This document shows positions 1-64,000 of a stretch of 64,000 nt of DNA, in pieces (position 1 is the stretch's first letter; every line of letters starts with the position of its first letter). The position numbers were made by a program, and so were the translations under genes. Source of the DNA: Negaprion brevirostris (taxonomy: Eukaryota). The DNA lies in the NCBI GenBank assembly GCA_030324005.1, contig JARDVH010000099.1, forward strand, positions 49,136,343-49,200,342, read 5' to 3'. Below the pieces are notes generated by a model. It saw nothing but the letters and a program-made list of their open reading frames with translations, was not told the DNA's origin and ran no database searches.

Positions 1-240
1 TTTGCTTCATCATGTTTGGAGTAAAATAACTAGGTTTGTAGGGGGATAAGACAGCATAGTTTGAAACCAATATAATGTTGCTTCCTTTTGCTCTGTGAGC
101 TAACTTATTTAGCAGGTTCCAAGTCTGCAGTGTGACCTGTGTGGAAATTGGCTTCTGTACATTTCAGATAGTGAATAGTATACAAAGGAATAGCTACACA
201 AATTTTCTTTACCTAGATTATAGGCAACCTTTGTGTTTTG

Positions 241-450
241 TTCGTTGAAGGGATGTGGGCATTGCTGGCAAGGTCTAATTGCCCTCGAAGTTGGTGGCGA
301 GCTGCCTTGTTGAACCTCTGCAGTCCGTGTAGTATAGGTACACCCCAGTGCTGTGAGGGAGGGAGATCAGATTTTTGACCTAGTGGAAGAAAAGGAAAGG
401 TGGGATATTACCAAGTCAGGATGCTGTGTTACTTGGAGGGAAACTTTACT
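241..450 (-). mobile_element. 3' end fragment of a CR1-group LINE (same family as 25705-25950)
   Basis: Aligns by eye with 25705-25950 (gggatgt..gctgg..ggtggcgagctgcctt..ctgcagt..taggta). Confidence 0.6.
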
Positions 451-1174
451 CTTTAAACAAGTAACAGCTTTTATGACTCACTGTGTAGCTTTGTTATCTG
501 GTGATCTTGCCCAAGTGAGCATTCATAATGTCTGAGCCTAAAAGGTCAAGGTTAGCAAGCTATTTGACTATTGAGTGAATCACAGATGAGCTCATATCCA
601 TCGTCATCGAACATACATTGTGGTTCCAGTACTGGCCACTGGAAAGTGATTTGCAATAGGAGCATTAGATCGTGAATCCAAAGATGTTAAGGAAGAATGC
701 AGTGCTGCAAATTATTTTTCTGGCCAACGTCATTGAATCAGCACTGACTGAGAATTGAACCTGGAGTTTCTAAGCAGTATGCCTTTGTGCCACATGATAT
801 GGTGCAGTATCCTCAAGCCATTGGGTGCCTCTATGTCTTTAAATGTAACTTTGCCAATCCTTAATTTGCACCACAGTAACTTAGTTTGAATATCAATAAG
901 ACTCTTAAACGTACTTATTTTCTTACAGAATCCTGTTCTGCTAAAGTATATGATGAACTGAACAAGACACCTGCATGCAAATAAACCAATATGTCGTTGC
1001 TCCTGTGACCTTTCCTTATACAATTTAAAATTCAAATATGCCATTCTATCGGCTTTTTGAATGAAGCGCAATACATTGTCAGAAAATGTTTATGGATAAT
1101 GTTTTTCAGTTTTTGGTTTCTAGCAAACAGTTTTCAAATAATTGCTTCAGTATTAATTGTAGAGGTGTGCATCA

Positions 1175-1560
1175 AAAGTTTGCAGTATTTATATAGCTTC
1201 TTTCACATAGAAACGCATTGGCTACAAGGAATATGAATGTTATGGCATGAGCTGGTGAGATTAGAAGGAAGGTTATGACCAAAAACTTAGTCAGAGAGGT
1301 TGAGAACCTTGAGGCAGAGAGAGAGGGAGAGAGGAGAAGGAGCAGAAGAGTTAAGGCTAAAAATCAAGAGTGTATGTTTAGAAGACTGAAGGCACCATTG
1401 GCAGGGTGAAGGAGGAAATGCACAAAGGACTGGGAGTTGGAGGAATGGGGAGCTGGTTGGGACAGAGAAGACTATGGTGTTATAAGGCTACTTACGGATG
1501 TGGGAGGGATAGTGCTAGGAAAGGATGTAAAGATGCAAATGTGAGCAGGACAGTTTATAA
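1175..1560 (-). mobile_element. Old L2-type LINE 3' fragment
   Basis: Begins with the reverse complement of an L2 tail (ttgca..tttatatagc..ttt), followed by a purine-rich stretch resembling 19160-19620. Confidence 0.45.
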
Positions 1561-2891
1561 CTCATCCTTATTGGGGATATACATCTTTAATATAGGGAAT
1601 AGGAAAGGAAAAGCTAAATGCTGAAACTTTATGGAAAATGTCTTCAAACACACAACAGCTAATTCATCTGAAAAAAGAGATTAGTCCCACTGGTCTCGGC
1701 TGAAATGTCAACTTGTTTTTCACTTTATATAATGACTGGCCCATTCTATATTTTCCAGAAATTTCTGTTTTGATTATATGTGTTTATTTAGTAAGCCAGA
1801 TAGATTAGGTGTTTTAATCAATTGAAGGAAGACTGAGTAACTTTTGAGTAACTGCAAGGAAAGTGAAAACTTTAATTAATTGTAACTTTTGCATGTAAAA
1901 AATGCTTAATTTACATATTATTTGAAAACTATTGAATATTTCATTGTCCCCTTTGCGCTCAGAGAAGGGTTTATTTTGAAATTCTAATTGACATCGGTGG
2001 CTCATTGGTAAAATACACATGAGGTTTGAATCTGAGAATAGGTTTGAGGCCTCCCAACTACGGCCTTGAGCTGAAGTTGATGCATTCCCCCTGCTTTGTT
2101 ACTCTGACAAACTGGAAGTTCTCATCAGGTGCCAAGGGTAAGCACTTATATCTCCTAAAGGTAAGACACAGCATAGATATGGTAATGTCCAGTTAGAGTT
2201 GATCATTATACAGGTAATGGGAAAGGTTGGGGGGAATACTTTGGTTCAGGGTGGGGTGGTGGATAAAAGTCAGAATCCTGACCCAACCATTATTTGTTAA
2301 GCTTTCCCAATCTAATAATAGATGGCTGGATTTCTTGAACATCCATAAACCTGACAACTGCATTGAGGAAAGGACTTCAAATCAAGGAAGCAAGCACCTT
2401 AATTCCTACCCCTGGATTTATTGTTTCTGGGTGACTCCTGTGACCAGGCACCCCATTGACTTCGTCCATCTCATCCATCTCATTTCCTGAGATCTCTCTG
2501 ATCCCTTTAGCTCTGAATTTTGTTATCCCCGTACCAACATGGGAACTCCATTGGTCTGCTTTTGCTTACCTGAAGGCCATTAACTCAATTGATCTGATTG
2601 GCTTCTGCGTGAGGAGCCAGTTTGAGAGGAAATTCAGACTTTCTGACTCATGGCATCTTACTGACCACATAACACCGTCCCTCCCACTCTGCCAGGCCAG
2701 ATAAATAAATAAATCCTGGCTATTGTGTCCCTCATTTGGTTGAACAAACACATAGAAAGTGCACAGCCTTACCTTGCCAGGTAACCTCATCTTTGATGCC
2801 AAAATAGTAGGAAAGATTACAATGTCAGATTTACATTTTCGTGATCTCAGAAGCTTCCAGTTGCAACCATTCTCCACATAAAAATGAACAT

Positions 2892-3032
2892 TTTGGTTTG
2901 ATTTATTATTGTCACACGTGTTATCCCAGTGAAACGTATTGTTTCTTGTGTGCTAAAAAAACATACCATTCATAGAGAAGGAAAGGAGAGAGTGCAGAAT
3001 GTAGTGTTACAGTCATAGCTAGGGTGTAGAGA
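2892..3032 (-). mobile_element. Non-LTR retrotransposon 3' tail running into an assembly gap
   Basis: tttgatttattattgtcaca..catagagaaggaaaggagagagtgcagaatgt. A near-identical copy is at 19349-19469. The minus strand ends in aataaatcaaa repeats. Confidence 0.65.
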
Positions 3033-3883
3033 NNNNNNNNNNNNNNNNNNNNNNNNNNNNNNNNNNNNNNNNNNNNNNNNNNNNNNNNNNNNNNNNNNNN
3101 NNNNNNNNNNNNNNNNNNNNNNNNNNNNNNNNNNNNNNNNNNNNNNNNNNNNNNNNNNNNNNNNNNNNNNNNNNNNNNNNNNNNNNNNNNNNNNNNNNNN
3201 NNNNNNNNNNNNNNNNNNNNNNNNNNNNNNNNNNNNNNNNNNNNNNNNNNNNNNNNNNNNNNNNNNNNNNNNNNNNNNNNNNNNNNNNNNNNNNNNNNNN
3301 NNNNNNNNNNNNNNNNNNNNNNNNNNNNNNNNNNNNNNNNNNNNNNNNNNNNNNNNNNNNNNNNNNNNNNNNNNNNNNNNNNNNNNNNNNNNNNNNNNNN
3401 NNNNNNNNNNNNNNNNNNNNNNNNNNNNNNNNNNNNNNNNNNNNNNNNNNNNNNNNNNNNNNNNNNNNNNNNNNNNNNNNNNNNNNNNNNNNNNNNNNNN
3501 NNNNNNNNNNNNNNNNNNNNNNNNNNNNNNNNNNNNNNNNNNNNNNNNNNNNNNNNNNNNNNNNNNNNNNNNNNNNNNNNNNNNNNNNNNNNNNNNNNNN
3601 NNNNNNNNNNNNNNNNNNNNNNNNNNNNNNNNNNNNNNNNNNNNNNNNNNNNNNNNNNNNNNNNNNNNNNNNNNNNNNNNNNNNNNNNNNNNNNNNNNNN
3701 NNNNNNNNNNNNNNNNNNNNNNNNNNNNNNNNNNNNNNNNNNNNNNNNNNNNNNNNNNNNNNNNNNNNNNNNNNNNNNNNNNNNNNNNNNNNNNNNNNNN
3801 NNNNNNNNNNNNNNNNNNNNNNNNNNNNNNNNNNNNNNNNNNNNNNNNNNNNNNNNNNNNNNNNNNNNNNNNNNNNNNNNNNN
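3033..3883. other. Assembly gap (851 N), the largest of many gaps
   Basis: Run of N. Confidence 1.
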
Positions 3884-4689
3884 AGATTTGATCTGAATCA
3901 CTGTTAATGATATGGCAGGATAAGTTTGAGGATGGTTTCAGTGTTATAGCTAAACAAATTTTGCTACATTGTTAAAAAATGCTGATTACGTCTGGACCAT
4001 CGAGACTGAATTTTTTTCCTCTGTGTTTGAAGGAGCTGTAGGTGTATATGCTCACACGTTAAATGTGAGAAGTTGCAGGTTCATTTTTATCCTGTCTGGA
4101 TTAAAATCTGACAGGGGAATTGTCTACTTATTGCAGAATTTTATTTTTATTGTAGATACGGCTCAGGGAAGGGGAGCAGGGGTGATGGGGAGATTTAATT
4201 GTGTTTTCAATGAATGGTAAATTGTGTTATTCACAACACATTTTCTGACACAACAATATTAACCCTGTAGATAACCTTGTAGCAGGATTGATTTCTTGAT
4301 TGAAAGATGCTGAGATGAAAGTTGAGTGTTGTAATTTTTGGGGATATGTTTGGGAAATTGTGAGTCTATGGCAGAGGAGACCTGTGCTTTCCGTGTGGAT
4401 CGTAGAGGAACAGCCTGCCCTTTTTGGTGTGCAATGCAAATCAAAAAATGTACCTTGACTCCTCTGACTTGGTGGGGAGAACTACAGCCGCTTCCACACC
4501 AGGCCACCAGTTAACACCGTAGTCTATTTAATTGAGACCCTGCACGCATATTGAAAGACCTCCTGGCTTTGGATGGATGTCCTTGGTGTTTGGCTAGCTA
4601 GTAAAATGTGTTACGGAAATAACCTGGGAAACTGTGCTTATTATTTGTATCCATTATCTCCATGTTTCTATATTAAATTCATTTTGTTT

Positions 4690-5730
4690 TTATATAGCAA
4701 ACAGTATCTGACTAATTAGAGTTGCTTGAAGAAGTAACAAGCAACATGGTTAGAAGGGAACCTGTGGATGTACTGTATTAAATTTCTGGAAGGCATTTGA
4801 CAAAGTGCCACATTAAAGGTTATGGGCTGACATACCACATGCGTAGAGGATTGTTGAGCTAACAGCAAACAGTAGGCGTAACTGGGTAATTTTTAAATTG
4901 ACAAGACGTAACTAGTGAAGTGCCATAGGGATCAGTGCTGGGGCGTCAACTATTGAGAATCTGTGTCATTGATTTGGATGAAAGTACAGTTGAAAAATTG
5001 CTAATGACACAAAGCTAGGTGGAGAGGACAGGGAGTCTGCAAAGGGATATAGGTAGGTTAAGTGAGTGGGTGGCAAATTGGCAGATGGGATGTGGGAAAA
5101 TGTGAACTTGTCCACATTGGTAGGTAGAATAGAAAAGTAGCATGTTATCTCAATAGGAAGAGAGATTAGAGAACTCTGTGGTACAGAGGGATCCAGGTGT
5201 TTTGGTACATGAATCATAGAAAATTAGTATACAGGTACAGCAAGTGACAAGGAAGACAAATATAACGTTGTTTATCACAAGGGGAATGGAATATAAAAGT
5301 AAGAATGTTTTACAATGGTTGTACAGAGTATTGGTGAGACCACGTCTGGAGTACTGGGTACAACTTTGGTCATCTTATTTAAGAAAGGACATAATTGCGT
5401 TAGAAGCAGTTCAGAGAACGCTCGCTTGACTGATTCCTGGGAAGAGGAGGTTATCTTCTGAGGAAAAGTTGAGCTTGTAACCAGTGGTGATTAGGAGAAT
5501 AAGTGATGATCTTATTAGTGATCCTGAAGTTACTTGACAGAGTAGATGCTGAACGGATGTTTCCACTTGTGGGAGAGACCACAGCTAGGCAGCAAGCTTT
5601 AAATAAACGTGCCTCCCATTTAAGACAGAGATAAGGAGAATTATTTGAGGCGATAATCCTCAGCCATGATGTTAGTGAATGGGAAAGCAGGCTGCTGGGG
5701 CTGAATGGCCTACTTCATATGTTCGTATGT
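4690..5730 (+). mobile_element. Degenerate CR1 (HER1-like) LINE, RT to 3' end
   Basis: KAFDKVPH (aaggcatttgacaaagtgccacat), gtgccatagggatcagtgctggg (VPQGSVLG relic), LYRVLVRPRLEYWVQLWSSYLRKDIIALEAVQR, and tail ctgaatggcctact. Confidence 0.9.
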
Positions 5731-6236
5731 AACAGTAGGTGCTTGAATCATGGGTGGATGGTGAGCTTCAAGAGCAACAGTAATAATTACTGAAGTTACA
5801 CTTTAATTCAGTCCTTCTCAATTTTTTTTTCTGGTGTGACCCCATTTTAATTCCCCTGACTCTTGACCCCAGAATGAAAATTAGGGGCATAGGGGGAGTT
5901 TGTTTTTTGTGGTGATGATGGGTGGCTTTCAGTTGTTGAGTGGGGGTGGGGGAAGTAGGGCCAGGATAAAACAAAAGAGCAAGATAACAACCGTTATTAT
6001 TTGATCATTAAAGTGCACACTAGCTTTAAACATGTGAAAATAGTGTGTTTTTAAACATAAGCTATATTGTGAAATGTTACCTTGTCTGCTAGCCCTAGTG
6101 AGACATGCATGTTGTGGTAAAATTTCTCAATTTTGTAGTGTGGTTGACAGTGCACGTCAGATCTCCAATGTGACATCCAGGTTTGATCAATGTTCAGATT
6201 TGCTGCAGACTAATATGTTTTAAAAAAAAATGTAAG

Positions 6237-6420
6237 AGGTGAGATTCCCTGGGCCCCGCTCAGCGTTTTTCTCAGTGGCGGGAGGTGGTACATTGTTTGT
6301 GTCAATGGGAATTCCCTTTGAAGCCACCCCATGTTGTCAGGGAATCAGTGGCAGAGGGCAGGACCAGAGACACTGAGGCTGCCCTGGGAAGCTTGTCCCC
6401 TCCTCTCTCCGCCCTGCCAA
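6237..6420. mobile_element. Degenerate copy of the 45540-45723 Harbinger-type MITE
   Basis: Shares the internal aatggga(a)tt(t)ccc/tnttgaagccacccca sequence with 45540-45723. Confidence 0.55.
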
Positions 6421-6573
6421 CTGAAAGTGGGGAAAATAATTTGAGCATGTGTGTGATGAGACCTCAGAGCCACTCACAGGCCTTTCCCAATGGATTTTCT
6501 GCTCCACAGTCGCCATAATGGCCTCAGAACGCAAGATCTCTGATCCACATTTTGGGAACTCTTATGTCCTAAC

Positions 6574-6893
6574 CCAGTAGTTAGCACTCCTGCCTCACAG
6601 CACCGGAGACCCGGGTTCAGTTCCAGCCTTGAGCGACTGGATGGAGTTTGCACATTCTCCCTGTGTCTGCATTGGTTTTCTCTTGGTGCTCTGATTTCCA
6701 TGGATTGACCATGCTGAGTTGCCCCTCAGTGTCCCAAGATGTGTAGATTAGGGGGATTAGCAAGGTGATTGCGTGAGGTTGTGGGGATGGTGGGAGGGAA
6801 TGGATGCTCAGTCAGAAAGTTGGTGCAGACTCAATGGGCTGAGTGGCCTCCTTCTGCTCTGTAGGGATTCTTGTGATTCTATTCTATGATTCT
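6574..6893 (+). mobile_element. HE1-type V-SINE with CR1-derived tail
   Basis: tRNA-like head (gttagcac..cctcacagcacc..gggttc), V-domain ggagtttgcacattctccc, tail gactcaatgggctgagtggcctccttctg..(attct)n. Confidence 0.85.
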
Positions 6894-9242
6894 TAATCAC
6901 TAGCAATGGGAAAATGCTGTTGTTGGCAACCATGAGATCTTGCAAAACATTGTTTTTTTTTGCCGCGTGTCTCACTGTTCAGAGAAACTGTTGAAAGGTG
7001 TGTGCATTGAGACACATATTCCTGTGGATGGCAGTAAAGTGCCCATAATTAGTGTGTGCGTGTGCTTGACATTTGTCAACGATAGAACAGCCTGATCTTT
7101 GTTTCCAGAATTCAGACAAGTAAAAGTGACTAGTGGAGCAAAGATAACTATATTGTTGATCATATTGTGCAGTGCACATGCCAGCGAATCTAATCTGTTC
7201 TTCAGATCCCACTCTAAAAGCTTACCTCTTGCTTGAGTGGTGTGCCAACCTATAAAACTTGAAAACCAAAGCAGTCAGCTGAAGCGCTGTGCAACTGAGA
7301 GAAAATAGACGCGAATAAAGGCAATGACCAAGGCCCAGTGCTGCAAGGTAACTGAAGTTTTAATGCATTGAAATTCAGAATTCTTATTGCATGTTTTGGT
7401 GTCACATTCTGCAACTTGTTCATTTTCCTGGTAAAACAGGAGCTTCATGTGTTCATCTGTGAAAATGGTTTGCTACAATGGGAATAAACTGGGCCATGAT
7501 CTTGTAACTTTAAGCTGAAGTGATGCCCTTGTATTACATGTATTACATGTATCACATGTATAAGATGTATAAGATGGAAATGAACATCAAAGTACATATA
7601 GGTGGAATTTGTGCAGTAGTGGATCTAATNNNNNNNNNNNNNNNNNNNNTTCCAGGTGGGTATTAGGAGATGTATAATCTTAAGAGAAGCTTGGATTATT
7701 GACAGTTTTGTTGTTTTCTTTACTCCCAGTGCTTTGAAGTGTAGTGGGACTCCAAAATTGGGTTTCTAATTATGGCAGTGGTGGTAACAGTCAATTCCCG
7801 TGGTCAAAACCTAGTTCCATTTAAAATCCACTTAAATGTATAAGATTTATAAATATTTTAAGCTTTTTTTGATTATAAATAGGTTGCCTAACGGCTCTGT
7901 CCCATCAGATGATCGTACTGAATGTCTTGTTGCCAAGCCACCCACTCTCACAGCCAAGCTCCTGTCTTCATGTGGCACTGTACAATAATCTCCCCCCATA
8001 TGGAGCAATTGGTGATTGTTTCTCATTGTTTGCTGCTGTGGTTATCTGGTATCACCAAAGCATCACATACAATTGCCTTGGAAACTCATTACAGCAAGTA
8101 AATTTAATTGAGCCATGATTCCCTGATTGAGTGTGCAATTCAAAGTATTTGGTAATAGTCAAAAAATAAATTACATGCCCTCATTCTGCCTTCAGATTCT
8201 CCATTCACTAGGAATCTAGGCAGCAGAAGAGAACCGGTGGATATTATCGTTGCCATGCATTGCATTTAACCAGATGTTTTACTTTATCAGTTTTACTTTA
8301 TCCTCCCATGTGCTCACCCTGTTCAAATTAGAATGCAACAGACTCCAAGATTGTTGTTTTTTTTTGAGCTACTTCTGCTTAATTTCCCCTATTTCTCTGC
8401 ACTCAAAAACTGTCAGCTCAGAGTAAGGCCAGGTTTCCCGAATATCTATTTATTGATTTTCCCTGCCTCCCTCGAATCCAATACGTCACTAACAATCAAC
8501 AGTCTGACTTCAAAACAGAAGGTGGAGTGTTGAATTCCCAAAGCTGCCTGCCGTACCAGTTCAGTTGTCGTTCATCATCCACCCATTGAATGGCTAGATG
8601 AAATAGCGCATTCAAGTCATGGCTTCATCTGACAAGGAAACAATGCTTTCCTTTTAAGATCCTGGGGGTAGTTTTTGTTCAGGGTCTTATGTCACATGGA
8701 AACATACACCACAGAAGGAGACCATTTGGTCTGTCAAGCTTGTGCCAGCTCTTTGAAAGAGCTTTCCAATGTAGTCCCACATTGCAGTTTTTTCCATGTA
8801 CCCATAAAAATGAATCTTCAAGTAGATGTCCAATGCTTGAATAATTGCTATGTTTTAAAAGCACTTCCAATTCATAGGTAACACAAGGCAATCTATGTAA
8901 TGTAAAGTTTCATGGTTTTTTGGCCAAACCTTTTTTGCAAAACAGTTTGTAATCAACAAATTTATGCCAGGTGCTCTGTATTATACATAATAACATGCTG
9001 ATTAATAGACTATAACTTTAAAAAAGGAAGGCAACATAAGAATTGTTCTGAATATATTCTCCAACTACAAGAGATTGCACTGGAGATATTCTTTATTAAA
9101 ATAGTTACCCACTTGTGTCTCTATCTCTGCCTCTTTCTCAATATCTACGAATATGTATTAGGTCTAATTGATATCCACAAACATATTTTTACATAGCCAT
9201 TTGGTAGTATAGAACTTAAGTATTGCTGAAACAAGAAGACAC

Positions 9243-9279
9243 ACTATCAAAGTTTTTCACCTTGCACTCACCAGAAATT
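9243..9279 (-). ncRNA. Degenerate minimal hammerhead ribozyme motif (copy A)
   Basis: Minus strand reads CUGGUGA-GUGCAAGGU-GAAA-AACU-UU-GAUAG. Core change A6 to G. Confidence 0.5.
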
Positions 9280-9656
9280 TCCAGCAGTAATGGAGGAACA
9301 ATTTATGCCGCATGAGGAGAGAGTGCTGATTGGCTGGTGGAGGCATTGCCATGGAGAATACATAACGGAACAGTAAACTGCCCAGCTTTATCTCAACAAT
9401 TGGCAGATCGTATCAAACAACATCCCTTTGGGCAGCAGGCAAAGTACTGACCATATCTAACTAGCCCCCGCTTGCGCACTCAAAATGTATTGTCCAGTAT
9501 TAGATGTGATTCCATGATTGGACAACACTTATTAAACAATTCTGATTACACTGAAAATTTATTTAAGATTGTCATTGGTTTCGCAGTGAGGCTCACTTAT
9601 GTATGCTAGAATCTACTTCTATTCATGCATACAGCCCTGTCTTTTGCAAGCAGAAG

Positions 9657-9968
9657 GAACATAGAATCTCTACAGCGCAGAAGAAAGCCATTTGGTCCAT
9701 CAAGTCTGCATCCACTCTTTAACAGCACATCTTACCCAGGCCCTATCTCCGTAACCCCATGCATTTACCCTGCTAATCCCCTAACTTATACATTTTTGAC
9801 ACTAAGCGGCAGTATAACACGGCCAATCTACCTAACCTTTCCACCTTTGGACTGTGGGAGGGAATTGGAGCACCTGGTGCAGACTCCACACAGGCAGTTG
9901 CCCAAGGCTGGAATCAAACCTGGGTCTCTGGTGCTGTGAGGCAGCGGTGCTAACCACTGTGCTGCCAC
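9657..9968 (-). mobile_element. HE1-type V-SINE inserted in the Penelope-like ORF
   Basis: Reverse complement of the 6574-6893 family (ggtgctgtgaggcagcggtgctaaccactgtgctgcc). Possible short acat target duplication. Confidence 0.88.
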
Positions 9969-10220
9969 ATGTATGCCTCTTTCAACTAAACAAAAGCTTA
10001 AGGAACTGTCATTCTCTGGTTTGTTTCTCATGGCAACACCATGACCAATCAAAGTGGACCCTGGCCAGTTTGAATTTGAACAAAACTGGGCAGTTAATTA
10101 TTTCATGCTGCATTCTCCATGGCACCTCTTCCAATCAGAGTCCATTTGTCAAACAATCTGCACTATCTTCTCAGGCAATATCAGTTGTCGTTCTGCTATT
10201 GCTGTTGATAATTTCCTGCT

Positions 10221-10260
10221 GGCCATCCTGATGAGTGCAAGATGAAAAGCTTTGATACCC
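10221..10260 (+). ncRNA. Minimal type-I hammerhead ribozyme motif (copy B, best preserved)
   Basis: auc-CUGAUGA(10228-10234)-GU GCAAG AU-GAAA(10244-10247)-AGCU-UU-gau. All core nucleotides are present, stem III is the palindrome AAGCUU, and stem I is auc/gau. Confidence 0.7.
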
Positions 10261-13200
10261 TGTCTCTTTTTTCAGCTATATATATAAATTGGTAGTTTGG
10301 AGCATATTTATTCAATAATTACTATTTTTCAATAATACAGCTTCTGCTTGCATCTATTTTGACGCCTGCTCTAATCTCCAATGTAAGAGGATATGGAAGA
10401 TGAATGAAATTGCCCCCAACACCCCTTGCATCATATATTTCCAATTGAGATAGATAGCCCAAAGACTTGGGCAGTTTGTAGTCCTGAAGATGATTGGGCA
10501 TTTAAAGGGGCAAACAGTTCACATTAGCATCACTTTGTGGATGGTTGGCAACAGGGCATGCAATTAACAACAAGCTCACTGTTTTAAGATGTTATATCAT
10601 GTATATAATGCAGTGAACATGGACAAAATTCTCATGCAGCATAATGAAAGCTTATGTCATTCGTATGGTTCCTATGATTCAATCAAGGAATCTTGCCTAC
10701 GAGCACAGTAACTTTATTGTCCACCAGTATCCAATGACAAGAAACAAAACAGGTGTAAAATGGATTAAAACTCTTAAATTTCACCTCCTGTGCAGGTATT
10801 TTATACAAAATAGCTGTAACGTTTCTAAAAATTTAACACATTGAAAACAGCAGAGAACATTGATAGAGCGCTAAAATAAGCTTTCATGTTTATAGACATC
10901 ATTTCAGATCTTGTAAAATACTCAAATCCAGGGCTCCCCTCAGCCCATCCCCCAATTCTTCTGGACTGTCATAATTCTTGGCGAAACATTGGATTTTCCC
11001 AAAGCAAAGCCAAACCACTTCTTCTTCCCACTTAATGACTACCTCTAGAGGGATATCTTTAGTACCATTTTGATGTGTGTTTTCTGCTTTGATAACATAA
11101 TATCAGCTCATTTACATGTTTCACAAATAAACCAATGGATGGAGTTGTGGACTTTAATCCTCTTGCTGTTTACTGAAAGTGGAATTTGACTTTTTTAATC
11201 ACTGTGAATTAGTAGTCTGAAGTTTCCCTTCCATAATGTTAACATCCTTAAGTATACACTATCTCACTATGAACAGCATCTTGAAAGATTTATTAGTACC
11301 CTTAATATGTATATTTAATCTCATTTTTAAGGTTCACTGATGAGATCACACTCCACATTCATACAGTTATACAGTTTGCATCAGAATTTCTCATTCAGGT
11401 TAGTAGCAGATAAACATTCCTATCTAAATTGGTTCTGAGTGTTGATTGACAAGCAAATCAAAGAATGTAGGGAGTAGGCAGGATAGATTAGTCAGTATCT
11501 TCTTTCATGGTGCAGCCCTGATCCTAAATTAATAGTTTCTAATGTATGTGGGTTAAAATAATTAAGTACATGCACAGCTTAGTTTATTCTGAGTCTTGCA
11601 GTCAAAACTATAAATTTTGCAGATTACTCACAAGTGTGTGTTGTGCCCAAGTCCAGTCAGTGGAGATAAAGTTTATGGATGCAAATCACTCAATTTCTCA
11701 GGTACTGTGCATGTAGGGCACTACTAACGACCCAAGGAGTTGTGTGTGATGCCACCATCATTATGACATCGCCAGAAGTATTGACTGGTGAATTTCAGCA
11801 CTCAAAGGATGTGTGGATAGGAGCAGAGTCATAGCAATGACACGGAGGGGTGAAAATACGCAGAGTGAAATGTATGCATTATACTTGAGTTTATTAATAG
11901 TGGCCAGACTATAAATGGGCTCAGTAACATCATGGGGGTGAGGGGGTGGTTTTTAATGAAACTCACAAGCATGGGAAATGTGGCCTGCTTAATTGGATGG
12001 GATGCGAAATATCCTGATGACAGGTTGAGATGCAGAGATAGAGCATTTGCATGCCATGTATGCTCACTAACATGAAATGGTGTTCACTAAGGTCCTACAC
12101 TTTGTTGTAGGTGCACAAGAATCTTGTGGCACCCGGTTCAGATTGTTTAAAGGTGCCAGTTGTGCAGTTGTGTCCACAGTAAGTGTCCATTTTCATGCAC
12201 AAGGCAGTAGGTGTTGAGAGGTTGGTGTTGGGTGCAGGGAGAAGCAGGAGAGGCAAGGGCCTAGTGCCTGTGTATGCTGGTCCTTTAAGGGGTTGGTGAG
12301 AAGGTCAAGGTAGGATTGAAAGATTGATGATGGATCTAAAGAGCTATCAATGCTGGGATGCTAAGGATCGAATTAAGGATGCTGGGTGCTGAAGGGAGCA
12401 GTCATAATCAAAGAGGGAAAATGTTCATGGCCAGTTGTTGAGTGGGTCACTGGAATGATCAAAAACATGAGGAGGATAACAGGGGGATTCAGGATCAGAG
12501 TGAGCATTTGGAAGTCATGGGCACAATCCCAGTGGAGAGAGAGATAATATGTGAGGTAATTGGTAGTAGGGTCCAGGGGTGTCAGTAGGAGGTTCAAGAG
12601 TAACCAAGGAGAGAGGAAAACATACATTGGGTGGGTTAGGGGTGATGAGGGCAAACAGAGTGACAGGGAGAGCGGAAGGTACAGAATCGGGTTTTAAAAG
12701 TCATGCACTATAATTTTAATGTCTTTTTCTGAATGCAAGTTCAATTGGAAGTAGGAGGAGGGTTGGTTTGGGTGGGAGGGAATTAATGTTGTGCATAACT
12801 GACCGACTAAAGGGATTCTCTTTAGGAATGAGAACAACGTACAAGCGTGTTCTCCCATGTATTATTGCCATCTTTACACGGTGCAATTNNNNNNNNNNNN
12901 NNNNNNNNNNNNNNNNNNNNNNNNNNNNNNNNNNNNNNNNNNNNNNNNNCGTCGAACAACTGAGGCCAACGGTAGGCTGCACCAGAGGGGTTTGCAGGTT
13001 CAGCCGGACTCCAGCACCGAGGGAAGGCATCAACCAAGATGGACACTGGTGTACAAACACATCCAGAGGACAAAACCAAACTACCTCCAGATGTCAAAGC
13101 AGCAATGTCTGAAGATATCCCGGGAAATGACCATTGAGATATGTTGGATTGTTAATCAAGATGTGGAGAACTGTGAGGTTTTAGTGGGAACCCCATATCA

Positions 13201-13329
13201 TTGATTCTCAAAGTATAGCAGCTGTCAATTTCTGTACCATCAGTGGCCTGCAGGGTAAAATTGTGACATGTGGCATCTCGCAGGCTGCCCAATTTCATTG
13301 TGATTTTATCGACTTCACCACAGATGAAG

Positions 13330-14460
13330 TCAGCCAGACTGTAAGGTCAGGTCACATTTGGTGTCGATGCTGTGTGTTCTCGAGTGCGAGTTGTCATTGA
13401 ATGGAGTGGGGGTTGGGGGAGGGGTGGTGGTTGTGTGAAGGTGTTGATGATGTTTTGGAGCTCTGCCTCTGAGTGTGTGAAGATGCAAGCAAGTCTGCAT
13501 ACTGTAGTTCAGTGACCAAGGGTGGGGTGATCTTGGATCTGGCCTGCAGGTGCTGGATGTTGAACACATTCCTATTTGTTCAGTAGTTTGGCTGCAGTCT
13601 AGCAGGAAGCTTGCTGAGGGTGAAATGAAGCATTGCAGCAAGGAAGACCGAGAAGAGTGTTGATGCAATGACACAACCATGCTTGATCCTAGTCTGAAAG
13701 TGAGTTGAATCTGTGTTAGATTCGCTGGTCAGGATCATGGCTTGCAGGTAGAGGATGGTGACAAATTTTTGTGGGCAGCTAAATCCGAAGAAGATGCTCC
13801 ATAATATCTTGCGTTTGATAGTGTCAAAGGCCTTTCAAGAAGGCTGTGTACAAAAGTTGGTGGAGTTCTCTGCATTTCTTCTGTAGTTGCTGCCCAGTGT
13901 AGAGAATGTCCACCGTGCCCCTAAGTGGGTGAAATCCACACTGGGACTCTGGGAGGTGCTTTCCAGCTACAGGGGAATAGCAATTAAGGAGAACTCTTGA
14001 GATGACCTTCACTTTGGCCGTGAGCAGGGAAATTCCCGCAGTTAGGTTTGCCACTGTTTTTTTGAAGATGGTCATAATTAAGACATTGCTGAGATCTCCA
14101 AACATGTTCCCCTCCTTTCAGACAGGGGAAATGAGATGATGGTGTTTCACCTCCATGTTTTAGTGCTTCAGAGGGGATTCCATTTGCTCCAGGTGCCTTG
14201 TTGTTCTTTAGCTGTTGGATGGCCTTTTCTACCTCCTGTCATGGGGTTGTGCTGAGATGGTGGTGTGTAGCCTACTGTAGGATGGCATGAAGGAAGCTTA
14301 TGTTGAAGACAGAATCTCGGTTATGGAGGTCTTTGAAGTGCTTCCTCCAGCAGGTGCTCTGGGTACTTGGGCCTAGGTGGTCTTGTGGTAAAGAAATCTC
14401 ATGTGTCATGGTTGTTGGCTAACTGCTGGATCTTCTGTGCTTTCTTCACCCACCATCTGT
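13330..14460 (-). mobile_element. RTE (BovB-like) LINE, degenerate RT region
   Basis: ORF 13824-14105: GISLL..KVISRVLLN..LPESQCGFHPLRGTVDILYTGQQLQKKCRE, followed by a KAFDT relic. Confidence 0.88.
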
Positions 14461-14614
14461 CTAAAAGGGGGTAAAAAGGCAGAGGTACCTGGGTTTATAT
14501 GTCATTGAGGTCAAAGGGCATGTTGAAAAAGCAGTTAATAAAGCATACAGTGCTTTAATCTTTATTTATAGGGGCATAGAGAACAAGAGGCTAGGAGGGT
14601 GTGGTGAACTTGTT

Positions 14615-16860
14615 GAAACAGATGGAGACCACTAATCCTTCAAGCCTGCCCTGCCATTCTGTGTGATCATTGCTGATACACACCGGCAACGGTTCTTTTT
14701 CTGTGCCATTTCCCCGTAGCCCACTATTCCTCGATCTATCAAATATTTATCTACTTCCACTTTGAATACTTCTAATAATCCAGCCTCCACCACCCTCTGG
14801 GATGTAGAATCCTAGTGATTCACCACCCTATGTGAGGAGAAATTTCTATGCACCTCAGTTTTAAATGACCCGCCCTCTTTTTGTAGCTATGTCCCCTTGT
14901 TTGAAATTCTGCCACTAGTGAAAACATCTCATTGTCTGCCCTATCAAACCCTTCAGGACTTTGTTTGAATAAGGTCACTCGTCAGTTTTCTAAATTCCAA
15001 GGAATACAGACTCAGACTATTTAGCCTCTCTTCATTGACAAACCCCTCATCCCTGTAATTAGTCTGGTGAATCTCCTTTGGACTGTCTCCAGTGTTATTA
15101 TTATCCTTTTTAGGTAAGGAGACCAAAATGCCCATTCTGTATTCCACTAAAGGCCTCACCAACACCCTGTACAATTATAAACAAACCTTCCTTTTTTTAA
15201 GTTCCCAACTCCTTTGCAATAAAAGCNNNNNNNNNNNNNNNGTCTTAATTACCTGTTGGACCTGTTTGCTAGCTTTTTGTGATTCATGCACCTGGATCCA
15301 TCTGTACTTCACTCACCTAAATTATCAATTTAGATAATCTGCCTTTTGATTCGTCCTACCAAAGATATGACCTCACACACCTCCACATTAAACTCCATTT
15401 GCCAGGTTTGTGCCCAGTCACCTTATCTATCTATTTCCCATTGCAGAATCACAGTATCCTCATCACAATATCTTTATTATTAATATCGGCCTTTATGCCT
15501 GTCTTCATATCATTGTCAAATTTGGAAACCTTGCATTCTGTTTCTTTCTAAATAGTGAACAATTGCGGGCCAAGAACTGATCCTTGTGATACTCAATTAG
15601 TTGCATCTTTCTACTCTGAAAAGGACCCATTTTTTCTAATTCTGTTTTCTATGTGGCCAACAGTTTTTAATCCATGTTAATGCACTTCTTCCAATTCCAT
15701 GGGCTTTTACTTTATGCACCAGCCTCTTATGCAGCGCCTTGCAGTGTCTTCCATGGTGAAGACTGATGCAAAAGATTTATTTAGCATATCCTCCATTTCT
15801 TTGTTTGCTGTTATCAATTCATCAGCTTTGTTCAGTCGAGATCCCACATTTACTTTAGCCATCCATTTCCTATTTATATATCCATAGAAACTCTTATTGT
15901 TTGATTTTATGCTACATGCAAGTTTTCTCTCAAAATTAATTTTCTTCCTTCTTGTGAGTATTTTAGTCTTTTGCTGTTAGATCCTAAGAACTTCCTTGTT
16001 CTCTGGGCTACCATTACTCCTTGCCATTTTGTATATCCTGCTTTTCAATTTAACATTATCCTTGATCTCCTTTGTTAATCATGGATTTTGCCTCTTTCTC
16101 GTGGAATCCAGCTTGTTGATTGGAATAAACTCCTGCTGAGCATTTTGGACCGGCTGTTTGAATATCTGCTTATTTACTGACCTGTATCTTACTTTATATA
16201 CCCAATTCACCTTATAATTCCTCCTCCGTACCATTATAATTGTCCTTATTTTAGTTGAAGACACTGGTTATGGGCCTATGTCGTTTACCCTTAAACAGTA
16301 TTTGGAATTCTATCATATTGTGGTCACTACCATCTAGGGGATCCTTAACCACAAAATTCCTTTTTAATCCTTCTTTTTCACTGAAAAGCAAATCTAAAAT
16401 AACTTGTCCCAGGTCGATTCCACAACGTACTGCTTTAAAAAGCAATCTCTGATGCCCTCCACAAATTCTTCTACACTCTTCTCCTTCTATCCTTGCTGGT
16501 TTGGTTTACCCAATCAATATGCAGATTAAAATCTCCCATGATAATTGCAGTTTCCTTCAAATATGTCCTTGATATTTCCCCATTTTTACTTTGGCGCCTT
16601 CAGAAGTCACATTTTATGGATGTATGTAGTATTTCCAACCTTGACTTCCTTCCCCTGATATTCATGATTTCAACCCAAAACTGATTCCACTTCTCTATCC
16701 AATGCTTTTATATCACAACTCAGCACTGCTCTGAAACCTTCCTTGATTAACAATGCTACCACACTTCCTTTTCCCTTTGGCCTAGTCTTTTGTAACATGG
16801 AATGTTGAGCACCTAGCCCTAGTCACCCTGCAACCACGTTTCTGTAATAGTTAATACATC
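14615..16860 (-). mobile_element. Degenerate CR1 LINE (endonuclease to 3' end, with deletions)
   Basis: MYRVLVRPLVEY (14953-15174) and ILDLLFS..VKDPLDGSDHNMIEF (16251-16445, APE endonuclease SDH motif). 3' tail near 14630. Confidence 0.88.
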
Positions 16861-16865
16861 ATACT

Positions 16866-17500
16866 CAGAGTCATAGAGGTTTACAGCATGGAAACAGGCC
16901 CTTCGGTCCAACTTGTCCATGCTTCCCCTTTTTTTTAAAAACCCCTAAGCTAATCCCAATTGCTGGCATTTGGCCCATATCCCTCTGTACCTATCGAACC
17001 CATGTAAATATCTAAATGCTTTTTAGATATTTACTAGAAATACTAGTACTAGTATCTCTGGCAGCTNNNNNNNNNNNNNNNNNNNNNNNNNNNNNNNNNN
17101 NNNNNNNNNNNNNNNNNNNNNNNNNNNNNNNNNNNNNNNNNNNNNNNNNNNNNNNNNNNNNNNNNNCATGTAACTGTCTAAATGCTTTTTAAAAGACAAA
17201 ATTGTACCTGCTTCTACTACTACCTCTGGCAGCTTGTTCCAGAAAGTTACCACCCTCTGTGTGAAATAATTGCCCCTCTGGATACTTTTGCATCTCTCCC
17301 TTCTCACCTTAAACCTATGCCCTCTAGTTTTAGACTCCCCTACCTTTGGGAAAATTTATTGATTATCTACCTTGTCTATGCCCCTCATTATTTTATAGCC
17401 CTCTATAAGTTCACCCCTCAGCCCCCTACACTCCAGAGAAAAAAGTCCCAGTCTATTTCAGCCTCTCCTTATAACTCAATCCATCAAGTCCCAGTAGCAT
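16866..17500 (-). mobile_element. Younger CR1 3' fragment nested in the older CR1
   Basis: RGNYFTQRVVTFWNKLPEVVVEAGTILSFKKHLD, with tail tcatagag..aggcccttcgg. Confidence 0.88.
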
Positions 17501-17744
17501 GTCGTAATCTGTGCGATTAACTCCTTTATCGTGTTGCACATGCAACATGCATTCAGATAAAGAACATTTAGCTTTGATTTTTTTTTAACAGTTTTTTGTA
17601 ACTTTGGATTTACTCTGTTGCAAATTTTTGTTTATGTTTCTTGTCCCGGCAAGTCACAAAATGACAGTCAAATTCCCCTTCACTATCCTGCGCCACCGTT
17701 CCCTCATATACTCTTAGCTAGAGTATTGTGTCCAGTTCTGGGTG

Positions 17745-18190
17745 CCACAATTCAATTCATTGGTGAAGAATAATGCAGATCTGTGCTCATTTCTCAAGGA
17801 ACTGTCACAATGTATACATCTTGTGCATATCATGGCTGCCAGAGCCTTTTGAAGTCCGGATTGATGGATGGATCCTCTATGATGAATTCTAGCCCCTGCA
17901 TACATGGCTGATGATGCTAGCATGGCATTCCTAGAATGAGGCAATCAAACTTCATGATATGTACCCTAGAGGGTGTCATCAGTAGTAACGGCCGCCTGTA
18001 CATTTCATGATTGATGCTGCAACATGAACAGATGTTGCCAGGAAAAGAGCTTGAGAAAGACCAACCCTTCTTAGATGAGGAGGATTTCTTGGAGCATGAG
18101 GTGGAGCTCACAGATCCAAATCCTTTCATGGATGGCAGGGTTGAAGAGACTTTAAAGGCATGTCAGTAACTATCTGATCTACACACGGTT
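17745..18190 (+). mobile_element. PIF/Harbinger DDE transposase relic
   Basis: Relic translation RIMQICAHFSRNCHNVYIL (cf. V.A.fPGS.HD..IL), GWILYDEF*PLHTWLMM (cf. GWLLGDxGYPLxxWLMTP) and RVSSVVTAACTFHD (cf. ACCxLHN). Confidence 0.75.
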
Positions 18191-19348
18191 TGCACGAAAG
18201 TGACCCTTCGCATGACAACTGCCTCTTTGTCTGACCTTCATTGCTTTCCTGGGGTCCAGACCTTGCCCTGCCTTCCTCCCTTGCTGCGTAACTCATGTCC
18301 TCTGCCACCCTGGCTAGANNNNNNNNNNGTGAGTCGTGGTACCAAGGACATCTCGAGGGTGCATGGACATCCATGAAACAGTTTGCCTTGCCCAATTATT
18401 CTGTTCCAGCAACTTTGCTCAAGTGCTTTGAATACCCCTGTCTTGTTTATATACCCACCAAGATTTAAGTGGGTCAATATGCTTGGGGATGGGGGGACAG
18501 GGGTGGGTGGTCATTTAGAGTAGTGTGAGTGGATGTGATGAGCTTGCTTTTCAGAACAATGGTTTGTTTATGACACAAGCACAGTACAGCATCATTTACA
18601 GTAAATCACATGCCATATAAGCACAGTATTTTAATCCTGCTCATCCTTGAAATCATCAAGCTTTTAGTCAAGTCATTGAATATGTTCTGTTGAGGTGGGT
18701 TAGGCTACATTTATGACTTGCTAACTTGTTACCTAATTCTTTGTTAGTGTTGTATAATATTTGTATATCAGTCTCAGTCTGGTGTCATTGATATCTATAT
18801 GATGTCACATTTGAGATTTCTGCCATAGATAATCATGTTTTTTTGGGAATTACGTCAATTCTGCAGTCCAATAGAATAAATATTTGTGTTAGCGAGAATA
18901 CAGTCAGTATTCCTCCATGTCCTGCCCCCATTGTTGAAGAGACTAATTGCAACGTGGCAAGTTTCCATTGTAAATATTGACCGAGGAATTCATTATGGGG
19001 AAAATTGACAGGAGGTGTTCACAAATGCAAGCTTTAAAAATATTTTACACAGAAACTACAATATCGAAACAGGCCATTTGACTTGTATTCAGCATCCAAC
19101 CTGAAAAAATAACTAGTAATTTAAAGGACAGATGAAAGTAATCTTCAAGTAAGTCAACAGCCCCAGCTTGTCTTTATACAGCATCTTTAATGTAATATGA
19201 TATCCCAAGGTGCTGGGACATCATAGAACAAAATATAACCAAGTCATATCGGGAGATATTGGTGGGTTGGTGTTAAGATGTGTGTGAGGAAAGAGAGAAG
19301 TGAGATAGAGGGATGATGAGTTTTAGGGCCTTCCACAACTGAAGGCTT

Positions 19349-19469
19349 TTTGATTTGATTTATTATTGTCACATGTATTAGTATGCAATGAAAGGTATTG
19401 TTTCTTGCACACTATACAGATAAAGCATATACCGTTCATAGAGAAGGAAAGGAGAGAGTGCAGAATGTT
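19349..19469 (-). mobile_element. Short LINE 3' tail inserted in the L2 (same family as 2892-3032)
   Basis: High similarity to 2892-3010. Confidence 0.7.
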
Positions 19470-19789
19470 AGACACGGCCACCAATGGTGAGCAATAAAAG
19501 TTGGGGATGCTCAAGCCAGCGTTAGAGTGTAGGTATCTCCGGATTGTGGGGCTAGAGGTGTTTACAGAGATGGGGAGGGCAAGGCCATGGAGGGATTTGA
19601 AAATGGGGATCAGAATTTTCAAGTTATGATTTTGGTTAACCAGCAGTGATTGCAAGGTTGATGGTTGGATGGGATTTGATGAGAGTTCACTGGACTCCAG
19701 CTTACAGAGGGTAGAATGAGAGAAATGCATTAGGATATTTGAGTCCAGAGGTAATAAAGACACGGATGAATGTTTTAGCAGCAGATGGG

Positions 19790-20350
19790 CTGATGATAAC
19801 CAATTCTCCCTCACCATCGCCTTTCTCAACTCCTCCACTGTTGCTAAACTGTGAGATTACTGTCTAATATCCACTACTGAATGAGCAGAAATTTTCTAGA
19901 AATTAAATATTGGGAAGACTGAAACCATTATCTTNNNNNNNNNNNNNNNNNNNNNNNNNNNNNNNNNNNNNNNNNNNNNNNNNNNNNNNNNNNNNNNNNN
20001 NNNNNNNNCAGATTTTTCACATGCTTGCTGCCATATTTGTTAAGTAGGGAGAAATAGGTGATCTTAGTAATGGTGTGGACATGTGTTTGGAATCTTGGGG
20101 TCAAATATGGCAGCAAGCTTGTGAAAAATCTGCTTCAGCCTCTGACGGTTGATAGGGAGAGAGGTCGAGTCAATAGCTAGGGAATGCAGTTTGTCATGGG
20201 GATCAAAGATAATGGTTTCAGTCTTCCCAATATTTAATTTCTAGAAAATTTCTGCTCATTTAATTGTGGATATTAGACAGTAATCTCACAGTTTAGCAAC
20301 AGCGGAGGGGTTGGGAAAAGTGATGGCGAGGGAGAACCGGTTGTCGTCAG
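19790..20350. repeat. Long inverted repeat: arms 19790-20039 and 20102-20350, 62-nt spacer
   Basis: 19790-19934 is the reverse complement of 20206-20350. 20009-20039 is the reverse complement of 20102-20132 (1 mismatch). The 74-N gap mirrors the 73 nt at 20133-20205. Confidence 0.92.
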
Positions 20351-21514
20351 TTTAAATGTGGAACCTAATGCATTTTTAGATTAAGTAGCTGAGGGACTAC
20401 ATGTAGATGAGCAAAAGGCGGCCGAGGATAGACCTATTGGGGGATTCCAGAGGTGACTACAAGAGCGTGAAGAGAAACCGTTGTAATTGATTCTCTCCCT
20501 AGGATAGCAATGCGACCAGATGAGAACAGTCTAACCCAGCTGGACAACAATGGGGAGACATTGAAGGAAGATAGTGTGATCAGCTGTGTCAAGTGCTTAA
20601 GACAGATTGAGAAGGACAAGGAGGGGGATAGTTCCCATTTGTCACAGTTACTTGGGGGTCATTTGTGACTTTGACAAGAGCTGTTTGGACACTGTGGTGG
20701 GATGAAAATGTGGTTCGAGAGATTCAAACACTGATGTGTGAGAATGACGTGCTAATTGGGGAGGCGACAATATGTTCAAGGATTTTGGAGGAAGCAAGAT
20801 GGCATGGCGATTTGCAAGTACAGAGGACTCAAGAATGGCTTTTTTTTTTGGATAGTTGGCTGATAGCTGATTTGAGGGGGTGAGGGCTGCCTGTGGAGAG
20901 AGAGGGAGAACCATTCCGATCTGCTAATATTGAAGCCAGGAAGGGAAGCGGTCAGCAGTTTCTTCAATAGTGTCACATGCACAAAATGAACTTTGGATAT
21001 GAGGGAAGATGGGAGAGATAATAGAGAAAGATTGGAGTTCAGGGCTAGGGTTGGGGAGTGGGGTGGGGGGTGTAGTTATTTGGATGAAGTTTGGCCATAT
21101 GGACTAGGAGAAGCCAAGGGTGTGTCACAGGCAGTGGATAAGATGGTCTCATTCTTTTAAATAAGTCATGAATTCCTTGCACTTGTTGTTGGAGAAGATG
21201 GAGCAGTTTAAGGTAGCTTTCTGTAGAGAAAATAAGCCAGACATTTATATATTCCAGAATGATCCTAGAATAGTGAATAAGTTTAGCAGGGGGGAGTTGG
21301 ACTCACAAGTGCTTTATGTAGTCCGCCCAGATTTGGTGGTGAATGACTACAGCTCATTTTTAGTTATGCCTGGTGTTGCGCCTGGCAAATCCTTCCTGCA
21401 CTCTTACTTCAAACAGGGTTGATCCCCTGGCTTGAGAGTAATGGTAAGTGGGATGCCTGAATTTGTGTTGGTAAATCTGTTTTATCTAGTTTGGCATGGT
21501 GGTGGTGCTACACA

Positions 21515-21990
21515 ACACAGAATCACAGAGAATTATTACTGAGCAGAAGCAGGCCATTTGGCCCATCAAACCAGCTCTCCAAAACAGCAGTTCACCAAGT
21601 GCTGTTCTCCTACCTTTTCCTGTAACCATGCACATTCTTTTTCTTCAAATATCAATTCAATTTCATTTTGAATGCCTCAAGTGAGCTTGTCTCCACTGCG
21701 CTCAGTGAGTGATTAAAGGTCTGAAATGTACTGACTGTGTGAAAAAGTTTTGCCTCCTGTTGCTTTTGCTTCTTCTGCAAATTACTTGAAAATCTGTGCC
21801 CCCACGCTCTTGATCCTTTGATGAATGATAACGGTTTCTTCCTAGCTACTCTGTCCAGACCTCTTATAATTTTGAACATCTCTATCAGATCTCATCTTGG
21901 CTTCATCTTCTTTGAGGAAAACAATTCTAACTTCTCCAGTTGATCGTCATAACTGAAGTTCCTCATCCCTGGAGCCATTCTGGTCATCAG
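21515..21990 (-). mobile_element. CR1 LINE 3' fragment
   Basis: MFKIIRGLDRV..GSRAWGHRF (ORF 21652-21879), tail acagaatcacaga..aggccatttggcccatc. Confidence 0.85.
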
Positions 21991-22277
21991 CAGGATGGAG
22001 GGTATTCTCAATATGGAAGATTTGAGATTTTGAGAATGAACGCAGGGCCGGATTGATAGGATGCAGATGTCCTAGTGGTGACTGGGGAATTGAGGGGAGA
22101 CAATGGGGAGAATCTAGAGTTAAAATCATAAGGCCTGCAGTGAGATAAAATAGACAGAGGTAGATGGAGTCAGTGGGAAGCATCAATGAACTGCTGTCTA
22201 AGTTTGGATACAGAAGACAGCAATTAGAGTGGATTGACATCCCACTGCAGGACATGAGGCTAGAAATTGATTGACCA

Positions 22278-22622
22278 TCTAGGACTGAGGGAGTGCTGCA
22301 CTCACAGTGCTGTTGTTTTTTAGATGGGCTGTAAAATTGAGACTCCATCTGCCCCCTCAAGTGTATGCATAAGATCTCTCAGCGCTATTTTGAAGAAGAG
22401 CAGTGGAGTGATCCCTGTTTTGTTTTGATCAATATCTATCCCTCAATCAACATCACAATATCAGATTGTCTGGTTGCCATTTGTGGGATCTTGCTGTGTG
22501 CAACTTTTCTGCCATGTTTCCTACAGGACAACAGTGACCACACATTCAAAAAAAATACTCTATTGGCTGCAAAGCGATTTGAGGTATCCTATGATAAAGA
22601 AAGCTATGTAAATGCAAGTTTC
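22278..22622 (+). mobile_element. Deu-domain SINE (SacSINE1/AmnSINE-like) with L2-type tail
   Basis: actgagggagtgctgcact..tttgaagaagagcag..tatccctcaatcaacatcac..gtgggatcttgctgtgtgc..ttggctg.aaagc..atgtaaatgcaagt. Confidence 0.8.
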
Positions 22623-22655
22623 CCCATCTTATTTTTGTTAATTTCTGTGCTCACG

Positions 22656-22816
22656 TAGAAACCCTACGATGCAGAAGAAGAGAAGAAGGCCATTTGGCCC
22701 ATAGAGTTTGTACCGACACTCCAAAACAGGATCCCATCCTGCCACCACCATCAACACCCCCNNNNNNNNNNNNNNNNNNNNNNNNNNNNNNNNNNNNNNN
22801 NNNNNNNNNNNNNNNN

Positions 22817-22888
<72 letters not shown>

Positions 22889-23005
22889 CCCCCTCAGACG
22901 TGGGGAGAACCTGTAAACTCCACACAGTCACCCAAGGCCGGAATTGAACCCAGGTCCTTGGTGCTGTGAGGCGGCAGTGGCTAACCACTGTGCCACCATG
23001 CTGCC
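22656..23005 (-). mobile_element. HE1-type V-SINE interrupted by (CA)n and a gap
   Basis: Head ggtgctgtgaggcggcagtggctaaccactgtgccaccatgctgcc and CR1-type tail aggccatttggccc. Confidence 0.85.
22817..22886. repeat. (CA)n microsatellite
   Basis: About 35 perfect AC units next to a gap. Confidence 0.98.
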
Positions 23006-23767
23006 ATCTATAATGGAAACTACCTTTTCAAACTTGGCACACTGTAATTGCACTCTGTTGACAGTAAAGAATCTAATGACAAACAGTGCAAGTTTACATA
23101 AATGTGCACTGATGAAAGATCTCTCTCTCTCTGACGCTCACATGTGCTTGCCTTTACTGTAGATTTACTGTCATCAGACAATAATTTACAGTCACCAGGA
23201 CAGTTCTTTTGTGCTACCTACTGTAAACTGATCTGTGCATAAATTTGCAGTCATTTAATGTGTACCCTATCACGCAGAATATATTGACTTTGTTTCAAAA
23301 ACTGCTCGGCAGAGGTATTAGGCAGGAAAGAATGAATTGTGTCTATTGCCTTTTAGTAACTGCACATGAGAGAATGGTTTGAAATATTGAGTCGCAGGAG
23401 AAACAGTTGACATCTATACCAGTTGAGAACATAATTGAAAAGAGGCAGTGTAGCATAAAGAAAGTTCTACTCCAATGATTGACAGATGAAATCTTTGTAT
23501 TTTGCATTAATAAACCTAAATACTGTAGCCAATATGTGGTGATGTGGCCAAAAAGTATATTGTTTTCACAGATGGTAATTACTTGTGCCATTTGTGACAT
23601 TAGCTTCAATTTGAAAACTGACTACCATATAATCCAGTGTATAAGCCACTCCAGTAATTTGCAATTGCTGTATTAATTTTAAAAATCTCCCAGTCGTAGT
23701 GGTGGACAAGTTGCAACTCTCACTGTGTATTTAAGTGTCTTTAACCCGTCGTCTTTTACGTTTCTAG

Positions 23768-23892
23768 GTGAACCAAGCCCAAGTCGCCGCGAAGCGGTGA
23801 AGAGGAAGACTGCGGAGTACCTGATGCGTGCAGAGCAGATCTCCACTCAGTATCTCAGGACGTCCGTGGAAAATAGTTCAGTTCATTCAACG
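23768..23892 (+). CDS. RPS6KC1: RPS6KC1 coding exon (~exon 7), C-terminal part of MIT domain
   Basis: Acceptor tttctag|G and donor ACG|gtatgt. Encodes (G)EPSPSRREAVKRKTAEYLMRAEQISTQYLRTSVENSSVHST, matching the RPS6KC1/SNX15 MIT motif RREAVKRxTAEYLMRAE. Phase 1 to 0. Confidence 0.95.
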
Positions 23893-25559
23893 GTATGTAT
23901 GTCCGCTCTTTCATTGTGTTTGGGAACAGAGTCAACATACACGGGGGGGGGGGGTTNNNNNNNNNNNNNNNNNNNNNNNNNNNNNNNNNNNNNNNNNNNN
24001 NNNNNNNNNNNNNNNNNNNNNNNNNNNNNNNNNNNNNNNNNNNNNNNNNNNNNNNNNNNNNNNNNNNNNNNNNNNNNNNNNNNNAAGAAGGTCCCACCAT
24101 TGGCCAATAGCTCCCATCGTGGGTAAGCCAGAGAATCCAATCCACAGACTTTAAAAATTCATCTTATGTATGAAAATCTATTGCCACTTCTGGCCAAGGT
24201 AATTTTCTTTCTGCAGGAACGCGCCCAGTGATTTTTTTTATGTCTGCCTTAACAAGTACAGTTTGTGTCGATAAAACAAAGCTTTTAAGATGTAAATTGT
24301 TAACTATTGAAACAGACGCCTGCTAAGTGATAGCTATTTTTCAAACTTTAATGTCTCCATGTTTTCAGTTCTTTTTGCCGAACCTTTCTCAGGTTATCAG
24401 CCTGCTCCGTCCCATATTTATTGGCNNNNNNNNNNATTGGCCGAGTGGCAGGCGGGCGACCTGTTTCTCGGCCTTTGCCAACAGTGTTCTGGAGCTTGCT
24501 GTTGGGAAGGTGCCTGGGTAATTTGCCCACTGAGGATAAGCGCCAAACAGCCATTTGCAGAATTTGCCATTTTATAATTAGTGATACTGTGTTGCCAGTT
24601 TCCCATTATTGTTTAGCATTTTAAAAACCATTAAAAATATAATCCTAGAGTGGAATGTAGTGAAAGTCACAATAGACCAAACTGAACTGCAAGATAAAAG
24701 GGAATATTTTGTACAGTAAGCAGGAAATGTCTTTGTGTTTAGCGTTGTCATTATAATATGTGGATGCATTATATGATGTCCTATATTTTAAGTCTTGTCT
24801 TCAAGTGAGTGCTTCAGGTCTAAGCTTTGTGTTTTAGAAATACCTTGTGAGAGCAGATTCTGAAATTTAATTTTGGTCTTCTTTGAGAGGATATTTATCA
24901 GGAAATATTTACAAGACCGAACAGTGTGCTCCTTATGGAATACACCTGATCCTCCAGCTTCATGTTAAAGGATAAACTGAGTTTCATTCCCAATTTTATC
25001 AGGAGATGGCGTCAAGGATCATTTCATACAAGAAAACACATTTTCCCCACTTACTGCTCACAACTGAGGGATTTTGATGCAATACAATATCTCGGGAAAA
25101 CCTCCTTTCATGATAAACATTGTACAATATTCTGAGAATTCAAATTGATAGCAATACATTTCTGCTGGGTTTTTAAAATATAATTTTATGAAGATTGCAG
25201 AGTGTNNNNNNNNNNTCAGCTCCCCATTAGGCCCCATCCCTTTAGGCTCCTGCCCATTGGGCAAGTGCCAGGGTGGCAGTGCCAAGGTACCAGACCTCCT
25301 TGTGGGACCTCAATGGCCTCCAGTTCCACTGGTGAGGTCAACAGGACTGTTACCCATTCGTGGGAAGCAGGTGTTTTCCTGCCGGAGAGAACCTCTCCCA
25401 GTGAGCCCGCACAATTGACCCGCCAAGCTCAATAACCACATGCAACTTCAAATTCAAATATATTTAAATAAATTATTCAGCCTCTAGCCTACTTTTGGCG
25501 AGACCCAGACCTTGCTGAAAGTTCTCATAAAATTGTGAGAGCCGAGAAATTAGGTGGGG

Positions 25560-26340
25560 CAAGCCAGTAAAATTCCACCTTCCTGTGAGTCCCAGGATCT
25601 TACATAGGCAGTGCTGGTGAATGACGTCCAATTTATGTGACATCCTTTCTCTTCGCTTCCATGCCTCGCTAGCGTCGATTTCNNNNNNNNNNCTGACATT
25701 CATTTGATGGGATGTCGGCACTGCTGGTTACCCATTCAGCATTTATTATCCAGCCCTAGTTCCCCTTGAGAAGGTGGTGGCGAGCTGCCTTCTCAACCAC
25801 TGCAGTTCCTGAGGTGTAGGTAAACTCACTGTTAGGGAGAGAGTTCCCGGAATTTGACTCAGCGACAGTGAAGGGACCGCAATATATTGCCAGGTGTGAA
25901 TGGTGACTGACCTGGAGGAGAACCTCCAGGTGTTGGTGCTATAGACATGTAGAGCCATCGCTTCATGTGTTGATGATACTTGGTGGCCACACTGCGTGGA
26001 GCCGCTGACCAGCGCTGCTTTGCTGTTTCTAGTATGGTTGTTGATCTCAACATCACCCTCCCTGGGGATGTTGCTTCCTCCGTAGGGGAAGTGGTCAACA
26101 TCCTTGATGTCCTGTTGCCTGATGGTGATGGGAGAGCCCTTTTTGCTGAACAGCCCTCAGTATGTTGGTTTTGGTGCAGCTGATGTGCAGACTAACTTTT
26201 GTGCCACTACTGTCGAGACTAGTGGCCATGTCTTGTAGCACGCTCAATTCTTTGGCGATATTGTCTGTGAAAGCCAGGTTGTTGACAATGATGGGCCTCC
26301 GTGAATTACCACAACCTGCAGGGGCATTAAACATGTGCAG
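25560..26340 (-). mobile_element. RTE-clade LINE relic, interrupted by a CR1-group 3' fragment
   Basis: NLAFTDNIA (DLDFADD relic), LHISCTKTNIL and LDVIHQHCLCKILG. Confidence 0.7.
25705..25950 (-). mobile_element. CR1-group LINE 3' end (shares tail with MetaSINE-like elements)
   Basis: ORF 25746-25958 is the relic of a C-terminal WNSLP-type region. Homologous to 241-450. Confidence 0.65.
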
Positions 26341-28324
26341 TTGACCTTTCCCTCTGCCGCACTCTGAACAGAGTTAATCAATCCCCACATAGAATTGATC
26401 TATCTTTCCTAGAAAGTAAGATGTTTACTGACATTACATTAGAAAGGCTTCTACTTTTATTTAGTAAGTATTTTACATCAATGCGACATTAGCTTTCTGA
26501 AACAAGCTTTTGTTTAATGCACAAAAATCAAAACAGGAGGTGGAGGCTACTTGAACTTCAATGAGAAATTTAAACTATAATTTGTTTGATGGTGAACTAT
26601 GAAAAAAATCGAACTGTACAGTTGTTGAAGATTATTGAAAGGCAAAAAGGAAACTAAAAATAAGTGCCTGTTTTCAAATCCAGTTTGTTATTATTTGTTT
26701 ACTGTCCATTGTCTTTAATTTATGACAGCGTTTAACTCTGGTTTGTCAGGGTATTGTGCAGAACGCGAAGAATGAAACCGTGCAAGTAAAAGATACAAGC
26801 ACACATCTATCCTTGTATGTGTATCCAATTTTGTCTCGCTCAGGTTTGAAATCGATTGAAAATTCTGCTTACTTTTCACTTCACTTGGGCTCAACCAAGG
26901 ATTCCTCAGGGCAAATCTCTTAGTATTCACAATCCATTCAAGCTGACTTTGCAAATTTTCAATCCTGTGACTGATCTTTCAAACTTTTACACATTTTCTA
27001 TCCCTTTCTTCTCCACATTTTTCTTCTTGGTGCGTATTGTTCATGTGTCTTTCAGCTGGGAGGTAAGTGACTAAAGAGCAAACTTCTGTGCTAAATATCT
27101 CTTGTTCTGGAAAAGTGAGCCTGGTGTCAGGCCAGCTAATAGTGTCTTTTTTTTTGGTTCCTTCTAAATAAGATGATCATGTGCAAAGTAAGTGCCCCCG
27201 TTATCACATAAATGTATTTGTTCTATCACATGCCATGGTTAAGGTTTGCATTTGCAGCCAGGGAAATCATGATGACGTTGTTCTTTGTCATCCAGAGGCC
27301 TCATGATCCTTGTTTACTGTAAAAACACTTCTTTCCATTACCGCCTTCAATCCCTTTCTCCATCTGTCAAATTAGTTGTCGTTGCATCTTGTCCGACTGA
27401 AAGAAGGTATAAAATCTGGAAAAATTGATATTTCACTCCATTTTGAGCCACCTTCTCAGTATTTCTTTTGTTTTGGAGTTTCTCTAATTTGATTTTATGC
27501 ACACATCTGCTCTCGTATGGTCTCTGTTATCTACAGTGCTGGCAATCGAGTACAGCTAATCATGTTAATTTAGTGTCTGTATTGTGCCCTGCTTGACCCA
27601 AATGTTTCCTATTAGATAATTCTGCAAACTTTTTTCCCTAAAATTGCAACTAAACAAGCAGGTATGTATTTGAAGAGGATTACTATTAAAAATGCCCAGG
27701 GTCTGAGCACTGGAAAGATGAGACAAAGGTGAAGAGCAAGAGATTCAAATGTTTCACTCGCAAAGAGTACTTGTCTTTGCCTTGTAGCGAAGGGAACAGC
27801 AAGGACATTCCTGACAAGCGAGAGACCAGTATTTATGTTTAGGGATATTCTTGAAGGACTAAACTACTGCTCCCACAGTATTCACATTGTTCGTTGAAAC
27901 CAGACTTCTAAAAATAACTGTCTTGAAATTTAATAGCAGTATATGGGAGCAGACTTGAAATGGTAGCAACCTGACAGTCCTCTGCGTTGTTTCCTGAAGC
28001 AGATATCTAATTAGTAGTCAAGATTGTATTGGTGCCAGACTTCTGATTTTAAAGCCTTAGCTGGTTGCAACCAACTAGATCCCCACCCAACCGCCATAGG
28101 TCAGCAAACCTGTGACAGTTTTGCCCTATTTGTGTGGAGGGATCAGCAAAGACACCAGTTCTCTCCAAATACTGCCAACCAGAACTAAAGATTCAAATGC
28201 ATTTGCTGCTGAAGTGCTTTCAAACCTCATGCAATTTACCAGTGACCCTTGTCCAATAATTATGTTGCCCAGTAATGTAGAATGTAGAGCAGATGCAAGT
28301 TTCCCTTGTCAGTAACGGAAAAGG

Positions 28325-28640
28325 AAAGAAAGACATGCATGTATCCAGTGCCTTTCATGACCACTGGGCATTTCAAAGTGCTTTACAGTTAATTACGGAC
28401 TGTTTCTGGAAGTGTAGTCTCTTGTAATGTAGAAAGGGCGACAGCCACTTTACTAGATTGCTGTTGTAGGAGCTTGCAATGAACGGTCTGTATGTGATGC
28501 AGCTTAAGGGCTAAATATTGGCCACAAAAGTAACTCCCTGCTCTTTAAAACAGTGCCATAGGCTCTTTCACATCCTGGGCAGAGGACAATTGGGACCTTG
28601 TTTTAACACCTCAACTGAAAGACGGCATCTTCGACGGTGG
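28325..28640 (-). mobile_element. Deu-domain SINE
   Basis: Reverse-complement similarity to 22278-22622 (ctccctgctct..gtgccat..gttttaacacctca..gaaagacggca). Confidence 0.75.
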
Positions 28641-29639
28641 GGTGTCATGTGGAGTAGACAAGTGAGCTTTAGGTGCAAGGGTCTTGATTCTTGGAATTTA
28701 AAGTATTCCCCTTTTATACTAGAATATCATTTCTCCTTTCCTACAAGTTAGTGATGATTCTTAGCTAATCGTGGCTCAGAGCAGAAAAACCTGGATTTAT
28801 TTTCCTGTTGTGATTGAAGTCCTGACTCATTGAGATTGACCGTGCAGTGAGCTAATTTGTGTCGTATGCGAAAGTTTCCAACACTGAGCTCAGGGTTAGA
28901 GATGTGGGCAGGTATGGGGGACTCGCTTGGATACCTGCCCTGGAAATATTATGAGCTCTGGTATAACTCGGTGATCACCCTGCGTACTGAAACTGAACAG
29001 CACAAACAAGATCATCCCTCTCCCCCCAACCNNNNNNNNNNNNNNNNNNTCCACAAGCCGGTCTGACAATCACCCCCCACCCAGGTTCAACTACATGCTT
29101 CTATTTGCATGACTGACTTGCTCGCTCGCTTAGTCATTCACTCACCAACCCACTTAGTAATCCACTGAAAAACTTATGACATTTAGACATTTCCCATAAT
29201 AATGTTGTAAAAAGGGGACGTGTCCTGTATTCGTTCACCCTTTCCTGCACTTGACTGTCTTGTTCTGGAAAGGCTATGCAGACCCTCTACTATACTTCTG
29301 TACTTCTAAGTACGGGCTGGAAATAACACAATATGGTTGGAGAGCTGAAATATTTTTGGGCAGTGACAGTGCACACAGCATTGACATTGACTGGAGGATC
29401 AGGACCAGAAGATCCAGGCGCATAACTCTAAAACTGATGTATTCAGTTTTTTTTTGGAAAATATGCTATGTAGCACAGTGAAAAACCTCTTTATTTCCTG
29501 CTATTGGCAATTTCATTAAGGTCAAATCTTGGGTGACTTCCATTGACAAGGAGGTTGTTTCCCTTCCCTTGTCCACCCCCTTGCTGCTGCCTTTCAGAGA
29601 CAACACAGCTTGCATAAAAAGTGGGTCATAGTAACCTTT

Positions 29640-29750
29640 TTAATTTAAAAAATTTTGTTGAAAAGAGACATGTTATTGAAGCTTTTCATCTTGCACCCAT
29701 CAGGACAAGTGCAAGAATACCAGATTTCAAACAATCTCAATAATTTATAG
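29640..29750 (-). mobile_element. Penelope-like terminal repeat with hammerhead motif (copy C, 29673-29708)
   Basis: Minus strand reads uuguc-CUGAUGG-GUGCAAGAU-GAAA-AGCU-UC-aauaacauguc. Core change A9 to G, UUC cleavage triplet kept. Confidence 0.7.
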
Positions 29751-29900
29751 TACAGAACACCTCACTTAAAGTTGTGCTTGTGTTCTTGAAATTAGTGACG
29801 TTAAGTGAACCAATTTTAATTGAATCATGTATTCCCATACGGATCAGTGTTAAAGCTGGAATTGGGTTCCTTCGAACATTTCTCACTCAGCGAAACCAAT
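29750..29900. mobile_element. Possible Tigger/pogo-like DNA transposon end
   Basis: tacagaacacctcacttaa..ttcccata..gtgttaaa resembles Tigger termini. The partner end was not identified. Confidence 0.35.
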
Positions 29901-30014
29901 GTGTAAGTTGAGATACTGTACCTACATGTGCAGCATCGTATTCCTCACTGAAATGTCTCGCAAAATAAAAGAACTATTGTATAAATACAAACTGGGTAAC
30001 ATTTGCAAATCTCC

Positions 30015-30300
30015 TTGTCGTCTTAAGATTTGAGGGTGACTTGCTTCCAGTTTTGTACGATGGGTTCTGGGGTGCCTGATAATCTAGCATGCAATCTCCA
30101 GACTCTGCCACACGTGGGTAGGTGTTGCTTTTGCACTCTCTCCGCCACCGTGACTTAACCTCTGTGTATTGCTATTGAAGTCTCTCTATGTTTGGTGTCT
30201 TCCCAAATGAACCTCTTCCCATTTTAGTTGGTCTCCTTGAGTTGTTGGAGTCCTTTGACCTCATCAGGGAAGCTTTGAGGACATCCCTAAAGTGTTTCAG
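30015..30300 (-). mobile_element. RTE (BovB-like) LINE 3' end
   Basis: Minus strand encodes KHFRDVLKASL (cf. RTE C-terminal KRfKDxLKxSL). Confidence 0.65.
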
Positions 30301-31039
30301 TGAGATGGCTTTGAATGATTTAGAGCCTCAGTGCTGATCCTTGCTTGCTGAAAATGGCTCTCTCATTGGTTTTGAGGTGAGGCTTCTGCCTCACTTGCTG
30401 CATACTTGAACAAGGGCCAGACTTCAGAGCTTCAAAATTATGCACATGATTGTAGAGTTGGCTTCCTTAAGGATATATCCTGTATCTTTCATCCAAATAA
30501 GCCCTTAGATAATGAAAGCAATTACTGTATCTGTGTACGGTAACAAATACCTTTCTTGCATAGATTTCAATGTGCCTCCCGCAAAGCAGGCATTCCTGAA
30601 GTTTCCAAATTAAAGTCAGCCTGCAGAGGTAAGAAATGAGCCTCCTTTTCTACAAGAGATGAAAAGCCCAGGCTTGAACATTTTGCTTTTCAAAAATAAA
30701 AACTTGGATATTCTTCATTTAGGACTTTGCCCCTGAGTTTAAAACAAAAGTTCTGTTGAGTGCAAACGCTTTTTTTCACAATGGCGCCAATCAGACCAGG
30801 GAACCTGACTTCAGATGACCATTAAACTGACTGACATGAGATTACGTGCAGTGTATGCGAAGAGGACACCAATGAGTGCAATGAGGACGTTGACGCATGA
30901 TAATACCCAATGTGCGCAATGATGATGATAGAACATGCAGTGATATAAACAGCCTTGAGGAAGAAGCAACTTTAAATAGCGTTAAGCAGGGCAACAAAGC
31001 AAAGACCTGTTGTGCAGGAGAAAATGAGGAATTGGGCAT

Positions 31040-31130
31040 TTTTGCACTTGTCCTGATGAGTGCACAATGAAAAACTTTGGTGATATGTATTTTTTTTCAG
31101 TATTATTAAGTTCTACACTGCCGAACAACA
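31040..31130 (+). mobile_element. Penelope-like terminal repeat with hammerhead motif (copy D, 31048-31083)
   Basis: uuguc-CUGAUGA(31053-31059)-GUGCACAAU-GAAA-AACU-UU-ggug, then a tail ttcag..aagttcta shared with the reverse complement of 9190-9230. Confidence 0.7.
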
Positions 31131-31780
31131 ATTTTTAAAATCCTTCCTCTCTTTGAGGAGTCATCCCTATTAGTGATAGGTTAAGAAGCTCTGGTTTGAT
31201 ATATACTTGATTTACTCTGAAGGTCCAGAGTACGGGAACTCCTGATATAAAGAGCCAGTGGGTCCAACAGGCCATACACTGGAGACCCAGTGTATCCATT
31301 CTCAGCTGAATTTCAAACTTGTTCCAGTGTAGACCCACTGATGTTATCTTAGGAGTTCAAATGAGACGGCTGCAAATTTTCAGGACCTGTGCTCTAATCT
31401 GTTACAGTTAATCATTGGTTAATTTTATATCTTGCATCTTGCAATTCTTTTTAGGTCCTAAAGATTTTGTTGACTGGAGGTACTAGGTTTTTTTTTTGCA
31501 CAACGGGAGACATATTTGTTAATATTGCATTGTTGATATTTGCAAACAGCTGTCACATTCTAAACTTAATAACGACTGTATCCTAACCAAATAAATATTT
31601 CTACGGGGATTCTCCTCTGTGCTAGACACAGGTTTGAAGCGGAAACAAATTACCTTTTGATCTTGTCCACAACTGTTCTGTGACAAATTTAGTTTTCTAT
31701 AACTTGGCATTTGCTCCAGTAGGCCATCTTCCTTTAAGTGTTACTGTGATTGATGTGATACCTTTGATATCTTCTATTAG

Positions 31781-31873
31781 CCTCCGGGACCACTAAGTTC
31801 AAGGCCTGCTTGGAATCTGAGGAATCCTGCAGAGGAGCTGAAGGCCTTCAGAGTCCTTGGGGTGATTGACAAG
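31781..31873 (+). CDS. RPS6KC1: RPS6KC1 coding exon (~exon 8), start of pseudokinase N-lobe
   Basis: Acceptor cttctattag| and donor AAG|gtaatt. 93 nt encoding PPGPLSSRPAWNLRNPAEELKAFRVLGVIDK. Phase 0-0. Not in the ORF track. Confidence 0.95.
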
Positions 31874-34319
31874 GTAATTCTTCAGCATCATTTCAAGGGT
31901 TTAACCATAAATCAACCACCAGCTGAGGTTGTAGCTTTGAAGCTATTGGTTTTGACAGCTAGGAAACAAAAGAAAAATGACTTCGTTTGCCTGCATTCTA
32001 CAGAAACCGAGGGAGCAAAGTGAGTTTGTTTAAGTAGGAGTGTAAGATTGTGTTGGGTATATGTTGTTGTATTATAAAGTTAGCGGAGATAATTCGATAT
32101 GGCCTTTTTAAATATTGCATTGTAAGATTGAAACAACTGGTAAATGTAATTCTTTATTACAGTCAACATGCTGTATAAATACAAGTTGCTGTAATTACTA
32201 ATGCTGCCTTGTAAACTTGAGCCACATCAAATATTTTTAATAGACTAACGGTTTGACAACTTGTGAACAGGACACTAACAACAACCGCAGGTGCGAAGTA
32301 TTGCTTACAGAAGTATGTAAAATGAAGATTTTATGGGTTCAAAACCAGAGATCAAATGCTCAAAAATGATGAAGACCAGTATAATCCAAATCAAAAATAG
32401 GGTGTTACCACTGTAAGAGGGTTGTATTTGAGCACTATTGCAGCAAAGTCAAAATGTAAACCATTTTTATTGGGGAGAAGAATAATCTGTTAACAAAATT
32501 AGCAGAATATGATGAAATTTGCAGGTGCAAGACTTTTGGTTCAGTGTTCAGAGCACTGTAGTAATGATACGTTTATGGTTATGTGATTGCCTCATTAAAT
32601 GCTACGAGACCCTGAGGCTGTTTTACTCTGATAGTTGTAGGTAGGTTTCAGTTTTGCCCCACATATGCTTAATGCTACTCCATGTTTACAGAATGAGGTA
32701 AGTGATGCAGAATAATAGGTGAATGCCGGTGATTCAGTCGAGTGTTATTGTGACATCCTAACCCTTAAGGGCAAAACTCATGTAGTTTTGTCAGGGTCAG
32801 TGGAAAACTACAGTTAACCTAAACTCACTGCCTGACATTTATCATGCCTTCAGTTTGCGTGATGTTTTGTATTGCTGCCTGCTTCCACACTGAACACGGT
32901 AGAAGCAAACTAATTGTGGTGTAGAAGAAGCAAGAAATGAAAGGACAGAGCACCACGTAACAACCTCGCCACTTATTGCACCATAATATGAACAGCTTTG
33001 TTTTCTTAAGAGTGAATTATTATCGTGATCTCTCACTTTCTCTTTCTCTCTCACCCTCCTGCATCTGCATAAATGTATGTTTATCTTAACCCTTGGGTTC
33101 ATGTTTGTGAAGAAAACTGGTACCCAGACGGAAATAAAGTATTATACAGAGAAAATTAATGAGACCCTCTTGACATTCCAATCATATCTTCAAAGGAGAC
33201 TTTATTTAGTGACCTTGTATTAAACAGATGTGCCAAACTATATTAATTTTCTTAAGCACTTTCACAAATTATGTTATTCTTCAGAGACTGAGCAGAATCC
33301 TGAGGGGTTGTCTTAACTATCACAGTGAATCATTTTCAGCAGCTTCTTTTTCTAATCTAACACTAGGAGTGCTGAAAGTAAATTACAAGGCAAAAGCCTG
33401 ATTAAATTAGCAGATGAATGTAGGCTTAGCTCTTCCCATGTCCCCATTTGTTTCAATTTCCTCATTTTANNNNNNNNNNNNNNNNNNNNNNNNNNNNNNN
33501 NNNNNNNNNNNNNNNNNNNNNNNNNNNNNNNNNNNNNNNNNNNNNNNNNNNNNNNNNNNNNNNNNNNNNNNNNNNNNNNNNNNNNNNNNNNNNNNNNNNN
33601 NNNNNNNNNNNNNNNNNNNNNNNNNNNNNNNNNNNNNNNNNNNNNNNNNNNNNNNNNNNNNNNNNNNNNNNNNNNNNNNNNNNNNNNNNNNNNNNNNNNN
33701 NNNNNNNNNNNNNNNNNNNNNNNNNNNNNNNNNNNNNNNNNNNNNNCACAATTTGCTTTTCCACTTATCTTTGTGTCATCAGCAAATTTCGACACCCTAC
33801 ACTCAGCTCCCTCCTCCAGATCATCTATATAAATGCCCTAAATGCAGAACCAGCCCAAAAAAAAAAAATTTTTACAATCATGGAGTGCTATTACTAGAAA
33901 CAGTAATTTTGTTAGAGCTACTTTGCATAATTTATTATATTTTTAAAACTTTTTTTAGCTCCTATCTTCACTTTTTTCATGAAGAGTGAAGGTCCTTGCC
34001 CCAGCAGGCCATTTAATTGGCACGGGACAGGCCTTCGGTCCCTAATGGAGAAAGTAGCTCCATCTCTAAGAGTTGTTGACAGTCAAGTGGTTGGCAGCTC
34101 TTTGGACCCAGCAGCGCCATCTGGACTGACGACCACTGCCGAAACTGCATCCAGTCCCAAAAGCAATTGTCCCTTGAGCTGGTTGGAAAGGTAAGTTAGG
34201 GGAGGAGATCGCGAAGGCCAGAGTGAGGCAGAATGGGATGGTTGGCATGGACAGATCACTGGGGGGTGGGGTTAGGGGAAACATTTGGGATTTTTTATTG
34301 TACCCGGGGGCACACTTAC

Positions 34320-35000
34320 TACCAGTGTAGTGAAAGCTTCTGGCCCAATCTTTTGATCTGAATCTTGGATTGACCCAGCATCATGACATTGTTTTGAGCG
34401 GAAGAGTGTCGAATCTGCACTTCCCCTTTGTCTGAAATAGTGCTCACTCCAAAGAACTTCACTCTTGTTTTAAGATATTGCCCCCTTTTTTGTGTATTTT
34501 GCCAATCAGAGAAAATAGTTTCTCTGCATCTTGAACTCATTTGTCATTTTAGACATCTCAGATTCCCCTCAACCTTTTAAACTCAAGGAAATAGATACCT
34601 AATTGTTCCACCTTTCCCATAATTTAAGCTTTTAGACTCCAGCACCGTTCTGGTGAATATGCTGTATCTCCTCACCAACCAATTAGTCCTTGAGTTTCAG
34701 TGCCCAAAACTATATGCAGTACTTTAGATGGAATGTGACTAAGGCTCAATATAATTCCCTCCCCTTTGTATTCCAGCCCTTTGAGTTAAGTGCCAACATT
34801 CTGTTAGTCTTTTGACTCTGTTTCATACCTGTGCATTAGATCATAATGATACCTGTACGTGACCACTCAAACTCTCTTGCTTCCAAGAGAATTTGAGCAT
34901 CCATGAGGTCAGGAGTTCCAAGTCTCTCAGCTTAGAAAAATATTCTGCATTTTTTTTAAGGATCTGAAGTCGATGATCTTACCCATCACAGCTTTGTCCC
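34320..35000 (-). mobile_element. Old CR1 fragment
   Basis: ttcagtgcccaaaactatatgcagtactttagatg (reverse complement of the HLxYCIQFWA motif region). Confidence 0.6.
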
Positions 35001-35519
35001 ATCACTATTGGAAATTTTAGCTAAAAAGGTCAGAGTTGGACCAGTTTCGATGAGAGGTTAAAAATCTGAATCCATTTTCAACCTACCTGCACTCAGTTTA
35101 AATACAGATGGATAGGTGCCCCTGTTTATTCACCACTTTCTTCCGGCTGGATCTTGGGGTCTAGGAAAATGAGGTGAATACTGCTGGATCCAGGAATAAG
35201 TGTCTTTTCGCTTACCTGCCCAACTGGATCCCGTGCCCCACAATTAGCCCCCTCGCCGTTCCTGACCCTTCCGGTCTCCCTCTCCATCTTGTTCAAAATA
35301 TTCCACAATGCAGAAAATGCAGGATCGAGGTTCTGTAATTGATCAGCTGTTCTTGAAACAGATTGACATTCCCACTGCCTGCATCAGGACTCCACTAGAG
35401 GTGGTGGATGGCTGACGTACTAGAGTAAAGTTCAGGACCATTTACAGGAAACTATCCCTCATTTACTCTAGCCAGGTGCTTTTATAATCATCAAATGGAT
35501 TTGGAATGGGCACTATAAA

Positions 35520-35720
35520 GATCCAGACTCTGGATGAGTGCTGCTCCAACAACACTCAAGAAATTAACACCATCCAGGACAAAGCAGCCCACAATTTGAC
35601 TGACACCATATCCACAAACCTTCAGTCCCTCCACCACTAGCGAATAGTAACAGCAGTGTGTACTATCTATAAGATGCGCTGCAGGAGTTCACCAAAGCCC
35701 CTTAGACAGCACCTTCCAAC
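35520..35720 (+). mobile_element. Internal fragment of a CR1-group LINE ORF2
   Basis: Relic WMSAAPTTLKKL.TIQDKAA..SLHH..VAAVCTIYKM. Confidence 0.6.
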
Positions 35721-38104
35721 GTGACAATCATACCTCTCTGTGCCTGTTACCGGGTGGCAAATTCCTCTCCCTCCCATTGTAGACTCCCAATCTGATCTTC
35801 CAGTAACTACTCTTTGCCGGTGGGGTCTTCAGGCTGAGTGCTCTCTTGACCTCTCTCGCAGGGCCTTCGATTTCCTCCACCCCCATCGTTGAGGCTTCTG
35901 ATCTCCCTGATAAGACTTCTAACCACCCCTCCTTTCTCTTTTCCTCACTCCGTCCTATGCTGGTGGCAATCTGAAGCTTACTATTCGTTTCTTGTTTCTG
36001 TGAATCGTTCTCCAGGGTACCTGACTGCGTTCTCTGCTGCAGATTATCCTATCACCATTGACAGTCTAGCTTGTCAATTTGACAGGATACTGGGTGTGAA
36101 ACAGAATTAAAATGTTGTAATGAGGTCTTGCTGCTAAATTGAGCAGATCTGGCACATTCTTGACCACACTCTGAATCCCCCTTCCCTGTGCATGTTGGGG
36201 CTTCAGTCTTTGGTACATTTCAGTAACATTGTAACAGTTGGCTGGTACCTGGTGCCTAAGTTCTTCTCCCTCCCTTCTTAAGTAATGGTGTATCATTGTA
36301 ATTTTCAAATCCAATTAATTCTTGAACCCACTGAACTTTGGAAACTTATGGTCGTTGCATCTGCAATTTTCTAATCTATTTAATTCTCAGGATGGAAACC
36401 ATCAGATGTGGGAGATTTGGCTATCTTTTGAGTTCCATTATTTTCCTTATTGCCTTTTTTTGACTTTTATTAAATCCACTAAATTCTTCCTGTTGACTTT
36501 ATTTTGGGTTCCTTTGTAATGTTGGTATTTTGCCTTTAACTTCCATTGTGAAAACAGATACTAAGTGCTCATTTAACAAGTCTGCAATTTCATTATTGCC
36601 CGTTATATTCCTGTATGTCTTTCCCTTTCGTAATCTGACATTAGCCTGTCTGTTCATCTTACATTTCAAAAATTGTTAACTTTGATATCCTTTGCAGGCA
36701 GGATTTTTCTTATTTCTTTTGCTTCCCCTTCTTTACTGTTTTTTGTATCATGATGTTGCTTTTTGATAGCTCTCCCAGTTATGTGGATTTCTAACTTTTC
36801 TTGCATTCATGTAAACCTTTCCTTTTAGATTGATGTCTCATCTGTTGAACATAATTGCCTAACTAAATAAATGGCACCTTTATCTTTTTAGTCGTAAGTG
36901 CTGGTTTTATTGTTATACTAAATAACCTCATTGAATACTTCCCACTGTATCTGTAGGTTTACCTATTAATGATTCATTGCAGTTAACTTTGATAAAATCA
37001 TTTCTTATCCCTTCAGTGTGTTCCATATTTAAAACTGTAAACCTGGGTTTGAGACTGCCTCTTCTCGTTCACGATCCAAATATCAATTCAATCAGATTAC
37101 CATCAGTCTGTTCATGTACCTTTCCTGCTCGATTGTTAACCATCTAGTTTGTTTCTACCATTAAATCTAGTAAAAAATGTAACTCTGTTCTTGTTACTGG
37201 TTTAAGATTTTTTTTGTTACATGCTTCCCCAATTTCTATATTTGTACATTCTCCCTTTAGATCACTGTTGTAAGGAGTGTGTAGACAACTCCCACCAGTT
37301 TTTACATCCTCTGCAGTTCCTTAATTTTGTCTATAGTGTTTCCAAAGCCTGATCAACCCGAGTGAAATCCTTTCTTTTGTTCTAATTGTGTGCAATTGTT
37401 TTTTAAAAAATCAATATTACTACTACCCCTCTTTATCAATTTCCTTGTCTATCCCAAAGAATTTATAACCTGGAATTTCTGGCTCACAACCATGCTAAGC
37501 TCATAATCAGGTTTTTTTGTTAATATCCATGTCAAATATTTTCAAAAAGATAAATGCTAGGCTAAATGAATCTGTTTGGAAGCTCTGCTGTTTCCTTTCT
37601 CTGTCTCGATGGTTGTTCTGTCTGTTCCCTGCCTGCTATAATATGTAATCGTTTGTTGTGTCCTAGTTGGCAATCTTCCTCAAACCTGTCCTTTTGTCCC
37701 CGAATATGCACAATCCATTCTCCTCTGCTAGAGTTTCTCCCTTCAGTCATGATGCCTCTTTACTCTGGGCACCCGTGCAGTGAAGATGCCTGACAGGATT
37801 TTGGGTGACAGCAGCTGGTGGACCCCTGGGGCAGTTGTGTTTTACTGGTATTTGGTTAGGACATTGGAATTAAAGTCAGTAGCATATATAAACAAATTTA
37901 TTGAACTATAATTAATGTTGCTGCATTTTGAAAATATTTTCCGTTTATATCCTACAATGGGAGTTAGTTTATATTGGTAAGCAATAAATCCAGATAGGAA
38001 GAAGAACGTGTCCTCGTCCAGTTGATTATTTTGTTACAGGTATAGTTCCATGATAGCCTAGTGGTGAAACAGTAAGGCTGCTGTCTTTTCAATAAAGCTA
38101 ACCA

Positions 38105-38225
38105 TCATAGAAACATGGAAAATAGGAGCAGGGGTAGGCCATTCTGCCCTTCGAGCCTGCTCCGCCATTCAACGTGATCATGGCTGATTCTCTATCTCAA
38201 CGCCATACTCTCGCTCTTCCCCCCA
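38105..38225 (-). mobile_element. CR1 3' tail
   Basis: catagaaacat..ggagcaggggtaggccatt..cttcgagcctgctccgccattcaa. Confidence 0.8.
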
Positions 38226-38654
38226 ATGTAACCTTGCCCACATAGCTCATTTTCATGTACATGAACAGTGATTGTTATGTGTGGAAAGTTTACAACTGAC
38301 TATTCCTCTCCTCGCTTGGCATGTGCACCCACCCGCTGTTCAGCAGCAGTCACTGGATAGCCAGAGAAGACAATGTAGTGGCCCCCATTTGTTTAGTTAC
38401 AGTAGCCCTAATTGGTTCTTGATATGACTGAGACCAGAGTTAATTGCAGTGATGAAGTGTACTAAATTGAGGGGCTTTAATCAACCATTAAGCACTTTTA
38501 ATGAAAGTAAATTGGAAAAGTTCAGTTATGATCAACGTGTGTTTGCATGTCAAACTGGGCTCAAATTTGGACTGCTGGTTATTCCAAACTGCTCACGTCA
38601 GAAATGTGGAGGTTCACAGACATTTTCAAAATCCCACTTGTTAGAAAAATTCAT

Positions 38655-38990
38655 TCATGGTATGTGAGTATCGCTGACTGGGTCAACATCTATTGCCCAT
38701 CCCTAATTGCCCTTGAAATGTGTGGCTGTTCTTTTTAGAGGGCATTTAAGAGTCAGCCGCCTTCCTGAAATCTGAAGTCATGTGTAGGCCAAACCAGTCA
38801 AGATTGGCAGATTTCCTTCCCTAGAGGACATTAGTGAACCAGGTGGGTTTTTACAACAATCGACAATGGTCGTCATTAGGCTTTTAATTCCAGATTTTCT
38901 CAAGTTCAAATTTGAACCTGGGTCCCCAGTGCATTAACCTGGCTCACTGCGTTACCAGTCCAGTGACAATACCACTAGGTCACTGCCCTT
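38655..38990 (-). mobile_element. tRNA-derived MetaSINE-like element
   Basis: Homologous to 46930-47280. Central ggcagatttccttccctagaggacattagtgaacca. Confidence 0.72.
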
Positions 38991-40592
38991 AGGAGGGATA
39001 TGCAGCCAATTTCTCCGCCAGTAGGGAAGGAATTGAATAATTCCATCTAAGTCCATATTCAGGGTGTCTTTTATACAGACTTAGAATGTTTTTTCACTGA
39101 GGAGTGCTTGAATTGAGGATAAGACTGATTTTTCACATGGTCTATATCCTAGAAATCAGCATCTGAATTGTCTGCTGATAAATGTCATTTAAACGTAATA
39201 TTCACCAAAGAAAACTAAATGATCAACAGAAGTAGAGAAAAAATTGAAACAAAAGCTAATGAAAGTTTAATATGCCCAAAATTGACAGAAAAGGAAAATT
39301 TAAAGACTGTTAAAATTTGTAACTGTTCAATTCAAAAGGAAATGGTACTCAGGGTAACTGTGGCTTCTTGAGCTTTCCAGGTAACTAACTGTTCGGGAAC
39401 TTTGAGTCACTGCTGCAGGAAATGCTGATGGTATTGTGGGAATTGACTAAGAAATTACTGACTCTAGATCCAAATGTATAGATCGTTAAAATGCCAAAAC
39501 TGCTGAAGAATCCTCAGTGAATGAATGTGGCTACTGACATTAACTTGTAGTCCATTTATATTGGAGAAACACCCACAGAGGTAGTAGTCTTCTGCAGTCT
39601 CCCAACTGTCTTAAAATAACTGAATCAATCGCAGCTTATGTAGTTTGTTAAAAAAAATCAAAATTTTCTTCAATACGTTCATAAAACCACTTGACTTTGC
39701 AATTTGATGTTAGGACATGTTCTTCAGATATTCTGGCAGGCAAAGTTGGAAAACCAACTATTAAAAATTTGCACTCAAATTACTGGTCTGTGGTACTGTG
39801 CCACAAGTACCCACTATTGTAACTACAGCAGGTACATTGGATAGAGGAAAGGAATCAATTTTCCATCATGACAGGAGGAGGGGAGGGAGAAAAGCCACTT
39901 TGCGGCAAAATGTTAACTGGTTTTGGAAAGGCATTTGCCACCTCCCCCCCAAAGCATTTACTGTGGAAGATAAATAATTAAAATGCAAAATACTGCATTT
40001 CTGTTTACATCATAGAGCACCAGTTGGGTCAGATACAACCCAGCTGTATTCCATGCATATTCCACAGGACTTGGCAGCAGAAATATTCATGTTTTAGTAA
40101 GTAAGTTTATGAAAGCTCAATTGCTGCAGATTTAAAGAAGTAAAAGTGATTAAATATGACATTGAACAGATGGAGACTATCTACTCGCCTGATGTATCTG
40201 GCTCTAATTATATTATCATTGGTTTCGCCTGGCTTGGAGGAGGTGTTTCCAGGGGCTGATTTACAGTCATTTATAAAACACCTGTTTGGGAAAACTATCT
40301 GCCGACGGCCAATTTAAAAAAAAAATTCACAGATGTGCTTTCTTCATGTCAGCACACTGTAAATATTCTCAGGCTTTATGAGGGAAGAGGAAAGGAGACA
40401 GTGAAAACATTTGTCCAGCATTTTTCTGTCATTCCATTTTAAGGTGTTTCTTTTGGGGTTCTGTACGATCTAAGTAAATTCATTTTTAAATGCAACTTGC
40501 AAACTGGTTTGACATTGGGATAAATGTGCATACAATGTCCTGCTCATTCTGTGTTGATGGAGACCTGATAATGTCTGCATTTGTTTCTCAAG

Positions 40593-40640
40593 GTTTTACT
40601 TGTGTTGGATTGCAGAACACAGGAGACCTTCATCTTAAAA
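40593..40640 (+). CDS. RPS6KC1: RPS6KC1 coding exon (~exon 9)
   Basis: Acceptor tttctcaag| and donor AAA|gtaagc. 48 nt encoding VLLVLDCRTQETFILK (FILK in the VAIK position). Phase 0-0. Confidence 0.94.
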
Positions 40641-41454
40641 GTAAGCAGCTGTTTACAATTCTTACTATTTCACGGCTCGATTATAAAAATGCAACTTTGT
40701 CATTTAGTTGCTGTTTGCTGTAGCGTATCCCCAATCAACCATCTCATTTCTGGATCCCATTCCCACCGTTGGGATGAAATGTGGAATGGGAACGGGAAAG
40801 TCCCGATGGCTGGATCCAGAGAGAATTTTGTGGGAGGCAGCCATGAAACTCCGTACAAATTAAATTGGCAAACAGGCTCCTAAATCTTGAGGACGAATAT
40901 CCTAACCCTAAAAGTTCACAGACCACTGTCAGGTGGGCACTGCTGAAGATTACAGAGAGGTGCGAGGGCACGTCCATTCCTGGTTGCTGATTACATATAG
41001 GGGATACAAGAAGGGCCAAAGGGTTTGGGGTCATTAGACAATAGAGGGTAAACCCCTTCCCTCCCACAGTAAGGAGCACTGTCACAGATGCAGCCATTTA
41101 TTAGCTTGGCACCTTCCCCCATTGAATGGAACATTTGACTTGTCTACCTAACCTACTCCTGTAAATCCATCACGTTTTACAGATGACCTCTGAGCTTAAA
41201 GGGCACCCATATGCAGGCTGGCCATCAAGGGTGCTGCCCTGCATCCATGGGCCCAAGTCTTTCTCTTGTTCCCCTGCTTGCCTCAGTTCTACTGCTGTAA
41301 TATGGAAGGAAAAGAGAGAAATTGCACCAGATCTTTGTGTGGAGTGCTAGTGAGAATCTGTTTGCCCAAAGACTGATGATAGTAAGGCCAGACTTGATGC
41401 ACCTTTTCGACTTTGTAGTCATTTGCTCCTTTAAAAGTCTGGATGGAAGCATAC

Positions 41455-41630
41455 AAAGTTGTTTCAAGTCACATTCCAGAGACTTGGGCGCATAATCTGG
41501 GCTGATACTAATGCAGTGCTGAGGGAGTGTTGCCATGTCGGAGGGTGCTGCCTTAAATGGATACAGAGATACCATGGTATCACTTTGAAGTAGAGCAGGA
41601 CAATTCTCCCATTGTCCTGCCAAATGTTCA
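41455..41630 (+). mobile_element. Deu-domain SINE 5' part, broken by (CA)n and a gap
   Basis: ttcaagtc..ccagagacttg..ggctga..tgcagtgctgagggagtg..gtcggagg..tttgaagtagagcagg. Confidence 0.7.
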
Positions 41631-44477
41631 CACACACANNNNNNNNNNNNNNNNNNNNNNNNNNNNNNNNNNNNNNNNNNNNNNNNNNNNNNNNNNNNNN
41701 NNNNNNNNNNNNNNNNNNNNNNNNNNNNNNNNNNNNNNNNNNNNNNNNNNNNNNNNNNNNNNNNNNNNNNNNNNNNNGAATCTGTGTTTCGATCTCTGTC
41801 TCTTTTTAGCTTGACAGCTGTTATCATAAATGAAAACAGTTTGGGCACTCTCAGTCCATTTTAGGCAGCAGAAAACTGCCTGTAATTATTCACCAATTGA
41901 CAATAATTCAACAATCACATACAAGGTGCCTTAAGGATGACTGATTTCAGAAGCAGACATCTCTCAGGCTGGTAAGGTGCAGGGTGCTCTTCCCAATTTG
42001 GGTGTGTTATTGCAGTTCCACTTGTGCTGCACTGATGCTCAGTGAGAGTAAAATGAATATTCTCCCGCTACCTATTCTTTGTCTTGGTAACTCATTCTAG
42101 ATGACCTTTTATGCATTACTGAATTACCAATTTGTCAGTGAGGAAAAAAAATAGTGAGCTAGCCCTTTATTGTGGATCGCTTTTTAATATATAGTCAATG
42201 GAAATTCCAGTTGGCCTAGATATGTTGGTCAAAATGGTTGTTAATTTTGGGACTTGGCTGATTTACTTACTATTTAAGATAATAGTAAAATTCCAACATG
42301 TTTCCAAACCGTTTTCCTATAGNNNNNNNNNNNNNNNNNNNNNNNNNNNNNNNNNNNNNNNNNNNNNNNNNNNNNNNNNNNNNNNNNNNNNNNNNNNNNN
42401 NNNNNNNNNNNNNNNNNNNNNNNNNNNNNNNNNNNNNNNNNNNNNNNNNNNNNNNNNNNNNNNNNNNNNNNNNNNNNNNNNNNNNNNNNNNNNNNNNNNN
42501 NNNNNNNNNNNNNNNNNNNNNNNNNNNNNNNNNNNNNNNNNNNNNNNNNNNNNNNNNNNNNNNNNNNNNNNNNNNNNNNNNNNNNNNNNNNNNNNNNNNN
42601 NNNNGGAAACCTGAGCGGGGGAGGGGGGAGGGGGTTGGGCACAGTCGGTGAGGCCAGAAGGTACCACCCTCGTGAACAGCCAGAACCTCTCCAATCGTCC
42701 CCCCCAAATCGTCCACGCTCCAGGTCCCAACCCTGATCACCTCTGACCTTTCATGTTCTGATGCCAAGCCTGAACCCTAATCATTCGCAGTTCTGATCGC
42801 TTGTTCTCCCAACCTTAAATTGATGGTACCTTGCCTTTCTGACTCCAGGCTTCCTGTCCCAAACAGATCTTGACCTGGGCTCCTGATGACGTAACCAACC
42901 ACTTTCAACACGCACCAATGCCATCCCCAAACCCCTGACCTGATCCCAACTCCTGGCTCATGTTTTTCAGAATCACCAACCCAATCTCACGCCCAGCCTC
43001 CTGACTTCAGGGCCTTTGCGCCAAATTGATTTCGTAGCTCCTGAGACCCCAAGGGCCAGACTCTAGACAGGTAACTCGTCAGGAAATTCCCTGATTTGGC
43101 AAACCTGCATTGGAAAACAATACCCCAACAGAGTGGGGCTTGCCTTCCCCAGAAGCAGTTCAGATGTGGCTGAACGCTGAGGCACGCAGGCTTGGTTTTC
43201 TGGAACTGTGCCCCAGTTGTTTAGTTACATTTGATGCCCTCTAACCATTACATCCCATCACCCACCCATCAGCTCCCCATGCGAACTCATGTCCCCACAC
43301 CCACCCCCATTCCCTCCTCTTAGAGCTGCCAAGCCAACTTATCGTCCTTAAATGGCCACTCAGCCAGTATATTCTTTGTACAGAGCCAATGAACCGTATG
43401 TAACAATAACGTGTGTGAAACTGCTTTAAAATGCCAATTCCAAATTCTTTAGAAAATTGTGTTCCTTACAACCCTATAATCATCAGACTATTAAAAGTAT
43501 CAATAAAATAAGCTTTAAGCACTTCATTCTTAATCTTGTGCAAATAAACTTTGAAAAATTGACAAAAAAGAACTTGTAACCACATAAAAATGACGAACAA
43601 GCAAAGTCAACAGCTCTATCCAGGTGTGTAAGTAATCTCCCACTCACATCATCATTTCATGTGGCTGGTCTCTTTTCCATGCCTCATTATATGTACACTT
43701 GTATTTTTTTCCTAAGCAATTTCACACATGCTATTGTTACTACAGGATTCACCAGTTCTGTACCGAGTGTATACTGGATGAATGAGCATGGAAAGGCCAA
43801 AGTTTCGCATGGAGGGTATGATGGGCCATTGGGGTGGGTGGGTGAGGGGGGCATGCCATTGAGTCTCGATGGAAGGGGCATGGGAACATTAATAAAACCT
43901 TTTGAACTTTCAAAAATGTTCCTAAACCCAGACTATAGTTCAAAACTTCTGAGGTCCATGAACCATGAGTCATGAAAAAGCTGGCTCGGTTATGTGGAAA
44001 TTCTGGCGGTGGTTGGGGTGCCCCTAGGAGATCCCCACAATAGAATTGACCAGGTCAGGAATGCAGGGTGTAAGCTTGCCGCCAGCACCCTTATTGCATG
44101 CCAGTGAAAATTAGGGGTGCCAGGAAGCAGGTTGAGAATCATGAAATTGGGTCCCATTCACCATTTTAAAATGTCCCTAACCTTTGTCAGGACACAGTAG
44201 AGGCATGAAAATCCAGGCCCTGGGTCACTGACGCAGCAAGCTGATCAACTGCACCAACCCACCCATCTCCCAACCGTTGTCTCATTACCACATGGTCGAC
44301 CCAAACCCAATTATCTGATGGTCCGAAGGTAGATTTTACTCTAATCTTTACTGCTGAGCTATTGTACCGTGTTAATTGCATTACTGAGACCCAGTATTGG
44401 AGCCACCTCAAACCTCACTGTTCAGGTAAACCCAACTATCTAGGCCATGATCTTGCTGGTAAATTTTCTGTTAATAT

Positions 44478-45190
44478 AGAAACATAAAAGATAAAAAGGA
44501 GGCCATTTGGCCCTTCGAGCCTGCTCGGCCATTCATTACAATCGTGGCTGATGGCTCAACTCAGTCATGCTTTCTCTCTATAACCTTTGATCCCATTTGC
44601 CCAAAGTGCTACATCTAGCTGCCTCTTGAAAATGTTTAATGTTTTGGCATCAACTACTTCCTTTGGTAATGAATTCCACAGACTCACCACTCTTTGGGTG
44701 AAGAAATGTTTCCTCATTCTCTTCCTAAATGGTCTACCCCGAATCCTTACTGTAACCCCTGGTTCTGGACACTCCCACCAATGGGAACATCCTTTCTGCA
44801 TCTACCCTGTCTAGTCCTGACAAAATTTTGTAAGTCTCTACGAGATCCCCCTCATTGGTCTGAACTCCAGTGAAAACATTCCTAATCTAGTCAATGTCTC
44901 CTCATACATCAGTCCCACCATCCCCGGAATCAGCCTGGTAAACCTTCACTGCACTTTCTCGAGAGCAAGAACATCCTTCCTCAGAAAAGGAGACCAAAAC
45001 TGTACACAGAATTATTGCTGAGGCCTCACCAAAGCCCTGTATAATTGCAACAACGCATCCATGCTCCTGTACTCAAAACCTCTCGCAATGAAGGTCAACA
45101 TACTGTTTGCCACCTTTACCGCCTGCTGCACCTGCATGCTTACCTTCAGTGGCTGATACACAAGGATACCCAGGTCCTGCTGCATAGTCC
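44478..45190 (-). mobile_element. CR1 LINE 3' fragment
   Basis: RGRPFRKRMRKHFFTQRVVSLWNSLPKEVVDAKTLNIFK (ORF 44565-44801). Confidence 0.9.
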
Positions 45191-45539
45191 CTCTCCCAGT
45201 TTAATTGAGCCATCATTAAGCAAGAATCTGGTGTTCCGTACTTCTGTGTGTTAGTGCAATATGAATTGATACAACCCATACGAACATACAAATTAGGAAC
45301 AGGAATAGAACCTGTGGTCCCACAAGGCTGCTGTTTCATTTGCAATGATTATGGCTGATCTTTTTATGGCCTCCACTTTCCTGTCTACCTACTGCACCCT
45401 TGGATTCTTGAGTGACAAAGCAGTCAATCTAATAACCCTGCATCTCCTGTTGTCCGGGGAAGAGAACTTCCACAGCCTAACAATCCTCTGAGAGAAAAAC
45501 AAAATTGTCCTTGCCTCCATCTGAAATGGAAGACCCCTT

Positions 45540-45723
45540 GGGTGGGATTCTCCAGCCTCCCAGCTATGTCTTTCTCGATGGCAGGAGACAATGTGCCATT
45601 CGGGGGCAGCGGGATTCTGTGGTCCCAGCGCTGTGAATGGGATTTCCTGTTGAAGCCACCCCAAGCCACCAGGAAACCTGCGGGTGGGTGTTTGCTGGTG
45701 TAAACAGCCAAAGAGTCCCGCCC
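45540..45723. mobile_element. Harbinger-type MITE (184 bp) nested in a CR1 3' end
   Basis: TIRs gggtgggattct / agagtcccgccc, 3-bp TSD CTT (45537-45539 and 45724-45726). The flanking CR1 sequence resumes after it. Confidence 0.75.
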
Positions 45724-45909
45724 CTTTAAACTCTCTCTCCTGGTCTAGCCTCTCCAATAAGGAGAAATGTCTTTTCAGCAGAACCTGCTTACAGTCTACA
45801 GCCTGAAAATTCACACTAACCTTTTATTAGCCTGTGTGGTTTTCTATATAAAATTCTGTTGCATTTGTTCTGAGGAAAATAACCTAAGTATTATTCTGAT
45901 GACTTAGTT

Positions 45910-45933
45910 GAGAGAGAGAGAGAGAGAGAGAGA
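45910..45933. repeat. (GA)12 microsatellite
   Basis: Perfect dinucleotide run. Confidence 0.95.
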
Positions 45934-46182
45934 CTAATAAAAACGTTGACCCGTGTAATTGATTTTAATGGCAGCTCAGTGCCATCCTCAGTGTGTTGGA
46001 TAGCAGCCAAGTGCCATCAGTTAGGCCTTGGGGAGCTCGGGGCACCGAGCAGAAGATGAAGAGGACTAACTGGTTTTCTGAAGCACAGAATAGCACAAAT
46101 AGATTAGTGTAGTGGATAAGTGCGGAGCACAGCATGTTCTAAAGCAGCAGAGAGTACAACTGACCTTTCTGTTCTCTGTCAG

Positions 46183-46315
46183 AGTCTGAGGAAAAGCAGT
46201 GAGTGCAGCAGGAAAAGAAAGACCATCATTCCCCACTGTGTGCCCAACATGGTGCAATTGAAGAAGCAAATCGTCTCTGAAGACTCCATCTTTCTTTTGC
46301 TGCAGTATGCAGAAG
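46183..46315 (+). CDS. RPS6KC1: RPS6KC1 coding exon (~exon 10)
   Basis: Acceptor ttctctgtcag| and donor GAAG|gtgtgt. 133 nt encoding SLRKSSECSRKRKTIIPHCVPNMVQLKKQIVSEDSIFLLLQYAE(G). Phase 0 to 1. Confidence 0.95.
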
Positions 46316-46929
46316 GTGTGTGTGCTTCTTTATTGTGTTAAATTTAACCAGATTTGTGAGCTCACTTTTAACTTGCTGTTCAGTTCAACAGATTCCTTCC
46401 AAGAAAAGAATCTTCCATAAGCATTTTGTGAGGAGTAAGATACATTATTGTCACATTCTTGCAACATATTCCATCAAGAGACGATATTGCTTTTGGTAGG
46501 GAGTCCTAAGTGAGATGCTACAGTTCTGTGTTCTATGGGTGAAGTGTGTAACTTAGCATACAGGTTGTGGCAAGTAAGACAGATTTTTCAAATGTTTGCA
46601 GTTTGATCAATCTGCCCCTAATGCTGTGCAGATTAAGTCAATTGGAATTTTTAAGACCCGAGTTTGATAGATGTTTGAGAGTTATGGGTAGAGGGATATA
46701 GAACAATGGCAGATAAATGGAGTTGAGTTAAGTTTATTTGTGCATCAGCCATGGCTAATAGAACGCTGGAACAGATTCAGAGGGCCTTCCAGTCCTATGT
46801 TCATTTATTTAATAAATCCCGTCCTTGAGCAACATTCAAATGATTTCAAGTCCTGGAAAAGCTTTACTGCCATGGGGAAAAAATCATTAAACAAGTCCTG
46901 TGACAATTTTTTGTTAAATTCATTTTATG

Positions 46930-47280
46930 GGATAGCAGTGTCGCTAGCTGGGCCAGCATTTATTGCTTGTCGCTAACTGCCCTCCATTTCAGAAGACATT
47001 TGAGAGTCAACCAAAGTGCTGTGGGTCTGGAGTCACATGTAGGCTGGACCAGGTAAGGACAGCAGATTTCCTTCCCGAAAGGACATTATTGAAGCAGATG
47101 GGTTTTCACAACAATCAACAATGGTTTCACAGTCATCATTTAACTTTTAATTCCAGACTTTTATTGAATTTAAATTTTTCACTATCTGCCTTGGCAGGAT
47201 TTGAACCCGGATCCCCAGATCTTGCTCTAGATCTCTGGATTACTAGTCTAGTGACAATACCGCTGCACCACTATCTCCCC
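46930..47280 (-). mobile_element. tRNA-derived MetaSINE-like element, near full length
   Basis: Minus-strand head with A box (tggtgcagcgg) and B box (gggttcaaatcc), central gggaaggaaatctgctgtccttacctggtc..cctacatgtgactccagacccacagca, and tail aataaatgctggc. Confidence 0.75.
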
Positions 47281-50103
47281 TTAAATTTATGAATTGTCAG
47301 GGGCAGGAATTTTCACTCTGTTTCCCAGCCAATACTGGCTGTCCCACAGCCATTTGACGCTCCTTTGAGCCTTAATTAGACAGCAAGAGGTCTTCTACCC
47401 TCATTTAGGAGGAAATCCCAGCTTAGAGACCGCCCGACAGTCTGATTGGCTGGCACCCCTGTAGTCGCAACAGCCCCAGGCTCAAGTGCTGGTGGACGCT
47501 GCTGCGACTACAGACAATCCCTGAAGCAGAGATGCTAAAGGAAGCTGGTCTGTAGATAAATCTGGGGTACTGGTGGGTACTGGCTGGCAGGCTCTAGCAA
47601 GGGAGGTGGTGACAAGGGTGTTGGGGCTGGGTTTGAGAGGTAGGTGTGGGAGGAGGAGGGATAAAGAGGGAGGGGGGGAGCATGCGACCTTGTGGGGAAT
47701 GCCTCTGATGGCAAAGGGAACCTCCAAGGAGTTTTCACAATGATACCCCAAACCCCCGCCACATCATACCATACCTTCAAACTCACCATTGGGAAATTAT
47801 AACAAAACTGCCCCAGTTCTTCACAAAATAAAAGTAGTTTAATGGAACCAGGTTTCCTTTTACAGTTTTTCACAGCCAGGATGGCTTCCACCTGTGTACA
47901 AAGAACACTCAACTGATCATTTGTTGATGCAGTCACTAAATTAACCTCATTAAAATGCAGTGAATTTCTGTCCAGATTAATCCCATAAGAAGGAAAGAAG
48001 TAGGATTTATTTTGTATTTATGTTAATGCTAGAGGACAAGAATATTTTGCATCTTCACCATTTCAGTTAGCGCAATGGCAAAGGTTTCATTCAAGCACAA
48101 TTGCATCAATCTCACTACACCATACCGAAAGCTCAACCAAGTCACAGTGTGATTTATTCCACACGAGTAAACACGTGCCTTATTCAAACAGAATGTCAAG
48201 AGAACAAAATACTCCCAGATGGGATCTTGAGCACTTGCTCTCCATCCGCGAGGTTGTCAGCGGGTCACAAGATCCTGTAAAACGCGGAAATCACAAATCT
48301 CACCAGCAAGATCGCCAATTCCAATTTTCGCCACCCCTCGTCCACGACATCATCAGGTTCGATGACCCAAAATGGGTGAGAACCTGATTTACATTAAGGT
48401 CCCCTTGCTAGATGTCTCTCTCTGCCATGAGTCTTTTTCCAACAGGTTCATCCAGATGTGAACCTGTCATGGGGGTCCACCGGCACAAGTATCACTATAG
48501 CATTTGGGAGACGCGGCGTGGTGAGGCAGTAACCAGGCCATATGTCCTGGCACAGGTTGCCATTGCCAACCTGGCCAGGGGGCAGTGCTGAACTGGGACC
48601 TAGGGGAGCCACGGATACGCAGACTCATTTGTGGTGGGGCAGAGCAGACACTGAGCAGTGGGGATAATTGTGGGGAAGTGACAGAAGGTAGAAGCGATAC
48701 TGGCCATCAGCAATGATCGGGAAGGATGCTAGTGATTATTGGAGGGGTGGGGAGTGGGCGAAAGAAGGCGATATGCCAACGATGTTCAGGAGGGAGAGGA
48801 AAGGATACTGGCGGTGAAGAAGGGGGGGTGGTATTTCAGCGATGATCTGGAGTGCAAAGTGGGGGGTATGCCAGATATGATTGGGAGGGGATGCTGGTGA
48901 TGTTCGGTGGCGGTGGGGCGGAAGGGATGCGGGTGATAATCATGGAGAGGCTGTGCTGGGGAAGGTCGCCANNNNNNNNNNNNNNNNNNNNNNNNNNNNN
49001 NNNNNNNNNNNNNNNNNNNNNNNNNNNNNNNNNNNNNNNNNNNNNNNNNNNNNNNNNNNNNNNNNNNNNNNGGACGGGATGCTGGGGATAATCATGGAGA
49101 GGCTGTGCTGGGGAAGGGCGCCAGTGCCTCCTTGCCGGATGAGCGGGGAGGGGTGGTGGGGGTTTGTGTTTGGGTGATTAACTTTGGTTCCTGTGAAAGG
49201 CACCTCAATCTGAGTGCCCACCACTTTTAAACTGGCTGTTAAAACAATGAGAGCTGGAGACAACGTTGGTGAATGGAGTTGGAGAGTTCCACACCAGTTT
49301 TCCATCAGAACTGACACACTGCCAAATTCTTGTAAGATTCTGCCCCCCCAAATTTGACAATGTGGAAAAATTGGACTGAAATCTTTTACCAAAGGATCTT
49401 CCTAGATTGTTGTGGTTTGCCTGCGATGATTGGGAGGAGGGGAGGTACGCCTGCAAGCATCAGGGAGTCTTGCTGTGGAGACTTACCATTTCAGCTTTCT
49501 GCTCTTCTGAAAATGGCCTGCGTCTATGATTTCATTGTTCGTTTAATGCACACACTGGACACGTTGGAATAGTGTAGCAAGTGCATTTTGATTACCCCTT
49601 CCCAAAGTGGGAAACCAGGATGTTATCCAAAGGACATGTCTGAAGTTTTGCATTCTATGGGTATTTGAACATAATATAAAATGTGCGTTATCATTACCAA
49701 TATTAATTTTCACAACTTGGATGCTGAGAAACATCACCACCTAAAACCCCCCATGCTGCCTCCTTGACCTCCCCCCTCCACTCGCCCTCCTCGACCCTCC
49801 ACTCCCCATCCTCCTGACTCACCACTTCCTGCAAAGAGATGCTGACCAGACCTCCAATACAGAACCATCAGTGAGCAGTTACAGTGGAAATCTTGCAGAT
49901 CAACAGTATTGCATNNNNNNNNNNNNNNNNAGGAGGTTGCATTGGGTGCAATGGATGGTGTTTGACGCCAAGTTGCACAATTTAGTACTGGTGTGGTGCT
50001 GTACTTACATTGAGTTTAAATGGTATATTTAACCTTTACAATCCAACACAAGCCATTTAAGACCAATGCACGGGGCATAACTAAAATACTGAGTGGAATC
50101 TGA

Positions 50104-50209
50104 TGCCGGAATTTTACTGCCTCGCCCACCTGAGGCTATTGGAGAATGCTATTCTGCAAGCCTCGGGCCGCTCTGATTCTGGGGCGGGTGTGCTGGTAAA
50201 ATTTCGGCT
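50104..50209. mobile_element. Small Harbinger-type MITE (106 bp)
   Basis: TIRs gccggaattttac / gtaaaatttcggc (12 of 13 match), flanked by a TGA direct repeat. Confidence 0.65.
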
Positions 50210-50874
50210 TGAGAGTCTAACTCTGCTCCCTGCAGCAGTGTCACAAATGACTCTGGAAAATCCATTGCTAATCTAGTTTTTAGTGCAGAGTAATTTCATC
50301 ACCTTTTGTACTCCTCGTGTAGACATTGACCCTGAAAGGTATTTTTCTGAAGCTCTATTACAGCCTTACATATGAAACAGAAGGTAAATAAGAATCTCTT
50401 TATTGCTTTGCAGTATCTGGACCTGTTTTCATGCATGTGTCCTCCAATACAAGCATTTAGAAGTGTTTACATGTCACATATTTGTATTAGGCAGTACTAT
50501 TTCCTTGCCATATTATAGAATAAAATTATTCCTGAGTTCAACAACTTGCTAACTCTATTGGTGGAGTACTGGAGTGCCATTCACGGAATGCAGTTTTGAA
50601 TTCTGGTCTCATTTACCTTTCAGATACAAAAATATTCTTGAGCTGAATATTCCAAGCCTAGTCTGTACTGTACAAACGTGTTAGACAAAGCCCCTAACAC
50701 GCTTCATGGTAATAGAGTCCTTTTGTTAGTGGGGGAAAAACTAATGTTAAGTGCTGTCTTATACTGTAAAGCATTTTAGGCTGGGCCTTGTCACAGCAGC
50801 TCTATTAATTAGAACTTTTTTCTATTTCTTTTAGCTTAATGTTGTTTTGCACTGTAACTTGCTTCAAGCTCAAG

Positions 50875-51152
50875 TTTTAAGTTTATTTATTAGTGTCACA
50901 AGTACATGAAGTTACTGTGAAAATTCCCTAATCGCCACACTCAGGCGCTTGTTCGGATACACTGAGTGAGAATTTAAAATGGCCAATGTACCTAACCAGC
51001 ATGTCTTTCAAACTTTGGGAGGAAACTGGAGCACCCAGAAGAAACCCACGCAGACACTGAGAGAATGTGCAGACTCTGGACAGTGACCCAAACCAGGAAC
51101 TGAACCTGGGTCTCTGGTGCTGTAAGGCAGCAGTGCTAACCACTGTGCTACC
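50875..51152 (-). mobile_element. V-SINE with alternative (non-CR1) tail
   Basis: Same head and V-domain as HE1. Tail (minus) gagtgtggcgattagggaattttcacagtaacttcat..cttgtgacactaataaataaac. Confidence 0.82.
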
Positions 51153-51484
51153 TTGAGCTGATAGTGAAGTGACAAAGAAACAATGGGGCATCACAGTGAT
51201 GTTACCTAGGACGTCACTGAAACATGGGACCAACGGTATTTCACCTTAAGCAATGGGATTTATGGTGGTCACAAAAAAAGAGGAATAATGGAGCAGGAGG
51301 GCAAATTACCTGCAAACCAGGCGCGGAAAGAGAAATCAAGAGAGGGGGAGAAAAGATTTGATTGAGGGAGAGAGAAAAGTAAGGTACTTTTAAAAAATAC
51401 CAACCTAAATACTTCAACAATATCCTACTCAAAGGATTAAATTGTTCAGGTTTTTGAGCCAGTGAAGTTGATTGGCATTGTATT

Positions 51485-51715
51485 AGAACAAAGAAAATTA
51501 CTACACAGGAACAGGCCCTTCGGCCTCCAAGCCTGCACCGACCATGCTGCCCAACTGAATTAAAACCCCTTACCCTTCTGGGGACTGTATCCCTGTATTG
51601 CAATCCTATTCATGTATTTGTCAAGACACCCCTTAAAAGTCACTATTGTAGCTCCTTCCACTACTTCCCCCAGCAGCGAGTTCCAGGCACCCACCACCCT
51701 CTGTGTGAAAAACAT
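51485..51715 (-). mobile_element. CR1 3' fragment
   Basis: aggaacaggcccttcggcc..gagttccaggcacccaccaccctctgtgtgaaaaa (reverse complement of FFTQRVVGAWNSL). Confidence 0.85.
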
Positions 51716-53272
51716 TAATAATAATCACATTGTTAAATAATTAAACTCTTAGTTTTCAGACTTGACTATGCAATTTGCCACAGTTTGGAAATCCAGAAAA
51801 TTTGCGAAATAGGGAGATTAAGAGCTGGGCACTGTTTGTTGACAAACAGCGGAGTGATATGAATCAGCCAGCAAGTTCTGAAGATCTGTGCCTTGCACCG
51901 TTCTTCTGAATCCCCTAAACCCTGTAGCCGATTTGCACTTTAATAACGGTGTGTGCTAACAAACCGTCAGTTTTCCGGAAGGATCCAACCTATTGTCATT
52001 TGATACAGAACATCTTTAATAGTACCCAGTAAAAGCTCTTGCTCTAGTATATGCTGCTCTCCCAGGAGAATGTGGAGACAGGCTTTGAAGGAATAAATAG
52101 TATATAAAAAAAATCAAAACCAATGTCTCCTGTGATAAAAACTACCAAATATTATAAGCACTCTGCACATGAGGACCTGGACATTTGGAATGACATCTTT
52201 AGTTTTAGCAAACCCCTATTACAAAGGAACTGTTTGATATGCTGGAAGCCGTGATGTGCACTTGGGTTTAAAGTAGTAATTAAATCATTACAATTCAAGC
52301 ACTTAGAGGAGTATTAAGTAAAGGCTGCCAGTTTGTACCTGCATTCCAATCTGGCACAGTAAACACAATCAATTGAACATGATAATAGCCCTACATGTTC
52401 ATGTGGGCTGCCATTATTTGTGCAGATGCTCAGTATGGTTTTAGTACCTTAGTGAAGCAGATAATAATAGGCTTTACAGAACAAAATATTTTAGATACAT
52501 TAACAAAATTAAAGTAAGCACATTGCTTGCACTTATATTTCATATATAAATGATTTTGATTTGTGTAAAGGTGCATGCACCTGTGAATCTTTGAAACGTT
52601 TCTGAGAATCGGCTTTTTCAATAGATCGTAATGGATGTGAGGCCACAAAATATTTCCAAAAGGCTGACATTTTCAAGNNNNNNNNNNGAGGGGGTGGGTT
52701 GACAGGAGGTGAATTGCTCGTTCAGGAGGGGGCCAGCAGAGACGCAACAGGCTGAATGGCCCCCTGTGCTGTAACCATCCTAAGATCCTTCCTCATTATT
52801 ACAGGAGCATTTTAATGTTTTATATTGAAACATTCAGATTGATTCTTTCTGTAAAGATACAAGCTTATCCAATTGTAGATGTTAAATGTTTCTTGAGCCT
52901 GTTTACTCGTGAGGCTATCCATTTGTTGAGAAAGTTGACAGGACTGCAGTGAGATAAGAACTTATCTCCTGACCTCTTGTGAAGTTTCCTGTTACATTTG
53001 CAGCTGCAGGAATCCCCAGCTTGCTTTTCACAATGATGTGATTTGGCCCAGAGGATAAGGCATGAAATGGCTTTCCTTCCAGTGATGAAACATTACAATG
53101 TTATAACTCTGCGTTTCACCACATTATAGGTGAAGAACAAAATTAATATCTTGTTAATAACATGTAGGAAACTAAAGTAAGCATGTTACTCACCAAAAGC
53201 TAGTAAATCTGTAAAATAAGTTGTCTGAAGTTTTGCTTATTTTGCTAATTATTCTTTCTTTTATGAACCTAG

Positions 53273-55015
53273 GGGGTAAACTGTGGTCTTATGTAAGCAA
53301 ATTTCTCCAGAAAAAGTCCGAAGAAAGTTTTGAATCTCATGACTTGGACAAGCGTGGTCCCAAATCAGTCACTGTGTACGGTAGTTTTACCATGGACCAG
53401 TCAAGCACCGAAGGCATGAGCAGCAGTGTAGGCTCGGTGGGGAGTGACATTGGAAATATGCTTCAGGGCCTACCTTTGAAGAGTAACCCGACTTCGAGTT
53501 CACAGGATGATAGCAGTGCCCCAGATGAAGATACTCAGGACAATTCACAGGAATTATTAGATTCGCCATCATCAGGATCTGAAGCAGTTGAAGAAGAATG
53601 TACCAGTAGTTATCTTACACTGTGCCATGAGTACGAACAGGAGAAAAAAGAGCCTGATCATCTGACTTCAGAAACTTTTCCAACAGTTTGTGAAGATGTA
53701 CCTGGAAGTTCCGTCGACCTGGGAGTGACCTCTCGGTCACATTCCCTTCTTAGTAATGACAGTCTCTGTTCCCCTGCTACAAGTCAAGAACTTCGGTTCT
53801 TCACAGAGGACATTAACACCGAGGCTTTTAGCCCAACAAAAACGTCGGAGTCTCTAAATTTGTCCAAACATAGTCCAATGGAATTTTTCAGAATTGATAG
53901 CAAGGACAGTGCAAGTGAACTGGTAAGCCTCGACCCAGCAGAAAATGTACAAAATGCAAAAACAGAATCAGCACCAATCTTTAATCTGGTGTCTGAAGTG
54001 GACAATAACGAGAGCTGCTTTGACATGAGTGACATTAAGATGGAGTCAGTCGTCTTTCTGGCCCCCGATACTTGCAGCAGAAGGTCCGCAAATGATTCTG
54101 TACCAGTGATCTCCTTTCAGGATGCAGCAGGTGGAGATCCCAGCAGCTGTGAGGAGGGTAGGCCTGATCTATTAGTGAATTTGCCAGGTGTTTTAGAGGA
54201 TGATGAGGCAGCTGGACTACTTTTATCTGATAAATGCAGTGTGACTAACATTGATAATTCAGAGAATAGACAGTATGAGAAACCGGACGTTTTACTAATT
54301 AATTATAATGTTGATCATTGTGTGAATTCACAAGGAGCTCTGAAACTGATTCTGCCAAAGGAAGAGGACCCTTATGGTCCAGGTGTAGATAGTATCTCAA
54401 CACAGCAGTTACAACTTTCTCAGAATGGAAAGGAACAAGACCTGTACAAGCGAATTGATGCCAGTTTGCATGAAGCGAAAGAAAAAGAACTTAATTCCTT
54501 GTTTTCCATCACCCATGCTGCAAATATGCCATCATGTTTGACTGTTGAATCTGTTAGCACCTCAGACTTGGAACATATTCATAGAAATCTAAGTCCTGTT
54601 CCTCACTTGCATGAGCGAGTCAGCCCTTGTGGTACAGATTCAGGTGAAGATAGTTCAATTTATTCCCCAACTACAAAAGAAAAATATACAGATGGAAAAG
54701 ATATTTCGGACGAAGAGCAGACACACAGAGAAGACACAGATAGCTATGATCAAGACAGTATCCTGCACTCTGAAGACGTAAATGAAAAGGCAATGACAGA
54801 AAGCCACATTGTCACAAAAACAGATGCAGATAAGCTGATATCACACATGTTTAAAGAGCTGGAAGAAAGTTTTGCTCAAGCTTCTAATGCTCACATTCCA
54901 GAGAGCTCTATTCAATATTGGGCAGCAGAGATAGCTGTAGCCCTTGATGCACTTCATCGAGAAGGAATCATATGCCATGATTTGAACCCAAACAACATCT
55001 TGCTGAATGACAAAG
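53273..55015 (+). CDS. RPS6KC1: RPS6KC1 large coding exon (~exon 11): kinase hinge, long acidic insert, catalytic-loop region
   Basis: Acceptor gaacctag|G and donor AAAG|gtcagg. 1743 nt inside ORF 53221-55083: GKLWSYVSKFL...SPMEFFRIDSKDSASEL...GRPDLLVNLPG...IPESSIQYWAAEIAVALDALHREGIICHDLNPNNILLNDK(G). Phase 1-1. Confidence 0.97.
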
Positions 55016-55301
55016 GTCAGGAACTTTTGCAAATGCATTTTTTCCCTAATATCTTTTGCTGTTGCTTACTTGCTTCCAATTAAGTGAGTAGGCGTTTTAT
55101 CCTATAATTAGTATCTTCATTTCCTGTCTGAAGCCTCATTTCCAGTGCAGTGAATTCACCCACAGTAATAGCCTCTAGTGCTTAATGATGCCATTATTCT
55201 TAATGATACTGTTTTTTAGCTACAAAAGAATAATTACAGTTCACTTCTACAGAAAATGTAGGAAAAAATTGTTTTGATTTCTCATGTCATTTTGTTTTTA
55301 G

Positions 55302-55391
55302 GACACATTCAACTGACGTATTTTAGCAGATGGAGTGAGGTTGACGATTCCTGTGACAGCAGTGCCATAGAGAAAATGTACTGCGCCCCAG
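55302..55391 (+). CDS. RPS6KC1: RPS6KC1 coding exon (~exon 12), degenerate activation segment
   Basis: Acceptor tttgtttttag| and donor CCAG|gttaga. 90 nt encoding (G)HIQLTYFSRWSEVDDSCDSSAIEKMYCAP(E). TYF replaces DFG. Phase 1-1. Confidence 0.95.
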
Positions 55392-58300
55392 GTTAGAACA
55401 CTTAGTTGCATATAAAGTACTTTGTAAGCCTTCCCTTCAGTCTATTATGCAGCCCACATACCTTTCTTTATGTGTTGGTTCATTTGGTATGCAAAGCATT
55501 TCTTTGCAATTAAAAGTGTGACATGGGTAGAATTTATTATTTTTCCAAAAATCATTTGCTGCTTATTAAAATTTATATTGAATTGGGATTTTATAATTTA
55601 AACCAAACTTTGGGTACTCGTAGCTTCCCTGAAAAGAAAATTTCAAGACTTGCAGGAATAAAATACGATACTCTGTGTTTAAAATTAAGTTGCAGTGAAC
55701 TCGGAAAATCAAAACAACCATTTTTCATTAATCTCTTCTGAGGCAGTAATATACGTTTCTCTTGTTGCCAAGAAGCTTTATCAATTCTTCCTGTACAGCT
55801 TAAGCCTAAATGGAGCTACTTTTATGATGAAAGAAGAGGCTAATCCTAAAATCTAGGGTAGTCCGTTGAGGTTGGTGGGGCAAGGAGGGGATGATTTTGG
55901 GGAGTTGCATTGCACGGGAAATTGTGATATAGGGGGAGACTATGAGCCATGACTTCAGCCATTTGGGTCTGAAGGCGATAGATTGGAAGGCAGTGGATGG
56001 ATTGGAATGGGAAACAAGATTATTTTTGGGAAAGTTTGGGTTAGTAAGTTACTCTTTAGGAGCAGTTTACTGGGAGAGTGAAGCAGGATCTTTCTCAACA
56101 GGTGTCATGGGGAAGGGTTACTTCCAGACTACTATATATTTGGCTTGGAGGTGACACTTGACTTTCGGGTTAATGGTCCTTTAATCAGTCAGTCACGATG
56201 CTTTATTTCCAATGCCACTTAAAAATGTTGAGACTAACACTGGGGGCTATTTCAGCATTGGGTAATAGTATAAAACCAGCAATATTGAAGCAATCACTGG
56301 TTATTTATCACTCCTGATTTTAATTTTTATTGTCTTCAATACTAAATAAAACAATGAGATATATGGATGGCTGATTTAGTGTTTTTATCCTACACTGTCA
56401 TCTACAGGCAAAATGACCCCCGTTGTTTTTAATCTGTAATTGATGGGTGAGGTGGAAAGAGATATTGACATTCAGGAATGCACGCGAACAATAAAAAATG
56501 CAGACTAATACATATTTTGGGATTCTGTCGATAGATAAAATATATGGAACCAAAACTAAAATTGAAGAAGGAGGACATATGGGACCTTAGATATAATAAC
56601 AAAATAAGAAATGAGTTAAGAGATGAAGAAGAGAGAATCTTGGAAAATATAAATATCCTTGTTTAAAAAAAAAAATCGTTGAATGCAAGTTGACATTTGA
56701 GAGGAGAGGATAGCGAGTTAATAGAAGATAAATGGAAATCAGTGCGGACACTTTACAGGCACTGGCTGTAGTGATTACGAAGGAGGATGTTGGAGAGGAG
56801 GTAAATCCTGAATTGATTAAATGTGAGATGAGATATATTATTCAAAAGAAAATAGAGATGTTAATTAGTACAAAAGAGAAAAGTACCAGGACCTGACCCA
56901 AAAATGTTGAGGAAACGATGAACAAATAGTTATTTTCCAGGCTTCAGTGAGTGTGGTGAGTTCTGGAAAACTGAAGAGTGACCAATTTAATGTCCAGTTT
57001 CAATCAATGAGTAGCTTAACATTTGTGGCAATGTACTCTCTAATTTGTTTCATTTATGTGCAGAATGAATTTCACATGCATCAACAGTAAGATAATCTGT
57101 GGCTGTGTGCCACCAGTAGAAAGAGAAACTACATAAATATATATTTTTAAAAAGTTACTCTTGATTTGGATGAGGATGACACAGTAACAGGCTAGTCCAC
57201 AAATGACTAGATTTACTGAATTCAGTTTTTAAATTCGCCATGGCGGAGTCTTGACCTTCCGGTTTTAAGTTCATAATCACTACACTAAAATGCATCACAG
57301 AAACATTTACTAAATTTTATATTGAGCTTGTATTTTAGTTATTTGACAGTAAGAGAGATAAAAGTTGACAAAAGTTGAATTGGCAGCAGTGGATCAAAAC
57401 AAGACGAGGACTTATTGTTCCGGAAGTAGAAAGAGCTAAGTAGGCTTGGCTACTTGAGTTGATAGAAAATATAGAAATGGCAACTTTCATTGTTTCAGTT
57501 TATTGAGTTTTCTCTTTAGTTAAATTTGTTCTGAATTGTGAGGGAAATAGTCACTTCCTGACATCAGCAAACATGATCAGGCAGAGGTGAAGTGTCTCCA
57601 AATTTGGAAAGAGATTGACTCTTGTAAAGGAGAATGAAGGCTGGAGAAACAGCGTCCCTGTAAATCAAATGAATTTTGAAGGGAGAAACTATATCAGGGT
57701 ACTGGGGAAGAATACTTCTGCTGAAGTGAGCACGAAATCTCAGGAGGGAGAATGACAGTTGATAGTAAATAGTTGCACTTATTCCATTTACAGTTCTTTT
57801 AAAATTAAAAACTTATGAATTGTGAATTAGCCGGTTCACCATTTTTTAAAGGAATCTGTTTATCATAATGCTTACAAAAGTGAATTGCAGAGATGTAGCA
57901 TTTGGAACTGTGCACAAGTTAAACTGTCCATGAGCTAATCTCAAGAAGTTTTGCAATTTGTTTGGAGATCTGGAGTAGGAATCCAAAACTTTTCTGAAAC
58001 TCCTAGAAATATCTTTTGTTATGTTTCTTGACCATGGGACAAGGGGGAAATCCAGTACAAGATCAATAATGTTTTATTTAATTTTGAGTGTCAAGATGTT
58101 TACTAAGTAGATTTAGCCACAGGATTCTGAGATTAGAATGAACAAAAATCAACTTTAAAGTTCAGAAAGGGAAAACAATTTACAATATCTATCTTAAACT
58201 CTAACTTTCAGAGTAAGTATGAGATACATGCAAATTAACAGGCAAACTGTGTTTGAAGGTACCACACTACACAGTAGATGACAGATGTAACCAAAGCAGA

Positions 58301-60378
58301 TTCTATGGATGTCTCAACACATTGTGAGACAGCCAATCTCATGAGGGTTTCCAATCTCCATGTTTGAAGATTGACTGTTGGAATTCCCTTCAAAAGTTAC
58401 TCCTACTTGGATTTCTTCAACACTGACCCACCTTGCAGGGTTTCAACGTCACCTTCCAAGATTCCTTTCCTCTGGATCTCTGAGTACACTTAAGCTTCAG
58501 CTCCCAAGCACAGTTTCAGCTCTTTGGCTGTGCCAAGCAGAACATCATACCTCCAAAAGGGTGCCTTTGCCCCAATGGCCTGCCTTTGGCTGCCTTCTTG
58601 GATCTTTAGGACTTCTCTTTTGCTCGCTCCATTCGAAGTCTGCTCCCTGCAGCTCTTTCTTGAATTTGAAGCCTATTATTTTTCTCCTTTATTGAACCTC
58701 ACTTACTGGGACCTATTCATGTCCCTTGTCTTCGTACCTTACCTGTACTACCTTTGGGGACCTCTCCCTGTCCCCCTTCCTGTTTGAGACCTACTGCCTG
58801 TTCCCCTCCCATGACTTGCTTCCTGGGATAGGACAAGATAATGGTGCTGTATCTCAGGTCATCTGACCTGCATTTTCACACCATTCTGTTTTTTCTGCGC
58901 GGGTGCGCAGGTCTGGACCCTGACCTGAAGAATGTAAAAGCCTCAAACTGCACATATGTGACAAGTTGCTGGCTGTCATGTGCAGGAGGCCCAAAGTTTG
59001 TCAGGAACCAAAGTTCCCCACCTACAAACTAAAGGTAAGTATTTGTGTTTCATCACACATTGTGTCAGTTGTCTTTGGGGTCAAGCTTCCTTCAGTAATT
59101 CCACAAAACCAGCCACAGCAGAATCATTAGATTAGTGGTATTACCCACCCCAAAACTTCGCTTATTCTTTCAACTCACCTCCTGCTTGCTGCCTTCCACC
59201 TACAGCTTGCGTCTCTCTCAACTTACTGCTACCTACTCCACCCCTCACTGCCTCCCTGTGGTTTGTGGCCTCCCTCTCCGGAACCTTCACTGTGAGTGTA
59301 GACTTGGGAGAGTGGCAGTGTGAGGAAGAGAACGAGAGGGACACTAAGCTGGAGGGTTGGGGAGACAAGCAGTGAGTGGGAAGATTGGCAAACAGGCAAG
59401 AAGGAAGACGAGTGTTGACATAGCTTCACGATTTGACATGAATGGATTTTGAGTGATAATTTCAATTGATTAATCACGTCAGACCTGGCTCTCATCTGTT
59501 AATTTCAAGTCTTGGAGGAGTCTACCAGTTAATTGCTCAATGACTAGAATGGCAGAAAACTTCATTTAACTATCTGCATGTCTGTAATAATTAAGTGCAC
59601 AGCACTTGATGGACTATTGTGTGGTTGCCGAGGGAACTCTGTGATACATAAAACTTTTTAATCTCTCTATTAAAATTAAATTACTAAGTTACTGGATGAA
59701 GAGAAAGAAGAACAAACATATTTTGGCAAGGAAAGATATATATATATATAACAGATCTGAGATCCTTTGAGGAGTTGGCAGATATGGATGGATAGAGTTG
59801 GTGTACATTGGTTTTCAGGAGTCTTTGTGAAGGAGTCCGTTGGAAAATGTTGGGCACGTAATTAAGTGAACAAATTAGATGAAAATCTTCTTAGAAAAGA
59901 CAAAACAAAAAAAGTCAAAGTCAGTTGTGGTTAATGGAGTGTAAAATTTGGTATCTGATCTGGGGGTTACTGACCTGGTTGTGTAAGTTTCCATCCCAGT
60001 GGCTAATGTTAAAGCTAACTCTCCAAGGTTTTAAAATATAATGTATCCATTAAATTGAGATTCCACATATTTCTAGATCAATTTCAACTTGGTGCATCTC
60101 AAAAATCAGAAAAAGTAGCGAAGTTGGGGATAGAAGGAGAGCAACTTGAGGATTCGGCTTGAGTCAGCAAGCACATGTGGCTGTTTTCAGCCCAGGATGA
60201 AGAGGGCTGGTCCATGACTGGAAAGGTTTGAATGGGGCAAGAAGCAGTTTTGCCTGGAAGGAGGGAATAGAAATGTTACCATTACAAAATACCAATACTG
60301 TTACAAATACCAAAAGTTGTGTTAATACCCGTGAGGTCAGACATGCTGGAAATATATTAAGAGGGGGAAACCTGCCTT

Positions 60379-60645
60379 GGGGCACAGTAGTTAGCACTGC
60401 TGCCTCACAGCACCAGGGATCCGGGTTCGATTCCTGGCTTAAGTGACTGTGTGGAGTTTGCACGTTCTCCCTATGTCTGTGTCGGTTTACTTTGGGTGCT
60501 TCCATTTCCTCCCACATTCTGAAAGATGTGCTGGTTAGGTGCATTAGGTGCATTGTTCGTGTCAATGTGCCGGAGTGTGGCGACTAGGGGAATTTCTAGG
60601 GGCTTTTTAATGTAAGCCTTACTTATGACTAATAAATAAATATTA
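60379..60645 (+). mobile_element. V-SINE with alternative (non-CR1) tail
   Basis: ggcacagtagttagcactgctgcctcacagcaccagggatccgggttcgattcc..ggagtttgcacgttctcc..ccggagtgtggcgactagggg..actaataaataaa. Confidence 0.85.
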
Positions 60646-61069
60646 TTTTACTTTTATTTTACACCCCCAATGAAAACTGGGAAAATGACTAGGACTCTGA
60701 GTAAAAGTTGCCCACTTTATTTTGTGAATTGCATTAGATTTTAACTTTAATACATCTAATCATAGATGCAACTTTAACTTTGGTACGCAATTGTCAGTGT
60801 TGTAGACAGAAATAAATGGAATATATGTTGGAGATGTGCAGTTCAGCAGAATTCACAAAAAAAAAATCAGCAAAGCTATATTTTTTGGGCATGCGGATTA
60901 TTATTAGTGAGTTAAACTGCTCTAATATGTTTCAATCCATAATTTTGTTGTCTTTTATCTACGTGTATCATTCCTATATTTATATCATGTGACCTCCAGC
61001 ATGTGTAGTGTCTTACATTTTGTTATTTCATGGCATTAGGCTGAGATGAGGAAGATTTAAAAAAAATTA

Positions 61070-62240
61070 GAATAGAATTATAGAATGGTTATGTCGCGAA
61101 GACCATTCAACCTGTCGCATCTGTGCCGGCCCTCTGCAAGAGCAGTTCACTTAATGCCACTTCCCTGCCCTTTCCCCTGTGAATGTTCTCTCCAGATGCT
61201 TATCCAATTCCCTTTCCAAGCTCCAGTTGCTTCTGTCTCCATCACACTTTTGGGCAGTGTATTCCAGATCCTGACCACGAGCTGCATAAAAAGATATTTT
61301 CCTCGTGTTGCCGTTACTACTTCTGCCAATCACTTTAAATTGGTGTCCTATAATTCTCGATCCTTCTACCAATGGGAACATAGAAAACAGGAGCAGCAGT
61401 AGACCAATAAACCCTTCCAGTATGTTGCACCATTCATTATGATCANNNNNNNNNNNNNNNNNNNNNNNNNNNNNNNNNNNNNNNNNNCCCCTTCACTCCA
61501 AGGGCTGTATCTAATTCCGTCTTGAAAACATGCAATATTTTGGCCTCAACTACTTTGTGGTAGCAAATTTCACTGGTGTACTGCTCTCCGGGTGCAGAAA
61601 TTTCTCATCTCATTCCTAAAAAGTTCACCCTCTTCTCTGTCTACTTTGTCCAGACCCCTCATAATTTTGACCATCAAGTCTCTTCACCACCTTCTCGTCA
61701 AGCAGGACAACCCTATCTTTGCCAATCTATCCTTGTAACTGAAATTCCTCATACCTGGAACCATTCTTGTTTCTGTACCTTATATTTTGAATTGGTAATG
61801 GGTTGAAAGGTTATGGGGAGAAGGCAGGAAAATGCAGATGAGGAGCATATCAGCCATGATCGAATGGTGGAGCAGACTTGATGGGCCGAATGGCCTAATT
61901 CTGCTCCTATAGCTTATGAACTTATGAGTTTATGAACCTTCTCTTAAGTCTTCACATGCTTCCTAGATGTATTGCTTAGAATTGGACACAGTGCTTCATT
62001 TGAGGCTGAACCTGTGTTTTATAAAGGTTCATCACAACTTCATTGCTTTTGTACATACGTTTCTTTTATTAAAGCCTTTGGTCCCGTACACTTTTGTAAC
62101 CTCTTTCTCAACCTGCCTTGCCACATTGAACAATTTTTGCACGTATACGTCTAAGTCTTTCTGTTCTTGCACTCTCTTCATTAGAATTGTGGTCTTTGTT
62201 TTCTATTGTCTGTCCACGTTCGTCCTACCAAAATTTTATG
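61070..62240 (-). mobile_element. Nested CR1 3' fragments (includes a + strand CR1 tail at ~61790-61935)
   Basis: FMQLVVRIWNTLPKSVME (ORF 61147-61329), a second tail at 61378 and gatgggccgaatggcctaattctgctcct at 61880. Confidence 0.8.
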
Positions 62241-64000
62241 CTCATAAAAGACACTACTTTTCCTTAGGCCTTTTGTTATATTTAGAAGGACTCTATTTTC
62301 ATCTGTTTAGATTTAGCATTAAAATAAAGCTCCTTCAAATTCTGAAACTAATTCTCCAGATTTAAGGTGTTGCATGCATTAATGCAATTTAATCTCTTCA
62401 TTTTCTCATTGGATCTTTGTGTTGATGTGTGAGATAAAATAAAACCTAGAAAACAGGATATTATTGTTCATTGTTGCTCTCATAAACTGCCCAAATTTGG
62501 AAATGTTACAGGGTAAAAATGGCTTCTTTGACAATTCAGTTTTAATTTAGTTTTTATGTAGGTACTTTTGTCCTGTAGCTATCTGGAATGCACTCTAGTG
62601 AAACATTTTTAGCCCCGGTTGGGGTCAAGCACAGAGACAGATAGGCATGAAAATTTACACTGCTGGTTGATGAGCCAGTTTCCCAGCACCATTCTGCCCC
62701 TATGCCATTTTCCCAGAGTTAAGATTGGGTGGGGTGTTACAGCTACCTTCTGGCAAGTAGCAAACAGCTACTTAAAAAAGGCCACATTTAAGGGGATAGG
62801 GTTGTGGGGGGCACTGGCAGGCTGCCGGGTGATAGTGGTGAGGGAGGTTGGTGGCAGTGCTCCAAGCAGGCTTTGAAGCCCTCTTCACCTAGCTAGCTTC
62901 GGCTGCAGCCAGAGGAAGGTTTCCCTTCCACTATGGTAGCCTAGCTACTGGTTCTATTTTGCACTGAACTAAGATAGAGAGACATCACCTTGTGGCGTCC
63001 TCTCTTTCTCTTACCTGTAAGGACAGCCTGGTGCTGCTTCCTCAGTGCTGGAAATTTCCTGTTGGCTTTGCAGCTTTGAGAGCCCACCAGCTGTCCTTAA
63101 TTGTGCAGCAGGTCCGCCCTCTGGCCACTAATTGGTAACTTGGGGAGAATCACTGCTAATGACAGTTACTCCATATGTCAGGGTTCTGAACCCCATGGGA
63201 AAATCCTGACCCTAGTGCCCTAGTCTTTGCTGTAATGCTTTAGTTGCTCCGTGTAACCAGTTACATTACTTTGCTGATTTTGATGCCTTTCCTCCCCTTC
63301 CAATCGATTGTCACAAATTCTTTTGATTCCATTAAACCCTATCCTCACTTTGCCATTTTTAATGTTAAAAGGTAACAAGGATTCTGCTCCAGCAGTAGGG
63401 AGGCCAAACAAAGTAAAAAGATAAGAAACAAACAATACATTGCAAAGTAACTCAGAAATACTCGCACTGACAGTTAATTTGGGTTGTATTAATTTACATG
63501 ACTAATAGGCCAATTATTCATATTTAGTGTGGAGTATTTTGTTCAACTTGCAGGTGCTGCATGTTTTGAATTCCACTCGACAGTCCGACATGGTATCCGT
63601 TGCGATACTGAACGGTCAGAAGGTTAACAGCATTATTTTGTAGGAGCCACATCTCGTTCACCTGTGCACATGCAGGTGGATTGAAACTGATTCTGAGGAT
63701 TTTTATGCTTTTTCTCTGACACCTGCTGAGGACAGCTAACGGGGGTCTTGCTGTCAAACATGACAAGTGTGTTAGCGTGCATCGGACTCAGCATATTTTT
63801 ATGGCAAGAACTGTAATAATAGCAAGTGACCTGCAGGAGATGTCATGCACTGCTGATGAAATTCTGAGCAGCAGTGAATACAAATAGTGTCCCCTGACCA
63901 GAACAGTTGGCATGACAATCTTCAAGTAAATTATTGACTGGACAGAAGAAGTTACAGATTGACCCGAGATTAAATACTCAAGTGCAGAAGGCCATTACCT

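Follow-up and report, generated by a model that had tools for sequence, protein, structure and literature searches.

Two inverted repeat arms enclosing a decayed coding relic lie at the locus, within the 64-kb stretch of DNA analysed here (the window). The left arm (9221..9396, minus strand) and the right arm (10076..10280, plus strand) are inverted copies of a pLTR-like terminal repeat (BLASTN E 1e-17), bearing out the earlier note's observation of an inverted copy upstream. The arms are identical at 133/174 aligned bases and differ at 41/174 sites (24%), 25 of them by transitions, and the left arm has lost 15 and 13 nt in two separate deletions; nhmmer also retrieves the left arm (9221-9396) at E 1.3e-16. 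The left arm adjoins the coding relic without a spacer and matches the right arm across 175 nt. Past the common end of the repeat it runs on into a tail-like extension (9200..9220, minus strand) that the right arm lacks. This extension recurs beside a motif copy at 31053 and is absent from the copies at 10228 and 29703; 0/2000 shuffles scored as high for the former comparison, whereas 403-1941/2000 did so for the remaining five pairings. The bin containing it (9190-9229) is at multi-copy depth, and an extension of this kind, about 20-30 nt long, is found on one side only in each of the two inverted pairs of the window. At the right junction, a (TA)5 run (10277..10286, plus strand) may represent an AT-rich target, and a (TA)n target preference is reported for some clades of Penelope-like elements (PLEs) in PMC8557442. 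Comparison of the junctions yielded no clean target-site duplication bracketing the whole unit.

The coding relic (9397..9662, plus strand) is multi-copy and is interrupted by one stop and one frame change. From its motif pattern, we take it to be the likely C-terminal half of a GIY-YIG endonuclease. In the translations, LADRIKQH and IGQHLLNN share one frame with a single stop between them, and LES..I..PVFCKQKE lies in another. The relic residues R, two H and E occur in a plausible order; the Asn of the catalytic R, H, E, N set is not evident, the GIY/YIG boxes are cut off from the relic, and the telomerase-like reverse transcriptase part of an endonuclease-positive PLE is absent. The GIY-YIG domain of such elements (cd10442) carries a CCHH set besides these catalytic residues. 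The peptide pieces on which the earlier note based its endonuclease assignment are thus present, while homology at the protein level did not follow: word search, Pfam, PDB and tblastn on metagenome and viral contigs gave no true match. Seven matches to the relic protein were rejected as multi-stretch alignments to repeat proteins (four of the seven inspected), and Pfam annotation of all seven contained neither reverse transcriptase nor GIY-YIG domains.

Contrary to the earlier description, the endonuclease relic does not directly precede the right-hand repeat, as a 304-nt insertion and a further 105 bases intervene. This later, high-copy insertion (9663..9966, minus strand) is SINE-like, presumably of the HE1 type, and is flanked by a 4-nt target duplication (ACAT at 9659-9662 and 9967-9970). 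It has a depth of 1e4-4e6, shows loose ends at 9660 and 9962-9966 in 4/4 runs, and is present in further copies elsewhere in the window. The element resumes at 9971..10075 (plus strand) in the same frame as before the insertion, open up to a stop at 10229; 334 of 20,000 random 86-codon frames were also open. Family contigs span 9975-10124.

Four copies of a 25-nt hammerhead-like motif occur in the window, as previously claimed: in the right arm (copy A, 10228-10252, plus), in the left arm (copy B, 9250-9274, minus), and at 29679-29703 (copy C, minus) and 31053-31077 (copy D, plus). The shuffle mean was 0.00 and 0/100 shuffles reached four; nhmmer recovered the identical four copies, with no fifth below E 0.05 in the window. 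We also applied a descriptor that required the core, 3 bp in stem I, 2 bp in stem II and a palindrome for helix III. Only the right-arm copy passed it, compared with any match in 2/60 Markov controls, a chance rate of 0.03 per 64 kb. These controls, together with the shuffles (0/100), rule out a chance origin for the motif set.

The right arm retains a minimal type I hammerhead motif (10225..10256, plus strand), with its core bin at the depth peak. It is made up of CUGAUGA (10228-10234), GAAA (10244-10247) and the palindrome AAGCUU (10247-10252), with a 3-bp stem I (10225-10227 with 10254-10256) and a 2-bp stem II (G-U, U-A) closing a 5-nt loop. The predicted cut falls after U10253, giving a U at position 17, and a pyrimidine run and CAG follow downstream. 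The left arm holds a broken relic of the same motif (9249..9274, minus strand) that fails the descriptor: it reads CUGGUGA (A6G) and AACU, AAACUU replaces the palindrome, and the 13-nt deletion removes the 5' strand of stem I. The statement that each repeat holds CUGANGA through AGCU is thus not borne out, nor is that of ribozymes at both termini, since the left-arm motif is damaged and lies in antisense, and only the right arm fits the descriptor. Copy C (29655..29722, minus strand) has the core change A9G, a G to A change after the cut site and, in its 5' flank, 8 nt that are complementary to stem/loop II. Copy D (31033..31125, plus strand), its inverted partner (66 nt at 77%), has the same 5' flank, the tail-like extension and AAACUU for the palindrome. 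Both match the right arm across only about 50 nt, and C and D are likely a single insertion event.

Across the four copies, the core (CUGANGA, GAAA and UH, correctly spaced) is intact in A and D and is altered in B (A6G) and C (A9G), and the palindromic helix III is AAGCUU in A and C and AAACUU in B and D. Helix I has 3 bp in A, 2 in B, 4 in C (with the first pair broken) and 5 in D (four of them wobbles), and helix II has 2 bp. The G10.1-C11.1 pair is absent, being G-U in 4/4 copies, for which CpG decay is a plausible cause. The ancestral motif previously proposed from these copies is partly a guess, given that the C at 11.1 and that of its "gacaa" strand occur in 0/4 copies and C17 in 1/4. 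Among only four copies, no covariation was seen above shuffles, 358/500 of which paired equally well. Stem I is 77% paired in its register, compared with 32-45% when slid. The Rfam check suggested earlier returned no hammerhead match anywhere in the window; at E up to 10, the interval 9100-10400 gave three weak matches, none of them a hammerhead. A motif scan of metagenome, viral and prokaryote contigs gave 0 matches, as expected for an animal repeat.

Folding predictions bear on whether these motifs could act. The AAGCUU palindrome of the right arm, also present in C, forms a self-duplex at a predicted -4.3 kcal/mol, as opposed to +0.5 kcal/mol for the duplex of A with D. As monomers, the hammerhead helices have positive predicted energy and a probability of 0.000 in 4/4 copies, and in the predicted fold of the whole element the arms pair with each other, over the core. 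Because the left arm lies on the other strand, the two arms cannot dimerise within one RNA. These models predict no activity for the right-arm motif in its present setting, where the sole intact core would lack a nearby partner on the same strand and would be sequestered by extended pairing with the antisense left arm.

The family is abundant and this copy is old. In 4/4 runs the core bin reaches a summed contig depth some 1,000-4,000 times that of the flanks, depth not being equivalent to copy number. The coding relic and the repeat are multi-copy as well, and many distinct contigs represent the family in 4/4 runs. Contigs across the left junction show that the insertion is common to several related organisms; single contigs differ from the window at 0/379, 10/375, 19/557 and 20/557 sites. 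Since the arms differ from one another at 41/174 sites while the junction contigs differ far less, this copy predates the splits between those organisms.

Together these data probably describe the decayed remains of an old repeat, present in many copies and bounded by inverted arms. It is likely the 5'-truncated, dead-on-arrival insertion of an endonuclease-positive (EN+) PLE, and the minimal hammerhead motif preserved in its right arm is predicted to be inactive here. The Penelope-like reading fits the layout, namely a coding relic, a 3' repeat carrying the motif, an adjoining inverted 5' copy and an extension at one end, as described by Craig et al. (2021). The PLE identity put forward earlier is partly supported, through a layout and motif that fit published insertions, and is not matched by protein homology with any tool. 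To generate such a locus, the protein of the parent element would nick AT-rich DNA and its RNA would be reverse-transcribed from an internal start just beyond the hammerhead, with synthesis halting within the endonuclease region. A second, inverted and 5'-truncated copy, primed from an alternative start site, would then be joined on to give the inverted arm with its extra tail. As judged from the literature, the motif of the parent element would work only as a dimer, through the palindromic helix III, or with the help of the element's protein. A point against this account is that the two tail-bearing arms (B and D) share AAACUU, which could indicate that the two arms stem from different subfamilies.

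Minimal hammerheads (min-HHRs) are known from the pLTRs of metazoan PLEs, including Xena, Poseidon and Neptune of fish (Cervera and De la Peña 2014, PMC4209133). The present motif resembles these in being type I, with conserved boxes, a short helix I, no stable helix III and a palindrome at 15.2-16.2, and in occurring as many solo copies and as opposite-strand pairs close by (about 100-700 bp in that study). It differs in having a 2-bp stem II, in contrast to 7-8 bp in the Schistosoma family, in lacking an additional base between positions 9 and 10.1, and in the G-U of 4/4 copies at G10.1-C11.1, a pair described as highly conserved in min-HHRs. A 2-bp stem II is itself common among natural hammerheads (PMC3088659). 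In Craig et al. (PMC8557442), the canonical EN+ PLE insertion has a 5' truncation, an adjacent inverted copy, a 30-40 bp tail at one end only and a hammerhead in the pLTR. This locus shares with that description the truncation, the inverted neighbour, the one-end extension, the hammerhead in the repeat, a C-terminal endonuclease-like relic and an AT-rich junction; unlike it, the extension is about 20-30 nt, and the reverse transcriptase and linker are missing, so the clade (Poseidon, Neptune or other) is not assignable. In the Poseidon element PAc of Anolis carolinensis, the hammerhead also lies at the junction of pLTR and ORF start, and there are two internal reverse transcription start sites, which would account for the presence of tails at certain ends (Frangieh et al. 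2024, PMC11167929). The PAc hammerhead, the only one of a PLE tested in this way, cleaves with protein help, cleavage being dispensable for insertion in vitro (PMC11167929); PAc is intact and assayed, whereas the copy described here is dead. Non-LTR retrozymes derived from PLE pLTRs, one of them chondrichthyan, include type I hammerheads in PLE-derived repeats of a cartilaginous fish (bioRxiv 10.64898/2026.07.22.740005, 2026 preprint). Whereas retrozymes are head-to-tail tandems that lack coding sequence, here a coding relic sits between arms of opposite orientation. The earlier suggestion of an uncharacterised shark PLE ribozyme family may hold for the exact sequence, as neither the family sequence nor its peptide motifs were found in the papers and supplements searched; the kind itself is already known, including in Chondrichthyes. 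Neither the text of PMC4209133 nor the two of its supplement files searched mention sharks, and the family may already be in print in the preprint supplements or in Repbase/Dfam.

An unlikely alternative is that the arms are independent insertions, or that a non-autonomous, retrozyme-like repeat sits beside an unrelated relic, the inverted layout being an accident of high copy number. The core is indeed far more abundant than the remainder of the repeat, four motif copies fall within 64 kb, no clean target duplication surrounds the unit, and AAACUU and the extension are common to B and D and not to A and C. Against this, the left arm meets the relic without a spacer and matches the right arm over 175 nt, compared with about 50 nt for C and D, a second inverted pair in the window has the same one-sided extension, and such a layout is the norm in PMC8557442.

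Two further explanations concern the motif itself. The right-arm hammerhead could be active or under selection and cut a host pre-mRNA, as do the domesticated intronic hammerheads of amniotes; it is sense to MIT and kinase-like exons, likely in an intron of an RPS6KC1-like gene, its core residues and palindrome are all intact while 3/4 copies are damaged, and contigs cover 10070-10253 in two other runs. Those contigs, however, differ at 9/184 and 6/182 sites, no lower than the neighbouring relic. The motif also has a G-U closing a 2-bp stem II, a 3-bp stem I, U at 17 and no monomer helix III, min-HHR monomers did not cleave in vitro (PMC4209133), no intact same-strand partner is available (A:D against A:A, above) and the core is predicted to be buried in the arm-arm duplex, all of which makes this reading highly improbable. 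Least probable of all is that the motif is only hammerhead-like, a conserved signal within the repeat for ORF start, splice acceptance or protein binding that never self-cleaved. The lack of an Rfam match and of covariation, the pyrimidine run and CAG after the motif, the competing hairpin that hides the core in C and D (P 0.999 and 0.70, respectively) and insertion by the anole element in vitro without need of cleavage (PMC11167929) would fit such a signal. It is contradicted by the co-occurrence of the defining boxes, their spacing, the stem I register and the palindrome, at the low chance rate of the descriptor, and by cleavage of the anole PLE motif when protein assists (PMC11167929).

As found, the locus is of little consequence, being one dead copy among very many, with hammerheads of a kind described in 2014; decayed as it is, it offers no means of testing what PLE hammerheads do in vivo. 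The hairpins of C and D nevertheless allow us to hypothesise, tentatively and from modelled folds, that the family's hammerhead includes its own off-switch. In these two copies, stem II together with loop II is the reverse complement of the 8 nt immediately 5' of stem I. The resulting 12-bp hairpin might bury the core until it was freed by the element protein or by a transcript whose 5' end fell at this position, the active form possibly containing a 5-bp pseudoknot between flank and loop II. At least 8 paired bases were found in 36 of 20,000 random 20-mers; A and B have no flank complementary to stem/loop II, and the family majority A at 10221, among the positions listed, gives weak backing. 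If true, this would be a physical reason for the PLE hammerhead being protein-assisted, and a loop II-complementary flank, should young copies prove to conserve it, could be mutated as a simple switch to test why these ribozymes need help. The right arm also contains CCAAT-like boxes, at 10131 and, by the family majority letters, at 10153, which may have a promoter role; the majority letters at 10149, 10153 and 10159 agree in 4/4 runs among the positions listed.

The element is most likely an ordinary dead insertion of an endonuclease-positive (EN+) Penelope-like element (PLE) with a minimal hammerhead ribozyme (min-HHR) in its terminal repeat (pLTR). An inverted copy of this repeat lies upstream, as an earlier note had claimed: BLASTN matches 9221-9396 (-; left arm) to 10076-10280 (+; right arm) with E 1e-17, and in a global alignment 133/174 aligned bases are identical; 25 of the 41 mismatches are transitions, and relative to the right arm the left one has two deletions, of 15 nt and 13 nt. 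The four reported copies of a 25-nt hammerhead-like motif were also recovered at up to three mismatches (A, 10228, +, right arm; B, 9274, -, left arm; C, 29703, -; D, 31053, +), against a mean of 0.00 in 100 shuffled windows, and a profile built from them found no fifth copy in the window below E 0.05. A further pair of inverted arms bearing hammerheads, C and D (29655-31125), is separated by 1.3 kb; its interior resembles, in our reading, the 3' relic of a minus-strand LINE. An extension past the point where A and C end is common to B and D; 0/2000 shuffles were as good, whereas for the other five copy pairings the similarity was reached in 403-1941 of 2000. In the excerpted text of Craig et al. 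2021 (PMC8557442), the PLE pLTR carries a hammerhead, and insertions are truncated at the 5' end, frequently next to an inverted copy, and tailed at one end only. Such a one-sided tail is also present in both inverted pairs here, at about 20-30 nt as opposed to 30-40 bp. Two minor features were observed near these arms. Some 300 nt upstream of D and on its strand, 30747-30765 weakly resembles the core (E 0.085) and may derive from a tandem unit that has decayed. A direct repeat (10289-10312 and 9201-9224; 18/24 bases, 8/2000 shuffles, the pair being chosen after the fact) may be a piece of the tail, inverted, at the element's right border, or else a duplication that arose on insertion into an older tail and has since decayed.

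Of the four motif copies, only A passes a strict descriptor of the minimal hammerhead, which asks for the core, a stem I of 3 bp, a stem II of 2 bp and a palindromic helix III, and which gave any hit in 2/60 Markov controls of 64 kb. The claim that each repeat holds the full motif from CUGANGA to AGCU therefore stands for the right arm but not for the left, where B has CUGGUGA as its core (A6G) and AAACUU where the palindrome is expected, and is without the 13 bases forming the 5' strand of stem I. As B is also antisense to A, ribozymes at both termini are not upheld. In C the core carries A9G and the first pair of stem I is broken; D keeps the core intact but lacks the palindrome. The proposed ancestral motif, with differences at CpG sites, survives in part. 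Position 17 is C in 1/4 copies, and its pattern of three TG and one CA suggests an old CpG. C is absent from position 11.1 in all four, however, G10.1 pairing there with U instead of forming G10.1-C11.1; its loss by CpG decay is plausible from the sequence, as a G follows. The C of 'gacaa' also occurs in 0/4 copies and, since no G follows in three, a wobble pair is more likely than CpG decay. The stem register pairs 77% of cells compared with 32-45% when slid, a partly circular comparison over four copies, in which the stems show no covariation. The suggested Rfam check was negative: nothing in the whole window matches at gathering level, and none of three weak hits in 9100-10400 is a hammerhead. 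The CUGAUGA box contains an ATG, close to where the anole element's ORF starts.

The coding relic begins at 9397 and includes the peptide pieces named in the earlier note, which occupy two frames and contain one stop. Contrary to what had been stated, the repeat does not follow it immediately, since a SINE-like insertion (9663-9966, 4-nt target duplication), presumably HE1-like, lies in between. The reading frame upstream of the SINE resumes downstream and is open to 10229; 334/20000 random frames of equal length are open. Between 9971 and 10231, 86 codons are open from the SINE junction to a stop inside the hammerhead core, despite the old age of the copy. From its likeness to the PLE C-terminal pattern, we take the relic to be a probable endonuclease. 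It contains R, H, H and E in an order matching the PLE endonuclease residues named in the excerpts of PMC8557442; the Asn is not evident. The relic peptides found no match in word searches, Pfam or PDB, nor by tblastn on metagenome and viral contigs, a blank that carries little weight, as such collections contain few transposon proteins of animals and the queries are short and decayed. Seven phmmer hits among 1.84 billion proteins were rejected as multi-stretch matches to repeat proteins (four examined individually, all seven by Pfam). The Penelope-like reading thus keeps the layout, one-end tail and hammerhead core in its favour, all as in EN+ PLEs with min-HHRs, but is without a G10.1-C11.1 pair or an Rfam match; for the protein, the order of R, H, H and E fits, and the word, Pfam, PDB, tblastn and phmmer searches gave no true homologue.

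For the parent element, the motif is expected to fold either as a dimer via its AAGCUU palindrome (computed self-duplex -4.3 kcal/mol) or with the element's protein helping, and to be cut after position 17. A transcript of the present locus would contain sense A but antisense B, so that the two termini would be unable to form a dimer; the arms are instead predicted to pair as a long duplex covering the core of A. For each copy alone, the hammerhead helices have positive computed energy and a pairing probability of 0.000. D, the only other sense copy, is 21 kb from A, has a broken palindrome and gives +0.5 kcal/mol with A. Given the modelled duplex, these positive-energy monomers and the distant, broken D, the locus is predicted to be inert. 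The flank 5' of stem I in copies C and D (29704-29716, -, and 31040-31052, +) is reverse-complementary to stem II and loop II, with 8 and 6 perfect pairs; at least 8 pairs occur in 36/20000 random window 20-mers. The resulting hairpin is the dominant predicted fold in both (C, -14.4 kcal/mol, P 0.999; D, P 0.70) and would bury the hammerhead core, although the flank could form a pseudoknot instead. A differs in this flank and B has the segment deleted, and as C and D are likely one event, the complementarity counts as one observation. At 10221 the family majority is adenine, as in C and D (11-17 contigs per run; 5 to 17 among such listed rows). Our literature search found no account of flank/loop II complementarity in PLEs.

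Elements of this kind are already known. Excerpts of Cervera and De la Peña 2014 (PMC4209133) describe min-HHRs in fish Xena, Poseidon and Neptune elements, with thousands of solo copies per genome, opposite-strand pairs 100-700 bp apart, no cleavage by monomers and low cleavage by dimers. The portion consulted of a 2026 preprint (10.64898/2026.07.22.740005) places Neptune/Poseidon PLEs in five vertebrate classes and type I HHR retrozymes in its one chondrichthyan. In extracts of Frangieh et al. 2024 (PMC11167929), tails are explained by RT starting at two internal sites past the hammerhead, and the anole ribozyme cuts only with protein and is dispensable for insertion in vitro; those of Perreault et al. 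2011 (PMC3088659) report that stem II often has two pairs and that pseudoknots are common. The parts seen of PMC6155905 and PMC6515669 (supplement) held nothing further relevant. The suggestion of an uncharacterised shark PLE ribozyme family may therefore hold for the exact repeat family, which was not found in the literature and supplements searched, but not for the kind; as far as the literature searched goes, only this member would be new.

To evaluate abundance, contigs of four public runs (four studies; 4 of the 24 listed runs) were aligned to 9150-10330 at 80% likeness. The element is highly repeated, its hammerhead core most of all: depth, which is not copy number, was 2-29 in the flank bins, hundreds to thousands in the arms, up to 3,750 in parts of the relic, up to 4 million in the SINE bins and 5,800-37,000 in the core bin, about 1,000-4,000x the flanks. 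Either numerous short copies or a core common to several subfamilies may account for this core peak. A second CCAAT box, at 10153, reappears when the majority letters of the family are used, and among the listed substitutions (40 of 168) none falls in the hammerhead core. Single long contigs span the left junction into unique flank in 4/4 runs (0/379, 10/375, 19/557 and 20/557 differences from the window, the last with 9 gaps), so the insertion is common to the organisms of all four runs. Given this and the 24% arm-to-arm divergence, we infer that it is much older than their split.

The host gene is presumably RPS6KC1-like. Two plus-strand exons match Pfam below the curated cut-offs, one with a partial MIT domain (23683-23952, starting at position 40 of the 66-position profile) and a long one that is kinase-like (53215-55083). 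No exon upstream of the MIT match was seen by eye in 1-24 kb; the element is thus likely intronic, with A sense to the gene. A pyrimidine run and CAG, splice-acceptor-like, lie just past the predicted cut site at 10260-10275 and in the matching parts of B and D. Elsewhere in the window, nested inverted repeats surround an assembly gap at 19790-20350 (145-nt arms 91% complementary, inner 31-nt arms 97%) and are either MITE-like or an assembly artefact.
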